DNA of 64,000 bases from Mantamonas sphyraenae STR306 (GCA_026936335.1 JAPMXV010000032.1:186001-250000); one strand, 5' to 3'; shown: positions 1 to 64,000, counted from the stretch's first letter. Program-made: numbers and translations. The notes: generated by a model not told the origin, from the letters alone.

Positions 1-53
1 AAGCTTGTAGGGAAAAGGCTCAAAAAACGCTGGCTTGCTCGCGCCCGGCTTAC

Positions 54-685
54 CTCGGTCCACGTATGATTGACGCCCAGCCAGAGCTTCAATAAACACC
101 CACACCAGCGTCACGAGATATACAGTAAGTGCGGAAAAGATGAGCGCGAGATAGGTGACGAAAAACCTGTGGGGGGGAGCAGGAGCCAGGACCAACAGGA
201 AAAATGGGGTGAGCATTTGTTCTGGATGGCAAATCGAGGAGACACAACTCCGGCTGTGGCATGGCGACGGGAGTGGGACGGGAGGATAACGCACCTGTAA
301 TTGTGTGCCCCAATGCAATTGTTTAGCCACTTGCAGTGATGGTCGAAATTGTGGACGCACTTGTCGCATAGCTTGCAATGTTTGCTACTCTTGGCGACGT
401 GTGCCTTGCATATGCGGCAGTACACTTTGTTTGCCTTTTCGACATCTGTGAGCATGTGTCGCTTTGTGATTGCGCGATCGCACGGGTCGATCCGCATGAT
501 GTGCATGGCAGTGAGTGCCGAGAGGAGCCAAAGCACGCCAAAGGCATATCCAAAGTATGCCGCCGAACCAGGGTCCCAGCCGGGCAGAACGGTGACATAG
601 AAGACGGAGCCCAAGACCAGCTGCAGGCCCAAGAAGAGACGACAGGTACTCCCCAAGGTTCACTGCACCCGGTCCGTCGGACCAT
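54..685 (-). CDS. DHHC palmitoyltransferase (ZDHHC1/11-like); 3' part runs off the window start
   Basis: Contains [41 protein letters not shown] (DHHC-CRD). ATG at 685 (MVRRTG..PW). Exon 685-295, intron 294-167, exon 166-54 ([19 protein letters not shown], a TM segment), then a GTAAGC donor. A 1-nt frame break near 628 separates the N-terminus from the rest. Confidence 0.9.
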
Positions 686-736
686 GATGTGTTGGTTGGC
701 GGCGCCAGCGCTGCTGCGGCCAGGAGAATTCTGAAG

Positions 737-2362
737 ATGTCCCGTGCTCCACCCAAGCCCGTGTTTCTGCGTGGCAAGGACACAGATGTGACGGCAGTGT
801 GTTTTGTAAGCGATGAGACGCAGTCACGGTCGCTGCTTGTGTCTGGGTCGGCCACAGGGTGGCTGTCGGTGTGGAATCTTGCACGTCGCCGTGTCTACCA
901 GCGTTTCTGCGCGTATGGAGACGGGGAAACAGACATACACGAGGAAGCAGGCTCCTCCACCTCCACAGCTGTGCAGAGGGACAAGGGATTGGAGGAGGAG
1001 GAGGAGGAGGAGGAGGATGCAGGGATGGCGCAGCCTCACGCTGTGCTGCAACTCGTTCAGTTGGACGCGTCCAGGCTGCTGTCGCAGTGCCGTGACGGCG
1101 TGTTGAGCGTGTGGGACACGCAGAGTATGTGGGACGCGGTACTGAAAGGTGCCAAGGAGCGTGCGCAGTCTCCGAGGTTGCTGCGGCGGCTGCAGGTGCA
1201 CAGCATCAATTTCTGCCGCGTGGCCGTGCGTGTGCTTGCACCAGCATCACGAAAGTGGTCTCAGGCACAAAACAAGGTGTTGGATAACGTGGAGAATGGC
1301 AGAGAGGGTGACCACGATGCACAAACGTCACCAGAGGCTGCGGAAGGAGTTCAAAAGGCAGGCGCCAAGGGATCGGGCATGGGCAAGTCTCTCTTCCAAC
1401 TGGCGGTGGAAGAAGGAGACTTGGAGATGGACGAGGTTGTAGCTGGAGACAAAGACGGTGGGGAGGCAGATCCACCGGCGCAGCAGGTGATTCGGTTTGA
1501 CGACGGGCTGAAGGAGGACGATGCAGAGGATTCATTGTTGTTTGCACACGTGGAGGTTGAACAAATCAGGCAGGAGGGACCGTCGCTGCTTTCCCTGGCG
1601 CTGGGCGAAGTGGATGAGGACGATAGCGTTCGCGGCGGCAATGGCGAGGGCCGCCTGAGGCTGACAAATGGGGCCGATGAGGAAGACGAGACCCTAGTGG
1701 CGTTGGATGGGAGACAGAGGACACTGGTGGCGTGTGCAGACGAGGACATGCAAACTGTGGCCGTTTACGATGTGGACGCGGAGGAAGGGGAGGAGCTGGT
1801 GTGCACCCTGGAGGCACGAGGAGCACAGAGTGGCATGTGCATGTGTGTGGCATTCCATGGGGCAGCACAGCTTGTGGCAGGGTATGAGGACGGATGTGTG
1901 TACATGTGGCGGTTGGAAGCGGGCGGGCGGGGCGTAGCTCCTGCAGGGCAGCTGCGGATGCATAAGGAGCCGGTGATGTGCTTGTGTGTGAGCACAGGAG
2001 AGGCAGCATTGTTGCTCACGGGCTCTGCCGAAGACCATTTGGTGCTGGCTCAGTGGCAAGACGCAGGAGAAGGAGCGGAAGGAGGCGAATGGGGCCTGCT
2101 GGGCCGCACACAGTCGTTGGAACACGCAGGATTCACAGCAATGGCTGTGCGAGGAAGCGATAGTCGTGTGGTGGCCACAGCAGGATGGGACAAGCGTGTG
2201 CGTGTGTACAGCTGGGACGCACAGTTGCGTCCGCTGGCTGTGCTGCGTGGCCACGTAAAGTCGTTGCAGGCTGTGAGCTGGTGTGTGGCCACAGACATGC
2301 TTGCGTCAGGGTCGTCGGACGGGCGTGTGGGTTTGTGGGAGTTGGACTTCAAGCGCAAATGA
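737..2362 (+). CDS. WD40 repeat protein, GNB1L/ASA1-like
   Basis: N-terminal PPKPVFLRG.DTDVTAVCF and C-terminal ATAGWDKRVRVYSW..LRPLAVLRGH and LASGSSDGRVGLW resemble GNB1L/ASA1; acidic insertions; single exon. Confidence 0.75.
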   Translation: MSRAPPKPVFLRGKDTDVTAVCFVSDETQSRSLLVSGSATGWLSVWNLARRRVYQRFCAYGDGETDIHEEAGSSTSTAVQRDKGLEEEEEEEEDAGMAQPHAVLQLVQLDASRLLSQCRDGVLSVWDTQSMWDAVLKGAKERAQSPRLLRRLQVHSINFCRVAVRVLAPASRKWSQAQNKVLDNVENGREGDHDAQTSPEAAEGVQKAGAKGSGMGKSLFQLAVEEGDLEMDEVVAGDKDGGEADPPAQQVIRFDDGLKEDDAEDSLLFAHVEVEQIRQEGPSLLSLALGEVDEDDSVRGGNGEGRLRLTNGADEEDETLVALDGRQRTLVACADEDMQTVAVYDVDAEEGEELVCTLEARGAQSGMCMCVAFHGAAQLVAGYEDGCVYMWRLEAGGRGVAPAGQLRMHKEPVMCLCVSTGEAALLLTGSAEDHLVLAQWQDAGEGAEGGEWGLLGRTQSLEHAGFTAMAVRGSDSRVVATAGWDKRVRVYSWDAQLRPLAVLRGHVKSLQAVSWCVATDMLASGSSDGRVGLWELDFKRK

Positions 2363-2404
2363 AATCATCAGCGCCGTGCGCATCACACCAAACACAGAAT
2401 CGAA

Positions 2405-2815
2405 ATGAGCGAGAGTGAGAGCAACATTGTGGAAGTGGCGACATACGAGGAGTACCAGGAGGTGCTGAAGGATCAGCTGGAGGCGGCAAAAGAGAGCGGA
2501 AAGCACGTGCTTGTGCTGCTGTACGCAGCTTACGAGGCGGAAACGGGCAAGTCGTGGTGTGGAGACTGCCGCATGGCCATGCCAAAGTTGCAGGAGCTGG
2601 CCAAGGCCAACGAAGACAAGTGTGTGATGCTGCAGGTGGACGCCGGCGACCGTAGGGTGTGGCGCTCGGAGGACAACGCGTACCGCACGGACAGCACGTT
2701 GCAGGCGACAGCCGTGCCCACTCTGTATGAGTTTGACACCGATGGGGCCGTCGTCAAGAAGAAGGTGGAGGAGGAGTGCTATGCCGAGGGAATCGAGGAC
2801 TTTTTCGTGTGGTGA
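2405..2815 (+). CDS. TXNDC17: Thioredoxin-domain protein TXNDC17/TRP14-like
   Basis: GKSWCGDCR active site, VDAGDRRVWR...N.YR and AVPTL motifs; 136 aa. Confidence 0.85.
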   Translation: MSESESNIVEVATYEEYQEVLKDQLEAAKESGKHVLVLLYAAYEAETGKSWCGDCRMAMPKLQELAKANEDKCVMLQVDAGDRRVWRSEDNAYRTDSTLQATAVPTLYEFDTDGAVVKKKVEEECYAEGIEDFFVW

Positions 2816-2976
2816 TTGAGTGTGGAGGTCAATGGAGCTTTTTGCCGCAAACATGCACACATGGAGCCATTCGTGCACGCCCATGGGCTTTGGACTGTGT
2901 TTGGCGACATCTTGGTGGGGGTTGTGTGGATGAGGATGCTGTGGCGCCGAGTACGGCAACCTTTTGGTCTTGGAAG

Positions 2977-3928
2977 ATGTCGGAAGTCGAACAAACACCC
3001 ACGGAGGAGACGACGGAGAACACAGAGGTGACAACGACGGAGAGCACGGGCGAGCAAGAGGCTGGCGAGTCGACGGGCGGAGGAAACGGGGAGCAGGGAG
3101 AGGAGGAAGCGAGCAAAGACGATGAGGACGAGGAGCTCGCCCGCCTTCAGGAAAAGGTGAACCAGATGGCAGCAGAGGCGGCTCGTCTGAACGACATGGC
3201 AAGCAGCAACACAGGAAGCAGCAGCAGCGCAGACGCAGGTGCGTGTGGGGTCGAGTGGAAGGCATGGGTGTGAGCGTGGGCGGACGGCAAAGCAGCCGCA
3301 TGTTCGGAGCGAGGAGGTGAGTGGACACTGACACAGAGGAGGCGGTGTGTATGCAGAGGGGACACCTGTGAACAGCGAAGAGGTGGATGCACGCTCTGTT
3401 TTTGTGAAGAACGTGGACTTCCAGGCATCTGCAGACGAGCTGCAGGAGCACTTTGCCAAGTGCGGGACCATCAACAGGGTGACGATCCTGACGAACCCAT
3501 ACACGGGCAAGGGCAAGGGGTAAGTTGCACCCAAAAGGGTACACGCAGGACCAGAGGGTTCTGCGTGGCGACGGGACGGAGGGTGGTGTGCACAGGGGCA
3601 GGTCATGGAGCAGAGACGTGGCCGACGTGTGCGCGCGCTCTTTCGCTCAATTTCCGGCTGCCGGAGGCTGACACGATGGCGGGACGCACTGTACACACCC
3701 ACGTACACACACAGCATCGCATACATCGAGTTTAACGACAAGGATTCGCTGACAAACGCCCTGATTTTGAACGAGAGCATGTTCAAGGGCAGGCCACTGA
3801 CGGTGCTTCCGAAGCGCACGAATCTGCCTGGCCGTGGCCGAGGACGAGGCCGTGGACGGGGCAGGGGCCGTGGACGTGGCCGGGGCCGTGGGTATTATGG
3901 CGGCTATCGTGGCTATGCGCCGTATTGA
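2977..3928 (+). CDS. PABPN1: Nuclear poly(A)-binding protein 2
   Basis: Exons 2977-3238, 3357-3519 and 3715-3928 give an acidic N-terminus, a coiled coil, an RRM ([14 protein letters not shown]...KGIAYIEF), KRTNLPG and an RG-repeat tail ending RGYAPY. Confidence 0.93.
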
Positions 3929-3988
3929 GGAGTGGGAGGGCAAATTTTCCGAATGAAATGCTTTTGTTGTCCAGAAACCACGGTTCCA

Positions 3989-5971
3989 TCACGAGTACAG
4001 GACATCGTCCCACGGGTGGCGATACAGCGGCTGCTTGAGTCGTTTCTGATCCAGGGCATGGCCGAGGAAACCGATGGAGCGTCCAAGGCAAAACACGCCG
4101 TTGAGGTAGCCAATGTCAAGCACCTCGTCAATCTCCTCCTCGGAAAAGGAGGCGCAGCTGGACATGAGGTCGATAAACAGGGTGGCCAGGCAGCCATCGA
4201 CGTTGAGGACGAGGTTGTTGGCCTTCTTGAGCGTCTCAGCCTCCACAGCGAGGGCGTAACGCAGGTGGGACGTGTCGTCAAACTCACGCTCGGCATACTC
4301 CTGCATGAGCTGCACACGCTTGTCGCGGTTGTCTGCGCTCTTGATGCGGTGACCAATGCCTGGGATGCGGATGCCCTTCTTCTTCATCTCAGCCACGAAT
4401 TGGTACGGCTCGAGACCGCGCACATAGGCGGAGCGGAAGTAGCGTGCAGCATCATCGATGGCACCACCAAAGCGAGGTCCAATGGTCAACAGACCCGAAC
4501 ACAGACAGGACACGAGATCCTTGCCTGCGCGGGCGGCGACAATGGCGGAGTGAGCGCCGGACACGCAGGGGCCGTGGTCTGCCACGAGGATGAGTGCCAT
4601 TTCGATGAAGCGGGTGGCGTAGCGCGGCAGGCGGCGCTTGAACCAGAGGAGAGCGACGACGTCGCCGACACTCATGTTCTCTGTGATCACGGAGCTGATG
4701 GGCACCCCTGCGTACGTGGGCTCCTCGCCACGATCGTCGCAAATGGTGGACACAATGCCGGTCGCACGTCGAATGAGACCCTGCTTCTGCATGCCCTCGT
4801 AGTTCTCTGGCAGGGGGCGAGGCAGGGGCTCGTCGATGTCCTCGAGCGCGGGCACTTCACCCTTGGCCACGAGTTGCTGGTACACATCCTCAATGAGCTG
4901 GGGAAAGTCCTGGAAGGACTTGGGCACGTGGCAGCCTGCGTTTGCCAGGGCCTTGTTCTTGGCGTCGGCCGAGGTGAGTTCGCTGCCAGACTTTGCACCG
5001 GCGTGGCCAAACTGCACCTCGGTGGTGAACATCTTTGCACACGTGCCGGTGACCCACACACACACGGGCTTGGTGATGCGTCCGTCCTTGACAGCCTCGG
5101 CAATGGCATACTCGGCCACGCCGCCGAGCTCGCCCAGGACCACAATCATCTTGATCTCGTCGATGTTCTGGTAGCGCAGACAGTGGTCCACAAACCCACT
5201 GCCGGGGTTCACGTCGCCACCAATGGCCACTCCTTGGAAGATGCCGTTGGTGCGTTGCGACAGGATGTTGTACATCTCGTTTGACAGGCCTCCGCTTTTG
5301 CTCACAAAGCCCACGGAGCCCGGACGGTACAGCTTGCTGGCAATCACGTTCTCAATCGTGCCTGCTGTGTCTGCGCACTTGAATGCACCCGCTTGGATGA
5401 AGCCCACCTGTGTGTGTGTGTTTGTGTGTGTGTGTGCCGCGACGTCTGCGTGTCAGCAGCTGCTGCGTGGTGGGAAGGAACAATCGCGTGGAAGCCAAAA
5501 ACTCACAGTCGCCGGGCCGATAATCAGCTTGCCGTTGCGACGAGCGAGGGCATTGAGCCTGCGCATCTGGCGCTCGGGGACACCCTCGGCCACAATGACA
5601 ATGGTGTTGAAGGTGTCTGTGTTGAGGGCCTCCAGGGTGCTCTGGTAGACGGAGCGGAAGCTGGCAAAGTTGACAAAGACGTCTGCGTCGGCGTGCTCAT
5701 CGGCAGCCTCTTGGATGTTGCTGTAGATGGGCAGGAACATCTCCTGGGGTCCGAAGAAGGACTTGTGAAGACCCTTTGAGGAGCCTGGGGTGATGAGGGC
5801 GGCCACACTGGGCACGTCTCGGCCACAAATCCAGTCAAAGTCGAGCATGCGAGCGACAGGCTTCGGCTTGGCGTTGTAAAACACACACTTGGTCTCGCGC
5901 GTGAACGAGGGCACGTGTGCCTGCACCTCTGTGCTGCTGCTGCTGCTGCTGCTACTGCTACTGCTGCTCAT
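3989..5971 (-). CDS. ACLB: ATP-citrate lyase large subunit (SCS-alpha-like + citryl-CoA lyase domains; ACLB type)
   Basis: Exons 5971-5507 and 5407-3989 join as IIGPAT|VG. Motifs VSKSGGLSNE, QFGHAGA (phospho-His), ADHGPCVSGAH, IPGIGHRIKS and YRHPWDDVLY. Confidence 0.96.
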
Positions 5972-6282
5972 GGCCTGTCTCTACTCGCGAAGGGTATCGA
6001 AAAAGAGTTGGCTGCGTCGGCGCCCTTGTCGTTTCAGACGTTTTTCAGTCCGGCCGCAGGCAATCGTTCGAGAAGTTCTCGGCCCAGGCTCAACGTCTCG
6101 AAGCAATGCCGAGCACACAACAATGCCTCGAGAGATGCTGTGTACATAGGGGCGAGCCGCGATTGCGCGAGAGCAACCATCTTGGCACCACAAGCCGACA
6201 TTGAAAGAAAAAAAACTTCCACGGCGCCTGCGAGGACCGAGCCACCCCAAGAAACCCACACTCCAAAGAAACCGGAACAGCC

Positions 6283-7662
6283 ATGGCCCGCAAGAAGATC
6301 TACGAAGTGGATGCCAAGCGCCTGGTGGCGCAGTTTATCAAGCGCTACACCAAGTTGCAGTTCATCAAGCCGACGGCGCAGGTGAATGACGAGGCGCAAG
6401 ACCTTTCGAGGATGGCGCAGCATGACGCGGAGTACACCTGGCTGGGCGAGCAGCCTCTGGTGGCCAAGCCGGACATTCTGATTGGCCAGCGCGGCAAGCA
6501 CGGCCTGGTGCTGCTCAAGGCCACGCCGAGCGAAGCGCAGGCATGGATTGATGAGCGCCTGGGCAAGGATTTGGACATCAACGGTGTGGTGGGACGTCAG
6601 GACAATTTCCTCGTCGAGCCTTTCTGCCCGCACAAGGAAGAGTACTACCTCTCCTTCCTGTCCGAGCCCGAGTACACCACAGTCAACTTTAGCACCAACG
6701 GTGGCGTGGAGGTGGAGGACAACTGGGACACCATGGCCGTGATTCAGATCCCTGTCGGCTCGACCATTGCGTGCGACACCCTTCTCACGCAGGACGAGCA
6801 GCCCAACGAGCTGGACCTGCCTCTGGAGTACGTGGACATCACAGAAGACCTCACCAAGGCAGGCGTGCCGGAAGACAAGATGGCCATCACGCTGGAGGTG
6901 ATTGCCTCCTGCTTCCGCGTGTTTGAAGACCTGGATTTTGTGCAGCTGGAGATGAACCCGTTTGTGTTTGACCACGAGGGTGTCCCTTGGGCCTTGGACA
7001 TGGTGGCCGAGGTGGATGACACCGCCCTCTTCCTGCAGACGCGCAACTGGGGCGACCTGCGCTTCCCGCAGCCCTTTGGCCTCTTTGAGTCCGACGAGGA
7101 GGAGTACATCAGCAGCCTGGACGAAAAGACAGGTGCTTCCCTCAAGCTCACTGTCCTCAACCCTCACGGCCACATCTGGAGCCTGGTGGCAGGCGGCGGT
7201 GCTTCCGTCGTCTTTGCCGACACCGTCTCCGATCTGGGCTATGGCGAGCAGTTGGGCAACTACGGCGAGTACAGCGGCGCACCCAACGAGGAGGAGACCT
7301 ACAATTACACCAAAACAGTGCTCTCCCTGGCGTGCGCCAACAACGACGGCGGCAACAAAGCGCTGCTCATCGGCGGTGGCATTGCCAACTTTACCGATGT
7401 GGCCAAGACCTTCAAGGGCATTGTGCATGCCCTCAAGGAGTACAAGACGCAGCTGGCGGAGAACAACATGCGCATCTTTGTGCGTCGCGCAGGCCCCAAC
7501 TACGTCCAAGGCATGAAGATCATGCAGGACACTTGCAAGGAGATCGGCATTCCGGCCATCATCTACGGCAAGGAGGTGCCCATGACCAGCATCATCCCCG
7601 AGGCCATCGAGTGGATTGAGTCCAACACCGGTAGCAGCGGCAGCAGCACAGCCAAGCTCTGA
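6283..7662 (+). CDS. ACLA: ATP-citrate lyase small subunit (ATP-grasp + citrate-binding; ACLA type)
   Basis: MARKKIYEVDAK, LVAKPD.LIGQRGK.GLV, ASLKLTVLNP.G, AGGGASVVFADTV, NYGEYSGAP and IGGGIANFTDVA; single exon. Confidence 0.96.
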   Translation: MARKKIYEVDAKRLVAQFIKRYTKLQFIKPTAQVNDEAQDLSRMAQHDAEYTWLGEQPLVAKPDILIGQRGKHGLVLLKATPSEAQAWIDERLGKDLDINGVVGRQDNFLVEPFCPHKEEYYLSFLSEPEYTTVNFSTNGGVEVEDNWDTMAVIQIPVGSTIACDTLLTQDEQPNELDLPLEYVDITEDLTKAGVPEDKMAITLEVIASCFRVFEDLDFVQLEMNPFVFDHEGVPWALDMVAEVDDTALFLQTRNWGDLRFPQPFGLFESDEEEYISSLDEKTGASLKLTVLNPHGHIWSLVAGGGASVVFADTVSDLGYGEQLGNYGEYSGAPNEEETYNYTKTVLSLACANNDGGNKALLIGGGIANFTDVAKTFKGIVHALKEYKTQLAENNMRIFVRRAGPNYVQGMKIMQDTCKEIGIPAIIYGKEVPMTSIIPEAIEWIESNTGSSGSSTAKL

Positions 7663-7718
7663 GCCACAATGAATTGTTTTCTGAAGTCCACAACGCCTTC
7701 ATTGCCCTTCAATCCCTC

Positions 7719-8508
7719 TCAAAACAGGCCCAACACCTCCCCATCCTCGTCAATGTCGATGTTGAGATACGCAGGCAGCGTGGGCAGACCAGGCAGCGTG
7801 CGAATGGCTCCGCAAAGCGGGACGAGGAATCCGGCACCGGCAGACAAGCGTACCTCCTGGATGGGAAACACAAAGCCGGTGGGGCGGCCTTTGAGCTGGG
7901 GGTCGTGCGACAGACTCAGATGCGTCTTGGCAATACACACAGGCAGCTGGCCAAAGCCCTGCTCTGTGAACAACGCAATTTGCTCCTGAGCCTGCTCACT
8001 GTACTCCACAGTCGCGGCCCCATAGATCTCGCTGGCCAGTGTGTCGATCTTTGTGGTAATGTCGCTGTCCAGATCGTACAAGAACTTGAAGTTCTGTGCC
8101 TCTGTGTTTTCACACTGTTCAATCACACTCTGGGCCAGCTCCACCGCGCCTGCGCCTCCCTTGGCCCAGTGGTTGGCCACCTGCACGTCACTTGCTCCTG
8201 CTTCCAGTGCAATTTGCTTCACCAGATCCAGCTCCGCCTCGGTGTCCGACGTAAACTGGTTCACAGCCACCACCACGGGCACGCCGTACTTCACCGCGTT
8301 TTCCACATGCGCAGCAAGATTGCTTCGGCACCCTGCCTCCAGCAGTTCCAGGTTTTCTTGCGTGTACGCTTCGTCCAGCGGCTTGCCCGGAGTCACACTG
8401 GGCGCGCCGCCGTGCATCTTCATCGCACGCACAGTGCACACGAGCACGACGCAGTTCGGCTGCAGACCCGACGTACGGCATTTCAAGTTGCAAAACTTTT
8501 CCAGACCC

Positions 8509-8545
<37 letters not shown>

Positions 8546-9872
8546 TGTCAGCTGAGCCGTATGTACCACGCCCCGTTGTGTCTCACTTACCGTCCGAACC
8601 AAAGCCGCACTCGGTCACCACAAAGCCGTCCTTGCCGACCAGCTTCAGGCCAACCTTGTCTGCCAGAATGGACGAGTTGCCCACCGCAATGTTGGCAAAC
8701 GGACCGGCATGCACAAGCGCAGGCGACCCTTCCAACGTCTGCATCAGCGTGGGCTTGATCGCGTCCTTCATCAGCACCGTGATGGCACCCGTGACGCCGA
8801 GGTCGTTGCACGTCACGGGTTGGCCCTGTTTGTCGCTGGCCACCACCATCTTGCCCAATCGCGTGCGCATGTCTGCCAGAGACGTCGTCAGAGCCAAGCA
8901 TGCCATGATCTCGCTCGCCACCGTGATATCAAAGCCCGCTGTCATGCATCATGGAAAGCAGGCGCGCATGGCACGTGCAAACACCCGGGTAAGATGAGCA
9001 TCCGTGTGTGAGCATAGTGTATGTGTGTGGTGTGGGTCAGTGTGTGTCCTCACGTGTCGTCCAGGTGTGAAAAAGCACGGAAAACTGGCTGGGGGTCACT
9101 CACTCTTGCGTTCCATGCCCTTCTCCGTGGACGACTGGCCCACAGTGACCTCGCGCAGGAAGCGGTCGTTGCAATCCACCACGCGACGCCACGAAATGCG
9201 CTCCGGATCGATGTCCAAGCGTACAAAAGCAGCGATCTCCTCCTCGGTCCATGTGTCCGGCGTTTTGTCAGCCAGGCCCAGCTTCTCCAGACGCGGGGCA
9301 AACCCACGTGCCAGCTGCGGCATGCCGTTCTTGTCTTTGGGACACAGACGACGGAACAGCGCCTCGTTGCTCTGCGTGGCTTCGTGGAACACGCGTGTGT
9401 CGATGGCCGCCGCGACCAGGTTGTGTGCTGCCTGGATGGCGTGGATGTCGCCTGTGCTGTGCAGGTTAAAGTCCACCATAGGAGCCAGCTGTGCATATCC
9501 ACCTCCAGCTGCTCCTCCCTTGATGCCAAACGTGGGGCCCTGTGACGGCTGACGCACCGCACAGATGGTCTGCCGCTCCAGATGCGCCGCCAGGGCCTGT
9601 GCCAGTCCCACCGTCGTCGTGCTCTTGCCCTCTCCCAGTGGTGTCGGTGTGATTCCTGTCACCACCACATACTTGCCACTCTCCGACGTCTCCAGCCGGT
9701 CCAGCACGTCCAGGCTCACTTTCGCCTTGTACTTGCCGTACAGCTCCAACTCGTCCTCCTCCAGACCCAACCCTGCCGCAATCTCGGTGATTGGCAGCGG
9801 ATCGACGCTCTTTGCAATCTCCAGGTCGCTCGGGACCTTTTCTTGGATGTTGGTCAGCTTGCGTGCAGACAT
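7719..9872 (-). CDS. FTHFS: Formate--tetrahydrofolate ligase (monofunctional FTHFS)
   Basis: Exons 9872-9104, 8938-8591 and 8509-7719. Motifs [53 protein letters not shown] and GFGSDVGLEKF. Confidence 0.96.
8511..8543. repeat. (TG/CA)n microsatellite forming the 3' end of an FTHFS intron
   Basis: Uninterrupted TG run on the + strand reads (CA)nG on the coding strand, directly at the acceptor. Confidence 0.9.
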
Positions 9873-10061
9873 GGCTGTGTGCCGGGGTTGGTTTCGTTCA
9901 GGTGCCTCGACGAGCGCTTGCATGGACCATCCATTCCATCCTTGCATCCTCCTTCCCCCGCTTTGCCCTTCCCCCTCAAAGGACGTGTGGTATCTGCTCT
10001 CGTATCGACCTGCGAGGCATGCGCACACGGATCCATCGCAAACTTCCGTCTCGGCCGCACC

Positions 10062-12888
10062 ATGTCCACCGTCGACCTGCTTGCGCTGCAGAACCAGGTC
10101 AAACGCGACCCAGAGGCTTACCGGGATGAGTTTGAGCAACAGTGGCGCCACTACGAGCACCACCTGGCCATCTTCAAGGACAATCCGTCCAGCGATGACT
10201 CGGCCTTTGGTGAGCTGGTCATGTTCATCAGCCAGGTGGGTGATGCCTGCTGCCCTCCCGGCGCCCCTGCCCTTGTCTCTCCTGCACAGGGCCCATGTCG
10301 CCCCTGGGCAGCCACCGTGTCCACGCGCAGGCGGTGGGCGCCCGGGATTCGATTAATCCGCATGTTCCGCTGACCCCTCGCCTCATTGTTCCCACAGGTG
10401 AGCGGCAAGTTCCCAAAGGTCACCAATCACTTTGTGGAGGAACTCATGACGCTGGTGGACGAGTACCACCAGATCATGAACCCCAAGGTGCGCAAGCAGC
10501 TCGTCCAAGCGCTGGTCCTTCTTCGAAATCGCAAGCAGGTGGCCGGCATGACGTAAGTAGTGTGCATTCCACGCACCGATGGCATGCGTACACAAGGGCA
10601 CTAACGCACAATGTGCACACACACGCACACACGCACACGCACACGCACACAATCCGACGATCCCTAGCCTGCTTCCGCTGCTGTTCAAGTTGTTCCGCTG
10701 CAAAGACAAAGGCCTGCGCCAGACGCTGTTCTCGCATCTGGTGTCTGACATCCGCAAGGCAAATACGCCCAACAAGAACGAAAAGCTGAACAAGAAGCTG
10801 CAGAGTTACATGTACACCATGCTGGAGGACGAGAGCAGCATTGCGGCGCGCAAGTCGCTGGACGTCATGATTGCCCTTTACCACAAGAACGTGTGGAATG
10901 ATGCACGCACAGCAAACGTCATCAGCCAGGCGTGCCTGTCCAAGGAGCGCACCATCATGGTCACTGCGCTCAACTTCTTTCTCAACGAGGAGAAAAAGGT
11001 GCAGGAAGAGCAAGACTCTGAGGACGAGCTGGTGGAACAGCAGATTGTGCTGCTGGAGAAGCAGACCCAAAAGGGGGTCCATTCCAAAAAGACCAAGAAC
11101 AGGATGCGACACATGGAACGCGCAGCCAAGAAGCTGAAGCGCAACAGGCTCAAGCTCGAGCGGGAACGCCAGGCAAACCTGAGCGCCATCGAGATGCTGT
11201 ACGACGCACAGGGGTTTGCCGAGAAGCTGTTCAAGCATCTCAAGCAATCGCGAGAGTCGTTTGAGACGCGCATCCAGATCATGGACTGTCTGTCGCGTGT
11301 GATTGTCGTCCACGAGCTGCTGCTGCCCAACTTTTATCCGTTCCTGCAAAAGTATGCCCAACCCCACCAGGAGTTTTGCACAAAGGTGTTGGCCATCCTT
11401 GCGCAATCGTGCCACCCGCTGGTGCCACCCGAGGTTCTGGAGCCCGTGCTTCGTTCGCTAGCAGACCACTTTGTATCGGACAAGAGCTCGCCCGAGGTGA
11501 TGAGTGTCGGCATCAACGCCATCCGTGAGGTGTGTGCACGTTGTCCACTGGCCATGACGGAGGAGCTGCTGCATGATCTGACGGGATACAAAAGCTATCG
11601 GGACAAGAGCGTGGTGATGGCCGCACGCTCGCTCATCGGCCTGTACCGCATTGTGAACCCGTCGCTGCTGCTGAAGAAGGACCGGGGAAAGGAAGCAAGC
11701 ACCAGCGAGGCCAAGCCGCTGGAGTACGGCCAGCACGATGTGGCGTCCAACGTGGAGGGCATCGAGCTGCTGATGCGCTTTGAAGAAGCCAAGGCACGCA
11801 ACGAGTTGGGACAGGAGGAGGTGCAGGAGCTGTTGGAAGCAAGCCACGAGAACAGAGAGCTTGCGCAGAGCGACAGCGAGGATGAGGCGGAGACAATGGA
11901 CGCAAGCACACTGGCGCGTATGGGCAAAGACGACGAGAGCAGTGAAGACCTGGGCATGGACTCAGACGAGGAGGAGGCAGATGGAGAAGGGTGGGTCAGT
12001 GTAGATGACATCGATGAGGAGGGAGAGGGAGAGGGAGAGGATGAGGATGAGGATGAGGATGAGGATGAGGAGGAGGATGAGGACGGCGACGGCTGGGAAA
12101 CGGATGACGATGCAGAGGAGGGAGAGGAGGGAGAAGACGACGGGGAGTGGGTGGACGTGGAGCACAGTGATGACGACAAAGATGAGGAAGATGAAGTGGA
12201 AGAGGTGGAGGAGGTGATGGTGAACGAGGAGGATGAGGAGGAGGAAGAGGAGGAAGATCAAGGAGACATGGACAAAGAGGCACGGAAGGCACTGAAGCGG
12301 GAAAAGAAACGGAAGCTGAAGGAAGCAAAGGAGGCAAGGAGGAAGCAGGCTGTGGAGATGTCGATGGATGCAGAGAGGATCCTGACACAGGCGGACTTTG
12401 ACCTGATCAGGGAGCTGCAACGTCGCAAGGCAGAACTGCAGGAGAAGAGGCGCATGCAGTTGCAGGACTCGGACGACGAACTGGACGAGTTGGTGGACGA
12501 TGTGCTGAGTGGAGGCGGCAGCAGCAAGCTGGCAGAGATGCTTGCGGCAGCCAGCAGCGGGGACAGCGGAAAGCGCAAGCAGATGGAGGTGAGTGCAGAG
12601 GTGGACGTGTCGGACATCGAAGCGTTCCGCAAGCGACGCAAGATGGATCTGGCCGAGCGCATTGCCAGCGTGCAGGAGGGCCGCGAGGGCCGCGAGAAGT
12701 ACGGGTCGCGCAGCTCGAACAAGGGTGGCGGTTCGACCAACGAGGCCAAGCTGAAGAACAAACCATTCATGATGGTGGCCAAGAGCAGACGCGTGCAGAG
12801 CAAAAACATGTTGTCGCTCAAGGCCAAGCGCAACCGCAAGAGCAAACACATCCGCAAGCTCAAGAAGCAAATGGGCAGGAAAGCGTGA
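10062..12888 (+). CDS. SDA1: Ribosome biogenesis protein SDA1
   Basis: Exons 10062-10235, 10398-10552 and 10668-12888. Motifs [50 protein letters not shown], an acidic tract, ERILTQADF and [17 protein letters not shown]. Confidence 0.95.
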
Positions 12889-12987
12889 TGATGACACACA
12901 CACACACACACAGACAGGGGTGGGGGAGAAGCAACACGAACAAACAGTGCGCCATGTCGCAATCCAAAACTGTGCATTCCATTGGCC

Positions 12988-13667
12988 TTACTCAGCGCGG
13001 GCCGGGTTGGACAGCGGGTTGATGCGCTGCTGCTTCTTGTAATCCTCTTCCTTGGCGGTCCAGGCATCGTTGTTGAGGGTGCCGGGCAGGCTACCGGAGG
13101 CTGTGAACATAGGCAATCAGACGCAGGGGTGCGGAGGGAACGGTGCGTGTCGGGTGTGGTTGGGCGAAGCAAGGAGGTCAGCAAGGGCAGAAACGGGGGC
13201 GAATCTCTCTCTCACGTCTGCGCGGCAAAGTCGACACAGCACAGTACACGCGGGCTCAGCGACTCCATGGGGTGGATGCAGTGTACGATCCAGTCCACGT
13301 ATGCAAGACGTGGGCGCGTACACATGCGTTTGCGTGGGAGAGGCGTGGGAAGGACGGGCGAGAAGTTTCCAGCCCGCGCGCAACGGGGCTTGCGGCGCGC
13401 TCCTGAACGTACTGTATCCCTTGTAGCCATAGTAGATGGCGGTGGTAGCAACAGTGGCGACGACAATACCAGAGACGATGGAACCAGACTGTGAAAGAAT
13501 GCAGGCGGAAGCGGACGGTGTGAGGGAGGGAAAAATGCAACGGCGGAAAACCCAGAGACACGCCGGGGTCCGATGTGGCCAAAGGTCCGGTCTCGCGCAC
13601 GGAGCACTTTGTACAAGACACGCGTGTGGACACGAGAGAGCAAGGATACGAGAATGCGACATACCAT
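12988..13667 (-). CDS. Short cytochrome c oxidase subunit IV (COX4/yeast Cox5)-like protein, 63 aa
   Basis: Exons 13667-13665 (ATG only), 13488-13413 and 13100-12988, all with GT..CAG borders, give MSGSIVSGIVVATVATTAIYYGYKGYTSGSLPGTLNNDAWTAKEEDYKKQQRINPLSNPARAE: one TM segment plus the P.T...W....EY...Q..NP pattern of the COX4 C-terminus. Confidence 0.72.
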
Positions 13668-13706
13668 TTGTGTTTGCGTGTGTGTTTTCGGTGGCGACGT
13701 TGTCGC

Positions 13707-14908
13707 TCAGTTGAGGCGGTGGCCCTGACCCTGAAAGACATTCCTACGCACAGGGGCAGCGTGTGTCTCGTCTGGAAGCAGGTCAAACATAAACTCTGGA
13801 GTCTTGATGAGGTTGCCCTGGAGGTGACTGAGGTAAAAGTAGGTGTGGCCTGCAAAGATGCCTGTGTCACGTCGAGACCAATGGCCAAATGCCACATCAA
13901 ACACAGTGTCAGCATGTGTGGCACACTCTACAACCGCCTACCGCCACTCTCACAGCCGCAATCAACCTACCCAGGAGCTCGGAGACGGGTTTGCCGCCCA
14001 TCAACATTGTAAAGGCCACGAGGGCCCACGGCAGATAGCTGGCCTGTGAGAACGAAAGAGGACAGGAGCGGAGCGTGTGTGAGCGTACTGAACATGCGAT
14101 GTGTGCACACAGGAGGCGTGGCCACCACGTACCTGGAACTTGAACCCCAGCCAAAAGTTGACCTCTTGCAGCGGTCGCTCGGCGCTAAAAATGTAAATGA
14201 TGGCAAACATGAGAGCGCGGCCGAGGAAAGGCAGCTCCAGAAAGTAGGCGGGGATCTGTGGCAAGGGAGTGTGTGTTTGTGGGTGAGCGACGCCGGCGGA
14301 AGACGGAAAGGGCGTTTGAATGACGTCGGCAGCAGTGCCACAACGACGGGTAGAAGGGTAGCAGCTCCATCCAATCTTACCAGAAGCACGGAGCCACACA
14401 CAGTGAGCACCCAGGCATAGTCAGCTGCGACGGGGAACAGCTCAGTCTCGAGGACCTGGGAGTAGTTGACGCTGCGGGTGTGACGGAAGCCAGCGCGTGT
14501 GAGTCTTTGTGCTTCGCACAGTGTCCCATTTTCACACCTGCACCACGCCACCAGTCACACAATGGTCACACACGTACAACATAATGATCTGCAGCAAGAA
14601 GGGAAAGCCCAGACGGCCGCCAAAGAAAAAGTTGGAGAAGAGTCTCCAAATCTGGACGCAAACACAGGAACGACACTCGGGAGTGTGAGCACACAATGGA
14701 CTAGGGACAACAAGGTGACAGGCAGGGGGAGAACAGCACGGCGTTTGCGTACCTGGAACTTGTTCCAGACCAGGTCAAAGTCGAGCATGATCAGGCGGAA
14801 GTTCAACCAGAAGTTGTAGTTGGCTGCAACCGTCACAATCATCATGCCCAGGAACATAAACTTGGTCACACGACCCATGGAGGCGAACCATTCGTCGAGA
14901 TTGGCCAT
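13707..14908 (-). CDS. DERL: Derlin (ERAD rhomboid pseudoprotease)
   Basis: Six exons: 14908-14753, 14651-14578, 14471-14381, 14255-14133, 14043-13971 and 13861-13707. Motifs FQIWRL, ADY, YLPW, G..AGHTYFYL and a C-terminal SHP box FQGQGHRL. Confidence 0.93.
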
Positions 14909-14954
14909 GGTGGGAGGATGAGATTGTGTTGGCGCCGGGCGAGGCATCGCGAAG

Positions 14955-16116
14955 ATGAGCACCGGCCTGCGCAATCGCAAGGGGCCACGTCACGGCAACG
15001 CCGACAACGAAGCGGCGCCGCTGGTGGTGGAGGATAATGAAGTGGAGTTGACGGACAAGGTGTCCCAGGATTCAGACAGCCAGGGAGAGGAAATGGAGCT
15101 GCCGACGTGTCCCGATTGCGGCAAGAGCGACTCGGTGACCCAAATGCCCTGCTGTGGAACGGTGCGCTGTCTCTACTGCATCTTCAGCCTGGGAACGGCG
15201 GACAAGAGCCAGTTGGAGTGGAGGGTGCCCAGCCTCTCTGTGCAGAAGGACTTTGTGGACCTGACACTGAGCGGAGAGTACGACGAGGCAGCCGAAAGTG
15301 AATTTGAACCGGAGCTCGAGGGCCCATTCACCTGCGCGACGTGCGACAAGCCCCTGCACAAGCAGATTGTAGAGGGTGCCTGGTGCAACATGCACCTGGA
15401 GATAGCCTCTCTGTACAAGCTGCACGGCTTGCTACGCCTTTGCGACGAGCACGCGTTTGACCTGACCCCGTACAACAACCGCCACTGGTTCGACGACGTC
15501 ATCGCCTCCATCGAAGCATCGTCACGCGGCCAGCTGATTGACAACATCTACACGCATGCACGTTGCACGCTTGGTGTCCTGCGTCGTGTCCCCGTGCCCA
15601 TGCTCCACGCCATGGCCAACGAACTCCATGCGACTGCCATGCTCGCCCACCTGGGTCAACTGCCGTCTACGCACGATCAACAGCAGCAGCAGCCCTCTTC
15701 TTCCTCATCTTCATCGTCCTCGCGCAAGCAATCGTCAAAGCGTGGAAGCAAAGCGGAGAAGGACACTGAGGATGCAGAGGGCAAAGAGGGCAAGGATGAC
15801 GCCGATGGTGGGGCCAAATATGTGCTGGCTCGTGCCAACCTTTGCTTGAGTGAGATCATGTACATGTCTGTCGAGGGCCAGCGTAGCGGAGAGGTGCTCC
15901 CACCCGAGATGCAGGAGCAGCTGCTCCTTGACATGAGCTTCCTCACCTACACCAAGGGAGAGGCTGTGTTCCACGCCAAGAACATCCTTACGCTGCTCAA
16001 CACCTCTGTGCTGGCCGATGAGGACTGCAACATGATGCGCATCCGACACCTCTTGCGCTACTGCCGAACCCAGGCTCGCCGCAATCTGCTCACGCTGCTC
16101 AGTGAAGCACAAGCGA

Positions 16117-16148
<32 letters not shown>

Positions 16149-16949
16149 GAACAGGAGAGCAACGAGGACACCGAGACGACGGGCAAAAAGGCAAAGGCGC
16201 CTGCTGCCGACAAGCTGGTCATTTTTTGGTACACGTACCACCGACGCACAGTGAAACGACTGCGGGAATTGTTTCCAGGGGCACTCACCCGAAAGGACGA
16301 TGTGCTGTGCCTGTGGGCCGGCGCACGGTTCTTTCAGAGCCGTCGCATGCACGAGGCATCCATCAACAACTGGTCCGTGCTACTGGATCAGTGTCTGGAC
16401 GATACGGTGGTGGAGGACGGATGGACTGCACTCAAGTTGCTGGCCATGCGAGAGGCTGTGGCTGGCATCTCGGTTCAGTTGCAGAGTGCCTTGCGTGTGC
16501 CCTTGCTCGTCAAACAGCACCTGTTTGATAACATCCAGAAGCATGCGGATCAATACGGTGCTATCGTCGATCTGGAGGCCCTGAGAGGCCACCACACCCT
16601 GTGTGGCAACTGCGGCGAACAGCTGCCGCTCGCCAAGGACGCCCTTGAGCCCAATCTGCAGGACGACGTCCTGTTTGTGAAAACCACCCACGTGTGCTTC
16701 CAGTGCGCCGCTGTGTCCTACTGCTCGGCCAAGTGCATGGACGAGCACTACGAGGACATCCACAAGGACGTCTGCGTCATGTACACAGTCGACGAGCACG
16801 AACCGCCTTCCACAGAGACCATTTCGCCCGACGATACCGATGACGCCTCTGCCTCGCGCACAAGCTCCATGTCCTGGGTCCAGTATGCCGTCTACATTTT
16901 CCTCTCCTTCCTGCTGTGGTCAAACGTGCTGTCGTCCTTCTTCTCTTGA
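14955..16949 (+). CDS. Tail-anchored protein with an N-terminal RING-like Cys cluster and a C-terminal MYND-type zinc finger
   Basis: CPDC..PCCG.VRCLYCI...FTCATC near the N-terminus; CGNC...CFQCAAVSYCSAKCMDEHY..HKDVC (MYND-like); terminal hydrophobic helix WVQYAVYIFLSFLLWSNVLSSFFS; single exon. Confidence 0.7.
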
Positions 16950-17066
16950 GCACCACGAATGAAGGATGCATCCCCACACCCAAACTCGTGGAGGGGCGAC
17001 GTGCGCATACACATTTGTTGTGTTGAGTGTGGTTGCATCCGCGCTGCTGCTCCCAACTTGTCCTGC

Positions 17067-18620
17067 ATGCCTGTCACCCGCCGCCGAGCCAGCCGCTGGC
17101 GTCCGCGTCAGAACTCCCACTCCGACACGTCGTCCTCCAACGACGACACTGCGTCTGTGGTCAGCCTACCTGCAAAGCTGGACACCAAGGCCCGTGCCAA
17201 ACGTCGCAACTCCCTCGACTCCCAGTTCAGCTCGTCGTCCCAGCTGACTACGCATTCCATGCACCACACCTCCACCAAGCCGCCGTCCAGTCCCACCGAG
17301 TACCTCCGCGACGCAGGCAAGCGTATGATCGGCGTAGCCAAGATTGCACTGCAAGACGTCAAGGATGGCGTCGAATTCCAGGTGCGTTCCCGCTTCCGGG
17401 TGCCCGAACGCCTTGTCGTTGGCGCCCCCGCAACGTTTCCACCGAACGATTTTCCCAACACACGAGTCCACCGTCCCGCACCCGTGTTTTGCCCATTGCT
17501 TTTGCCATGAGGACAGTCCAGCGATGTGCCACTGACACTGTACACATCGTGTGTGCGCTTCGTGTTGCACCCCATGCCTCGTGGCCGCCCTGCAGCGCCA
17601 GGCGTTCAACGAGACGACGGCCGAGTTCCGGCACGAGTTTGACCTCGCCAAGCAGAAGCTCAAAAAGGCGATTATGCGCGGCATCCACACCCTCGAACAT
17701 GCGCCAGAGTGGACCCGAGACGAGTTTATTATGCATGGCTACCGCACAGGCTACGATACCATCTACTCGAGCGTCATGTCCATGTTTGAGTGGCACAACG
17801 AAACGCTCAATGTGTGGACCCACTTTCTCGGCTTCCTCTTTTTCCTCTACCAGATGATCCACACCGCAAGCCATGCCCACATCACAGGCACCTCCTGGGA
17901 AGACAAATGGGTCTTCTTTGTCTTTCTCACCACCGCCCAGCTGTGCCTTCTCGCGTCAACTATTTACCACCTCCTCGGCTGCCACTCGGAAGACACCTAC
18001 TGCTCCATGGGCAAGCTCGACTACATGGGCATCGCCTGGCTCATTTTCGGTTCCTTTTTCATCTGCATCTACTACGGATTCTATTGCCATCCCTCCCATC
18101 TCGTAAGTGTGTGCTACCTCACTGAATCGGTTTGGCCACCCGTGGTTGCTCACCCTCCCATCCCCCCCCATTCCATTTCCCACAGCGCCTGTATTTGATC
18201 ATGTTTTCCATCGTCTCCATTGGCGGAGGCCTCATCAACACACTCGAACAGTTTCAGGGCAACGAATACCGCCTTTTCCGCACCTTGTGCTTCCTGGCTA
18301 CAGGTGCCATCGGCATGCTGCCCATCAGTCATATCCTCATCACCGAGATTGACATCCAGGATCCGGCTGTGTGGGAGTTTGGAAAGCATTTCCTCTACAT
18401 GATCCTCCTCTACCTTTCGGGCGTGGTCGTGTACCTCAGCCGCGTGCCCGAGCGCCTCTATCCAGGCTTTTTTGACAACTGGTGCCAGAGCCACACTCTG
18501 TGGCATCTCTTTGTCTTTGCTGCTGCCTCGGAGCACTACACGGGCTCCATCAAGTTTTTCGAGTGGCGAATCAGCGATCACGGCCTGTGCGGCGCCGCCG
18601 CTGCCTTGGCTTCCTCGTGA
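17067..18620 (+). CDS. PAQR/adiponectin receptor (HlyIII family) membrane protein
   Basis: Exons 17067-17381, 17596-18102 and 18186-18620. Motifs IMHGYR, HNETLNVWTH, STIYHLL.CHS, KLDYMGI, RVPERLYPGFFD and SHTLWHLFV. Confidence 0.92.
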
Positions 18621-18815
18621 GCATGTATTCCCACCCCCATCCCGCCTTTGCAAACATCGCACAGAGTTCGTTGTGAAACCAGAATGGAATGAATCCAACA
18701 GCTGTGAAACCATTGCCGGAGAGTACGGGTTGTTTGTTCGGCGACGGGGGACAACACAGAACGCACGAGCACGGAAGAGCACACGCAGGCATGAACAAAA
18801 GCATGGGTGGTGGGG

Positions 18816-19140
18816 GTGGCAAGGAGCGCATTGGCCCTGGCATCACCCTGTGGTTTGCATTGTGCAATGAACGGGATTTTCGATGCTCAGCTTGACGAGT
18901 CCATGGTTGCGGGTGGCAACTAGCCACACACACACGGGTGCCCAGTAACAACCCAACGCCTTCGCCTGACACTAGGGAAGCATGTTGTCACATTGCCACT
19001 TCATCTATGGGTTTCTAATGGGCGAGGGAGCTGATGTCCGGTGACAAGACTCCGTGCAACTTCAAGTGAACGAGTGAACGAAAGCACAGCACAGCACAGC
19101 ACAGCTGAGAGTGGCAAGGAGCCACGTGGCCCTGGCATCA
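18816..19140. repeat. Imperfect 30-bp direct repeat pair in an intergenic spacer
   Basis: GTGGCAAGGAGC-NNNN-TGGCCCTGGCATCA at 18816-18845 and 19111-19140 (26/30 identical). Confidence 0.85.
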
Positions 19141-19178
19141 TCTCGGCTGTTCTGTATTCTTCACCTCACTGCTCAAAC

Positions 19179-22100
19179 TCACGCGATCGGACAGCAGTAC
19201 TGATGCGTCACGTTGTTCAGATCGCCCCAGCCGCTTCCGTGCTTGTGGAACGCTTGCATCGCATAGCCGTTGGGGCAGCTGTGCCATCCACGACGGCCCC
19301 AGTGTGTGCGATATGTTCGACAGTGGTGATGGGACAGCACTTGTGTGCAGCGCACAGCGTGGATGCAACTCAAACGGTTGCAGCGTACACGGTGGAATCC
19401 TGAAATGGCCCATCCGCGCGGACAGCCCTGCCACCCGCCTTTCCACATCTGGTGCCGGATGTTGATCCAATTCTCTCTTGGTGATGTCCTGTTGCTCCTG
19501 CAGCACTTGGCTGCATGCATGCAGTTCAACCCCTTGCAGCTGTGGGTGTACACCTTCTGAACACTGTACCCCCGAGGACACTGCGAAGATCCTGCACGTG
19601 CCATGCTGTGCCTCCAGCTCACTGTTTTGCACTTTGCCATTTGCGCCAGCATTGCTGCTCGTCGTTGTGCGAGGGCCCGGGCAACGGCGGCCATCCTGGC
19701 TCTGTGCGCGGCATGCTTTGCATCAGCGCGACTCTGCCTAGCCTGTCTACCCTTTTGGATTTGTGCCCGACGTGCGTTGTGCTCTTCTTGACGTTTGCGG
19801 GCCTCTTCTCGACGTTTGCGGTCATCTTCGCGTTTGCGCCGTTGTCTATCCTCGTGGGCCTTCCTTCGAGCAGCGGCGTTGCGGCGCTTCTCATCTTCCC
19901 TGGCCTTCCGTTCCTCCTCCTCTTTGCGTCGCTTCTCGTCCCTCTTGCGCCGTTCCTCTTCCTCTTTTGCGCGCTGCCTGGCAAGGCGCTTCTGCTCCGC
20001 GAGGTTGCGGTCACGCTCGTCGCGTTCAAGCTCCTTCTGAAACTTGAGTGCTTCCTTCTGCTTCTTTAGCCTTTCAAGTCGTCGAAGCTCTGCCAAATCT
20101 TGGAAATAGTGCCCCCGTGCCAATCTCGCTTTGCGTTTTCTTTCCGCAGCACGCTTTTCCTCCGCGAAATCCTTGGCTTCTTGCGCGTTTGCGTACTCAC
20201 AGCACGAGTAGTGGTCGATGCTACGCAGGTCCCCGATTCCAGCCCCCGTCTTGTGGAGACCTTGAATGGCCAGGCCTGGAGGGCATCTCCACGTGCCATG
20301 CACGCCCCACAGGGCACGCACGTTGATGCATCGCGTCTTGGACAGTCCTGCAGTGCACTTGACGTTCGTAATGCATGTCAGATGGTTGCACCCGCTTCGC
20401 TCCAAACCCGAAATGCCGTGACCACTGGGGCACTTGACCCAGCCGCCAGCGTGCAGAGCGTGATTCCACTGGAACCACTTGCTCGGCGGCAACTCCATCG
20501 CGTAGTTGGATTTTCCGCACCTAGCATCCTTGATGCAATTGAGCCCAGTGCATCCATACGTGGTCACACCACTAGCAATCGTCGACGTCGGGCACTCGGC
20601 CTTGCCAGCCTTGCTCATCTGGTGGTGCCAGTGGACGGTACTTGCCACTACCAGTGCCTTTGGATCTTCAGGCTTGTCTGTGTACTTGCAGCACTTGTAG
20701 TGGTCCACCATGCCCAGGTTGCCCGTGGACACGGGTCCTGCACGGTGGAAGGCTTGCAGACCCCATCCCACCGGACACCCGTGTTCGCCCTTCTTCTTCA
20801 GGTCCACACGCACAAGCTTGCACTCGTTCGACAGGCCGTACGTGCACCGTGCCTTCTGAATGCAATCCAACGTATGGCAATGGTAGCGCTGGAACCCAGA
20901 CACGCCGTAGCCCTTGGGACAGGTTGCCCATCCACCAGCACGCAGGTACTCCCACCACCACAACCACACCTGCTTCGGGTTCTGTTGCTTGCGGTTCTTC
21001 TCACACACAGCTCCCTTGATCGCCCGCAGGTTCGTGCCACCAGACGTTGTCAGAGACTTGACAATGTACCCGCTCTTGCACTTGGCTTGCGTACTGATCG
21101 TCTTGCCCATCGTGTTGCCCCAATCTGCCCTGCTTGTCGCAAATTTCGCCTCGGCTGCGAAATCCTTGGCTTCTTGCGCGTTTGCGTACTCACAGCACGA
21201 GTAGTGGTCGATGCTACGCAGGTCCCCGGTTCCAGCCCCCGTCTTGTGGAGACCTTGAATGGCCAGGCCTGGAGGGCATCTCCACGTGCCATGCACGCCC
21301 CACAGGGCACGCACGTTGATGCATCGCGTCTTGGACAGTCCTGCAGTGCACTTGACGTTCGTAATGCATGTCAGATGGTTGCACCCGCTTCGCTCCAAAC
21401 CCGAAATGCCGTGACCACTGGGGCACTTGACCCAGCCGCCAGCGTGCAGAGCGTGATTCCACTGGAACCACTTGCTCGGCGGCAACTCCATCGCGTAGTT
21501 GGATTTTCCGCACCTAGCATCCTTGATGCAATTGAGCCCAGTGCATCCATACGTGGTCACACCACTAGCAATCGTCGACGTCGGGCACTCGGCCTTGCCA
21601 GCCTTGCTCATCTGGTGGTGCCAGTGGACGGTACTTGCCACTACCAGTGCCTTTGGATCTTCAGGCTTGTCTGTGTACTTGCAGCACTTGTAGTGGTCCA
21701 CCATGCCCAGGTTGCCCGTGGACACGGGTCCTGCACGGTGGATGGCTTGCAGACCCCATCCCACCGGACACCCGTGTTCGCCCTTCTTCTTCAGGTCCAC
21801 ACGCACAAGCTTGCACTCGTTCGACAGGCCGTACGTGCACCGTGCCTTCTGAATGCAATCCAACGTATGGCAATGGTAGCGCTGGAACCCAGACACGCCG
21901 TAGCCCTTGGGACAGGTTGCCCATCCACCAGCACGCAGGTACTCCCACCACCACAACCACACCTGCTTCGGGGTCTGCTGCTTGCGGTTCTTCTCACACA
22001 CAGCTCCCTTGATATCCCGCAGGTTCGTGCCACCAGACGTCGTCAGAGACTGGACAATGTACCCGCTCTTGCACTTGGCTTGCGTACTGATCGTCTTGCC

Positions 22101-25100
22101 CATCGTGTTGCCCCAGTCTGCTGCGAACGAAAGGGTCGTGGGTTTCTCCACAGTTTCGGCAATGTACCTACAGCACTTCAATTTCGTGAGGTCACCCAGA
22201 TGACCATTCGCTCCGTCGTTGTGCCTGTAGAACCCGTTGAGACCGAACCCGGCCGGACAACTGTGCGTACCGCGCCTCCCCAAGCCGTGCTCAAGGCTGA
22301 CAACTTCACAATCGTCCTTGTACGTGTTCAGTGTGCACTTTAGCATCTCAATCCCGGTCAGCGAGTGGCTGTTGCCGCGCTGCAAGCCGGACACACTGTA
22401 GCCTGCTGGGCAGCTCTTCCATCCCTTGACGCTCATCTTGCTGTGGACTTCCACAAATGCGTCCAGGTCGTTCTTGATGTTGCGCGTGCAACAATTGGCC
22501 CGTTCCAGGTTGACCAAGGCGCCTCCTGTCGTCTCCAACGAGTGCACCGACGTTCCTGCGGGACAGGACGACATACCGGCGCGATCGAAAGAGCTGTACC
22601 AGTTGCCCACTTGGCACGACACGGCGCCCTCAGGCGGACCGACGTCACGGAGCTGGCAGCACTTGATGTGATCCACAGTGTCCAACTCTCCGTGGTGCGA
22701 GCGGTTGGTGCGATGCAGCGCCTGCAACCCGTAGCCAAATGGACACGAAACGCTGCGGCTTGTCTGGCCAATCTTCAACTTGATGACGATGCACTTGCCT
22801 GTGTCAAGTCCGTCTACACACTGCAGTCCCTCCAGACACATCACGCCGTGGCAGCCGCCTTGTTTGCGCAGAAAGCCTGCAATGCCGTACCCGACGCGAT
22901 GGCAGTGGTACCAGTGCTCATTGAATGATCCACGGAAAGTAATCTCCCTGCTGGCATGTGCGTGAGTGCAGCAATCAGCGCCGTTCAGAGATTCCAGGCG
23001 CGTGCCTCGGTTCTTCAACAGACCGGTGATGATGGCTCCACGCGGGCATCGCACGCTGGCTCCAGGACCCAGGTGCCACTTGTGTTCACTGCATCGCTTC
23101 AGCGACTTGACCGTGAGTTCGCGCTCAGCGTCGAGCCGCTGGGTGGGACTGTGCACCTTGAGCACACCGTCAACGGGCGCCTTGATGTTTTTCTCCTGCG
23201 CTTTCCTGACCACCTTTTGCAGCTCCGCCCAATACTCGTCCAAAATCACACGTGTCTTGATCAGAATTGATCTCACGAGGCCGAGCATTTGCTCTCGGCG
23301 AGCCTTGCTCACGTGCAGGTCCTTCAAACGGCGCAGATCAGCAATGGCCAAGCCACGATCTCGCAAGGCCTTGCGTGCTTCTTTGCGCAGGTTCCTCATC
23401 TCAGGCGTGTTGAACATGCCCAGCATTGCCTGTTTGATGTCATATTCGCCCTTTTTCTCTCCACGCACAGCTGTGATGGTCGTGCAAAGTTCCATCTGTT
23501 CGCGATCGTCGTTTTCTTTCATCAGCACTTCGGTCACCCACCTGCCTTTTTCCGCAGCCTTGACCTCTGCATCCTCGGCCTTCTTGGCGTTGGATTTCAT
23601 CCTGCCTTTCCTTTCTTCGATGAGCCGAGAGATGTCTCGGTGGTTTTTGTGTTGCTCAAGGTAGTCGCGATCTGCCTTCACCTTTGCAAACTCAGCGTCG
23701 TACTTATCCTCGTACTGCTTGATTTCATCTCTCAACACCTCCACCATTTTCGAGTAACCTTTCAATCGAGTTTCGGTGGCTTCGCGCATCTGCTCAAAAG
23801 TCGACACAGGCATCATCTTCAGGTCCAGGAGGCGCACTCCTTCAGCACTGCGCAGACTCCTGAGGCGATGGTTGCTCATCGAAACGTACCGACGGTGCAG
23901 AATGTCATCCTTCTTCTGTGTCAATGCGTGCTCCATCAGCTTGCGTGAAATAGCCAGGCGCAAGCGATTGTCGAAAAGCTCCTTGCGGAGCGCAAGGCGC
24001 TGCTTCTTCATGTGAGTCGACCCGATGGCCTCTGTGATCACAGGCTCGTCCTTTTCTGCATACGGGTTGTACTTGATGCCGTTATCCCGTGCAAGCTTCA
24101 TATTCAAGTCCACATCTCCAAAGTGTGAAAACGTGCGCTCCAGCGCGTTGTCGATCAGGGCTTCGTCCACCTCTGCGCCGGTGTCGCGCTCCACCAGCGT
24201 CCATCGGTAGTCCTCTTCACCATTGACACTCTCTCGGTATTCCTTGGCGTTCTTGAACGAATGGAACACAAAGAGATTGGTGTTGCGGAGCTCCTTTTTG
24301 GATTCTTCGGACAGCGGGTGTCGTCCAAACTCGTCTGCGTGTTGGCCACGAATCATGAAACCAGAAGCGTCTCCAACGTCAGAAAACGAGTGGACAGGAA
24401 GCATTGGCCACAGAGCAAGGTCCTCTACGAGCTCTTCGTCGTCTGCGTCAGCTTGGCGCATGTTCCGTTCCGCCAGTGCGGACATCGGTTCTGGGGATGC
24501 CCATCCAAGCACGTCGGACGAGTCCCGGATGGAAGGCAGCATGGCCAACATGTCTGTCGGGATTTGCTCCACTAGCGAGAGGCGTGACCTGGCCACGTCG
24601 CTGTTCTTGTCGAGAACGTCGTCTGCGTTTGCCTCAGCCTTGGCTGTCATGGCATTGATCTGGTCCTTGGAAGGTAGCTTCCAGTCAAACTCAGCCAGCT
24701 TCTTCTTGAATTCAGTGATCTGAATTTCTTGGTCAACCAAATCGATGCCGATGATCGAGATTTTGGCGCCGACCAAAGGCCGCAGGCCAGCGCTCAATGT
24801 CAGCGTGTTCTTTTCAGCCACACCTTTGTTGTGTGCTTTCTCCGCCTCAGTAGGTTCTTCCAGCTCATACTGATCATCGCTGACCGAGATGCAGGCTGCG
24901 GCACCTTGCGGCTGAAACTCGGCCACCGCAAAGATCTGCAGAGCAAACGAGGGGCCAGCAAGGGAGTACAAAAGTGCACTGATCTTCGGCGTGACGGTGA
25001 TCTCCAGTGAAATGGAAGCGCATGGTCGGAACCCATGAGGGCCATTTCTGTGCAAGCGGATCGACTTTTCAAACACGGGCTTCAGGGCCAGCTTGCCGTT

Positions 25101-27889
25101 TTCAAACAGCGCTTCAAGGCCCAGCTTTAGGCTAGCTTCAAGGGATGCTTCCACTTTGAATTGGAATCCTGCCTGCAAAGTGAAGGAAGCGCCCACATTC
25201 AGCTGCCCCATGATCACAATGACCACCGGGACTGGGCCGATCTGAAAGTTGAAGGTTACGATGGGTTTCTGCATCGCCTTTCTGTCCTTCTCCCAATTGA
25301 GGATACCAGTCACTTGCGCAAACAGGTCAATCTTGGTGGTGAGTTTGGCCCCAAGTGCAAACTTGATGCGCTTCGGCTTAAACTTGACGATCTTGATTGC
25401 CAGAGTGAATGTTGGCGATACCTCTGCCTTGGCCTCCAGGATGCGAAGAACGATATCAACGGTTACGGTGACATCCCCGCGTTTCGCCTTCTTGTTCTTC
25501 TTGTTCTTCTTCTTCTTTTTGCGATTGCGACGTCGCTTCCGCTTTTTCTCCTTCTTGGTCATCAACTTCTTCAACGCCTTCTTTGCCTTCTCCTTGTTGT
25601 CGATCAGTTTCTGCACCTTCTGTTTCGTGCTCTCTTCTTCCTTTTTTGTTGATTTGCTCTTGCTCTTGTTCAGGTCGTACTCCTTGATCTTGAAGCCCAC
25701 CCCTGGGAAAACCTCGTCGATGTTCAGCTCGGCCGTTCCACCGTTGAGCATGTCCCATGCAAACTTGGCCATTTGACCAATGACCTTTCCCACCTGCACC
25801 AACGCGGTGCCGATGCTTTGGGCCACCTGTGCGACCGCCGAAGCGACAGTAGTGGCCACCTGGATGGCCGTGGCCGCAATGTTCTTTGCCTTGGCAATCA
25901 TCTCGGTGGCAAACGTGGTCAGTTTGCTCATCAATTTGCTCGTGAGGGCAGCTGCTGCCTCCACCAGATTGTTCAGGGCCGACTTGAGTTCGTTGAGCTT
26001 GTTGCCAATCAGGTTCACGAGATTGTTGAAAGCCGATGTCAGGCGGTTCCACGCACCCTTCAACTCGTTGCTGAGAGAATCGAACGCGCTCCTGAAAGGT
26101 GCGATCAGCTTTTTGGTCCAGCCCCAAAAGTCTTCCACCTCCTCATCTGCATCGTCGGCGTCGTCGTCGGCGAGTGCGATGGCGTTCTCGTCGTCGGTGG
26201 GGAACTCATCCTTCAATTCGTCGTCCAGCCCAGCGTCGGCAAGCTCCTCAACCGAAGAGTCCACGTCCTCGCTCTCGGAAGTGAACCCAAACTCGGCGTC
26301 ATCGATGTCTGTGCCCGCTGCTTTGGCCTCCGCCAGACCATGGGCAACCAAACGTGCTGCCTCCACAACGTACTCGCGGTGCTTGTCAAAGTACTCGCGG
26401 GCAGCTCCGGAAAGCTTTTCGCCGTACTCCTGGCTCAGGGCTTGCAGTTGCGTCGAGGACGGGTCCTGGTCAGAGATGCGACGCACAGCCTCCGAGACCT
26501 TTTGCAAAGCTTCGTGTGCGGCTTCGTCGTGCTTGTTTGCTGTTGCAACAGCCGCATGATCCTTGACCATGTCGCGCAGGATTTGCACCTGCTCGTTGCG
26601 GCGAGCGGCCACACTGCGGTCCTGGACTTTGCCGGTTTCCACGTCCTTGATCAGGTCAGACACGTCGGTAACCTCCACGTGGACGGTTGCATCCTTGACT
26701 GCGTCTTCAAGGTCTGCGTTTTTCACACGCAGGTGGTACGGCAACGAGTCCTTGGTGCACTGCGGCAGTTGGCCAGGCGACCATGCTTTGGCTCCGCTCG
26801 GGCTGTTGATGGCCGTGATCTTGTACAGACCTGTGGCAATGCCAAACACGGAGCCGACCTTGATCGACTTGCTGTGGCGGTGCATAAACACGCAGGTGGC
26901 GGTGAAAACACCGTCGCGTGCATCTCCACCCTCTGGAACCAGGCCCTGCTTGGCAAGGTCTTGCATGTTCCCAGAGTGCTTCAGAAATGTGTACTCGTCC
27001 ACATCGCTGAGAAGGCCGTGAGCCTCGTGGAAGGGCAAATCGGCATCGTCCACCTCTTCCAGATCCTCAGCTGAAGACTGCTCCGAAGCCACATCGAACG
27101 TGTACTCCCCGTTTGCTGCTTGAGCACGGTGAAAGTTCTCGCTCATGTGCTTGGAGATCAGGGTCAACGCACCGGTGCGAGACAACGCGTTCAAGGGCTT
27201 GGCCACATGGCTCAGGTGCGAGTCCAACCCCGCTTCGATCTCGAAAAAGTCGGGGTGCGTTTTCACTTCCCCACGAAGAAAGGTCCGCACGAGCGATTTG
27301 CCACGCAGGGATGCGTTCAAAGGGTACTGCTTGTAGACACGGTGCGTCGCATCCGAGATGGATTCGTCGCTCAGCCCCAAGTCTTTCTTGTACAGCTCCA
27401 AGGAGAAAAGGTCGTCGTCCGAAATTTCGCTCTCGTTCAGCACTTGTCCCGCACCACCGTACACCGTTGTTCCTTTGTCGAATCGTTCATGCAGTTCCTC
27501 CTGGGAGAGCCCAGCATCTGTGTGCCGACGATGGGATGTGATTTTTCAAGTGTTATTGTTCATGTGTCAGTCGGAAAAGTTGAGCTTCAACGACGAGAGG
27601 GAAAAAAGAACGCGGACCGAACCCTCCAGAAAAGACTACGTGTCCCATAGCAAGAACTCACACCGAGAACCGGCTCCACGCTCGCCCAAAGTCGGGGAAA
27701 GTGCACGTGCCACATCTGTGGATGTAGGGTGGTCCCAGTTTTGCCCCAGAGTGAGTACAGACGCGCGGAAAGGATGAAAGAATGCATGAAGACCACCCAT
27801 CCTTCCAATCGGGACAACTCACCGGAGATGCAAGCAAACACAAGGACAATTGCCAAAAGTTTGGCCCATCCATGGCGTTGCATCACCAT
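19179..27889 (-). CDS. Giant secreted multidomain protein (~2819 aa) with seven Cys/Trp-rich three-repeat modules
   Basis: Exons 27889-27823, 27715-27662 and 27517-19179 (two phase-1 GTGAGT..CAG introns) add a signal peptide MVMQRHGWAKLLAIVLVFACISDVARA to the 2761-aa ORF. The C-terminal half carries repeats of W...G...CP.G....GL.R......L......CC. Confidence 0.88.
20164..22121. repeat. Near-perfect intragenic tandem duplication, period 993 bp (331 codons)
   Basis: 20164-21128 matches 21157-22121 with only scattered substitutions; identical short ORFs in the track are offset by exactly 993 (20221/21214, 20506/21499, 20668/21661). Confidence 0.95.
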
Positions 27890-28086
27890 CGGATGGGGAT
27901 TGACTGCTGATACTAACATCGATCGACTGTTCCAGCAGAATTGAAATGTTTCCATTCCCGCATGGCGAAAAAAACACCCCAAACTCGCCGAACCTGTCCC
28001 GAGCTCTTCACCCCACCCCTCCCACATACAGTAAACCCCAAACCTCGTTCCAGTGCCCGCAGCTCCCCATTGCAGTCCGATCCTGC

Positions 28087-30910
28087 TCATCGACGTTCGT
28101 CCCCTCGCATCCGCTGCATGGCCCTGTTCTGCGCCTTGATACGACGCTGCAACATATCAATGGTCATCTCCATCTGCTTCTTCGTCTCGTTGGTCAGTTT
28201 GCTGGCCTGAGCCTCACGCGAGCTGCTGCTTCCTCGCTTCACCTGGTCCTGCAGCTCCCGCACACGCCCTTCCAGCTCCCGTACGTGTGCCTCCGCCCGC
28301 TCCAGTTTCATCTGCAGCATTGTGTTTTCCCTTGCGTGCGAATCCATCACGCGCTCAGCCTGGTCCGTTTCGTTCAGCCTGCTCATCATCTCTGCCGCCA
28401 TGCTGTTCTTCTCACGCTCCATCGAGTCGTGCCTCTCCTCCATCGCATCCCTCTCTCGCTCCACGTCCCGCAGCTTGGCTTCCAGCCGCCCGATCTCCTG
28501 CCCCAGCCTGTCCCGCTCGTCCTCCAGCATTTCCTGCAGCTGCGTCACCTTTTCCTGTGCATCCATGCTCTGTTCCGTCACATGGCTCAGCTCCAGCGTC
28601 TTGTTGTCTACTGCCAGTTCCGCAACCCCAAGCTTCTCCCTCAGGCCGTTCAGCTCGCTTTGCAGCTCTGCTTCGCGCACCTTCCAACGGCTGCGCTCCT
28701 GTTGCAGCTCCTGAACCATGCGGTCGTTGCTCGTCATCTCGCCGTGCAGACTTTCGGCACGGCTGTGCAGCTCTGCCAATTCGCTGTTGGCGCTCTCGTA
28801 CCTCTGCTTCCAGTTGGCTGCCTCGTTCTCGCTCAACTGCTGCGCGTTGCGTTCCTTGCGCAGCTCGCTCTGCAACCGGCCCACCTCTTGGATCTGTCGC
28901 TCCAATTCGCCTTTTGTCTTGCGCAGCTCCACCTCTGCCTGGTTGTTGCCCTCGTTCAGCTGCTCGTTGCGTCGCTTCAACCGCCCGTTTTCTTCTTGAA
29001 GCTGCATCAGTTCGCCTCGCATCGAGTCACTCTTCTTTTGCTCCTCCTTCACTCGACCCAAGGCCTTTTGTTTCTCCTCCTCCTCCGTGCTCTTGGCCAA
29101 CTCCGCCTTGCTCAGGTCCAGCTGCATCTGCGCCTGAGTGTCCTGCTGCAATTGCAGATCTCGCCTGGCCGCACGCAGCTCCGCTTGCGTCTCTTTGTGT
29201 TCCTCCTGAAGCCGTGTGTAGTGTTTAAACACATCCTCGTGCTGAAACTCCAAGTTGGCCTTTTCCGTGCGCATGAGGTCGAGCGCCGTCTTCTGCACGC
29301 CGTACTCGTTGTGCATGCGCTGAAACTCGCCCGTGAGCCTGTCCACCTCCTGCTGCAGCTCCTCCTTGCGTGCGTTTGCACGCTCCAGCTTCGTCTGCAG
29401 CGAGTTGACCTCCTCCTGCAGCCTGAAGATGTCGACGTCCTTCTGCTTCGCCGACCCGCTGGCCTTTTCCGCCTCTGTCTTGAGATGCATGGAGGTGACG
29501 TTTTGACGATGGACCTCGTCCAGCAGCGACTGCTGGTACTGCAACAGTGCCGACTTTTCCTCGTCCAGCTTGTTGCGTGTCAGCTGTGCCTCCTGGTGCT
29601 CGCTGGACACCTCCTGCAATTGCACCTCCACACGCCGCAAACGCAGCCGCAGGTCGTCGTTTTCCTTGCGCAGTTGCTGATTGTTTGCTTCGGCCTTGCT
29701 CAGCTTGAGCTGCAGGCCGTCCACCGCCACCTGGTGCTTGCGACGGATTTCGTCCAAGCTCTTGCCCATCAGCTCACTCATGGCGCTCGAGTTGTTCTGC
29801 TGCTGGTTTTGTGCGCGTTGGTTCACCTGCTCCAGCCGCTGCCGCATCTCCGAGTTGTTGTCCCGGTACGAGAGCATCAAGCGCTCAAAGTCGTTGCGCT
29901 CCATCTGCGCCGTTTTCGCCTCTGTGCATGGGTCAGAGCCGGTGGAGTGTGTGAGCAGCCGCCGTGGGCAGGATGGAGATGTGTGTGGCGTGTGGGCAGC
30001 CGTATTTGCGGGGAGGTTGGCGGGTGGAGACAACCTGCGTGTTGCTGCAAAAAGGGCAAGGCAACGGTGTGGAGGGAAAAAACTCACCTCGGTCCACGCT
30101 GTACTTTTCCTTCTCCAGCGAGTTGTACTTGTTCAGCAGCTCCTGGTACTTGTCCTGGAACATCTTGACCTCACCCTTGAGGTATTGCATCTGCTGTTCG
30201 CTGCGCACCTTGTCCGACTTGAGGCTGACGGTCTCGCTTTGCAGCGTTTTCACCTCGCCCTGCAGGAGCGTGTTCTTGTGGCCCAGGGCGTTGGAATAGT
30301 CCTTCTGTGTGCGCTCGCCTGACGACGACGACCCACCACTGGAGGGCGAGTAGCCGCCTGTGGATGGAGACGAGGACGAGGAGGCTGAGGAGGTGTTGAG
30401 GGCGCTGGTGCTGTTGCTGCGCGTGTGGCCAAACGCGCTGCTTTGACGAGCTCCCAACCGAGCGCTCTGGCTGCCGCCCGAGACGCCTGCACTGCGGCTC
30501 GTGTCCACCTGCAGCTGGCCCGTGCTACGCGACACGCCCTGGTTGCTGTAGAACGAGCGCGTGGCCCCGGGCGAGCCGGTGAGGGTGCGAAACGTGGACA
30601 GGCTCGAGGTGCGCGGCGACGAGGTCGAGGCCGGCGACATCGGTGAGCCCGAACGGCCGTATGCAGATGCAGACAAACTCGACGACGTGGTCGACGTCGA
30701 TCCAGCAGAACTTGGGCGGCTGCCGCCGGTGCTGCTGAAGCTGTTGCGGAACTGGTCCAGCTTCGGAGGCGGAGGCGAGCGACGAAGCGAGCTGGAGGGT
30801 GAGCTGCTACCGCCTGTGCTGCTTCGCACCGACGAAAAGCGCGACGACGTGGTGGAAGCACCAAAGCGCGGGCTGTTGGACGAAGCCATGGGCGAGTGAG
30901 GCGTGCTCAT
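28087..30910 (-). CDS. Long coiled-coil protein with a Ser-rich disordered N-terminus (possibly cytoskeletal/centriolar)
   Basis: Exons 30910-30088 and 29921-28087 join in frame; continuous E/Q/L/R heptad pattern; no family motif recognised. Confidence 0.8.
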
Positions 30911-30990
30911 GGTGTGTCGGGTACGGCCAGTGCGGGTGCAGAATTGCTGGGACGGCGGGCGCAGCTCCGGCCCCATCTGCGCCAACAGGC

Positions 30991-33894
30991 ATGAGTGTGA
31001 CGGAGGACGAGTTGCGGGAGGAGCTGCAGCTTCGGCAGGCGTTGTCCGAACAATTGGAGCAGCGTGAGAAGCAAGCGTCTTCGCCTGGGACGACATCGTC
31101 GTCCTCGTCTTCGCTGCGTCAGGAATCCGTTCAGGTGAGCGACGACGAGGACGAAGACGACCTGGGTTCGGACTGGGAGGACTACGCAGACGACTTTGAC
31201 GACATGGACGAGCTCATGACAACCATGGAGGCGTCGGAAGAGCTGCGTGCAGCCACCGCACAGCTGCAACGCGTGCAGAGCGCAAAGGACGTGTTTGGTT
31301 CAACCAAGGTCCGCCAGCAGTTTGCCATTGTGGTGGACGAAGGGCTCGACGACGGCGACAACCACGACGACGACGACGACGACATCGACCAGGAAGAGGC
31401 CGTGGATGACGGCGAGGAGGATGGCATGGATGTGGACAGCCACAAGCTAGGGAGTGGCAGGCAAAGCGACGACGAGGCGCGGGTGAACGATCGTGCAGGC
31501 GGGGTGTCTGGCCCATTGCGGTATACTCAAGTGGCTGGAGACGACGAAGAGGTGGACAGTGAAGCGGAGGAATCAGATGCATTGGAGGTGAGCGACGATT
31601 CAGACGATGGAGCCCATGGCAAGGGCGCTTCTGGCGTGGCGGGTCGACCAACGGTGATCGAACTGCAGAGCGGCACCGGACAGAGCAGCGTGGCTGCAGG
31701 CAGGCGGGTGCACGTGGTGAGCAGCACCGTAGCAAAGAGCGCATCGCACAAGGACGGACAGGCAGCAGCAAGCATGCTGCATGGGGCACCGTTGAAACAT
31801 ACTCGCTTTGCTGGCGCTTCCAGCACAAGCACGAGCGTAACCATGAGTCCCACGCCACCCAAAGTGCCACAGGCAGCATCTGTGGGAGGGTCAAAGAGAC
31901 GCAGTGGCGCTGGGAAGGCCTCTGTGCGCAGCAAGGGCATGCCTCCGAGCGTACCCACCGTCGCGAGCACAACGGCACAGGCCGACAACGACGACGAGGA
32001 CGACGACAATGGTGACAATCACAGGGCCCACCGTGGCAAGCTGAAGCAGGCGCTGCAGCAGCCATCGCGTAGCAACGAGGATGCAGACGAGAGCAACGAG
32101 GACGAGGACGTCGAGAACGACGACGAGGCAGACGGGAGCTCGGGCAGCGACGGCAGCAAACTGTCGATCGCAAGCGCAGGGTACACGGGAAGGACAAAGA
32201 AACGACGTGGACGTGGATCGGGCCAAAGCAGCTTCAGCAAGTCGTACCACGCCTCGGCTTACGTGCACGATGCGACCGAGGCACTCGCAAGTTTCAAACA
32301 GGCAGTGGTCAACAAGGACCTGACCCAGGTGATCCTCGATCGCATCAACAAGCAGCGTCAGGGCATCGACGTGCCCTACGTCGCTGTCACGTCCATTCCG
32401 TCGTCCAAAGGATCTGCTCGAAGCAGCACGTCCTCGTCAACGTCGTCCGCATCCTCCTCCTCCTCCTCCTCCTCCTCATCTGCTTCCAACTCCTCTGGCA
32501 CCTCGTCATCGCAGCTTTCAAACAACGTGGACGCCAAGGCCGCGCGGAACCCTTTCCGCAAACACAAGAGTGCACGGGCGATGGAGAAAGAGCGTGCCAA
32601 GAAAGGGCGGTTGCGCTTCGATTGCAATTTCGAGAGCGGAAACATAGGACGGGCGGAACGGGTCAACGACCACGAATACGACATCTACGTGCGACCCGAC
32701 ACAAACAGTGCTCGCCATCGCCTGTGGTTCTACTTCCGTGTGAGCAACACGAGGCCTGGCCAGCGCGTCGTTCTCAACGTCGTCAACTTCAGCAAGGGCC
32801 GCAGTCTGTATCGACACGGCATGAGTCCTCTCGTGCGCACGGCATCACGGCCCGAATGGGCTCGTGTGCCCAGCAAGAACGTCTTCTACTACCGTGCCCC
32901 GAACAAGACCAAGAACTACGTCATGTCATTCCTGTTTGGCTTTGACGACAAGGATGACGAGTACTACTTTGCCTACGCCTTTCCCTACACATACAGTGAC
33001 CTGCAGCGCTACTTGCATCGTCTCGACAGCCTTCAGCTGCCCTTTTACCGGCGCGAACTGCTCCAGCGAACCATGTACAACCGTCGCCTGGACCTGCTGA
33101 CCATCACCAACGACGTGGAAGACTCGCAAAAGATGCAACGGAAGCGCTTGGTGCTCATCTCCGCACGTGTGCATCCTGGTGAGACCCCTTCCTCGTACGT
33201 GTGCCAGGGGCTGCTGGATTTCTTGACCGATCGCGAGAATCCGCTCGCGAATGTGCTTCGTGAACATCTGGTGTTTCAGATTGTGCCCATGCTCAATCCA
33301 GACGGCGTTTTCCTGGGCAACTACCGCTGCAACGCTCTGGGATACGACCTCAACCGGCATTGGAGCAACCCCACATTCTGGGCTCACCCGGAGATCTACA
33401 GCGTGAAGCAACTGGCCATCAAGTATGATCGCGACCCACGCGTCAAGTTTGACTTTTACATCGACCTTCATTCGCACAGCAACGCCATGGACGGCTTCTT
33501 CCTGGCCAATTACTTTGAGGACGAGCAGCGCAACGAAGAGGAGCGTGTGTTTCCCAAGCTGTTTGACGCAAACGCAAACGCCTTTTCGTACAACTCGACT
33601 GTGTTTGACAACGATCCCAGCAAGAAGGGCAGTGCTCGCAGGGCTGTGGCAGACGCGGTCAGCCCAAGCGTGCACAGCTACACGTTCGAGGTCTCCTTCT
33701 TCTGCTCCTCGCTCGGGCTGGGCTCCCCAGGCGCAGCGTTCACACAGCGGTCCTACATGCACCTTGGGCGCATGATGGGGCTCACCTTTGTCGATTTCTA
33801 CCGGCTTGCGCCGGAGGAGAAGGGTCGATCACGCCCGCGAAGCGCTCGTCAGCTCGATGCAGCCTTTGTCGGGGCCCAGGAGGACGAAGAATGA
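30991..33894 (+). CDS. Cytosolic carboxypeptidase (M14D tubulin deglutamylase, CCP6/AGBL4-like) with a long acidic N-terminal extension
   Basis: FDCNFESGNI, WFYF, FPYTYSDL, ARVHPGETPSS, PMLNPDGV, GNYR, DLNR, DLHSHS and YTFEVSF motifs. Confidence 0.9.
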   Translation: MSVTEDELREELQLRQALSEQLEQREKQASSPGTTSSSSSSLRQESVQVSDDEDEDDLGSDWEDYADDFDDMDELMTTMEASEELRAATAQLQRVQSAKDVFGSTKVRQQFAIVVDEGLDDGDNHDDDDDDIDQEEAVDDGEEDGMDVDSHKLGSGRQSDDEARVNDRAGGVSGPLRYTQVAGDDEEVDSEAEESDALEVSDDSDDGAHGKGASGVAGRPTVIELQSGTGQSSVAAGRRVHVVSSTVAKSASHKDGQAAASMLHGAPLKHTRFAGASSTSTSVTMSPTPPKVPQAASVGGSKRRSGAGKASVRSKGMPPSVPTVASTTAQADNDDEDDDNGDNHRAHRGKLKQALQQPSRSNEDADESNEDEDVENDDEADGSSGSDGSKLSIASAGYTGRTKKRRGRGSGQSSFSKSYHASAYVHDATEALASFKQAVVNKDLTQVILDRINKQRQGIDVPYVAVTSIPSSKGSARSSTSSSTSSASSSSSSSSSSASNSSGTSSSQLSNNVDAKAARNPFRKHKSARAMEKERAKKGRLRFDCNFESGNIGRAERVNDHEYDIYVRPDTNSARHRLWFYFRVSNTRPGQRVVLNVVNFSKGRSLYRHGMSPLVRTASRPEWARVPSKNVFYYRAPNKTKNYVMSFLFGFDDKDDEYYFAYAFPYTYSDLQRYLHRLDSLQLPFYRRELLQRTMYNRRLDLLTITNDVEDSQKMQRKRLVLISARVHPGETPSSYVCQGLLDFLTDRENPLANVLREHLVFQIVPMLNPDGVFLGNYRCNALGYDLNRHWSNPTFWAHPEIYSVKQLAIKYDRDPRVKFDFYIDLHSHSNAMDGFFLANYFEDEQRNEEERVFPKLFDANANAFSYNSTVFDNDPSKKGSARRAVADAVSPSVHSYTFEVSFFCSSLGLGSPGAAFTQRSYMHLGRMMGLTFVDFYRLAPEEKGRSRPRSARQLDAAFVGAQEDEE

Positions 33895-34004
33895 ACCAAA
33901 CCAATCCTCAAACACTCGCACATGAACTGTTGGTCTGTTGATGCGGGTGGTTTCCGTCCATGGACGCACACCTCGCCAGCGGGAGCAGCGCAAACGGGGT
34001 CTTC

Positions 34005-34539
34005 ATGGTCAGTGGGCACATCCCGCCGCCATTCACACAAGCACAACGGCCAATCCACATGCTGACTCACCTGCTCACGCATCCACATGGACACACAGTC
34101 GACGACAGAGTACAAAAACGCGCTCAAGGCAACGATCAGCAGCAAGTCGTCCAAGGCGGCGCTTGTGTTTGTCAAGGCGCTGTATGACATGATGGACAAC
34201 AACAGACAGCACTTGGAGTTTGTGTACAGAGAGGATTCGATGATCTTGTGGAACGGCAACGAGTTTACCGGCCCCAAGGAGCTGGCAGCGTTCTGGGAGG
34301 ACATGCCGGCCACGCAGCACGACGTGACGTCAATAGACTGCCAACCTGTGCTGGAAACAGAGTCCACGTCGGCATCGGGTTCAGCCACACATGACTTGAT
34401 TGTCAATTGCGCCGGAGTGGTCACATATCAGGGCTCGGAAACAAAGCCTTTCAACCAGGTCTTTGTGCTTGTGCAGTCCGAGGAGCATGGCAAGGTCATC
34501 CACTTTGTGGCCCACGACACATTTCGCTACAGCTACTAA
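34005..34539 (+). CDS. NXT1: NTF2-related export protein NXT1/p15
   Basis: AA..FV..LY..MD..R, ILWNGN, MP.TQH...IDCQP and FNQ.F.L. Probable ATG-only exon 34005-34007 with intron 34008-34098; an alternative in-frame ATG lies at 34087. Confidence 0.82.
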
Positions 34540-34604
34540 AAGGCACCGCGTGGGGTTTGGCAGCTTGCTTTGGTAGGGCGCTGCTGCGTCCAAGGAGACG
34601 ACGA

Positions 34605-36283
34605 ATGAGCAGCGGGACGTTTGGCTTTGGAGCCAGTGACGACGAGGACGACGACTTTGATCTGTCTACACCGGCTCAACCTCGCGAAGGAAAGCGAGAA
34701 AAGGCGCAGCGGCGCAAGCGAGAGTTCAAAAGCGGCGCTCGCAACGAGGAGTGGCGGGAGAAGCGGCACAATGAAATCGGAGGCATCCGCAAAGAGCGGC
34801 GTCTCAGCCACTTGCGGGCCAAGCGGCGCCACTGTGCAGAAAGTCAAAAGGAGACGAGGATATTGGATCGCGACGAGCTGCTGGACCTGTGTCAGGCGCT
34901 GGAGACAAGCCACGAGGCCGACGAGCCTCAAGAGACGCTTCGTCTGCTGGGCGAACTGCGCGCGTTTTTGTCCTCCGAGCAGGAATGGCCTGTGGAGGAT
35001 GTGCATGAGATGCACGTGCTTCCTGTGCTCCTGGATGTGGTGGCCAACAGTGGCCACAACACAAAATTGCAGGAGGCTGCCACATGGTGCCTCGTGAGTA
35101 AGTTTGTGCAGCACCGACAGGTCGACCTCGCCGCCCCACGTCCAACGTATCCCCCGGCTGACACATCCTCCCGCCATTGGAACACTGCGATACGTCCATG
35201 GTCATTCGGCGCTGCACAGACATCTCTGCTGGTAGCGACGACGATTCGCGTGCGGTGGTGGAATGTGCCCCGTACCTCATCGAGTTTCTTCAGGGTCCTG
35301 TGGATGAGCTGCACGAACCGGCACTGTGGTGCCTGGGCAACATTGCCTACGGCGTGATTTCAGAAAGGGAAGCACTGGTGAACAATGGCATGCTGGAGCT
35401 GCTTGGCGTGCTTGTGGAGCGGCACAGTCAGCACAACATGCTGAAAACGGTGTGCTGGGCCACGTGCAACATGCTCACGGGCTCTCAGACCTCAGTGGAT
35501 GCGTTTTGGGAGCTCGGCGTGGGACCCGTGTTGCTGGAGCTGCTTCTGGCCGACGACGACTACGTGAACGAGGACCTGAAGCACGAGGTCGCCCACGTGC
35601 TTACCTACCTCACCGCAGGCAGGGAGAACACGGAGAAACTGTTGAGCCTGTTGGAGAATGACCTGCTGGACGCCGTGCGCACTCAGATGGCCAAGATGAA
35701 CGCTGAGTTGCTGTTCCCCATCGTACGCCTGGTGGCAAATGTGACCAGCCTGGACGACGACGTGGTCGACCAGCTGTTTGATCAAATCCCCGATCTGATG
35801 ACGCAGCTCAAAGCACTGGTGACGGTGGAGTTGCACCCGGCCCTTGTGCGGGAATTGTGCTTTGTGCTCAGCAACCTCACTGCAGGCAGTTCTGATCACA
35901 TACAGGCGGTGGTCGACGCAGATGTCATGCCCACCATGTGTTCACTGTTGCATACCTCGGGACTCGACGTGCGCACAGAGGCTGCGTACGTCCTGGTCAA
36001 CCTGAGCTCCTTCAACGCCGAACTGCTCGTAGACAGCGCAACCAAACACGACGCCCTCACAGGCGTGTCCAGCCTGTTGGCCAGTCACCACACAGAGGGC
36101 ATTCAACTCGCGCTCACCTACCTGGAAATGCTACTGCGTGAGATGGGCAGGGAGGGCGTCTTGCTGGTCGAAGAGTCGCCCGCGTACCTTGCCTTTGAAT
36201 CGCTGGTGTTTAGCGAACACCAGGATTCCACCGTGGTGCAACGATGTGAACGCATCATGGAGAAGTACTTTGAGGACGAATAG
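34605..36283 (+). CDS. Importin-alpha-like IBB/ARM-repeat protein (TMCO6-like)
   Basis: Exons 34605-35097 and 35220-36283. IBB-like RKERRLSHLRAKRR; ARM motifs EAATWCLVNISAG, ALWCLGNIA and ELCFVLSNLTAG. Confidence 0.8.
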
Positions 36284-36286
36284 AGT

Positions 36287-37825
36287 TCATTCCAACACTT
36301 CGCGCACGCTGTGGAGATCGCTCCGCAGCACCTCGACTCCCGGTCCTCCGAGCTCCACCTCCCGCACGGCACAGTTGGCCTCGCTTTCCAGCTTGTGCAC
36401 CAGCTCGGCCACGTTTTCATGAACACAGTTGGCAGGCACAAGCGTCAGGGCACAGCCGCCTCCCCCAGCGCCCGTCAGTTTGGAACGCAGGCCGTGCGAG
36501 CGAGCCAAACGGCACACGTGGTCCAATGCATCGTGACCCACGCCCAAAGCATTCAAAAGCTGGTGGTTGACTTCCATCAACTCACCCAAGTTGGCCTCCA
36601 GCGTCGCCGTGTCCAACTCGCCCTTGTCGTGGCCGTCAAACAGCTCAATGCACGCCTCCACAAGCTCACTCATGGCGGCGAGGATCGGATCAATGACCTT
36701 GGGCAGCCTGTCTCGCCTTTCGCGCACGCCTGCCACCAGTGCTTTGGTGTTGCGGCTCACCTGTGTGTCGCTCACCAAGAATCGCATGGCCGGCACATAC
36801 TCCAACGCCTTCATCTCACCGGCCTGGAAGCGCAAGGCGCCGCCAAAACAACTGACGGCGTTGTCGATGCCCGACGGTTTGCCATGGATGATCACCTCAC
36901 CCTGGTAGGCCCAGTCGTTGATCAGGGCCTTCTGCAGGCCACACAACCTGTCTCCAGCCACGCAGCCGTCGCAACCTCCGCATTTGTATACGCCGTTGGC
37001 AGACAAGAGAGCGGCAACCAGGGCCACGGCAAAGGAGGCCGACGAGCCCATGCCGGCGCCGATGGGCAGTTCCGAGTCAATCACAAACCGGTACGGCGCT
37101 CCAATGTTGTCCACCGACGATGTAATGGTCAGGTAAAGGTAGAGCAGAGCAGTGACGCCGTGGTGGATGTCCTTCTCCACCAGATCCTCGATCTTCTGCA
37201 GCTGTTCGGCCGTGGGACCGGTGACCTTTGCCGGGTGGGACACTGCGCGTGGCATGGGGTGTTTGTGTGTGAGCATTGCACGGACACTCGCTCATGGAAA
37301 TGTGCATTGGACCCAGTGGACATGGGCAGAGAGTGTGGGATGGGTGAGGGGAACGCGGAAACGTGGCGGGGGAAGAGGCGGTGTGGACGCACGTTTGAAC
37401 TCGGGTGCAATCTCGGCCAGCTGTTCCACAGTAAACACAAACTCGCGCTGAAGGTTGACAAAGTTGATGTACACGTGGTCGTTTGTGTCTCCAGAGACGG
37501 CGACGGTGGTGCGCAGTCCTGCGGCTGTGGCCACAGACGGCATGCCGTACACCACCGAGTGTTCACCAAACAGGATGACCTTGCCCGGCGCACTGGAGCG
37601 CACAGTGGGCCACAATGCACCCGATGAGCTGGACGTTTGCGTGTCCGTCACTGATCCATCCGTGGAACCCACAGCATCGCTGCTTCCATTGCTGTTGCTG
37701 CTGCTGCTGCCGCTGCCCCGAGTCGACTCCTTTTCGCTGGCATCGCTCAGCAGATCCTTGCTGCTGCCCGCTGACGGCAGAGGGGTGAGCAACGGACGGT
37801 GTTCCCCAGAGTGGTCGGTTTCCAT
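36287..37825 (-). CDS. MVK: Mevalonate kinase
   Basis: Exons 37825-37393 and 37242-36287. Motifs [40 protein letters not shown] and [10 protein letters not shown]. Confidence 0.95.
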
Positions 37826-37864
37826 GGATGAGGGACGCGTGTGTGGTTGGATGTATTAATATGG

Positions 37865-38635
37865 ATGGGGCGCACTGCGCTCGTGCAGGCAGTCTTTCCC
37901 CGGACCATCCACAGCACCATCTCCTCCTCCTCCAAACGCAAGCAAGAAGAAATCACAGGTGTGTCCTCGGCGGCCATTGTGGATCTCAAGGCGGTGTTGT
38001 TTGAACAGGAGGAGCGGCACAAGCGAAGACGACTTCAGGCTGGTGGCAGCAAGCACCTCAAGGCACACGGAACAGCCTCGTCGTCGTCTTCCACACTTTC
38101 GTTGAAACAGAGCAACCGTGGCGTGCAGGAGCGAGCGCAGCGCGATGCGGAGGAGCACGCACGCAGTAAAAAGAGCTTGCGCAACGCGGCTCGCTCGCTG
38201 CAAGCCAAAGCGGCCGCGTACGACGCCATGCTGCTGCGCATGAATCACTATGGCGAAGAGGGTGAGGACAACAAGGACACATCCTCAAGAAGCAGCAGCA
38301 GCAGCAGCAGCAGCAATGTGCTGGTGGACTTTGAACGCAAGCAGTGGCAGATGGAAGACCTGGGTTGGAAGCCACCGTCAGCGGAAGCCGCGCCACGGGA
38401 CGACGAGGTGTACGCAGGCACGCAAGAGTCTGGACCGCGCAACAATGACGTGCACCGGGCGATGATGGAGGAGATGCGAGCCGAAGTGGAACGGCAACGG
38501 CAACAACTGCACAAAGAACGGGCAGCTCGCAGGCGACAGCTGCAGCAACGCAAACAACGGCTGCAGGCTCGTCAGGCAGCATTGGCCAAGCCTACGACGT
38601 CGTCCGTCCAGACACACTCGCAAGGGACACGCTAG
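37865..38635 (+). CDS. CCDC174-like coiled-coil protein
   Basis: SAAIVDLKAVLF, SNRGVQERAQRD, LQAKAAAYD.M and LVDFERK patterns; start codon uncertain. Confidence 0.6.
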   Translation: MGRTALVQAVFPRTIHSTISSSSKRKQEEITGVSSAAIVDLKAVLFEQEERHKRRRLQAGGSKHLKAHGTASSSSSTLSLKQSNRGVQERAQRDAEEHARSKKSLRNAARSLQAKAAAYDAMLLRMNHYGEEGEDNKDTSSRSSSSSSSSNVLVDFERKQWQMEDLGWKPPSAEAAPRDDEVYAGTQESGPRNNDVHRAMMEEMRAEVERQRQQLHKERAARRRQLQQRKQRLQARQAALAKPTTSSVQTHSQGTR

Positions 38636-38644
38636 TCACATTGT

Positions 38645-40674
38645 TCATTTTCGCTTCAGGAAGGAGCGGCTGCGTCGTTTGGGCTGTTTGTCGTCAAGCA
38701 GCGCAGCGAGACGGGCTTGTTCCGCCTCCGCTTCGCGTTGCTTGCGACGCATGCTCTCCTCGGTGTACTCCATCACAATCTCCTCATTCTGGATTTCCTT
38801 GTAGACGCGTTCCAGCAAGGTGTCCTCGTACTCATACATGCCGCGGTGCACGTTTTCTACGTACTGCTCCAGCGTCATCTTCTCCTTCACCTGCGGGTTG
38901 TACATGTCTGTGTTGAGCATGATGACTGAATAGGCCAGAAAATACACGGCGTCCGGGTCGCTCAGTTCCCCCTGCGGGTTTTGCGCCACATACGACTTGG
39001 ACAGCGCCTCCATCACCCTGGAAATCTTTTGCGCCTCCCCCGGCAGCCGGAACAGGTTGAGCAGGTGTCGCATGGACTTGACCACACTCATGCCGGCCAG
39101 ATCCAGTTGGTCCGTAAATGCCTGCAGCACCAGCAGGTTCTCCTCGTCCGGTTCGCCCAGGTATTCGCCCACCGCGTCTTTGTTGACGCCTCCGGTGAGA
39201 AGGAACCATGCAATCGAGCTTGGCGAATCCTCAATAATGCCCTCGCGCACCAAATATTCCAGTCCTCGTGCCGCCTTTTGCTCAAACAGCAGCACGCCGT
39301 AGCGCAGCTTGAACACACTCTGTGGCGTCCCTTCGCCGGCTCCTTCTCCATGTCTCGGGGTCCCTCCACCCCCTCCCTTGTTCACACCTCCACCTGCCCC
39401 TGGTGATGTAAACCTGCGTGTGGGTGCCTGGTATGCCAACAGTGGCGATGGCTCTGCACGTTCCACTCCAGACACCAGTTTGCCTTCCACTTGCACCTGC
39501 GGCACCCGCTGGCCCTTTGATGACAAAGACGACGACGACGACGACGACGCTGCTGCGGCTGCTGCTGCTGCTGCTGCTGTTGCCTGTTCCCTGGCTGCGT
39601 CTACGATCGAGCGCGTGGCAAAGCCTGACAACGACGTGCGCCGCACTCGAGCCTGTTGCCGAATCTGGCCAATGACCGGCGAGTCAACGTTGTCGTCGTC
39701 GTCGTCGTCGTCATTGTTGTCGTCGTCGCCCTCGCTTCCTCCCAATTCCGTTACATTCACCTGCAGCGCTTTGCCGCGTTTGCCTGCCAGCGACATGGAA
39801 GAGGTGCTTGACGCCGCCGACGCCGACGCAGACGACGACGACGACGAGGAGCCCTCGCTCGCCTTTGGGCTGCGGTTGAACCCCAGATACTCAGCCATCT
39901 TGACAGCAAGCACATTCACTCCTTCCAGATCGTATGAAATGCGTAGCATCTCCACGTTGTGAGCATCCATCCATTCGCGCTGCCATTGCAGCTCCTCGTG
40001 TAACTCCGCCACAGCCACCGGAAAACGCGTCGTGTCTCCTTGCTCCTCTGCTCCTCCAGACGTTCCGCTCATCACCTTTTCCAGCGCCATGTTGCAATCC
40101 ACCACCGCTTTGCTCAGCAGCTCCACCTGTTGCGCCTGGTTGGCCAGGTCTGACGTCAACCGTGCCACTTCCGAATCCCTTGTCCCGTTGCCTTTTCGGC
40201 TGCCACCACCCCGCTCGTTCTTGCGGCCGCCGCTGTTGCTGATGCCGCCGCTGCCGCTGCTTCCTGTGCCCCTGTCACCGAGTCTATCGCCACGTGATCG
40301 CGTGTGTCCATTGTTGTTGGTGTCGCGTGCGTGGATACTTCGTCGTGTTCGGCTTTCTCCGTTTGTCGTCTCCGCCGCGGCCATTGCCGCTTCTTCCACC
40401 GCCGCCACTCGCTGGCTAAGCTTCAACACGTCCTGCGCCCCGGCCGCATGGCCACCTCGCTGATCACCCGGTTCACCTTTTTGTTCAGCGTCCTCGAATC
40501 CTTCACCACATTGATCAGCTGCTCAATCATCTGTTCTTGCCTCGCCTGCAGCGTCTCCACCTTTGTCACCACCGTTTTCGCAAGCTCCGCCCGTGCCTCC
40601 TTCTCCACACGCAGTTCCTCCTCCAGCGCCTCCATCCGCCTTAGCACTGCCTCGAGTGCATCCCGGTCGCTCAT
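38645..40674 (-). CDS. Sec7-domain ARF GEF with an N-terminal coiled coil and no PH domain
   Basis: FRLPGEAQKISRVME (glutamic finger), VGEYLGE and LAYSVIMLNTDMYNPQVK.KMT. The N-terminal coiled coil from ATG 40674 is separated from the main ORF by a 1-nt frame break near 40456. Confidence 0.88.
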
Positions 40675-40757
40675 CTCAGCCGGGGGGTTCGTTTTGGCCC
40701 TGCAGCCGCCAACACGAACACACACTCACCTGGAAAGCCACCACCTTTTCGCAAACC

Positions 40758-41174
40758 ATGCAAAAGGTGTTGTTTGTGGGTGCCATTGTGATCACCGTGG
40801 CTGTTCTGGCCTCGCTGTCCTCCTTGCGCCAGAGCAACGAGTCGGCGTTGCGCGAAACGGTGGCTCAGCCCACCGCTGAAGATTCCACCCCGTCGCGTCC
40901 AGACAAGGCCCGCAAGGGTGCTCCACACAAGCAAACCATTTACGCAGAACCTCCTGCGCCAACCGCGCCCCCCGAATGCATCTGCATGGCCGTCGTCGAC
41001 CACGTCTGTGGCCACGACCTGAAAACCTACCAGAATTCGTGCCTCGCCGCTTGCGCCGGCGTTGATGTTCTTCACGACGCCGAATGTACCCCAGAGGAGC
41101 AGGCACGGCGCGCAAAACGCGATGCCGAGGCCCAGAGGCGCCTGGACCGCATCATCAGCGACAACCGGGCGTGA
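40758..41174 (+). CDS. Small secreted or signal-anchored Kazal-domain protein
   Basis: Hydrophobic N-terminus MQKVLFVGAIVITVAVLASL; CICMAVVDHVCGHDLKTYQNSCLAAC...EC Kazal cysteine spacing. Confidence 0.8.
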   Translation: MQKVLFVGAIVITVAVLASLSSLRQSNESALRETVAQPTAEDSTPSRPDKARKGAPHKQTIYAEPPAPTAPPECICMAVVDHVCGHDLKTYQNSCLAACAGVDVLHDAECTPEEQARRAKRDAEAQRRLDRIISDNRA

Positions 41175-41257
41175 GCCGAGGTTGCCATTCCGAGGCCCAG
41201 AGGCGCCTGGACCGCATCATCAGCGACAACCGGGCGTGAGCCGAGGTTGCCATTCCG
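41125..41257. repeat. 65-bp perfect tandem duplication spanning the Kazal gene stop codon
   Basis: CCGAGGCCCAGAGG...GTTGCCATT at 41125-41189 is repeated at 41190-41254. Confidence 0.92.
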
Positions 41258-41321
41258 CCATGACGTGAAGTGCGTGTGCGACCACTTTCATTGCATTCGT
41301 TCAACAACCAAACAACCCATC

Positions 41322-44300
41322 TCACCACCAGTCCACATTGAGTTGCTGCGTGCTCTTGCCCGCACCTCCCCCGTTGCCTGTTGTGCTCGTGGTGTTGTTG
41401 GCTGGAGGCGGTGCCGACGCTTGCTTGGCCCATTCCGGTCGGTGCTTAAAGGGCCACACGCCAAACCACCACGCCGTGAGCAGGTAGGTGATGGACATCG
41501 ACACCACCGCTGCCACAATCTTCTTCATGTAGTGTGAAAACAGCTGCTTCTTGAGCCAGCGGCCTGCCTTCTTGTCCACACGCCAAGGCGCCACAGCCTC
41601 GCGCTCGGGCGTCTCCAGGTGCGGATTGCGGTTAGGCTCCTCGCGACCCAGACCCGCGGGCATCTCGTCCGCCTGGTCCTTGGGCAGCAGCGTAAATGTC
41701 ATTTCCACACGGCCCTGCAGACCCTCCTCATTGGGATGGCGCAGATCCAGCCACTGCCTGTCCAGGTGTTGTGTGGCACGGTACTTGTAGGCCTTCTTAA
41801 ACAGACCGCCAAAGTTGACGACCGCCTGGCCGATCATTTCGTTGTTTGCCACCAGCTCGCGGTCCCACATCGTCACCGTGAACCGCGGGTTCTCAAACGG
41901 AATGCTGATGTCCCACACCATGCGCCAGTTGAACACCGCCTTGCCGTTGTTGCACTTCCAGTGCACATCCGTCTCCTGCTTCTTCAAGTCGCCCAGCTGA
42001 CCCGTGATGTACACGTCCGACGAGTCGTCGTCGTTCTTGAACACCACGTCTTCTGTTCCCCACACCACCACGCGGAACACAAAGTCCAACGGTTCCGGCG
42101 GTCCAATCTGCTTCAGCTTCGTCTTGGCCGCCAGCTCCTCCGGCACAATTTCCAGGAACATCTCCATCTTGCCCTGAGGCGCACTGCTCGCCGGGTTCCA
42201 CAGCGTACGATGTTCTTTCGGCTTGGTGTTCATCGACTGCCACTTCTTGCTGAAGAAGCGTGTCTCCAGGTCGATTTCCGTCGTGCCGATCAGGTCGTCG
42301 CCACTCAGCTGGTCCCAATCCCACACTTCGATGCGCAGGACGCTCTCGCCCGGCAGCGTCATGGGAATGCGGTAGGTTTGGAAGAACATCGGATTCAGGG
42401 TCTCCTTGATCAGGCTATCAAAGTCCTTTGTCAGCTTCTTGCCGAACCCGTAGCAAATGTACGGGTCGCTAAGGCCGTTTGCATCCTGTGGCGTCAGGTT
42501 CATGCAGCGCAGCACATACAAGCGCACTTCCACTCGCTTCGGCTCAAAGATGTCTGCCGGCAGGCCCTCGCTCTGTGCGGAGGATGCCTTTTTGCCCTTC
42601 TTGTTGTCCACCACGCGGATGTGAGCCTTGGCCACGCCCACACGCTTGCGCGTCGTTCCGTCGGGGCTGTTCTTGGCACGCAGTCGTTCCAAGCGCGTCA
42701 GGCCCTTGGTCTTGCCGCGCCACAGCGTGTACTCTTGGAACAACGAATCGGACAGCGTCGTCTCCAGCTCCTTTTTCACAAGCGGGATGTTGTCTTCGGA
42801 GAAGCCCTTACCGTCGTCGGCGCCTCCCAGGGTCGTTTCCGCCACCTGCGGGCTGGCGTCGACCACTGCGTCGACGTTGGACGAACTGGACGATCCCACG
42901 CCCGATGCGAGCAGGCCTGCCGTCTCGTCGTCGTCGTCGTCTTCAACAGTGATGCTGGTCAGCTCAATATTGCCCAGGACCTCGTCTTCCTCCTTGGCAT
43001 ACGTGCTGCGTCGATTGGACGAGGAGGACGAGGAGGACGAGGAAGACGAGGAAGACGAGGACGAGGACGAGGACGACACCTCCTGTGTCCTGCTCAGGTC
43101 CAGCTTGCCTCCGTGCTTAAACTTGGTTTCCTCCAGCGCATCCAGCTGCTCTTGGTTGTACCAGGGCACGAAGCGAGCCAGGTTGATGGAGCCCGAGCCG
43201 ATGAGCTTGTTGCCGCGCACCTTGCGCTTCTCAAACACACTGACGTTGAGATTGGGGCAGAAGAGCGGATTGACAGGCAAGTTGACCTGAAGTCTGAGTT
43301 GCTCCAGATGGTTGGGGTTCCTTGGGTCAGGCTCAGCCGTGGGTTCGCTGGCAGCGTAGAAGCCATCCGCGCGTGCTCCGGTATCAAACTCGACCAGAGT
43401 GGGACCCAGCTCGAGCGGGTTGGGTGCAATGAGGTTTCTCAGACCAGCCAAGGAGATCTCGACGATGGAGTCCTTCATGCGCGGCGTGATACTCTGTGGC
43501 ATGGGGTACTTGTTGGTCTTGTCCATGGGAACGAGCTGAAAGGAACACAGAACCTCGCCCTCGGGCAGTTCCGGATCTGTGGTCCACAGTGGGAACCACG
43601 TTGGCTCGGCGGGCATCTTGGGGCCCACCGAGCGGGGCGACAGGGAGAAGCGGCCGAGGAAATCGTCACCTCCGTGTTCGTCGTAGTCGTGCACCATGAC
43701 ATTGATGTCGGGACAGTAGTCGAGATCAACGGGCAGGTCGACGGGCACAACTACGGTTTCGTACCACATAGGGTTGATGGTCTTGTCCAGCTTCATGGAC
43801 TTGCGGTTGCCGTCGATAAAGCTGACCGTCACGTAGGGGTCGCTGAGGCCGTTGTCGTCGGCTGCAGGGATGTTGCGACCCTGGAAGAGATGGCATCGGA
43901 GTTCGTGAGGCACGAGGTCGGGCGGGTTGAGAGGCTGGCGAGGTCCGCTTGGCTTGCGTTTGGCCTCAAAGACCTGGAGGTTGAAGAGGAGAAAGCCAGG
44001 AAACATGTCCTCGGTGTACACACTGCTGAGGGTGTCGACCTCGAGCATGCGCCACTTGAGCGGCTGGTTGGGCTTCATGTAGTCCATGTAGTTGAGACGC
44101 ACGTACCCCAGACGGTCCTTGTGCCTGCCTGCCTGGCGCTTGCTCTTGGAGTACAGGACGACAAAGATGTCTGGCAGCTGGCTGGGGTCGTCAGGCAGCG
44201 TAAACTGCTCCTCTTTGAACTGTTCGTACCAGCAGACGTGGCCACGCTTGGCGGTGAGGAACTTGGAACGAAGCTTCTTGTCGGCAATGATGACCTCGAC

Positions 44301-45935
44301 CACGGCCTCGCCCGAGGTGGGCACCTCGACGGCTTCGAGCAAGTCAAAGCGCACTGTGTATGCGGTGGTCTTGGGTTCGGACACAGAGCCGATGCTCTTG
44401 ATCTGCAACTTTGGCTCGTCGTAGAGCTCGGCGCGAATGTCCACGAGGACGCGTCCACGCCAGTCGGAGCCTGCAATGTTGCCCTTGCACATGTCCTTTG
44501 CGACGGGGTGACCCGAGTGGTTCTTCCGCGGGGGACCGTAAAAGTGGAGCCAGAAAGGCTTGGAGCTGATGCCCAGAGCCCTGCGTTCTTCGAAACTGGT
44601 GTACGCAGTTGCAATGAGATCGTCTGCGCTGCCCTTGTCCTTGTCGTACAGCTCGAGGCGAATGAGATCAGACATGCTTGGCAGAGTGATGGGCAGGCTA
44701 AGCTCCTGGTTCCACTTTGGGGTTGTGGACTTGGCAATGACTTTGGTCTCCAGCTGAACCCCCTGGAAATAGGCCCGGATGAAGGCATCTGTGGACCCGA
44801 CTGTGACACAGGCCAAGGAAGGGCGTGTGAGTGCATGGATTCACGGGCAGCCGAGCGGAGAAGCTTGCGCGACGCCAGGAGGGAAGGGCGAAAGCGTACA
44901 GGTGTCCATCTTGGGAAGGCCCTCTGCTTTGTACACGCGCACACGGAGCAGCCAGTCCTCTGTTTGGACAGTGGGGGGCATCATCACCTGTGTGTGCACC
45001 AAGTGGATGTGGTGGGCGGCGAAGCACGTGTCGTGAGGTCTGGTGTGAGCTCGGGGTGCCGAAAAGACAAGAGTTACGCGGGTGAGCTGCAGGCTGGGCT
45101 GCACGTACGAGCGAATCCAGGTCGTTGTTGAAATCTTCATCGTCCTCATCGTCGCCATGGTCGAATGCTTCGTCGCCGGGACCGTACACAAAGATACTGA
45201 GTTTGAGGTAGCCCTGGGGAGAGGAGCAGAAGGCGCGTGTGTCAGCGGAAATTTTTGACCCTCTGCGTTGGAAGGGTGGCGGGCGAGCAAGACGGGCAGT
45301 TGCGACCCAATGGGGGCAGGAAACGATGTGGTTGGCAGGCATGTGGGGCTGGGAGCGGTGTGCGAGAAGGGAAACAGCAGCGGGAAGGGTGGAGGGAGGA
45401 GGAGAACACTCACCTGAACGCCTTCAAAAGTGTCGGAGGAGTCGATTAGGGCGACCCATTGCTTGTACAGCTCGTGGTGGTCCATGTTGTAGATGGGTCC
45501 CAGCTCAAACTCGTAGGAGCCTATGTGGCAAGGCGAGGTAGGACGTGTGTGTGAGTCGAGGGACGGTGGGATGGGTTCAGCGCGGGGGCGAGAGGGTGGA
45601 AGCGGGAAATGGTGGGCAACGGAGCAGGGTTGGGCGCAAGGAGAGGACTACGTACCGATCTGGACATTGCGCTTGAGGGCATTGCTGTCAAAGACGGTGA
45701 CGACAAGCTTGGAGTTTGTCATTTCGCCCTGGACCATGCGCTTCTCGAAAAACAGGCTCTGGTCAAAGAACGGGTTGAGGTTCTGCTTGATGGTGCTGGT
45801 GGTCTGCTTCTTTCCGAAGCAGGACACGGTGCACACGGGATCACTGACGCCGCCACTGCTTCGGGCATGGAGGTCACGGCACTCAATGATGTGCACGCGG
45901 ACCTGCCAATCACCCTTCTTGTTGCCGCGAGACAT
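41322..45935 (-). CDS. Ferlin-family multi-C2 tail-anchored membrane fusion/repair protein (no DysF seen)
   Basis: Exons 45935-45656, 45520-45414, 45213-45109, 44987-44900 and 44800-41322. Multiple C2 domains (D.NGLSDPY, WDWDQLSGDDLIG.T.IDLE.R, QETDVHW...FNWR), the ferlin motif AGLGREEPN and a C-terminal TM helix. Confidence 0.92.
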
Positions 45936-45997
45936 TGTTTCAGTGGGTGGGGGCGGGGCCGGCTGCAAACAAATTGTTCGTGTTTGTAGCAGACAAG

Positions 45998-48900
45998 ATG
46001 AGCGAGACCAAGGGGTACCTCATGAAGATTGGCAAAAAGTCAAAGAAACGGTGGTTTCGGCTGTCTGCGGACGGCACGCTGTTTGTGTTTAAGCAGGAGG
46101 ACGAGGCGGAGAACGTGGGCGAGATCCCGCTGGCGGGGTCGACTATTGACTTTGCAGACGCAGAGATGTCCATTACGGTGCAGCAAGAAGGGGTGGAGTT
46201 GGTCATGAGTGCCACAGAGGCGGAGGACTACAAAATGTGGAAGAGCGCGTTCTCGGTAAGTAGAAAGGCGGGCGGGAGGGCTTTGGGTAAAGTGGGCACC
46301 CATTGACACGAAAGCCTGGACAATTGGCGGTGGTCCTGCAGGCGTATGGCGGGTCAAACAGTGACTCGGGTGCCACGGTTTTGAAGAAGGGTATGCTGGC
46401 GAGGCATGGAAAGAAAGTCAAGACGAGGTTCTTCCGGGTGACGAACGAATCGCTGGAGATTTACAAAGCGGAAGGGGTAGGTTGGCCAAGTATGGCGGGG
46501 GAGGGTCAGGCGTACAGAGAAACACGCATGCGGGGACTTTTACCATGTACAGTGAGGTTGTATTAAGGTGGGGGGATTACAGGAGGTACTGACGACGTGT
46601 ATGGTGCGCTGAAACACAGGGAGACCTGGTTGGGAATCTGCCGCTCGAGAATGTGACGGTGACGTTGGACGAGAGCTCAAATGCGATGACAGTGGCCGAT
46701 CCAGAGGGGAACGAGGTGATTGCAAGCGCAGATACATTGGACGAGATTAAGGAATGGGTGGCGTGCATCCGAAAGGCGACCGGAGCGGATGACGAGGCCG
46801 AGGCAGCAGCCAAGAAGGCTGAGGAGGAAGCAGCAGCAGCAGCAGCAGCAAAGAAGGCTGAAGAGGAGGCTGCAGCAGCAAAGAAGGCTGAAGAGGAGGC
46901 TGCAGCAGCAAAGAAGGCTGAGGAAGAGGCAGCAGCAGCAGCAAAGAAGCTGAAGAGGAGCAGCAGCAGCAGCAGCAGCAGAAGAAGGCTGAAGAGGAGG
47001 CAGCAGCCAAGAAGAAGGCTGAGGAGGAGGCTGCAGCCAAGAAGAAGGCTGAAGAGGAGGCAGCAGCCAGAAGCAGAGGAGGAAGCAGCAGCAGCAAAGA
47101 AGGCTGAAGGCAGCAGCAGCAGCAGCAGCAGCAAAGAAGGCTGAAGAGGAGGCTGCAGCCAAGAAGAAGGCTGAGGAGGAGGCAGCAGCGGCAGCAAAGA
47201 AGGCTGAAGAGGAGGCAGCAGCAAAGAAGAAGGCTGAAGAGGAGGCAGCAGCAGCAGCAGCAGCAAAGAAGGCTGAAGAGGAAGCAGCAGCAGCAAAGAA
47301 GGCTGAGGAGGAGGCTGCAGCCAAGAAGAAGGCTGAAGAGGAGGCAGCAGCCAAGAAGAAGGCAGAGGAGGAAGCAGCAGCAGCAAAGAAGGCTGAAGAG
47401 GAGGCAGCAGCAGCAGCAGCAGCAAAGAAGGCTGAAGAGGAGGCTGCAGCCAAGAAGAAGGCTGAGGAAGCAGCAGCGGCAGCAAAGAAGGCTGAAGAGG
47501 AGGCTGCAGCAGCAAAGAAGGCTGAAGAGGAAGCAGCAGCAGCAAAGAAGGCTGAAGAGGAAGCTGCAGCAAAGAAGAAGGCTGAAGAAGAGGCTGCAGC
47601 CAAGAAGAAGGCTGAAGAGGAAGCTGCAGCAAATAAGAAGGCTGAGGAGGAGGCTGCAGCAGCAAAGAAGGCTGAGGAGGAAGCTGCAGCAAAGAAGAAG
47701 GCTGAGGAGGAGGCTGCAGCAAAGAAGAAGGCTGAAGAGGAGGCAGCAGCAAAGAAGAAGGCCGAGGATGAGGCATCAGCAGCCAAGAAGAAGGCTGAGA
47801 AGGAAGCTGCAGCCAAGGACAAACATGCTCCGACTTCACCATCCACAGCGGAGACCTCGGCAAACAAGTCGGCGATGCGCACGTCGTCGAGCAAGAAGAA
47901 AAAGTCGGTGTCGGTGTCATTCAACAGCTCTGTGCAGGAGGAACGGGTGGAAGCATCCAAGTACGACTTTGAGGGGACACTGTTCAAGCATAGTGCGCAG
48001 GACAACAAGTTCAAGAAGCGGTTCTACGTGCTGAGCCCGAGCACAGCGGAGCTCAAATGCTACAAGGACGATTCCCGGCAGAAGCAGCTGCCTCCCATTC
48101 CCTTGCGCAACGCACAGCTGTGGATCAACGACACACGTGTCACCCCAGACAGCGAGCATCTGCGAAACAACAAGTGGGAGTTCACCATTGTACACATGGA
48201 CCAGCGCTACAGACTGCGCGCGGTGGACATTGCCTCGTTCGTAGAGTGGCGCGATCTGCTTACAGAGTACCTGGCTGAGGTGCAGTCGCTTGAACCCGAG
48301 CAGGACAATGGCACGACACAAAGCAGCGACGACCAAGGTGCCTCCAGCTCTCGGCCAGCAGCAAGCAGCCGCGGAGGCAACGAGGGCAGCCGTGGAAGCA
48401 GTAGCGGTGGCTCGTCCATTCCCTATCTGTCAGACCAGCAAGTGCGATCCATCCAGACGGGTTTTCGTGACTGGCGTGCGCGCAAGGAGCAGCGCGACCT
48501 AGCTGCGAGCAAGTTGAGTCCACAGACTACGGCGGCGATTCAAGAAGCCCAGCAGGCAAAGAGCTCTCTCCTGAACCTGTCCAACCAGAACATCGACCAC
48601 TTCCCTGTGCAGGTCGCGCAGCAGCACCAGCATCTGCTTGAACTCAACCTGCACGCAAACAACTTGCAGGTCATTCCTGCCCTTGCCGCAGCGCTGGGCA
48701 GGCTTGAACAGTTGGATCTGAGCAATAACCGTATCCAGGGCCTGTCGTCTGACATCAGCAATCTGCGCAACCTCAAGTATCTCAATCTGGAGCACAACGA
48801 GCTGCGCTTGCTGCCGCAATCCTTTGGCTACCTGTCGTCCCTGGAGGTGCTTGTGCTTTCGCACAACCAGTTGCAAAGCTTGCCTGCCACCATGCGCTTC

Positions 48901-50570
48901 ATGTCCAACCTGCGCTCACTGTTTCTCACCCACAACCTGCTGGACGTGCTGCCCGGCGAAGTGTCCACCATGAGCAGCCTCAGTGAACTCGTGCTGGACA
49001 GCAACCAGATCACCTCGCTGCCAGACTCGCTGTCGCGTCTGGACTCGCTCACACAGCTGTCCTTGAGCGACAACCAGCTGCATAGTCTGCCGCACGCGCT
49101 TTTCCAAATCGACACGCTGAACAACCTGGACGTGTCGCACAACCAGCTTGGCTCGCTACCGAGCGCCATCAACAACTTGGATGCCCTCACCAACCTCAAC
49201 GTGTCGTACAATGCACTGAAATCTCTTCCCGAACAACTGGGCGAGCTGTCCATGCTGGCCAAGCTCAACGTGTGCCAAAACCAAATCACGCAGCTGCCGT
49301 GGTCCATGGCCAAGCTGGGCATGCTTGTGTGGACCAATTGCTCTGAAAACCCGCTGATCATCATCCGTCAGCGGACGAGGTGGATCTGGAAGACGCCCAG
49401 GAGCTGGTGTCGTGGATGCGAACTCATGGCCCGCTGAACGCAACCATGCACACAGCGCTGCAGAAAGCCAAGGTCAACCGTGGCGAGGCTTTGGAACTGG
49501 CCAACTTTAAGGGCTTGCTCCTGCCTGTGGAGGAGGTGATGCAGATGCCTTGGTTGGAGCGGCTGGACTTGAGCAACAACGGCATCGAGCGGTTGCCCGA
49601 TTCCATTGGCAACTTGGAACTGCTGACGTCGCTGAATCTGACCTTCAACAACCTGACGAGTTTGCCACAGGCGTTGTTTGACCTGCGTGCACTGCGCTTC
49701 CTGAACCTGGGCGGCAACCAGCTGCGTGAGGTACCGGAAGCGCTGGGCCAACTCTCTGAGCTGGAGGAGCTGTACCTGTCGCACAACCAGCTGGAATCGC
49801 TGGGTGACGCGGTGTACAGTCTTTCGCAGCTGCGCGTGCTCTATGCAGACAACAATCAGATCGGAAAGCTGTCCAAACACGTGTGCCAACTGGAAAACCT
49901 GGAGCAACTGGCACTGTTCTGCAACCAGCTGCGCTCCGTGCCCAAGGAGATTGGCCAATTGGTCAAGTTGGACACTCTTGCTCTGAACGGCAACTTTCTG
50001 AGCAAGCTGCCCGTTGAGATCGGCTTGTTGGCAGAGCTGCGCACCCTTCACCTGTCCGACAACGAGCTGGTGGAGCTTCCTCCCAGCGTGGCCCAATTGA
50101 CTTCCCTGAACATGCTGTCTCTGTACCAAAACGAGTTGCAAGAGGTGCCCGAGTGTGTGCTGCAGCTTTCGGAGCTGCGCCATTTGTTCTTGGGAGCGAA
50201 CCACATCCGCGAGGTGCCGCCGGCGTTGGGGGATATGCCATCGCTGATGGTGCTGGACATGGACGAGAATGAGCTGAGCACAGAGTGGACCATTGTGGTG
50301 GGCAAGGGAGTCGACGCGGTGCGCAAGTACCTTGCTGGCGACGAGTCACAGGCCGAGCCCATACAGCCTATGCGGCGTGGACATTCGGATTCGTGGCTGG
50401 ACATGAGCCTGGAGTTGATGGACCAGGCGCTGGATTCGGCCTCGGAGCTCGCCGGCCAGGCGTACGCCGCCGTGGAGGAGCAGGGACGTGAGTACGGCTT
50501 GGAATTGCCCTCCAGCTCGGCGTCCAGCAACAAGAGCTCCACCAGCACACAGTTTGCGAGCAGTTCGTAG
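45998..50570 (+). CDS. PH-PH-(AEEEAAAAKK)n-PH-IQ-LRR-LRR multidomain protein (frame breaks in this assembly)
   Basis: Exons 45998-46255, 46342-46476 and 46620 onward. PH domains: KGYLMKIGKKSKKRWF..W, KKGML..KTRFF..EWV and FEGTLFK..FKKRFYVL..EW. IQ-like IQTGFRDWRAR. Two LxLxxNxL LRR blocks (about 48560-49360 and 49480-50330). Frame breaks in the repeat and near 49364. Confidence 0.78.
46800..47820 (+). repeat. Coding minisatellite, ~30-bp unit encoding KKAEEEAAAA/KKKAEEEAAA
   Basis: Repeated AAGAAGGCTGAAGAGGAGGCTGCAGCAGCA-like units with variable GCA runs. Confidence 0.95.
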
Positions 50571-50795
50571 GGGTTTGATTTCAATTTGTCGAGAGAAATG
50601 CAATGAACCATCATGGACTGGATCCTGCCGGCGCGCACTCTGCACCACGACAAACAGGCCATTCACTGACCCAATGGACATCGAGGAGACCACAGTGGCA
50701 CAAGTGTCGCCCAGCACAGGTAGGGAAGGTGTTGAGATGTACAAACCGGCCACGGCAGGCCGTGTCCAGAGGGGAGGGAGCGTGCACTGACACTC

Positions 50796-50814
50796 GCGGG
50801 AAATTGGCGCCAAA
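50796..50814. promoter_or_regulatory. Paired E2F-type sites upstream of DNA primase
   Basis: GCGGGAAA (reverse complement TTTCCCGC) at 50796-50803 and GCGCCAAA (reverse complement TTTGGCGC) at 50807-50814 both match TTTSSCGC, about 50-65 bp before the PRIM1 ATG. Confidence 0.6.
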
Positions 50815-50861
50815 AAAAAAAATTGCGGGCCACCCCAGCCGCAGCGCGCAAGCAGGCGAGC

Positions 50862-52490
50862 ATGGAGACAGAGAGTGCCGGGGAGAAGCAAGATGTGGAG
50901 GAGGTTGGCGTGGCAGCGTCGTCTCCGATCAAGGAGAAGAGCGTGCGAGGACGGGAGGAGGAAGCCGGGGAGGAAGAAGAGGTGGAACTGGGCGAGGCGG
51001 TGGGTGATGAGCACAAGGGCAAAAAACTGAAGTACGACGTCAGCACGCGACACAACATGGGAGGAAAGTCGGGAGAGAGTGAAACGGCCGGTGTAGATGA
51101 GGACGCGTCGGAGACAAGCATGGACACATCGTCTGCAAGGACATTGGCCTCGAGCGCGACACTGATCACAGAGCTGGATGTCAAGTCGGACTCTACGGTC
51201 CTGGGCATGTACTACAAGCGCGTGTTCCCCGCCGAGTTGATTGTGCAGTGGCTGGGCTACGGAGACCAGGAGTACTGGCGCAAGCGAGAGGTGGCGTACG
51301 AGCTGAAGAGGGGCAACGAGTCACTGGTGACGCGTTTTAACTCGTACCCGAGCGTGGAGGAGTTCAGCGCGTACCTGTGCCGTGCGACACCGCTGAAGAT
51401 CGATTACGGAGCTGTGTACTCATACCCGCCTGCGGAGAAGCTGAACATCAGCGCCGCAGCATTCCAGGCCAAGGAGAAGGAGCTTGTTTTTGACATTGAT
51501 CTGACAGACTACGACGACGTGCGCACGTGCTGCTCAGAGGCACGTGTGTGTGCCAAATGCTGGGGCCTGATGGCCAACGCAGTCAAGGTGATGGACATGA
51601 CGCTTCGCGAAGACTTTGGGTTTGAACACCTTCTGTGGGTGTTTTCGGGCCGACGTGGTGTGCATTGCTGGGTAAGCGACGAGCGAGCTCGCAAGATGGG
51701 AGACGACAGCCGTGCAATCATTGCCGAGAACATGCAGGTGGTGGAGGGAGGAGAAAAGGTGGAGGAGATCCGAGGTCTGCTGTCGCACTATGCGCTGCAG
51801 CGTGCGTTTGAGGTGCTGGACCCGTTCTTTGACCGCTTCGTGGTGGAGCAAAACCTTTTGACGCCGCACAACGAGAACGAAGAGAGCAAGATGAAGCTGT
51901 TGATGGCCATGATCCCGGACTCGGACACACGCGAGGCCCTGGAGGAGCATTTCAGCACGGAACCGGAAGAGCGGATCGACGGCCTGGCGCGATGGAATAC
52001 GATCAAAAAGACGTGTCTGTCGCAAGCTGATAGCTTGGAAGAGGAAGGGGCCATGGAGGACAAGTACATGGCCAAGAAGCTGCGCGAGTGCCTGCGCCTG
52101 ATTGTGTTTCGCTTCACGTACCCGAAACTGGATATCGAGGTGAGCAAGAAGGTGAACCATTTGCTGAAGAGTCCGTTTTGTGTGCATCCCAAGACGATGA
52201 AGGTGTGTGTGCCTCTCAACGTGGCCACTGTGGACGAGTTTGACACCGAGACAGTGCCGACGATTGTGGACTGCATCAATGCGCTCCAGACGTACGGAAC
52301 ATCGTCGTCGTCGTCGTCGTCGTCGATGCAACAGGACGGCGATGTGGCCGATGTGGACAAGACCCCGCTGAAGGATTATGTGCAGGCGTTCAAGACTGAG
52401 TTTCTGCGTCCGCTGATCAGCCAGGAGCGACTGCGCCGTGCTTCCAAGGCCAAGGTTGAGGCGACATCGTCGTCGAGCACAGAGTGGTGA
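50862..52490 (+). CDS. PRIM1: DNA primase small (catalytic) subunit
   Basis: KELVFDIDLTDYDDVRTCC, WVFSGRRGVHCWV and NHLLKSPFCVHPKT; acidic N-terminal extension. Confidence 0.96.
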   Translation: METESAGEKQDVEEVGVAASSPIKEKSVRGREEEAGEEEEVELGEAVGDEHKGKKLKYDVSTRHNMGGKSGESETAGVDEDASETSMDTSSARTLASSATLITELDVKSDSTVLGMYYKRVFPAELIVQWLGYGDQEYWRKREVAYELKRGNESLVTRFNSYPSVEEFSAYLCRATPLKIDYGAVYSYPPAEKLNISAAAFQAKEKELVFDIDLTDYDDVRTCCSEARVCAKCWGLMANAVKVMDMTLREDFGFEHLLWVFSGRRGVHCWVSDERARKMGDDSRAIIAENMQVVEGGEKVEEIRGLLSHYALQRAFEVLDPFFDRFVVEQNLLTPHNENEESKMKLLMAMIPDSDTREALEEHFSTEPEERIDGLARWNTIKKTCLSQADSLEEEGAMEDKYMAKKLRECLRLIVFRFTYPKLDIEVSKKVNHLLKSPFCVHPKTMKVCVPLNVATVDEFDTETVPTIVDCINALQTYGTSSSSSSSSMQQDGDVADVDKTPLKDYVQAFKTEFLRPLISQERLRRASKAKVEATSSSSTEW

Positions 52491-52567
52491 GCAATGGACA
52501 CATGGACATGGGTGCAAGGGAAATGGAAGGCAATTGCATTCAGATGTGTGGATGGTGTTGGCAGCTC

Positions 52568-54498
52568 TCAAGAAAAGTTCAGTTGCGAATTGCGGTTCTT
52601 GGCGACCTCCATCTCGGCACGACTGGAGGGATAGACTTCGACCCAGCGGTTGCCAAGGTACTCGCGGTGCTTCTTGAGAGCGAGCTGGGCGTCCTCGGCA
52701 GAGGCAAACTGCACAAAGCCCTTGCCCGAGGGCCGGCCGCTGCTCTCTTTGGTGAGCAGGATGCCGTCGTCGGCGACAGTGAGACCCGAAACTGTGGACG
52801 AAACGGTGAGGCCAAGGGTGTCAGTCACACAAGCGGGGTGAGGGAGGAGAGGTCGGCCAGGACGGCAGGCCAGGGAGGTGGGAAGCAAACACGTACAAAA
52901 ATCGCGGATATCTTGCTCGGTTGCACTGTAGATGAGGCCACGCATGCGGACGACATCAAAGGGGTCCTTTTTCCGTGTGCTGCTGCTTGCCTCTGGAGTT
53001 GTTGTGCTACTGGTGCTCTTGTTGCTTGCAGAGGCGCTGTCCATTGTTGCGTCGCTGCAGCGGAAGACCTCGACCCATCGAGTGCCCATGTAATGCTTGT
53101 GATAGCCAAGGGCCTTGTCTGCGTCCTGAGGGGTGATGAAACGCACGTAGGCGTCACCGGAAGCGCGGCCCTGGGGATTGAGCACAAAGACAACACCCGC
53201 GTTCTCATAGCTCTCGTCGACGGCGAGGCCATCAAAGAACTTGAGGACGTCGTCGCCTGTGGCCTTCCAGGGCAGGCCGCGAAGGTGCACGGAGCGAGAC
53301 TCGCTGGTTTCACCGGCCGAGCTCTTCTTGGCGCTGTGCATGGCTTTGCTCTCCTCGGATTGCATCGTGCGCGTGAACTTGTCTGGCACAGCCTCGGGAT
53401 CACCAAACTGGTAGCCTGTAGCAGAAGTGTGAAGAGGCAATGCGGGGGTGGGTCGAGGGTGAGGAATGTGTGAGCGACAGTGACGAGTGGGGTGGAGAGT
53501 GCGAGCGTGGAGGCGTACCGTCTGTGAGCATGGTTTTGATGACGGACGCCAGCAGCACACAGGTGCGCATGGCTCCCCTGTACTGGCTGGGCACCGGTAT
53601 ACGCAAATCTAAAGGCGAGGGGAGATGTGTGGAGGTGGGAGAGGGTGTGAGCGAGAGGGGCGGGGCGGGCCAAGAGGCAGGCGAGACGCGGAAGAGGGAA
53701 CGCACAATGGACCATGGAGAACAAGTCGCGCAGAATGGACTCTGACTGAGGGTAGCACGCTTCAAACTCCTTCTTCAGATCGTAATACATGCCAAAGTGG
53801 CTCTTGTCCAGTTCAATGCCTGTGTGAGGATGCGTGTGAGCGTGTGGATGCGGTTGAACAAAGGGCGAACCCAAGAATGACTCGACAGCTGTCCGTGCAC
53901 ACCCGTCCATGCAAGGACGAACCATCCACACGGCTGGACAGGAAGGGGGAACGGGCCAGGGTGTGAAGGAGACGGTGGTGGCCAAATGCAACGTGGACGT
54001 ACCCTTCATCTGTGCTTCCCCGTGCAGAGACTGCAGCCAGCCCTCGTAGGCGTCGTCGGTGACGACGCAGAAGGACTTGCCCAAGCTGCTCAAGCGACTA
54101 CAGGTGGCGTCAAACTGTGCAGAGATGGGGTGTGAAGGGAGGGCGTGCGTAGGGTGGTGGTGGGTGAGCTTTTGCGGGGAAAGTGATGTTGATGTGACGG
54201 AGAGAGGGACTGCGAAACGCACATCGCTGACGACTTCCTCGAGAACCTTGCCTCGGCTGTCCAGCTGGCGCTGGGAGATGCCTGTGACGGAGGTGCAGTA
54301 TGCAGTGAGCTCCGGGTTCCATTCGGGCATGACAAACGAGCCGCCCGTGCTGAGAGCACCAAGAGAGTTGATGTCCAGCACGACCCAGCGGAACTCGATG
54401 ATTTCGCTGTTATCCTGTGTGACCACAGGATCGTCGCCGTCGTCGGCTGTGTATTCAAAGGCACAGATGATGAACACGTCCACGTCGTTTGTCGTCAT
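52568..54498 (-). CDS. ESRP/Fusilli-like RNA-binding protein: degenerate DEDDh exonuclease domain plus two hnRNP F/H-type qRRMs
   Basis: Exons 54498-54223, 54114-54003, 53819-53706, 53608-53519, 53415-52897 and 52791-52568. ERI-like CAFEYT...EIIEF...LT.YCTSVTGISQ..LD; qRRMs LRGLPWKAT..DV.KFF...GRASGDAYVRF...MGTRWVEVF and VVRMRGL...GRPSGKGFVQF...LGNRWVEVY. Confidence 0.8.
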
Positions 54499-54729
54499 CT
54501 GCACTGCGCAAAAAACCCCTTTGCAAATTTCCTGGCCACAACGGCGCAGAGGTGTGCACATCTCGGTGGCAAGGATCTCCGTGTGCAAGAGATGCATGCA
54601 CAAGCTGTAAGGAATCAGGAATGGGAGTGTGCGAAGCAATGCCAATGGTCGCCAGAGGGGCCCTTTGCGCGTTCGCAGCCAACTTGTTCTCACGCGACAC
54701 CCCTTTTTGGTTTCCTTTGGCACAGCAGG

Positions 54730-55698
54730 ATGAGCAGCACAGACGAGCGCCCCAGGAGCTGGGTGTCCAAAAGCGACGAGCGTAAGCTGCGCGAGAGTGC
54801 GCAAAAGCCGGCGAGCAAGTTCAAGATCAACCGCAAGCGGCGGACGCTGTCGTACACGCTGCAGCTGCATCATGTGCCAGAAAACATGGTGTATGTGGAC
54901 GTGAGCGAGAAGCAACTGCTTGTGCACACACTGAAGCACGCGCGCAAGTACTACTACCGGGTGGCGCACCCGGACGGGATTGTGGTGGACGAACGGTCCG
55001 CCTCGAGCGAACGGCGTGGCAACACGGTGGAAATCCGCATGGACATCACAGAGGCGCCGTGGGACGAGGAAGCACGCGCAGCGGCAGAGGCAGCAGCGGC
55101 AGCAGAGGCGGCAGCGGCTGAGGCGCCTGTGAAGAAGCCGTTGACGAAGAAGCAGAAGCAGAAGGACAAGGAGCGGCGCATTCGCGAAGCCAAGGCGGCC
55201 AAAAAGGCAAAGAAGAACGGAAAGGGCAAGGGGATGGCGGAATCCGGGAGCAACGATGGCGAGGCGTCGTCGAGTACAAAGGCAAAGGGAAGCAAAAAGC
55301 AGGGGTTGAGCCAGGACGCGGCGCTGGCGTTGGCGGAAGACATTGGGGCCGAACAGGCCGCGGCGGCCAAGGAGAAGCTGGCAAAGGACGCAGCGAAGCA
55401 GGAGTGGATCCGCATCCAAGAACGAAAGCAGGCGCAGCGCAAGGCAAAGAAAGATGCAGCGCGGGATGAGGAGCGCGAGCTGTTGGAGCGAAAGGCACTG
55501 AAGCGGCTGAGCAAGAAGGCGAAGCGCAAGGTGGAGGAGATTGTGGAGCATGTGGTGACGCCGTCGGGCCAACAGGAGGAAGTGAACGAGGATGCAGAGG
55601 CGGAGGAGGCGCTTGGTGCTCGCAAGAGCGGAAGCAAGGGCAAGAAGAAGCGAGTGGTTCGATTCGAAGTGAAGCGAAGGAGGAAATCCAAGGCGTGA
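54730..55698 (+). CDS. Hypothetical protein: CS/HSP20-like beta-sandwich N-terminus plus Lys/Glu-rich tail
   Basis: Clean ORF; the N-terminal pattern L..VP...V.VDV....L.V.T....RKYY......P suggests a CS/PIH1/DPCD-like fold; highly charged C-terminus. Confidence 0.55.
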   Translation: MSSTDERPRSWVSKSDERKLRESAQKPASKFKINRKRRTLSYTLQLHHVPENMVYVDVSEKQLLVHTLKHARKYYYRVAHPDGIVVDERSASSERRGNTVEIRMDITEAPWDEEARAAAEAAAAAEAAAAEAPVKKPLTKKQKQKDKERRIREAKAAKKAKKNGKGKGMAESGSNDGEASSSTKAKGSKKQGLSQDAALALAEDIGAEQAAAAKEKLAKDAAKQEWIRIQERKQAQRKAKKDAARDEERELLERKALKRLSKKAKRKVEEIVEHVVTPSGQQEEVNEDAEAEEALGARKSGSKGKKKRVVRFEVKRRRKSKA

Positions 55699-55780
55699 AC
55701 GGGTTTTGAGGGGGGGTCGTGATACAGGGGGAAATGGAGCGTTGTTGACTGAGGTGTTTGTTAATTGTGCGTGCAAACTG

Positions 55781-56248
55781 TCATGTGAGGAGAAATGTGC
55801 CACGGCCATCTTTGATTTCGAGGCGGACGCGGCACTGGAGGACGTCGCCGAGCTGGACCATCCAAGAAGCTTGGCAATAGGCGATGAAAGAGTTGCGCTG
55901 GAAGGAGGTTGTCCATGCGAGGGCCTGGTTGAGGTCGTCGATCATGGGGGCCAGCGAGTCGGGCAACGACGTCTTGGTCTCCTTGACGAGAGCATGCACG
56001 CGGTCGCCAGCAAGGGTGTCCTCCTTGGCGTCGGTGTCAAAGATATGGTGCACCTGTGCCACGACGTCGTTGATTGTGTCGACGACTTGCCGCGGGTCCA
56101 GAAGGTCGGAGGCGCTGCTGGTGTCGTCGGAGCCCTCTGTGCCCTGCGCGTGGCTGCTGGCAACTGGTTTGAGGCGCAGCTCCAAGGGTGGCGTGGTGCC
56201 GCCCATACTGCGCAGGATGTGGTTGACTCGTTTGATCGCCACAGACAT
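55781..56248 (-). CDS. Hypothetical protein (~155 aa)
   Basis: ORF MSVAIKRVNHILRSMGG...GTFLLT directly follows a pyrimidine-rich CAG acceptor; no in-frame upstream coding exon found; no family recognised. Confidence 0.4.
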   Translation of the reverse strand: MSVAIKRVNHILRSMGGTTPPLELRLKPVASSHAQGTEGSDDTSSASDLLDPRQVVDTINDVVAQVHHIFDTDAKEDTLAGDRVHALVKETKTSLPDSLAPMIDDLNQALAWTTSFQRNSFIAYCQASWMVQLGDVLQCRVRLEIKDGRGTFLLT

Positions 56249-56817
56249 CTGGGTGCGGTGTGAGCGGCGGGAGACGGAAAGCAGGGGCAAACAGCGGTGT
56301 GCAGAACATGGAGAGGGCACATTCAAAGTCACGCAGGTTTGGGACACAAACACACGTCCCATGTGCACGATGGATGACTGCAAAAGCGCAGGTTGTGGCA
56401 GAGGCAGGGAACGCACGGGCACACTTCAGTTGCTGGGCGATGCGCCTGCCCGGCAGCAGCCAAATCAAATCCGCATCGACTCCACCTGTTGGAAAACGCC
56501 GCCAGCAAGCTCCTGATCGCATTGAAGTAATCCCGCGACAAGCACACGCAAGGAAACAAAACGGAACCGGATGTAGGTGGCGAGGGAAGAGGGGAAAAGA
56601 AAGCCGATTTGCGACGGAACCGCACTCGGACGCATGGGGGTACATAGAGACCTGTAGCACACACAAAACCGTGTGCAGCGGGTGGAATTTTATGTTTTCC
56701 GTGTGTGGAGGCGTTGAAGGAGTGGAGAAGAAATGCACAAGAAGCGGGGGGTGCGTGTGGGCTGACGCACAAATTTAAACGCGCGCGCAAATGGGCGGTG
56801 ATCTTTGGGCGGCACAG

Positions 56818-58550
56818 ATGTCGTTTGTCAAAGACACCCACACCGATTCGGACGCACCCAGCCATGTGCGCCGTGGCAAGCGTATGGATGAGGAGACACA
56901 GGAGCGCACTGTGCTCGGTGAAGTGACGAACAAGCAAAGTGTAGGTTGCGCGCGCAAATTAACGGCAGGTGATCACGGGTGGCGGGCTGACACGCAGACC
57001 CACCACAGCGCAACGCACGCACAAAGGGCAAGCAAGCAGCGTCTCGCACGAGCCGTACGCATACACGATCGCGCCAGGAGCGCAGCGTGAGCGTGGTGGT
57101 GGACAGTGGCATGGAGCTGGAGACGGCGTCGTCGTCGTCGTCGTCTTCGGCTGCCAAGGATGAGCTGGCGAGCAGCACGTCGTTTGGCTCGGACGTCGAC
57201 GTCGACGTGGACCTGGACCTGGACGAAATGACCACCACCACGGCGGTGGCGGCCACAACAGGTAATGTGTGGAGAGAGGAAGAGAGAGAGAGGGAGGGAA
57301 GAGGGGTTTGGAGGTGCAGGAGCAAGAGCCCGCGCGCGCTCTTTTGCTTTTCGAGCCGTCACGATTCGCACTTGCGGCAGCGGCGAATGTTTGGACACAG
57401 GGCTGACACGGGAAGGGATATGTGCGGCTGTGGGGACCTGCGTTGTCCATGTGCATTTGTGGCTGGGTGGGGTGACCTGCACAGACTCGATGGACGCATA
57501 CAGCGTCGAGTTTGACGTGGACAAGGACGACCAGTACGACCCGCAACAAGCAGGACAGTACGCGGAGGATATCTACGCGTACCTGCACGACAACGCCCAG
57601 CGCTTCCGCCCCAACGAGGAGTACATGGGCACGGTGCAGACGGACATCAACCGCAACATGCGCTCGATCCTGATGGACTGGCTGGTCGAGGTGGCCGAGG
57701 AATACCGCCTGGTGAGCGATTCGCTTTTCCTGGCCGTCAACTACATCGACCGCTACCTGTCAATCGAGAGCGTGTCGCGCTCCAAGCTGCAGCTGGTGGG
57801 CATCACGGGCATGTTCATCGCCAGCAAGTACGAAGAGGTGTATGCGCCGTCCGTGGAGGACTTTGTGTACATCTCCGACTACACCTACAACCGCAACGAG
57901 GTCCTCAACCTCGAGGCCAAGATGATCGAGGCCCTTGAGTTCAACCTTACCTGCGCCACCTCCAAGGTCTTTCTTCGCCGCCTCCTCAAGGTGGCAGACG
58001 CCGATGCGCGCACTCGCCTTCTCGCCAGCGTACGTTCTTGCCCTGTTCCTTGCCCTGCCTTTTGTCCAGCCGTGTATTTTGCGATGCTTGCTCTCTGCGT
58101 AGTCCCATGTCCACGTTTGCCCACGCGTTGGGTGCCTGGAAGTGGCCGTGGCCTGTGCGGTGGGGCTCGCGCGCCATTTTCGTTGAGCTAGTTCCTGACA
58201 ACCGACCGTGATCCCCCGAATGTGCTGCGATACAGTTCCTCACCGAACTCACGCTTGTCGACTACGACTACTTGGTGTACGAGCCGGCGCTGATTGCCTC
58301 GTGCGCGGTGTATCTGGCCCTGCTCACGCGTGAAAAGACGCCGTGGTCGAGGAAGCTGCAGTTCCACGCCAAGTTTGACGAGGAGCAGATGCGCCCCTGC
58401 CTCAACCAGATGCTCGACACCTTCCGTGCCTCTCGCACCAGCAACCTGCAGGCCGTCCGCGAAAAGTACAGCCAGCCGCGTCTGGGCAACGTGGCAAACA
58501 TGCCCGTGCCGGACGCCATCCCGGAGGAGAACTTTGTGGACGCCATGTGA
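56818..58550 (+). CDS. CCNA: Cyclin A
   Basis: D-box RTVLGEVTN; cyclin box MRSILMDWLVEVAEEYRL, LQLVGIT.MFIASKYEE and YISDYTY; C-terminal QAVREKY. Exons approximately 56818-~56940 (start and donor uncertain), 56998-57261, 57485-58029 and 58236-58550. Confidence 0.92.
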
Positions 58551-58706
58551 ACAGCACACCGGTCATTCTCTGCCTACCAAGCCAACCTCAACCCATCTGC
58601 ATTATTTTTTTTCACCACCTCTCGTGTGGGCGGGCGAATGAAACTTCCACTTCCACTGCATCGCCGCTGCGCCGGCCGGGCCACACGTTCTGCTGCTCCA
58701 CACGCG

Positions 58707-61700
58707 ATGGGAAACCAATTGGCCAGCATTTCCATCAGCACCATCGAGGCGTGTCTGGTCGACTTGCCACACGTCACCCTCGACGAGTCCCTTGGGCCCG
58801 GCCGCTTCCTGAAGACGGTCAAGGCAAACACCGTGTCCGGGCCTGTCGTGCTAAAGATGTATATCAAGAGCAGCGCAGACGAACAGCTATCCAAGGAGCT
58901 AGTGCGTCTGAAAGGTCAGTGTCCGCGCGTGGGGTTGTGTTTGCCATCCCCTTGTGTTTGCAAAGGCGGGGTTTGCGTGTTGCTCACTCCCAAGGGCCGG
59001 TCCTCCCATTGCGTCATGCAGACCTCAAGCAGAAGATCAGCACACACAAACACCCCCACCTGCTGCCCTTTGGTTACTTTTTCGAATCGGAAAAGGCTGC
59101 CTTTGTTGCTCGCCAGTACATGTACATCTCGCTCACAGAGCGCATCGGGTCAGTGTCGCCATCTTTGCTCCACGATCGCTTTTCCCCGCGGCACTTGCCC
59201 ACCTGAATGTCGGCGCCGCATACTGTGCACGCTGCGTCTCATTTTGCATGTTTGCCATCGCGTGCCCCTGTCGTTTGCCTCGTGCTTGGCCACTAACTCT
59301 GCTGACGTGCCGCCTCGTTTGCGAAACCCTCTCAGCACGCGACCCTTTCTCAAGGAGGTCGAAAAGTGCTGGATCACCTTCCAGCTGCTCAGGGCTCTGG
59401 CCGACGCACATGCACAAGGGGTCGTGCACGGCGACATCAAGTCTGAGAATGTGCTGCTTACAACCTTTAGCTGGGCCTACCTTGCCGACTTTACCGAGTT
59501 CAAAAAGCCCTTTCTGCCTGCTGTACGTCTCGTCTCGCCCCGGCCAGCCTTCCCACACACACACACACACGCACACACACATCTCTGGCCGACTCCTGCC
59601 TGAGCATCAGTCTCCAATCCTGCTGGCTGCCCAATGGCGCACACCGACCTGCCATGTCTGCCACGGCGTCGTCCAAAGCAGTGTGCGCTGACTCACGAAT
59701 CCCTCACGTCCCGGCTTTCCCGGTCCGCCCCTGCCTCCACGTGCTCACACACACACACACGCAAACCACACACAGGACAACCCGGCCGACTTTTCGTTCT
59801 ACTTTGACTCGTCGGGCAAGCGCACGTGCTATGTGGCGCCCGAGCGTTTTGTGGACGCAGACGAAACAAAGCCACCCGTCGTTGTTCAGCCCAGTGCCGA
59901 TGTGTTTTCGCTCGGCTGCGTGTTGGCAGAGCTGTTTCTGGAGGGAGAAACGCTTTTCAACCTCTCTCGTCTGCTCGACTATCGTGCAGGGAGCTACGAC
60001 CCGTCCAACAAGCTCAAGCAAATCGAGAACGAGGCGGTGCGTTCGCTCATCACCTCCATGCTTGCACGCAACGCAGACGAGCGCCCCACTGCACAGCAGT
60101 GCCTCGAAAACGGCCTCGGCTCTGTGTTCCCGCACTGCTTTGAAACATTTATCCATCCCCTGCTCGAAAACATGGTCAACGCAAACGCCGACGAACGCAT
60201 CCACATGATCCACCATTACCGCCACCACATCGCACGCATCCTCCGCACAAATGGAAGCAACGACGAGGAGGATGCAAAGATGGATCTTGGGGCAGACGCT
60301 GCAGATGCAGATGCGCACACAGATGAGGAGCAGAAGCTCCCGTCCTCGTTGACAAAGCAGCGCTCGACAGGCACGGCCTCGGCTACGCACCCGTCTCTGG
60401 CTCGCAAGACGTCACGCAACCTGTCCAGCTCCTCCTCATTCTCCGAGAGCGACTTTGACCCCCTCTTGGAGGATGTGCGTACAAACATGGCCAACACAGA
60501 AGCGTCGCTGCAGACGAGCCAAGCACTACTCGACAGACTCACCACGGACACGTCGCCTTCTGCCGACGACCAACAGGACGGCGAGGCCAACGGCGACACA
60601 GACATCGTTCCCGCCAAGCAGATGGCAGACGTCACACGCATTGTGGAAACCATGATCACAGGCGAGACTCTGCTGCGACGCAAACACCACAGTGCACGCG
60701 TGCTGGCTTCACTGTCGTCACCCTCCTCCTCCTCCTCCTCCTCCTCCTCTTCTTCCTCCTCCGCAGAGGTCTCTGATGACACGGGCGTGGCCACGGTGAA
60801 GCCTGCCGGCATTGACACGCTGCTGCAACAGAGCCACCACCACCGAGAGGAATCACCCAGCTTTGTGGTTCTGATTGGCCTTGTGTGCGCAAGCATGCGC
60901 AGCGTGGCCTTTCCTGCATCCAAAATCCTGGCCATGGATTTGCTGCTGGACATTGCAGAGCACGTGAGCGACGAAATCGCCCTCGAGCGCATCCTCCCCT
61001 ACTTTATTGCCATGCTCAGCGATTCGACGCCGCTCGTGCGTGCCTCTGCAGTGCGCTCGCTCGTTGCTCTCATCCAGCTCGTAGAGGAGCTGGACAAACC
61101 CAACATGAACGTGGTTGCAGAGTACATCTTGCCGGCCATCACCGAACTGGCCGAAGACGACTCTGACCTCGTGCGTCTGACGCTCGCCCAGAATGCAGCT
61201 CTGCTTGCCGAAGGCACGGCCCGCCTGCTCAATTTGGCAGAGAGTGTGCGCAGCGACCTACTCATCGAGCAGCATCTGGCCAACAACGCGTCGTCGATTT
61301 TGGGCTCGTTCGACCAAGATCTGGACCAGCTGCGCGATGCCATCCACGAACTGACGTGGCAGTTCCTCCTGAACGCCCCCTTTGAGGTCAAGCGCGCATT
61401 TCTCTACGACATCGCCCGCATGTGTACATTCATGGGCCCCGAAAAGACAAACGACACGATCCTGCCGCTCATCATCACCTTTCTCAACGACCAAGACTGG
61501 CACCTGCGCAGCGCACTCTTCCACTCCATCCCAGAGATTGCCGTTATTGTGGGCACCAACAGCCTGGAGGCCTTTATCCTGCCGTGCATCATCCAGGCGC
61601 TCACGGACGTGGTGGACATTGTGGTGGAAAAGGCCTTGGCCTGCCTTGCGTGCTTGGCCGAGGCCGGCATGCTTAACCGCAGCGTGATGGTGGATATCAC

Positions 61701-64000
61701 CACACGTGTGGCGCCGCTACTGGTACACCCCACGAGCTGGCTGCGCATGGGAGCGGTGGCGTACATTTCCAGCGTTGCCGCCACGATGGATATCGCTGAC
61801 CTGCACTGTTTCATCATGCCGCACGTACGACCCTTTCTCACCTCGGATGTGTTTGAAATCGACCCTGTGGCCCTACTCAGTGTGCTTGCCGAACCCGTGC
61901 GTGCCGAACTGTTCTACTCCGTGCTGCGCGTTTCCGCCGAACAGGGCGACATGTTTCTCGACGTCATCACCGACGAAGAGATGGCGCAAATGACATCCTC
62001 CCTTCTGGTGGACAACATGGGCCGTGCGCCCTCCATGCTGAACAGCATGGGTGCGGTTCAGGTGACCCCGTCGGAAAACAAGATCCTCAACGCGATGAAG
62101 ACGTACATCATGAGCGCGTGCCACGCGTACCACAACAAGTGGAATAACCAGGGCGGTGGAAGCAGCAGTGGTGGGGGCAGTGGCAACGGAGACGACGACA
62201 CGGGGCCGCTGTCGGCCAACCTGCGTGTGCAGGGTCTGGTTGCAAACAGGGTGCTTGTGATCCGCAGCACGCTGCAGCGGCCACATGACTACTTCTTGGG
62301 CGACCACTTCAACACCAGTTGCCTGTTCAAGCAAAAGTGGCTGGATCTGTTTGCCGACAACGGTGTGCACATCGACACGGAGCAGCTGACAGACCGCTTC
62401 TTTGCACCACACTCGGCCTCGCTGGGCCGTACTGCGTATTATCCCGAGGGCATCAAGTGGGACACATCTGCATCGGACGGGGTGGGCGCGGTGGTTGTGA
62501 GCAGCCTGGCGATGCTGAACGATGTGGACGACGGCGGCGACGAGCCAGGCAGTCCACTGTCGGTGAGCTCCTCCACAGGATCCATCGACGAAGAGACGGA
62601 CAGGCGAGTAGCACGACGCAAAACAATGAGCAAGCGCAAGACAATGCGCAAGACAGCAAGCGAGTCGGCCAAGCATGGCAAAGGCAGCCTGGGTGCACGT
62701 GTGCGTGACGCCTCGCTGTCGTACCACCCTGCGTCTGCGTCGCTGCGTCCATTGTCGCTGGACGTGCGTGCGCTTGTGCTGGGTAAGCCCGTACGAGACT
62801 CTGTGACGGGGTCGAATCTGCTCAACTGGCGTCCAAAGGGCAATCTTGTGGCGCACCTGTCGGAGCACAGAGCCAAAATCAACTGCGTGGCGGTGGCGCC
62901 GGACAACGTGTTCTTTGCCAGCGGGTCGGACGATGGCACAGTGCGCATTTGGGATGTGGAACGGCTGGGCCACAACGCAACGAACCGATCGCGCGGGATG
63001 TACTCTGCCCAGGGCGACCGCATCACGTGCATGACCTTTCTCAAGGGCTCACACTCGCTGGCGTGTGGTTCTTCCAACGGCACCGTGCTGGTACTGTACA
63101 TTCCGGTGTACCTGACAACGTCGATCACGCGCTACGAGGCGCCGCGTGTCGTGACGCGCGTGGATCTGGACGAGGGAGCCATCACACACATGGTGCACTA
63201 CATCGACCCGGGCTCCATGGAGTCGTTGCTGTTGTTTAGCACGGCCGAGGGCAACGTGCACGCGTACGACCTGTATATGGATCGACAGGCATGGGTGCTG
63301 CGCAGCGGCACCAAGTACGGAGCAATCACAAGCATTGATGCATCTTCGGACGGCGTGCTGCTGGTGGCAGGCACCTCACGTGGTTGTTTGCTCGTGTGGG
63401 ATCTGCGTTTCAGGCTGTTGGTGGATGTGTGGTACCTGCCCAAGATGGGGCACGTGTTCAGTGTTCGTTTCAACCGCTCGACCATCCGCCAGAGCAACGT
63501 GCCGCTGGTGTACGTGTGTGCAGGCGAAAACATGGTTTTGGTCTTTGATGTGGACGAGGGCAGGTGCCTGCAGGTGTTCTCTGTGAATCAGGGGGTGGAC
63601 ACAAACAGCCACGCAGCAGACATGCTCGTGGACAACGACTTTGTGTCCTTGCTGTCCGCCAAAAGCAAGAGCCGTGACGCGGTCGGAGTCGGAGTCGACG
63701 ACAAAAAGCAGGAGCTGGAAGACATCCTGAGCCAAGTGGAAACAGAGATGCAACCGTGCACACACTCGATGCGCTGCATGCTGTCACCATCCCAGTCGCC
63801 CTACATCATCACCGCAGGCACAGACCGCCAGATCCGCTATTGGGATCTCACCAACGGTGCGTCGTCGTTCATTGTGGCTGGAGACATGTGCGACGAGATC
63901 AACTGGGAGGCGGAGGTGGCCAGCGCAAGCAGCAGCAGTAGCAGCGCATCGTCAGCTTCCAACTCGGAGCAGCAAAGCTCGAGTTCGCTGTCCATGCGTG
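58707..64000 (+). CDS. VPS15: VPS15/PIK3R4 (kinase-like + HEAT + WD40); runs off the window end
   Basis: MGNQL myristoylation start. Exons 58707-58914, 59022-59148, 59336-59522 and 59776->64000 (frame checked at several points; absent from the ORF track because it has no stop). Motifs HGDIKSENVL, DNPADFSFYFD...CYVAPERF, IITFLNDQDW, WRPKGNLVAHLSEH, ASGSDDGTVRIWD and TAGTDRQIRYWDL. Confidence 0.95.

Follow-up and report, generated by a model that had tools for sequence, protein, structure and literature searches.

A giant, likely secreted protein of Mantamonas sphyraenae that joins a family-wide amphipathic core to an array of Cys-rich, beta-prism-like modules

Among the closest described systems are secreted proteins in which sugar-binding repeats are joined to a beta-rich amphipathic module, as in natterin/Dln1, CEL-III, LSL and biomphalysin, and the protein reported here is alike in this combination, the binding by its own modules being putative. 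It differs from these lectin-plus-pore-former chimeras in being ten times larger, in carrying its modules C-terminally and in the low scores of jacalin-type chains against them (Z of about 2). In VMO-I, a repeat of about 50 residues marked by Trp, Cys and Gly positions occurs three times and forms a beta-prism of three four-stranded sheets, and in beta-prisms of the Vip3 domain III or Cry domain II type three sheets are likewise arranged round a pseudo-threefold axis. The small lobe of biomphalysin and aerolysin is not a beta-prism but a C-type-lectin-like APT domain.

We analysed a window of 64,000 nucleotides of DNA from the marine, bacterivorous flagellate M. sphyraenae, in which positions 19179-27889 of the minus strand amount to 2,819 codons in total, made up of exon 3 and two proposed short 5' exons:

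19179..27464, minus strand: open reading frame, the frame staying open upstream to 27515 without a stop
27823..27889, minus strand: proposed exon 1, 67 nt, ending in phase 1; n- and h-regions of the signal peptide
27716..27822, minus strand: proposed intron 1, GTGAGT...CAG, phase 1
27662..27715, minus strand: proposed exon 2, 54 nt, phase 1 to phase 1; c-region and a short linker
27518..27661, minus strand: proposed intron 2, GTGAGT...CAG, phase 1
19179..27517, minus strand: exon 3, 2,778 codons (to 19182) and the stop codon

Fourteen codons upstream of the conserved start of exon 3 lies an in-frame stop, and no ATG stands in frame between the two. Comparative evidence supports the two predicted 5' splice junctions: in paralogue C49 (26% identical) the first exon is also 67 nt long, ends in phase 1 and encodes a signal, and paralogues C43 and C44 carry a signal peptide and the conserved N-terminal motif within a single open frame. 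Compared with paralogue C48, exon 1 shows 5 differences (3/5 synonymous) and exon 2 a single, synonymous one. The dN/dS ratio against C48 ranges from 0.03 to 0.8 in 100-codon windows, from which we conclude that the gene is constrained and not a chance ORF; it is a real, functional M. sphyraenae gene with a protein of about 2,819 residues.

The predicted spliced model, read exon by exon, has the n-, h- and c-regions and the small-x-small motif of a signal peptide. Exon 1 encodes 22 residues with a basic n-region (R5, H6, K10) and the core LLAIVLVFACI (Kyte-Doolittle 3.4 over 11 residues), and exon 2 the c-region with an A-x-A motif (A-R-A, in ..DVARA). The exon 1 peptide aligns with residues 4-16 of the signal peptide of the M. 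plastica protein P0002 (9/13 identical, E 0.002), and P0001, P0003 and P0005 of this species, like P0002, begin with signal peptides. On the basis of the signal-peptide exon, the conserved gene structure, the signal peptides of relatives and the disulfide-rich modules, the protein likely enters the secretory pathway; the upstream exons that the first-pass annotation had proposed are plausible, and the secretion it had claimed is likely. In the mature chain we found neither a conserved transmembrane helix nor a C-terminal hydrophobic tail or anchor.

Judged by alignment, a mantamonad gene family shares a conserved core, which in the window protein takes up the N-terminal 1,470 residues in the order N-domain, acidic spacer, amphipathic helices, beta-domain and coiled coil. 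Residues of the parts are counted from the first residue of exon 3:

26616..27515, minus strand: N-domain (aa 1-300), conserved within the mantamonad family; numerous His, Cys and Asp positions are invariant in the alignment
26130..26615, minus strand: helical segment followed by the acidic spacer (aa 301-462)
25716..26129, minus strand: amphipathic helical tract (aa 463-600), starting with FWGW-KK directly after the acidic run
25476..25673, minus strand: Lys/Arg-rich insertion of low complexity (about aa 615-680), confined to the window copy
24666..25475, minus strand: amphipathic beta-domain with long strands, probably related to DUF7223 (aa 681-950)
23103..24665, minus strand: middle region and coiled coil (aa 951-1471)

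Pfam, Atlas and a profile search of the PDB revealed no relatives of the N-domain, and a Pfam scan none of the coiled coil and the middle region before it. With 31 D/E within aa 401-500, the acidic spacer leads into the amphipathic tract, which has a helical hydrophobic moment of 0.36-0.51 (aa 459-584) and an aromatic-plus-dibasic start that is kept in paralogues, in M. plastica and in diatom relatives. The tract gave weak matches to ApoLp-III and helical bundles (Pfam E 1.5e-4, below the cutoff; PDB 1eq1, E 0.87); the resemblance of the protein to apolipophorin-III and to ER/K single alpha-helix stalks is one of composition only, and we claim no membership. All parts listed in the first-pass annotation are present, but the Lys/Arg patch (39 K/R within aa 601-700) is an insertion private to the window copy, missing from the 80% and 40% identical paralogues (C48 and C15 in the alignment) and modelled by AlphaFold as a low-confidence helix.

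Full-length collinear paralogues of 80%, 40% and 26% identity are encoded in the M. sphyraenae genome, which holds the beta-domain core at about 14-16 loci (18 matches, some sharing one ORF) and 15 matches to the N-domain, at most of these loci. The parts by which the core family is recognised, namely the N-domain, the acidic run, the amphipathic helices and the beta-domain, are all found in collinear order, and M. plastica transcribes members of the family (Trinity proteins P0001-P0005, EukProt EP00003; E-values of 1e-208 to 1e-22 against the family profile). These uncharacterised proteins share with the window protein the signal peptide, N-domain, acidic run, aromatic-dibasic helix start, basic patch, beta-domain and helical region, and P0002 additionally carries a single Cys-rich module of the window protein's type at its C-terminal end. 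They differ in being shorter (1,044-2,610 aa) and in their C-termini, where the place of the seven modules and the stalk is taken by a single module or by small repeats of an unrelated kind. Their helices are also far more cationic: extremely cationic amphipathic stretches follow acidic runs in M. plastica and other family members, whereas the helical tract of the window copy is nearly neutral in charge. We conclude from these comparisons that the protein is not an orphan and belongs to a family of at least 14 loci in the genome with relatives in M. plastica. No full-length described counterpart turned up, in line with what had been stated on first inspection.

In the C-terminal half, an iterated jackhmmer search, run locally and starting from module 7, returned exactly the seven Cys-rich modules that had been claimed, in register and of about 153 aa each, six of them contiguous and the seventh behind a stalk:

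22647..23102, minus strand: Cys-rich three-fold module 1 (jackhmmer)
22161..22625, minus strand: module 2 (jackhmmer)
21672..22139, minus strand: module 3, in duplicate copy B
21183..21647, minus strand: module 4, in duplicate copy B
20679..21146, minus strand: module 5, in duplicate copy A
20190..20654, minus strand: module 6, in duplicate copy A
20165..22118, minus strand: tandem two-module cassette in two copies, 993 bp, in frame, about 99% identical
19641..20168, minus strand: E/R/K-rich stalk, 177 aa, 52% E/R/K, single-alpha-helix-like by composition only
19182..19640, minus strand: module 7, modelled with AF2

Each module has six invariant cysteines and further conserved ones, and the AF2 model of module 7 (pLDDT 93.7, pTM 0.89) is three-fold with 3 x 4 strands. 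The number of modules varies among paralogues (2, 4, 6 or 7), and the cassette duplication is, as far as the sequence tells, very recent. Taken with the model, this suggests a targeting role for the C-terminal half, as a variable array of seven disulfide-rich, three-fold beta-prism-like modules, the last of them on an E/R/K helical stalk.

The modules had been compared to beta-prism I repeats of the VMO-I type. The three-fold fold of 3 x 4 strands and the weakly matching neighbours of beta-prism type bear this out in part, but kinship with VMO-I or jacalin is not supported. Structural neighbours are confined to the beta-prism of Vip3 domain III, the Cys/His-rich domain of PCSK9 and lectins of the jacalin type. 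The best of them, Vip3 domain III (6tfj_B; Z 5.4, rmsd 3.9 Å over 104 residues), shares with the module the three sheets round a pseudo-threefold axis but differs from it in its 7-12% identity, background-level Z, lack of the disulfide framework and length (about 170 vs 153 residues). The C-terminal domain of PCSK9, which is the top Foldseek match (E 1.6e-3, probability up to 0.96, TM 0.4), is likewise Cys- and His-rich with pseudo-threefold symmetry, but it reaches a VIA Z of 3.4 and consists of three six-stranded subdomains in about 230 residues. VMO-I shares with the modules the three repeats of four strands each, but the window modules bear additional disulfides, and membership is unsupported: VOMI (PF03762) gave no Pfam match with the whole chain (E up to 1) or with single modules (E up to 10), the module profile did not find 1VMO among PDB sequences, and no VMO-I chain appeared at Z >= 2 among 48,161 representatives or in the Foldseek top 1,000, where weak pairs may go unreported. 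Membership of the jacalin-like lectins is likewise unsupported (no Pfam match; best jacalin-type chains at Z 2.0-2.3 over 67-73 residues), and no lectin family matched the modules in Pfam scans or in the profile search of PDB sequences. A likeness to the small lobe of biomphalysin-type toxins, also put forward earlier, found no support, that lobe being the APT domain mentioned above.

The strands of the beta-domain (AF2 pLDDT > 90) alternate strictly between hydrophobic and polar residues, one face being 67-95% and the other 11-22% hydrophobic, and the hydrophobic face extends along the whole 40-residue strand and not over a membrane-thick band. About 70 outside families match the profile of the domain; secreted, as yet unnamed proteins from bacteria, diatoms, haptophytes and Picozoa are related to it, and relatives also occur in Ascomycota, with shared IGPVPV and (L)Y..AGP motifs and long strands. 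The profile evidence suggests that the domain is probably related to DUF7223 (PF23865) via intermediates such as P0036, which is matched by the family profile at 4.6e-8 and itself matches DUF7223 at 7.7e-8; 3/49 aligned members match DUF7223, Atlas gives 0.89 to the DUF7223 cluster, and a direct Pfam scan of the window beta-domain gave no match at E 10. No known fold was assigned with confidence (Foldseek TM <= 0.13; VIA Z <= 8.4, which is the usual background). Aerolysin/ETX-MTX2, including biomphalysin, yielded no Pfam match and no chain among the structural neighbours of the domain. Among bacteria, the relatives are either small lipoproteins or fusions with PKD, Big, BACON or FGE-sulfatase domains, and since the small homologues consist of little beyond the beta-domain, its hydrophobic face may be a buried core. 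The diatom relatives also have an acidic run and a basic-FW amphipathic helix ahead of the beta-domain, and the helix-plus-beta-domain unit is found in other protists, too.

Mantamonads are voracious bacterivores (PMC10492846). Our leading, though tentative, reading is that the protein is secreted and ligand-targeted, binds to membranes or surfaces and is used against bacterial prey. The module array would bind a repeated surface ligand multivalently, probably a carbohydrate on the prey, and would thereby bring the amphipathic helix and the beta-sheet core onto the target envelope, where the core would bind or disturb lipid. This would take place extracellularly or inside the food vacuole, and the amphipathic part may be kept masked by the acidic segment until a protease cuts at the aromatic-dibasic boundary. 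Several observations speak against a use in prey attack: the structural matches of the modules are weak (Z <= 5.4) with no lectin family found by sequence, the helix-plus-beta-domain unit occurs in a diatom, which is not a bacteria eater, the helical tract of the window copy is nearly neutral, and the face of the beta-domain may be buried. A bolder version, which we consider doubtful, is that the helix and the long-stranded beta-domain form a new, ancient class of protease-armed modules that insert into membranes or extract lipids, and that in Mantamonas they have been joined with a lectin fold that is new, beta-prism-like and rich in disulfides, giving giant prey-aimed bacteriolysins. If true, this class would span the mantamonad family (at least 14 loci), diatoms, a haptophyte, Picozoa, fungi (DUF7223) and many bacterial lipoproteins.

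Close behind the use against prey ranks an adhesive or structural extracellular protein, for instance a gliding-substrate adhesin, surface coat, mucilage or prey-capture glue, which would stick without causing damage and which we regard as somewhat unlikely. Such a role would fit a giant modular protein with a stiff E/R/K stalk, a coiled coil and a multivalent Cys-rich array in an organism that glides on surfaces, as well as the diatom relative and the PKD, Big, BACON and CarboxypepD_reg surface domains beside bacterial relatives of the beta-domain. However, the chain has no anchor, neither as a C-terminal hydrophobic tail nor as a conserved transmembrane helix, and the arrangement seen across the family, an acidic run ahead of amphipathic helices that are often highly cationic, is more suggestive of masked membrane-active segments.

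An oligomeric beta-pore-forming toxin, aimed by its lectin modules as in natterin/Dln1, CEL-III or biomphalysin and with hairpins forming a barrel, appears improbable. The strictly amphipathic strands and the attached lectin-like array would suit it, and four long strands (model residues 106-295) superpose on the pore-state hairpins of C8/C9, perforin-2, pneumolysin and gasdermin (Z 6.3-7.5, rmsd 9-17 Å) and on outer-membrane barrels (Z up to 8.4), but all of these Z values are at background level. Furthermore, the hydrophobic face exceeds a membrane-thick band, and neither Pfam nor the sequence searches linked the chain to aerolysin/ETX-MTX2, MACPF, gasdermin or leukocidin; MACPF/CDC and gasdermin, with no match in Pfam or among PDB sequences, resemble the domain in the pore-state hairpins only.

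Equally hard to favour is a cargo or matrix of secretory granules or extrusomes, in which alternating acidic and basic segments would allow dense charge-neutralised packing and rapid expansion on release. Long acidic runs do adjoin basic stretches in the window protein and its paralogues, which form a multigene family of giant secreted proteins, but extrusomes are not on record for Mantamonas in the searchable literature and the basic patch is not kept even in the closest paralogue.

Contigs from 4 sequencing runs that cover the locus, presumably all of DNA, are unspliced. That the 5' gene model is wrong and the protein not secreted, or the locus a decaying copy, is very improbable, since the low-depth contig of run X4 that spans 27598-27897 with no intron gap shows 12 differences and one indel, which fits the paralogue rather than the window locus, and comes from a run not recorded as RNA, while strong purifying selection, the intact 2,778-codon frame and the comparative support for the signal exon argue against decay.

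On the minus strand, the frame of the giant gene is open without interruption from position 27515 to a stop codon at 19179-19181 (2,778 codons). The conserved protein sequence starts at the first codon past the second proposed splice acceptor, and upstream of this point the frame meets a stop codon 14 codons away with no ATG in between, so that an upstream exon is required. The first-pass annotation had claimed two small upstream exons supplying a signal peptide, and the 5' flank indeed reads as proposed, with GTGAGT/CAG borders and phase 1 at both putative introns, which results in a predicted gene of three exons with 2,819 codons in total:

27889-27823, minus strand: proposed exon 1 (67 nt), read in the 5' flank and followed by a GTGAGT...CAG intron
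27715-27662, minus strand: proposed exon 2 (54 nt), read in the 5' flank and followed by a second GTGAGT...CAG intron
from 27517, minus strand: exon 3, following the second acceptor

The junctions rest on comparative arguments, since four runs of a single study, which we guess to be DNA, provided only unspliced contigs and no joints over 5,901 nt. Exon 1 by itself supplies a basic start followed by a hydrophobic core of 11 residues (Kyte-Doolittle 3.4), and exon 2 opens with V-A-R-A. The exon 1 peptide is identical at 9 of 13 positions to residues 4-16 of the signal peptide of P0002, a relative from the Mantamonas plastica transcriptome (E 0.002 in this single comparison). Exons 1 and 2 differ at six sites from the closest paralogue on contig C48 (80% identity), and in the proposed frame four of these differences are synonymous and two conservative; homology between the two loci begins only about 57 bp before the ATG. 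The far more divergent paralogue on C49 (26% identity) begins with a signal-like exon that opens at an ATG, measures exactly 67 nt and ends in phase 1 at GGTGAGT; a phase-1 acceptor precedes the main frame of this paralogue. The equivalent first exon on C15 comprises 52 nt, likewise in phase 1. In two further family members, on C43 and C44, a single open frame covers both a classical signal peptide and the motif SQE.L..R[FW] conserved at the N-terminus; on C43 this frame also reaches the N-domain motif V.T..RG.V.TH.D. Signal peptides also open the M. plastica proteins P0001, P0002, P0003 and P0005. An enrichment of GGTGAGT was looked for in the window and not found.

Each C-terminal module contains six invariant and several further conserved cysteines, a content expected only in proteins folding in the secretory pathway. 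Together with the comparative support from C49, C43, C44 and M. plastica, this makes a signal peptide encoded by the putative spliced exons, and secretion of the giant protein, likely.

Run locally and iteratively with module 7 as the seed, jackhmmer recovered seven in-register modules of about 153 residues each from the giant protein, in line with the number initially claimed. The same search revealed six modules on C48, two on C15 and four on C49, and others on C64 and C42. The AlphaFold2 model of module 7, based on a 21-sequence alignment (pLDDT 93.7, pTM 0.89), displays three repeats with four strands and a short helix each, i.e. a predicted three-fold, prism-like fold. By sequence, Pfam, the PDB profile search and the search for small homologues were all blank, the latter covering proteins of 84-268 aa with a word-indexed search of the module profile. 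In structure searches with Foldseek, the Cys/His-rich domain of PCSK9 ranked first (E 1.6e-3, TM 0.4), followed at low probability by apicomplexan APC-beta, MABP and jacalin prisms; VIA-align listed Vip3 domain III (Z 5.0-5.4), PCSK9 (Z 3.4) and jacalin-type lectins (Z 2.0-2.3). The prism-like fold anticipated by the first-pass annotation is therefore obtained with confidence, but its structural neighbours are weak. Its proposed kinship with VMO-I is not supported, with no match in Pfam or the PDB profiles and no VMO-I chain among the neighbours from either structure search. With blank sequence searches and weak structural neighbours, membership of the modules in the VMO-I, jacalin or another lectin family is not demonstrable; by analogy to such prisms, we infer that the modules may bind carbohydrates.

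Two module-bearing loci are unusual in their organization. An ORF of 4,706 codons on C68 (G000:C68:343284-357401; stretches L030 and L031) carries two terminal modules of this Cys-rich type and no family core, and its only match is a sub-threshold one to GLEYA, a PA14-like adhesin domain, near residue 520. On the shortest contig, the array is split over two overlapping frames of 636 and 447 codons (G000:C64:13161-16060; L018), which reflects either a copy that is frameshifted or decaying, or an error in the assembly.

Upstream of the modules lies a core, in which the paralogue alignment shows a well conserved N-domain (aa 1-300, continuing to 400, counted from the start of exon 3), followed by an acidic run, an amphipathic helical tract and the beta-domain (aa 681-950). 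Pfam searches with the whole chain, single domains, the paralogues and four other family members yielded sub-threshold noise only, and a word-indexed search with residues 1-1480 found nothing among proteins of 1,530-4,860 aa. Outside Mantamonas, no relative of the N-domain appeared in any search (family-profile HMMER scan, Pfam, Atlas, PDB profile), and an hhalign comparison with the segments preceding the beta-domain in outside relatives gave 41% probability over 23 columns, which is not usable. The helical tract begins at an aromatic-plus-dibasic motif (FWGW..KK here, FWGRR in M. plastica, RRNLKFW in a diatom) and retrieved helical-bundle noise alone from the PDB sequence profiles. The Lys/Arg patch described at the first pass is present in the giant protein but missing from C48 and C15 in the alignment, and is therefore an insertion private to the giant gene.

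The beta-domain model, based on a 49-sequence alignment, shows an up-and-down meander with pLDDT above 90 and strands of 30-47 residues, which alternate strictly, with 67-95% hydrophobic residues on one face and 11-22% on the other. Foldseek found no match (TM at most 0.13). VIA-align returned outer-membrane and autotransporter barrels with Z up to 8.4, an ordinary background according to the description of the tool, and, also at background level, hairpins of complement, perforin-2, cholesterol-dependent cytolysins and gasdermins in their pore state (Z 6.3-7.5, rmsd 9-17 A). With an empty Foldseek result and VIA-align values at background, we assign no fold to this domain; the model would be compatible with a hydrophobic face that is buried as a core, lines a groove or lies exposed.

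To search for relatives, the family profile was compared with 1.8 billion representatives in a full HMMER scan, which gave 244 hits. The closest outside proteins stem from the M. plastica transcriptome, four of them with E below 1e-60. Many of the hits are repetitive helical proteins aligning to the helical tract, and about 70 proteins match the beta-domain alone. The latter originate from metagenomes, a Phycisphaerae bacterium, Picozoa, Isochrysis and the diatom Stephanopyxis. Several carry lipoprotein-type leaders, and fusions to PKD, Big, BACON, CarboxypepD_reg or FGE-sulfatase domains occur in some of them. One relative (P0036) matches Pfam DUF7223, and a fungal DUF7223 cluster is found among its Atlas neighbours; a literature search for DUF7223 by name found no mention. 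NCBIfam provided no name for the beta-domain of the bacterial relatives, one of which is surrounded by housekeeping genes, an uninformative context. Four proteins of a diatom and other marine protists (P0125 and P0170 from Stephanopyxis turris, P0068 and P0104) are arranged like the Mantamonas core: a signal peptide and an N-terminal domain precede the acidic run, and a basic motif ahead of FW or GW leads into the amphipathic helix and the beta-domain, followed by a Cys-rich C-terminal part.

Paralogue and orthologue searches, as suggested earlier, thus revealed a family with relatives in M. plastica and, within the M. sphyraenae genome, 18 matches to the beta-domain core at about 14-16 loci, some ORFs holding two copies; the N-domain is matched at most of these loci. 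Members without Cys-rich modules have long, highly basic amphipathic C-terminal tails, and Pfam was blank for these proteins. Compared with the C48 paralogue, the giant gene shows dN/dS values of 0.03-0.8 per 100-codon window, and of 0.03-0.42 over the first 1,471 codons; it is under purifying selection. Synonymous divergence between the two (window 19182-27515 vs L026:283-7599) is mosaic, with 0.04-0.26 at the ends, comprising the first 400 codons and the modules, and 0.5-1.25 between them, which suggests gene conversion between paralogues. Modules 3+4 and 5+6 form a 993-bp tandem duplicate of about 99% identity.

Mantamonads, small marine flagellates that move by gliding, feed voraciously on bacteria (PMC10492846). 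For such an organism, the most economical reading is an exported protein aimed at prey envelopes and disturbing them: the modules would bind their ligand multivalently, the core would engage lipid or membrane, and the acidic run might mask the core until cleavage at the aromatic-dibasic site sets it free. A role in adhesion alone is almost as likely, and a classical beta-pore-forming toxin is possible but lacks specific support. The existence of diatom relatives argues for a function of the core that is more general than prey capture. A literature search found no extrusomes on record for Mantamonas.

As the first-pass annotation had stated, no described protein of this architecture was found, and both main folds are likewise without described counterpart in our searches. 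Binding repeats joined to an amphipathic effector in a secreted protein are, however, a familiar idea. Mantamonas is a member of CRuMs, a deep-branching eukaryotic group that has hardly been studied, and we know of no molecular account of how such small bacterivores seize or kill their prey. The giant gene provides a concrete, testable candidate, combining a confidently predicted new three-fold Cys-rich fold in seven copies with a widespread, probably DUF7223-related beta-domain whose sheet is unusual in being amphipathic throughout. Should the beta-domain turn out to act on membranes or bind lipid, its bacterial, fungal and algal relatives would thereby gain a function; should the protein be an adhesin, it would nevertheless rank with the first extracellular proteins to be described from the supergroup.

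Further observations concern copy number and the surroundings of the gene. At window 26257-27807 and 22600-22990, the DNA runs contain contigs of about 2-5% divergence at 4-40x the depth of exact-match contigs (e.g. 137 vs 31), which suggests extra near-identical copies or alleles collapsed in or absent from the assembly. Two near-identical full-length paralogues of 2,177 and 2,179 codons lie on different contigs (G000:C47:28335-34865 and G000:C49:374319-380855) and could represent haplotigs or the outcome of a very recent segmental duplication. A CATT(T)CAAT motif, 20-57 nt before the start codon, is common to the giant gene (window 27930-27948) and the C49 paralogue (L028:1292-1300), and the homology between window and C48 starts exactly at this motif, which could serve the family as an initiator or promoter element. 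An exact look-up of seven neighbouring ORFs in the protein collection found none. Just upstream, ORFs 27946-30168 (plus strand) and 28087-30087 (minus strand) overlap in antiparallel orientation; the latter weakly matches the coiled coil of BRE1, and the strand composition agrees with it. Of the two, the minus-strand ORF is probably genuine and the plus-strand one its shadow, in which case a gap of about 200 bp would separate the former from the start of the giant gene.
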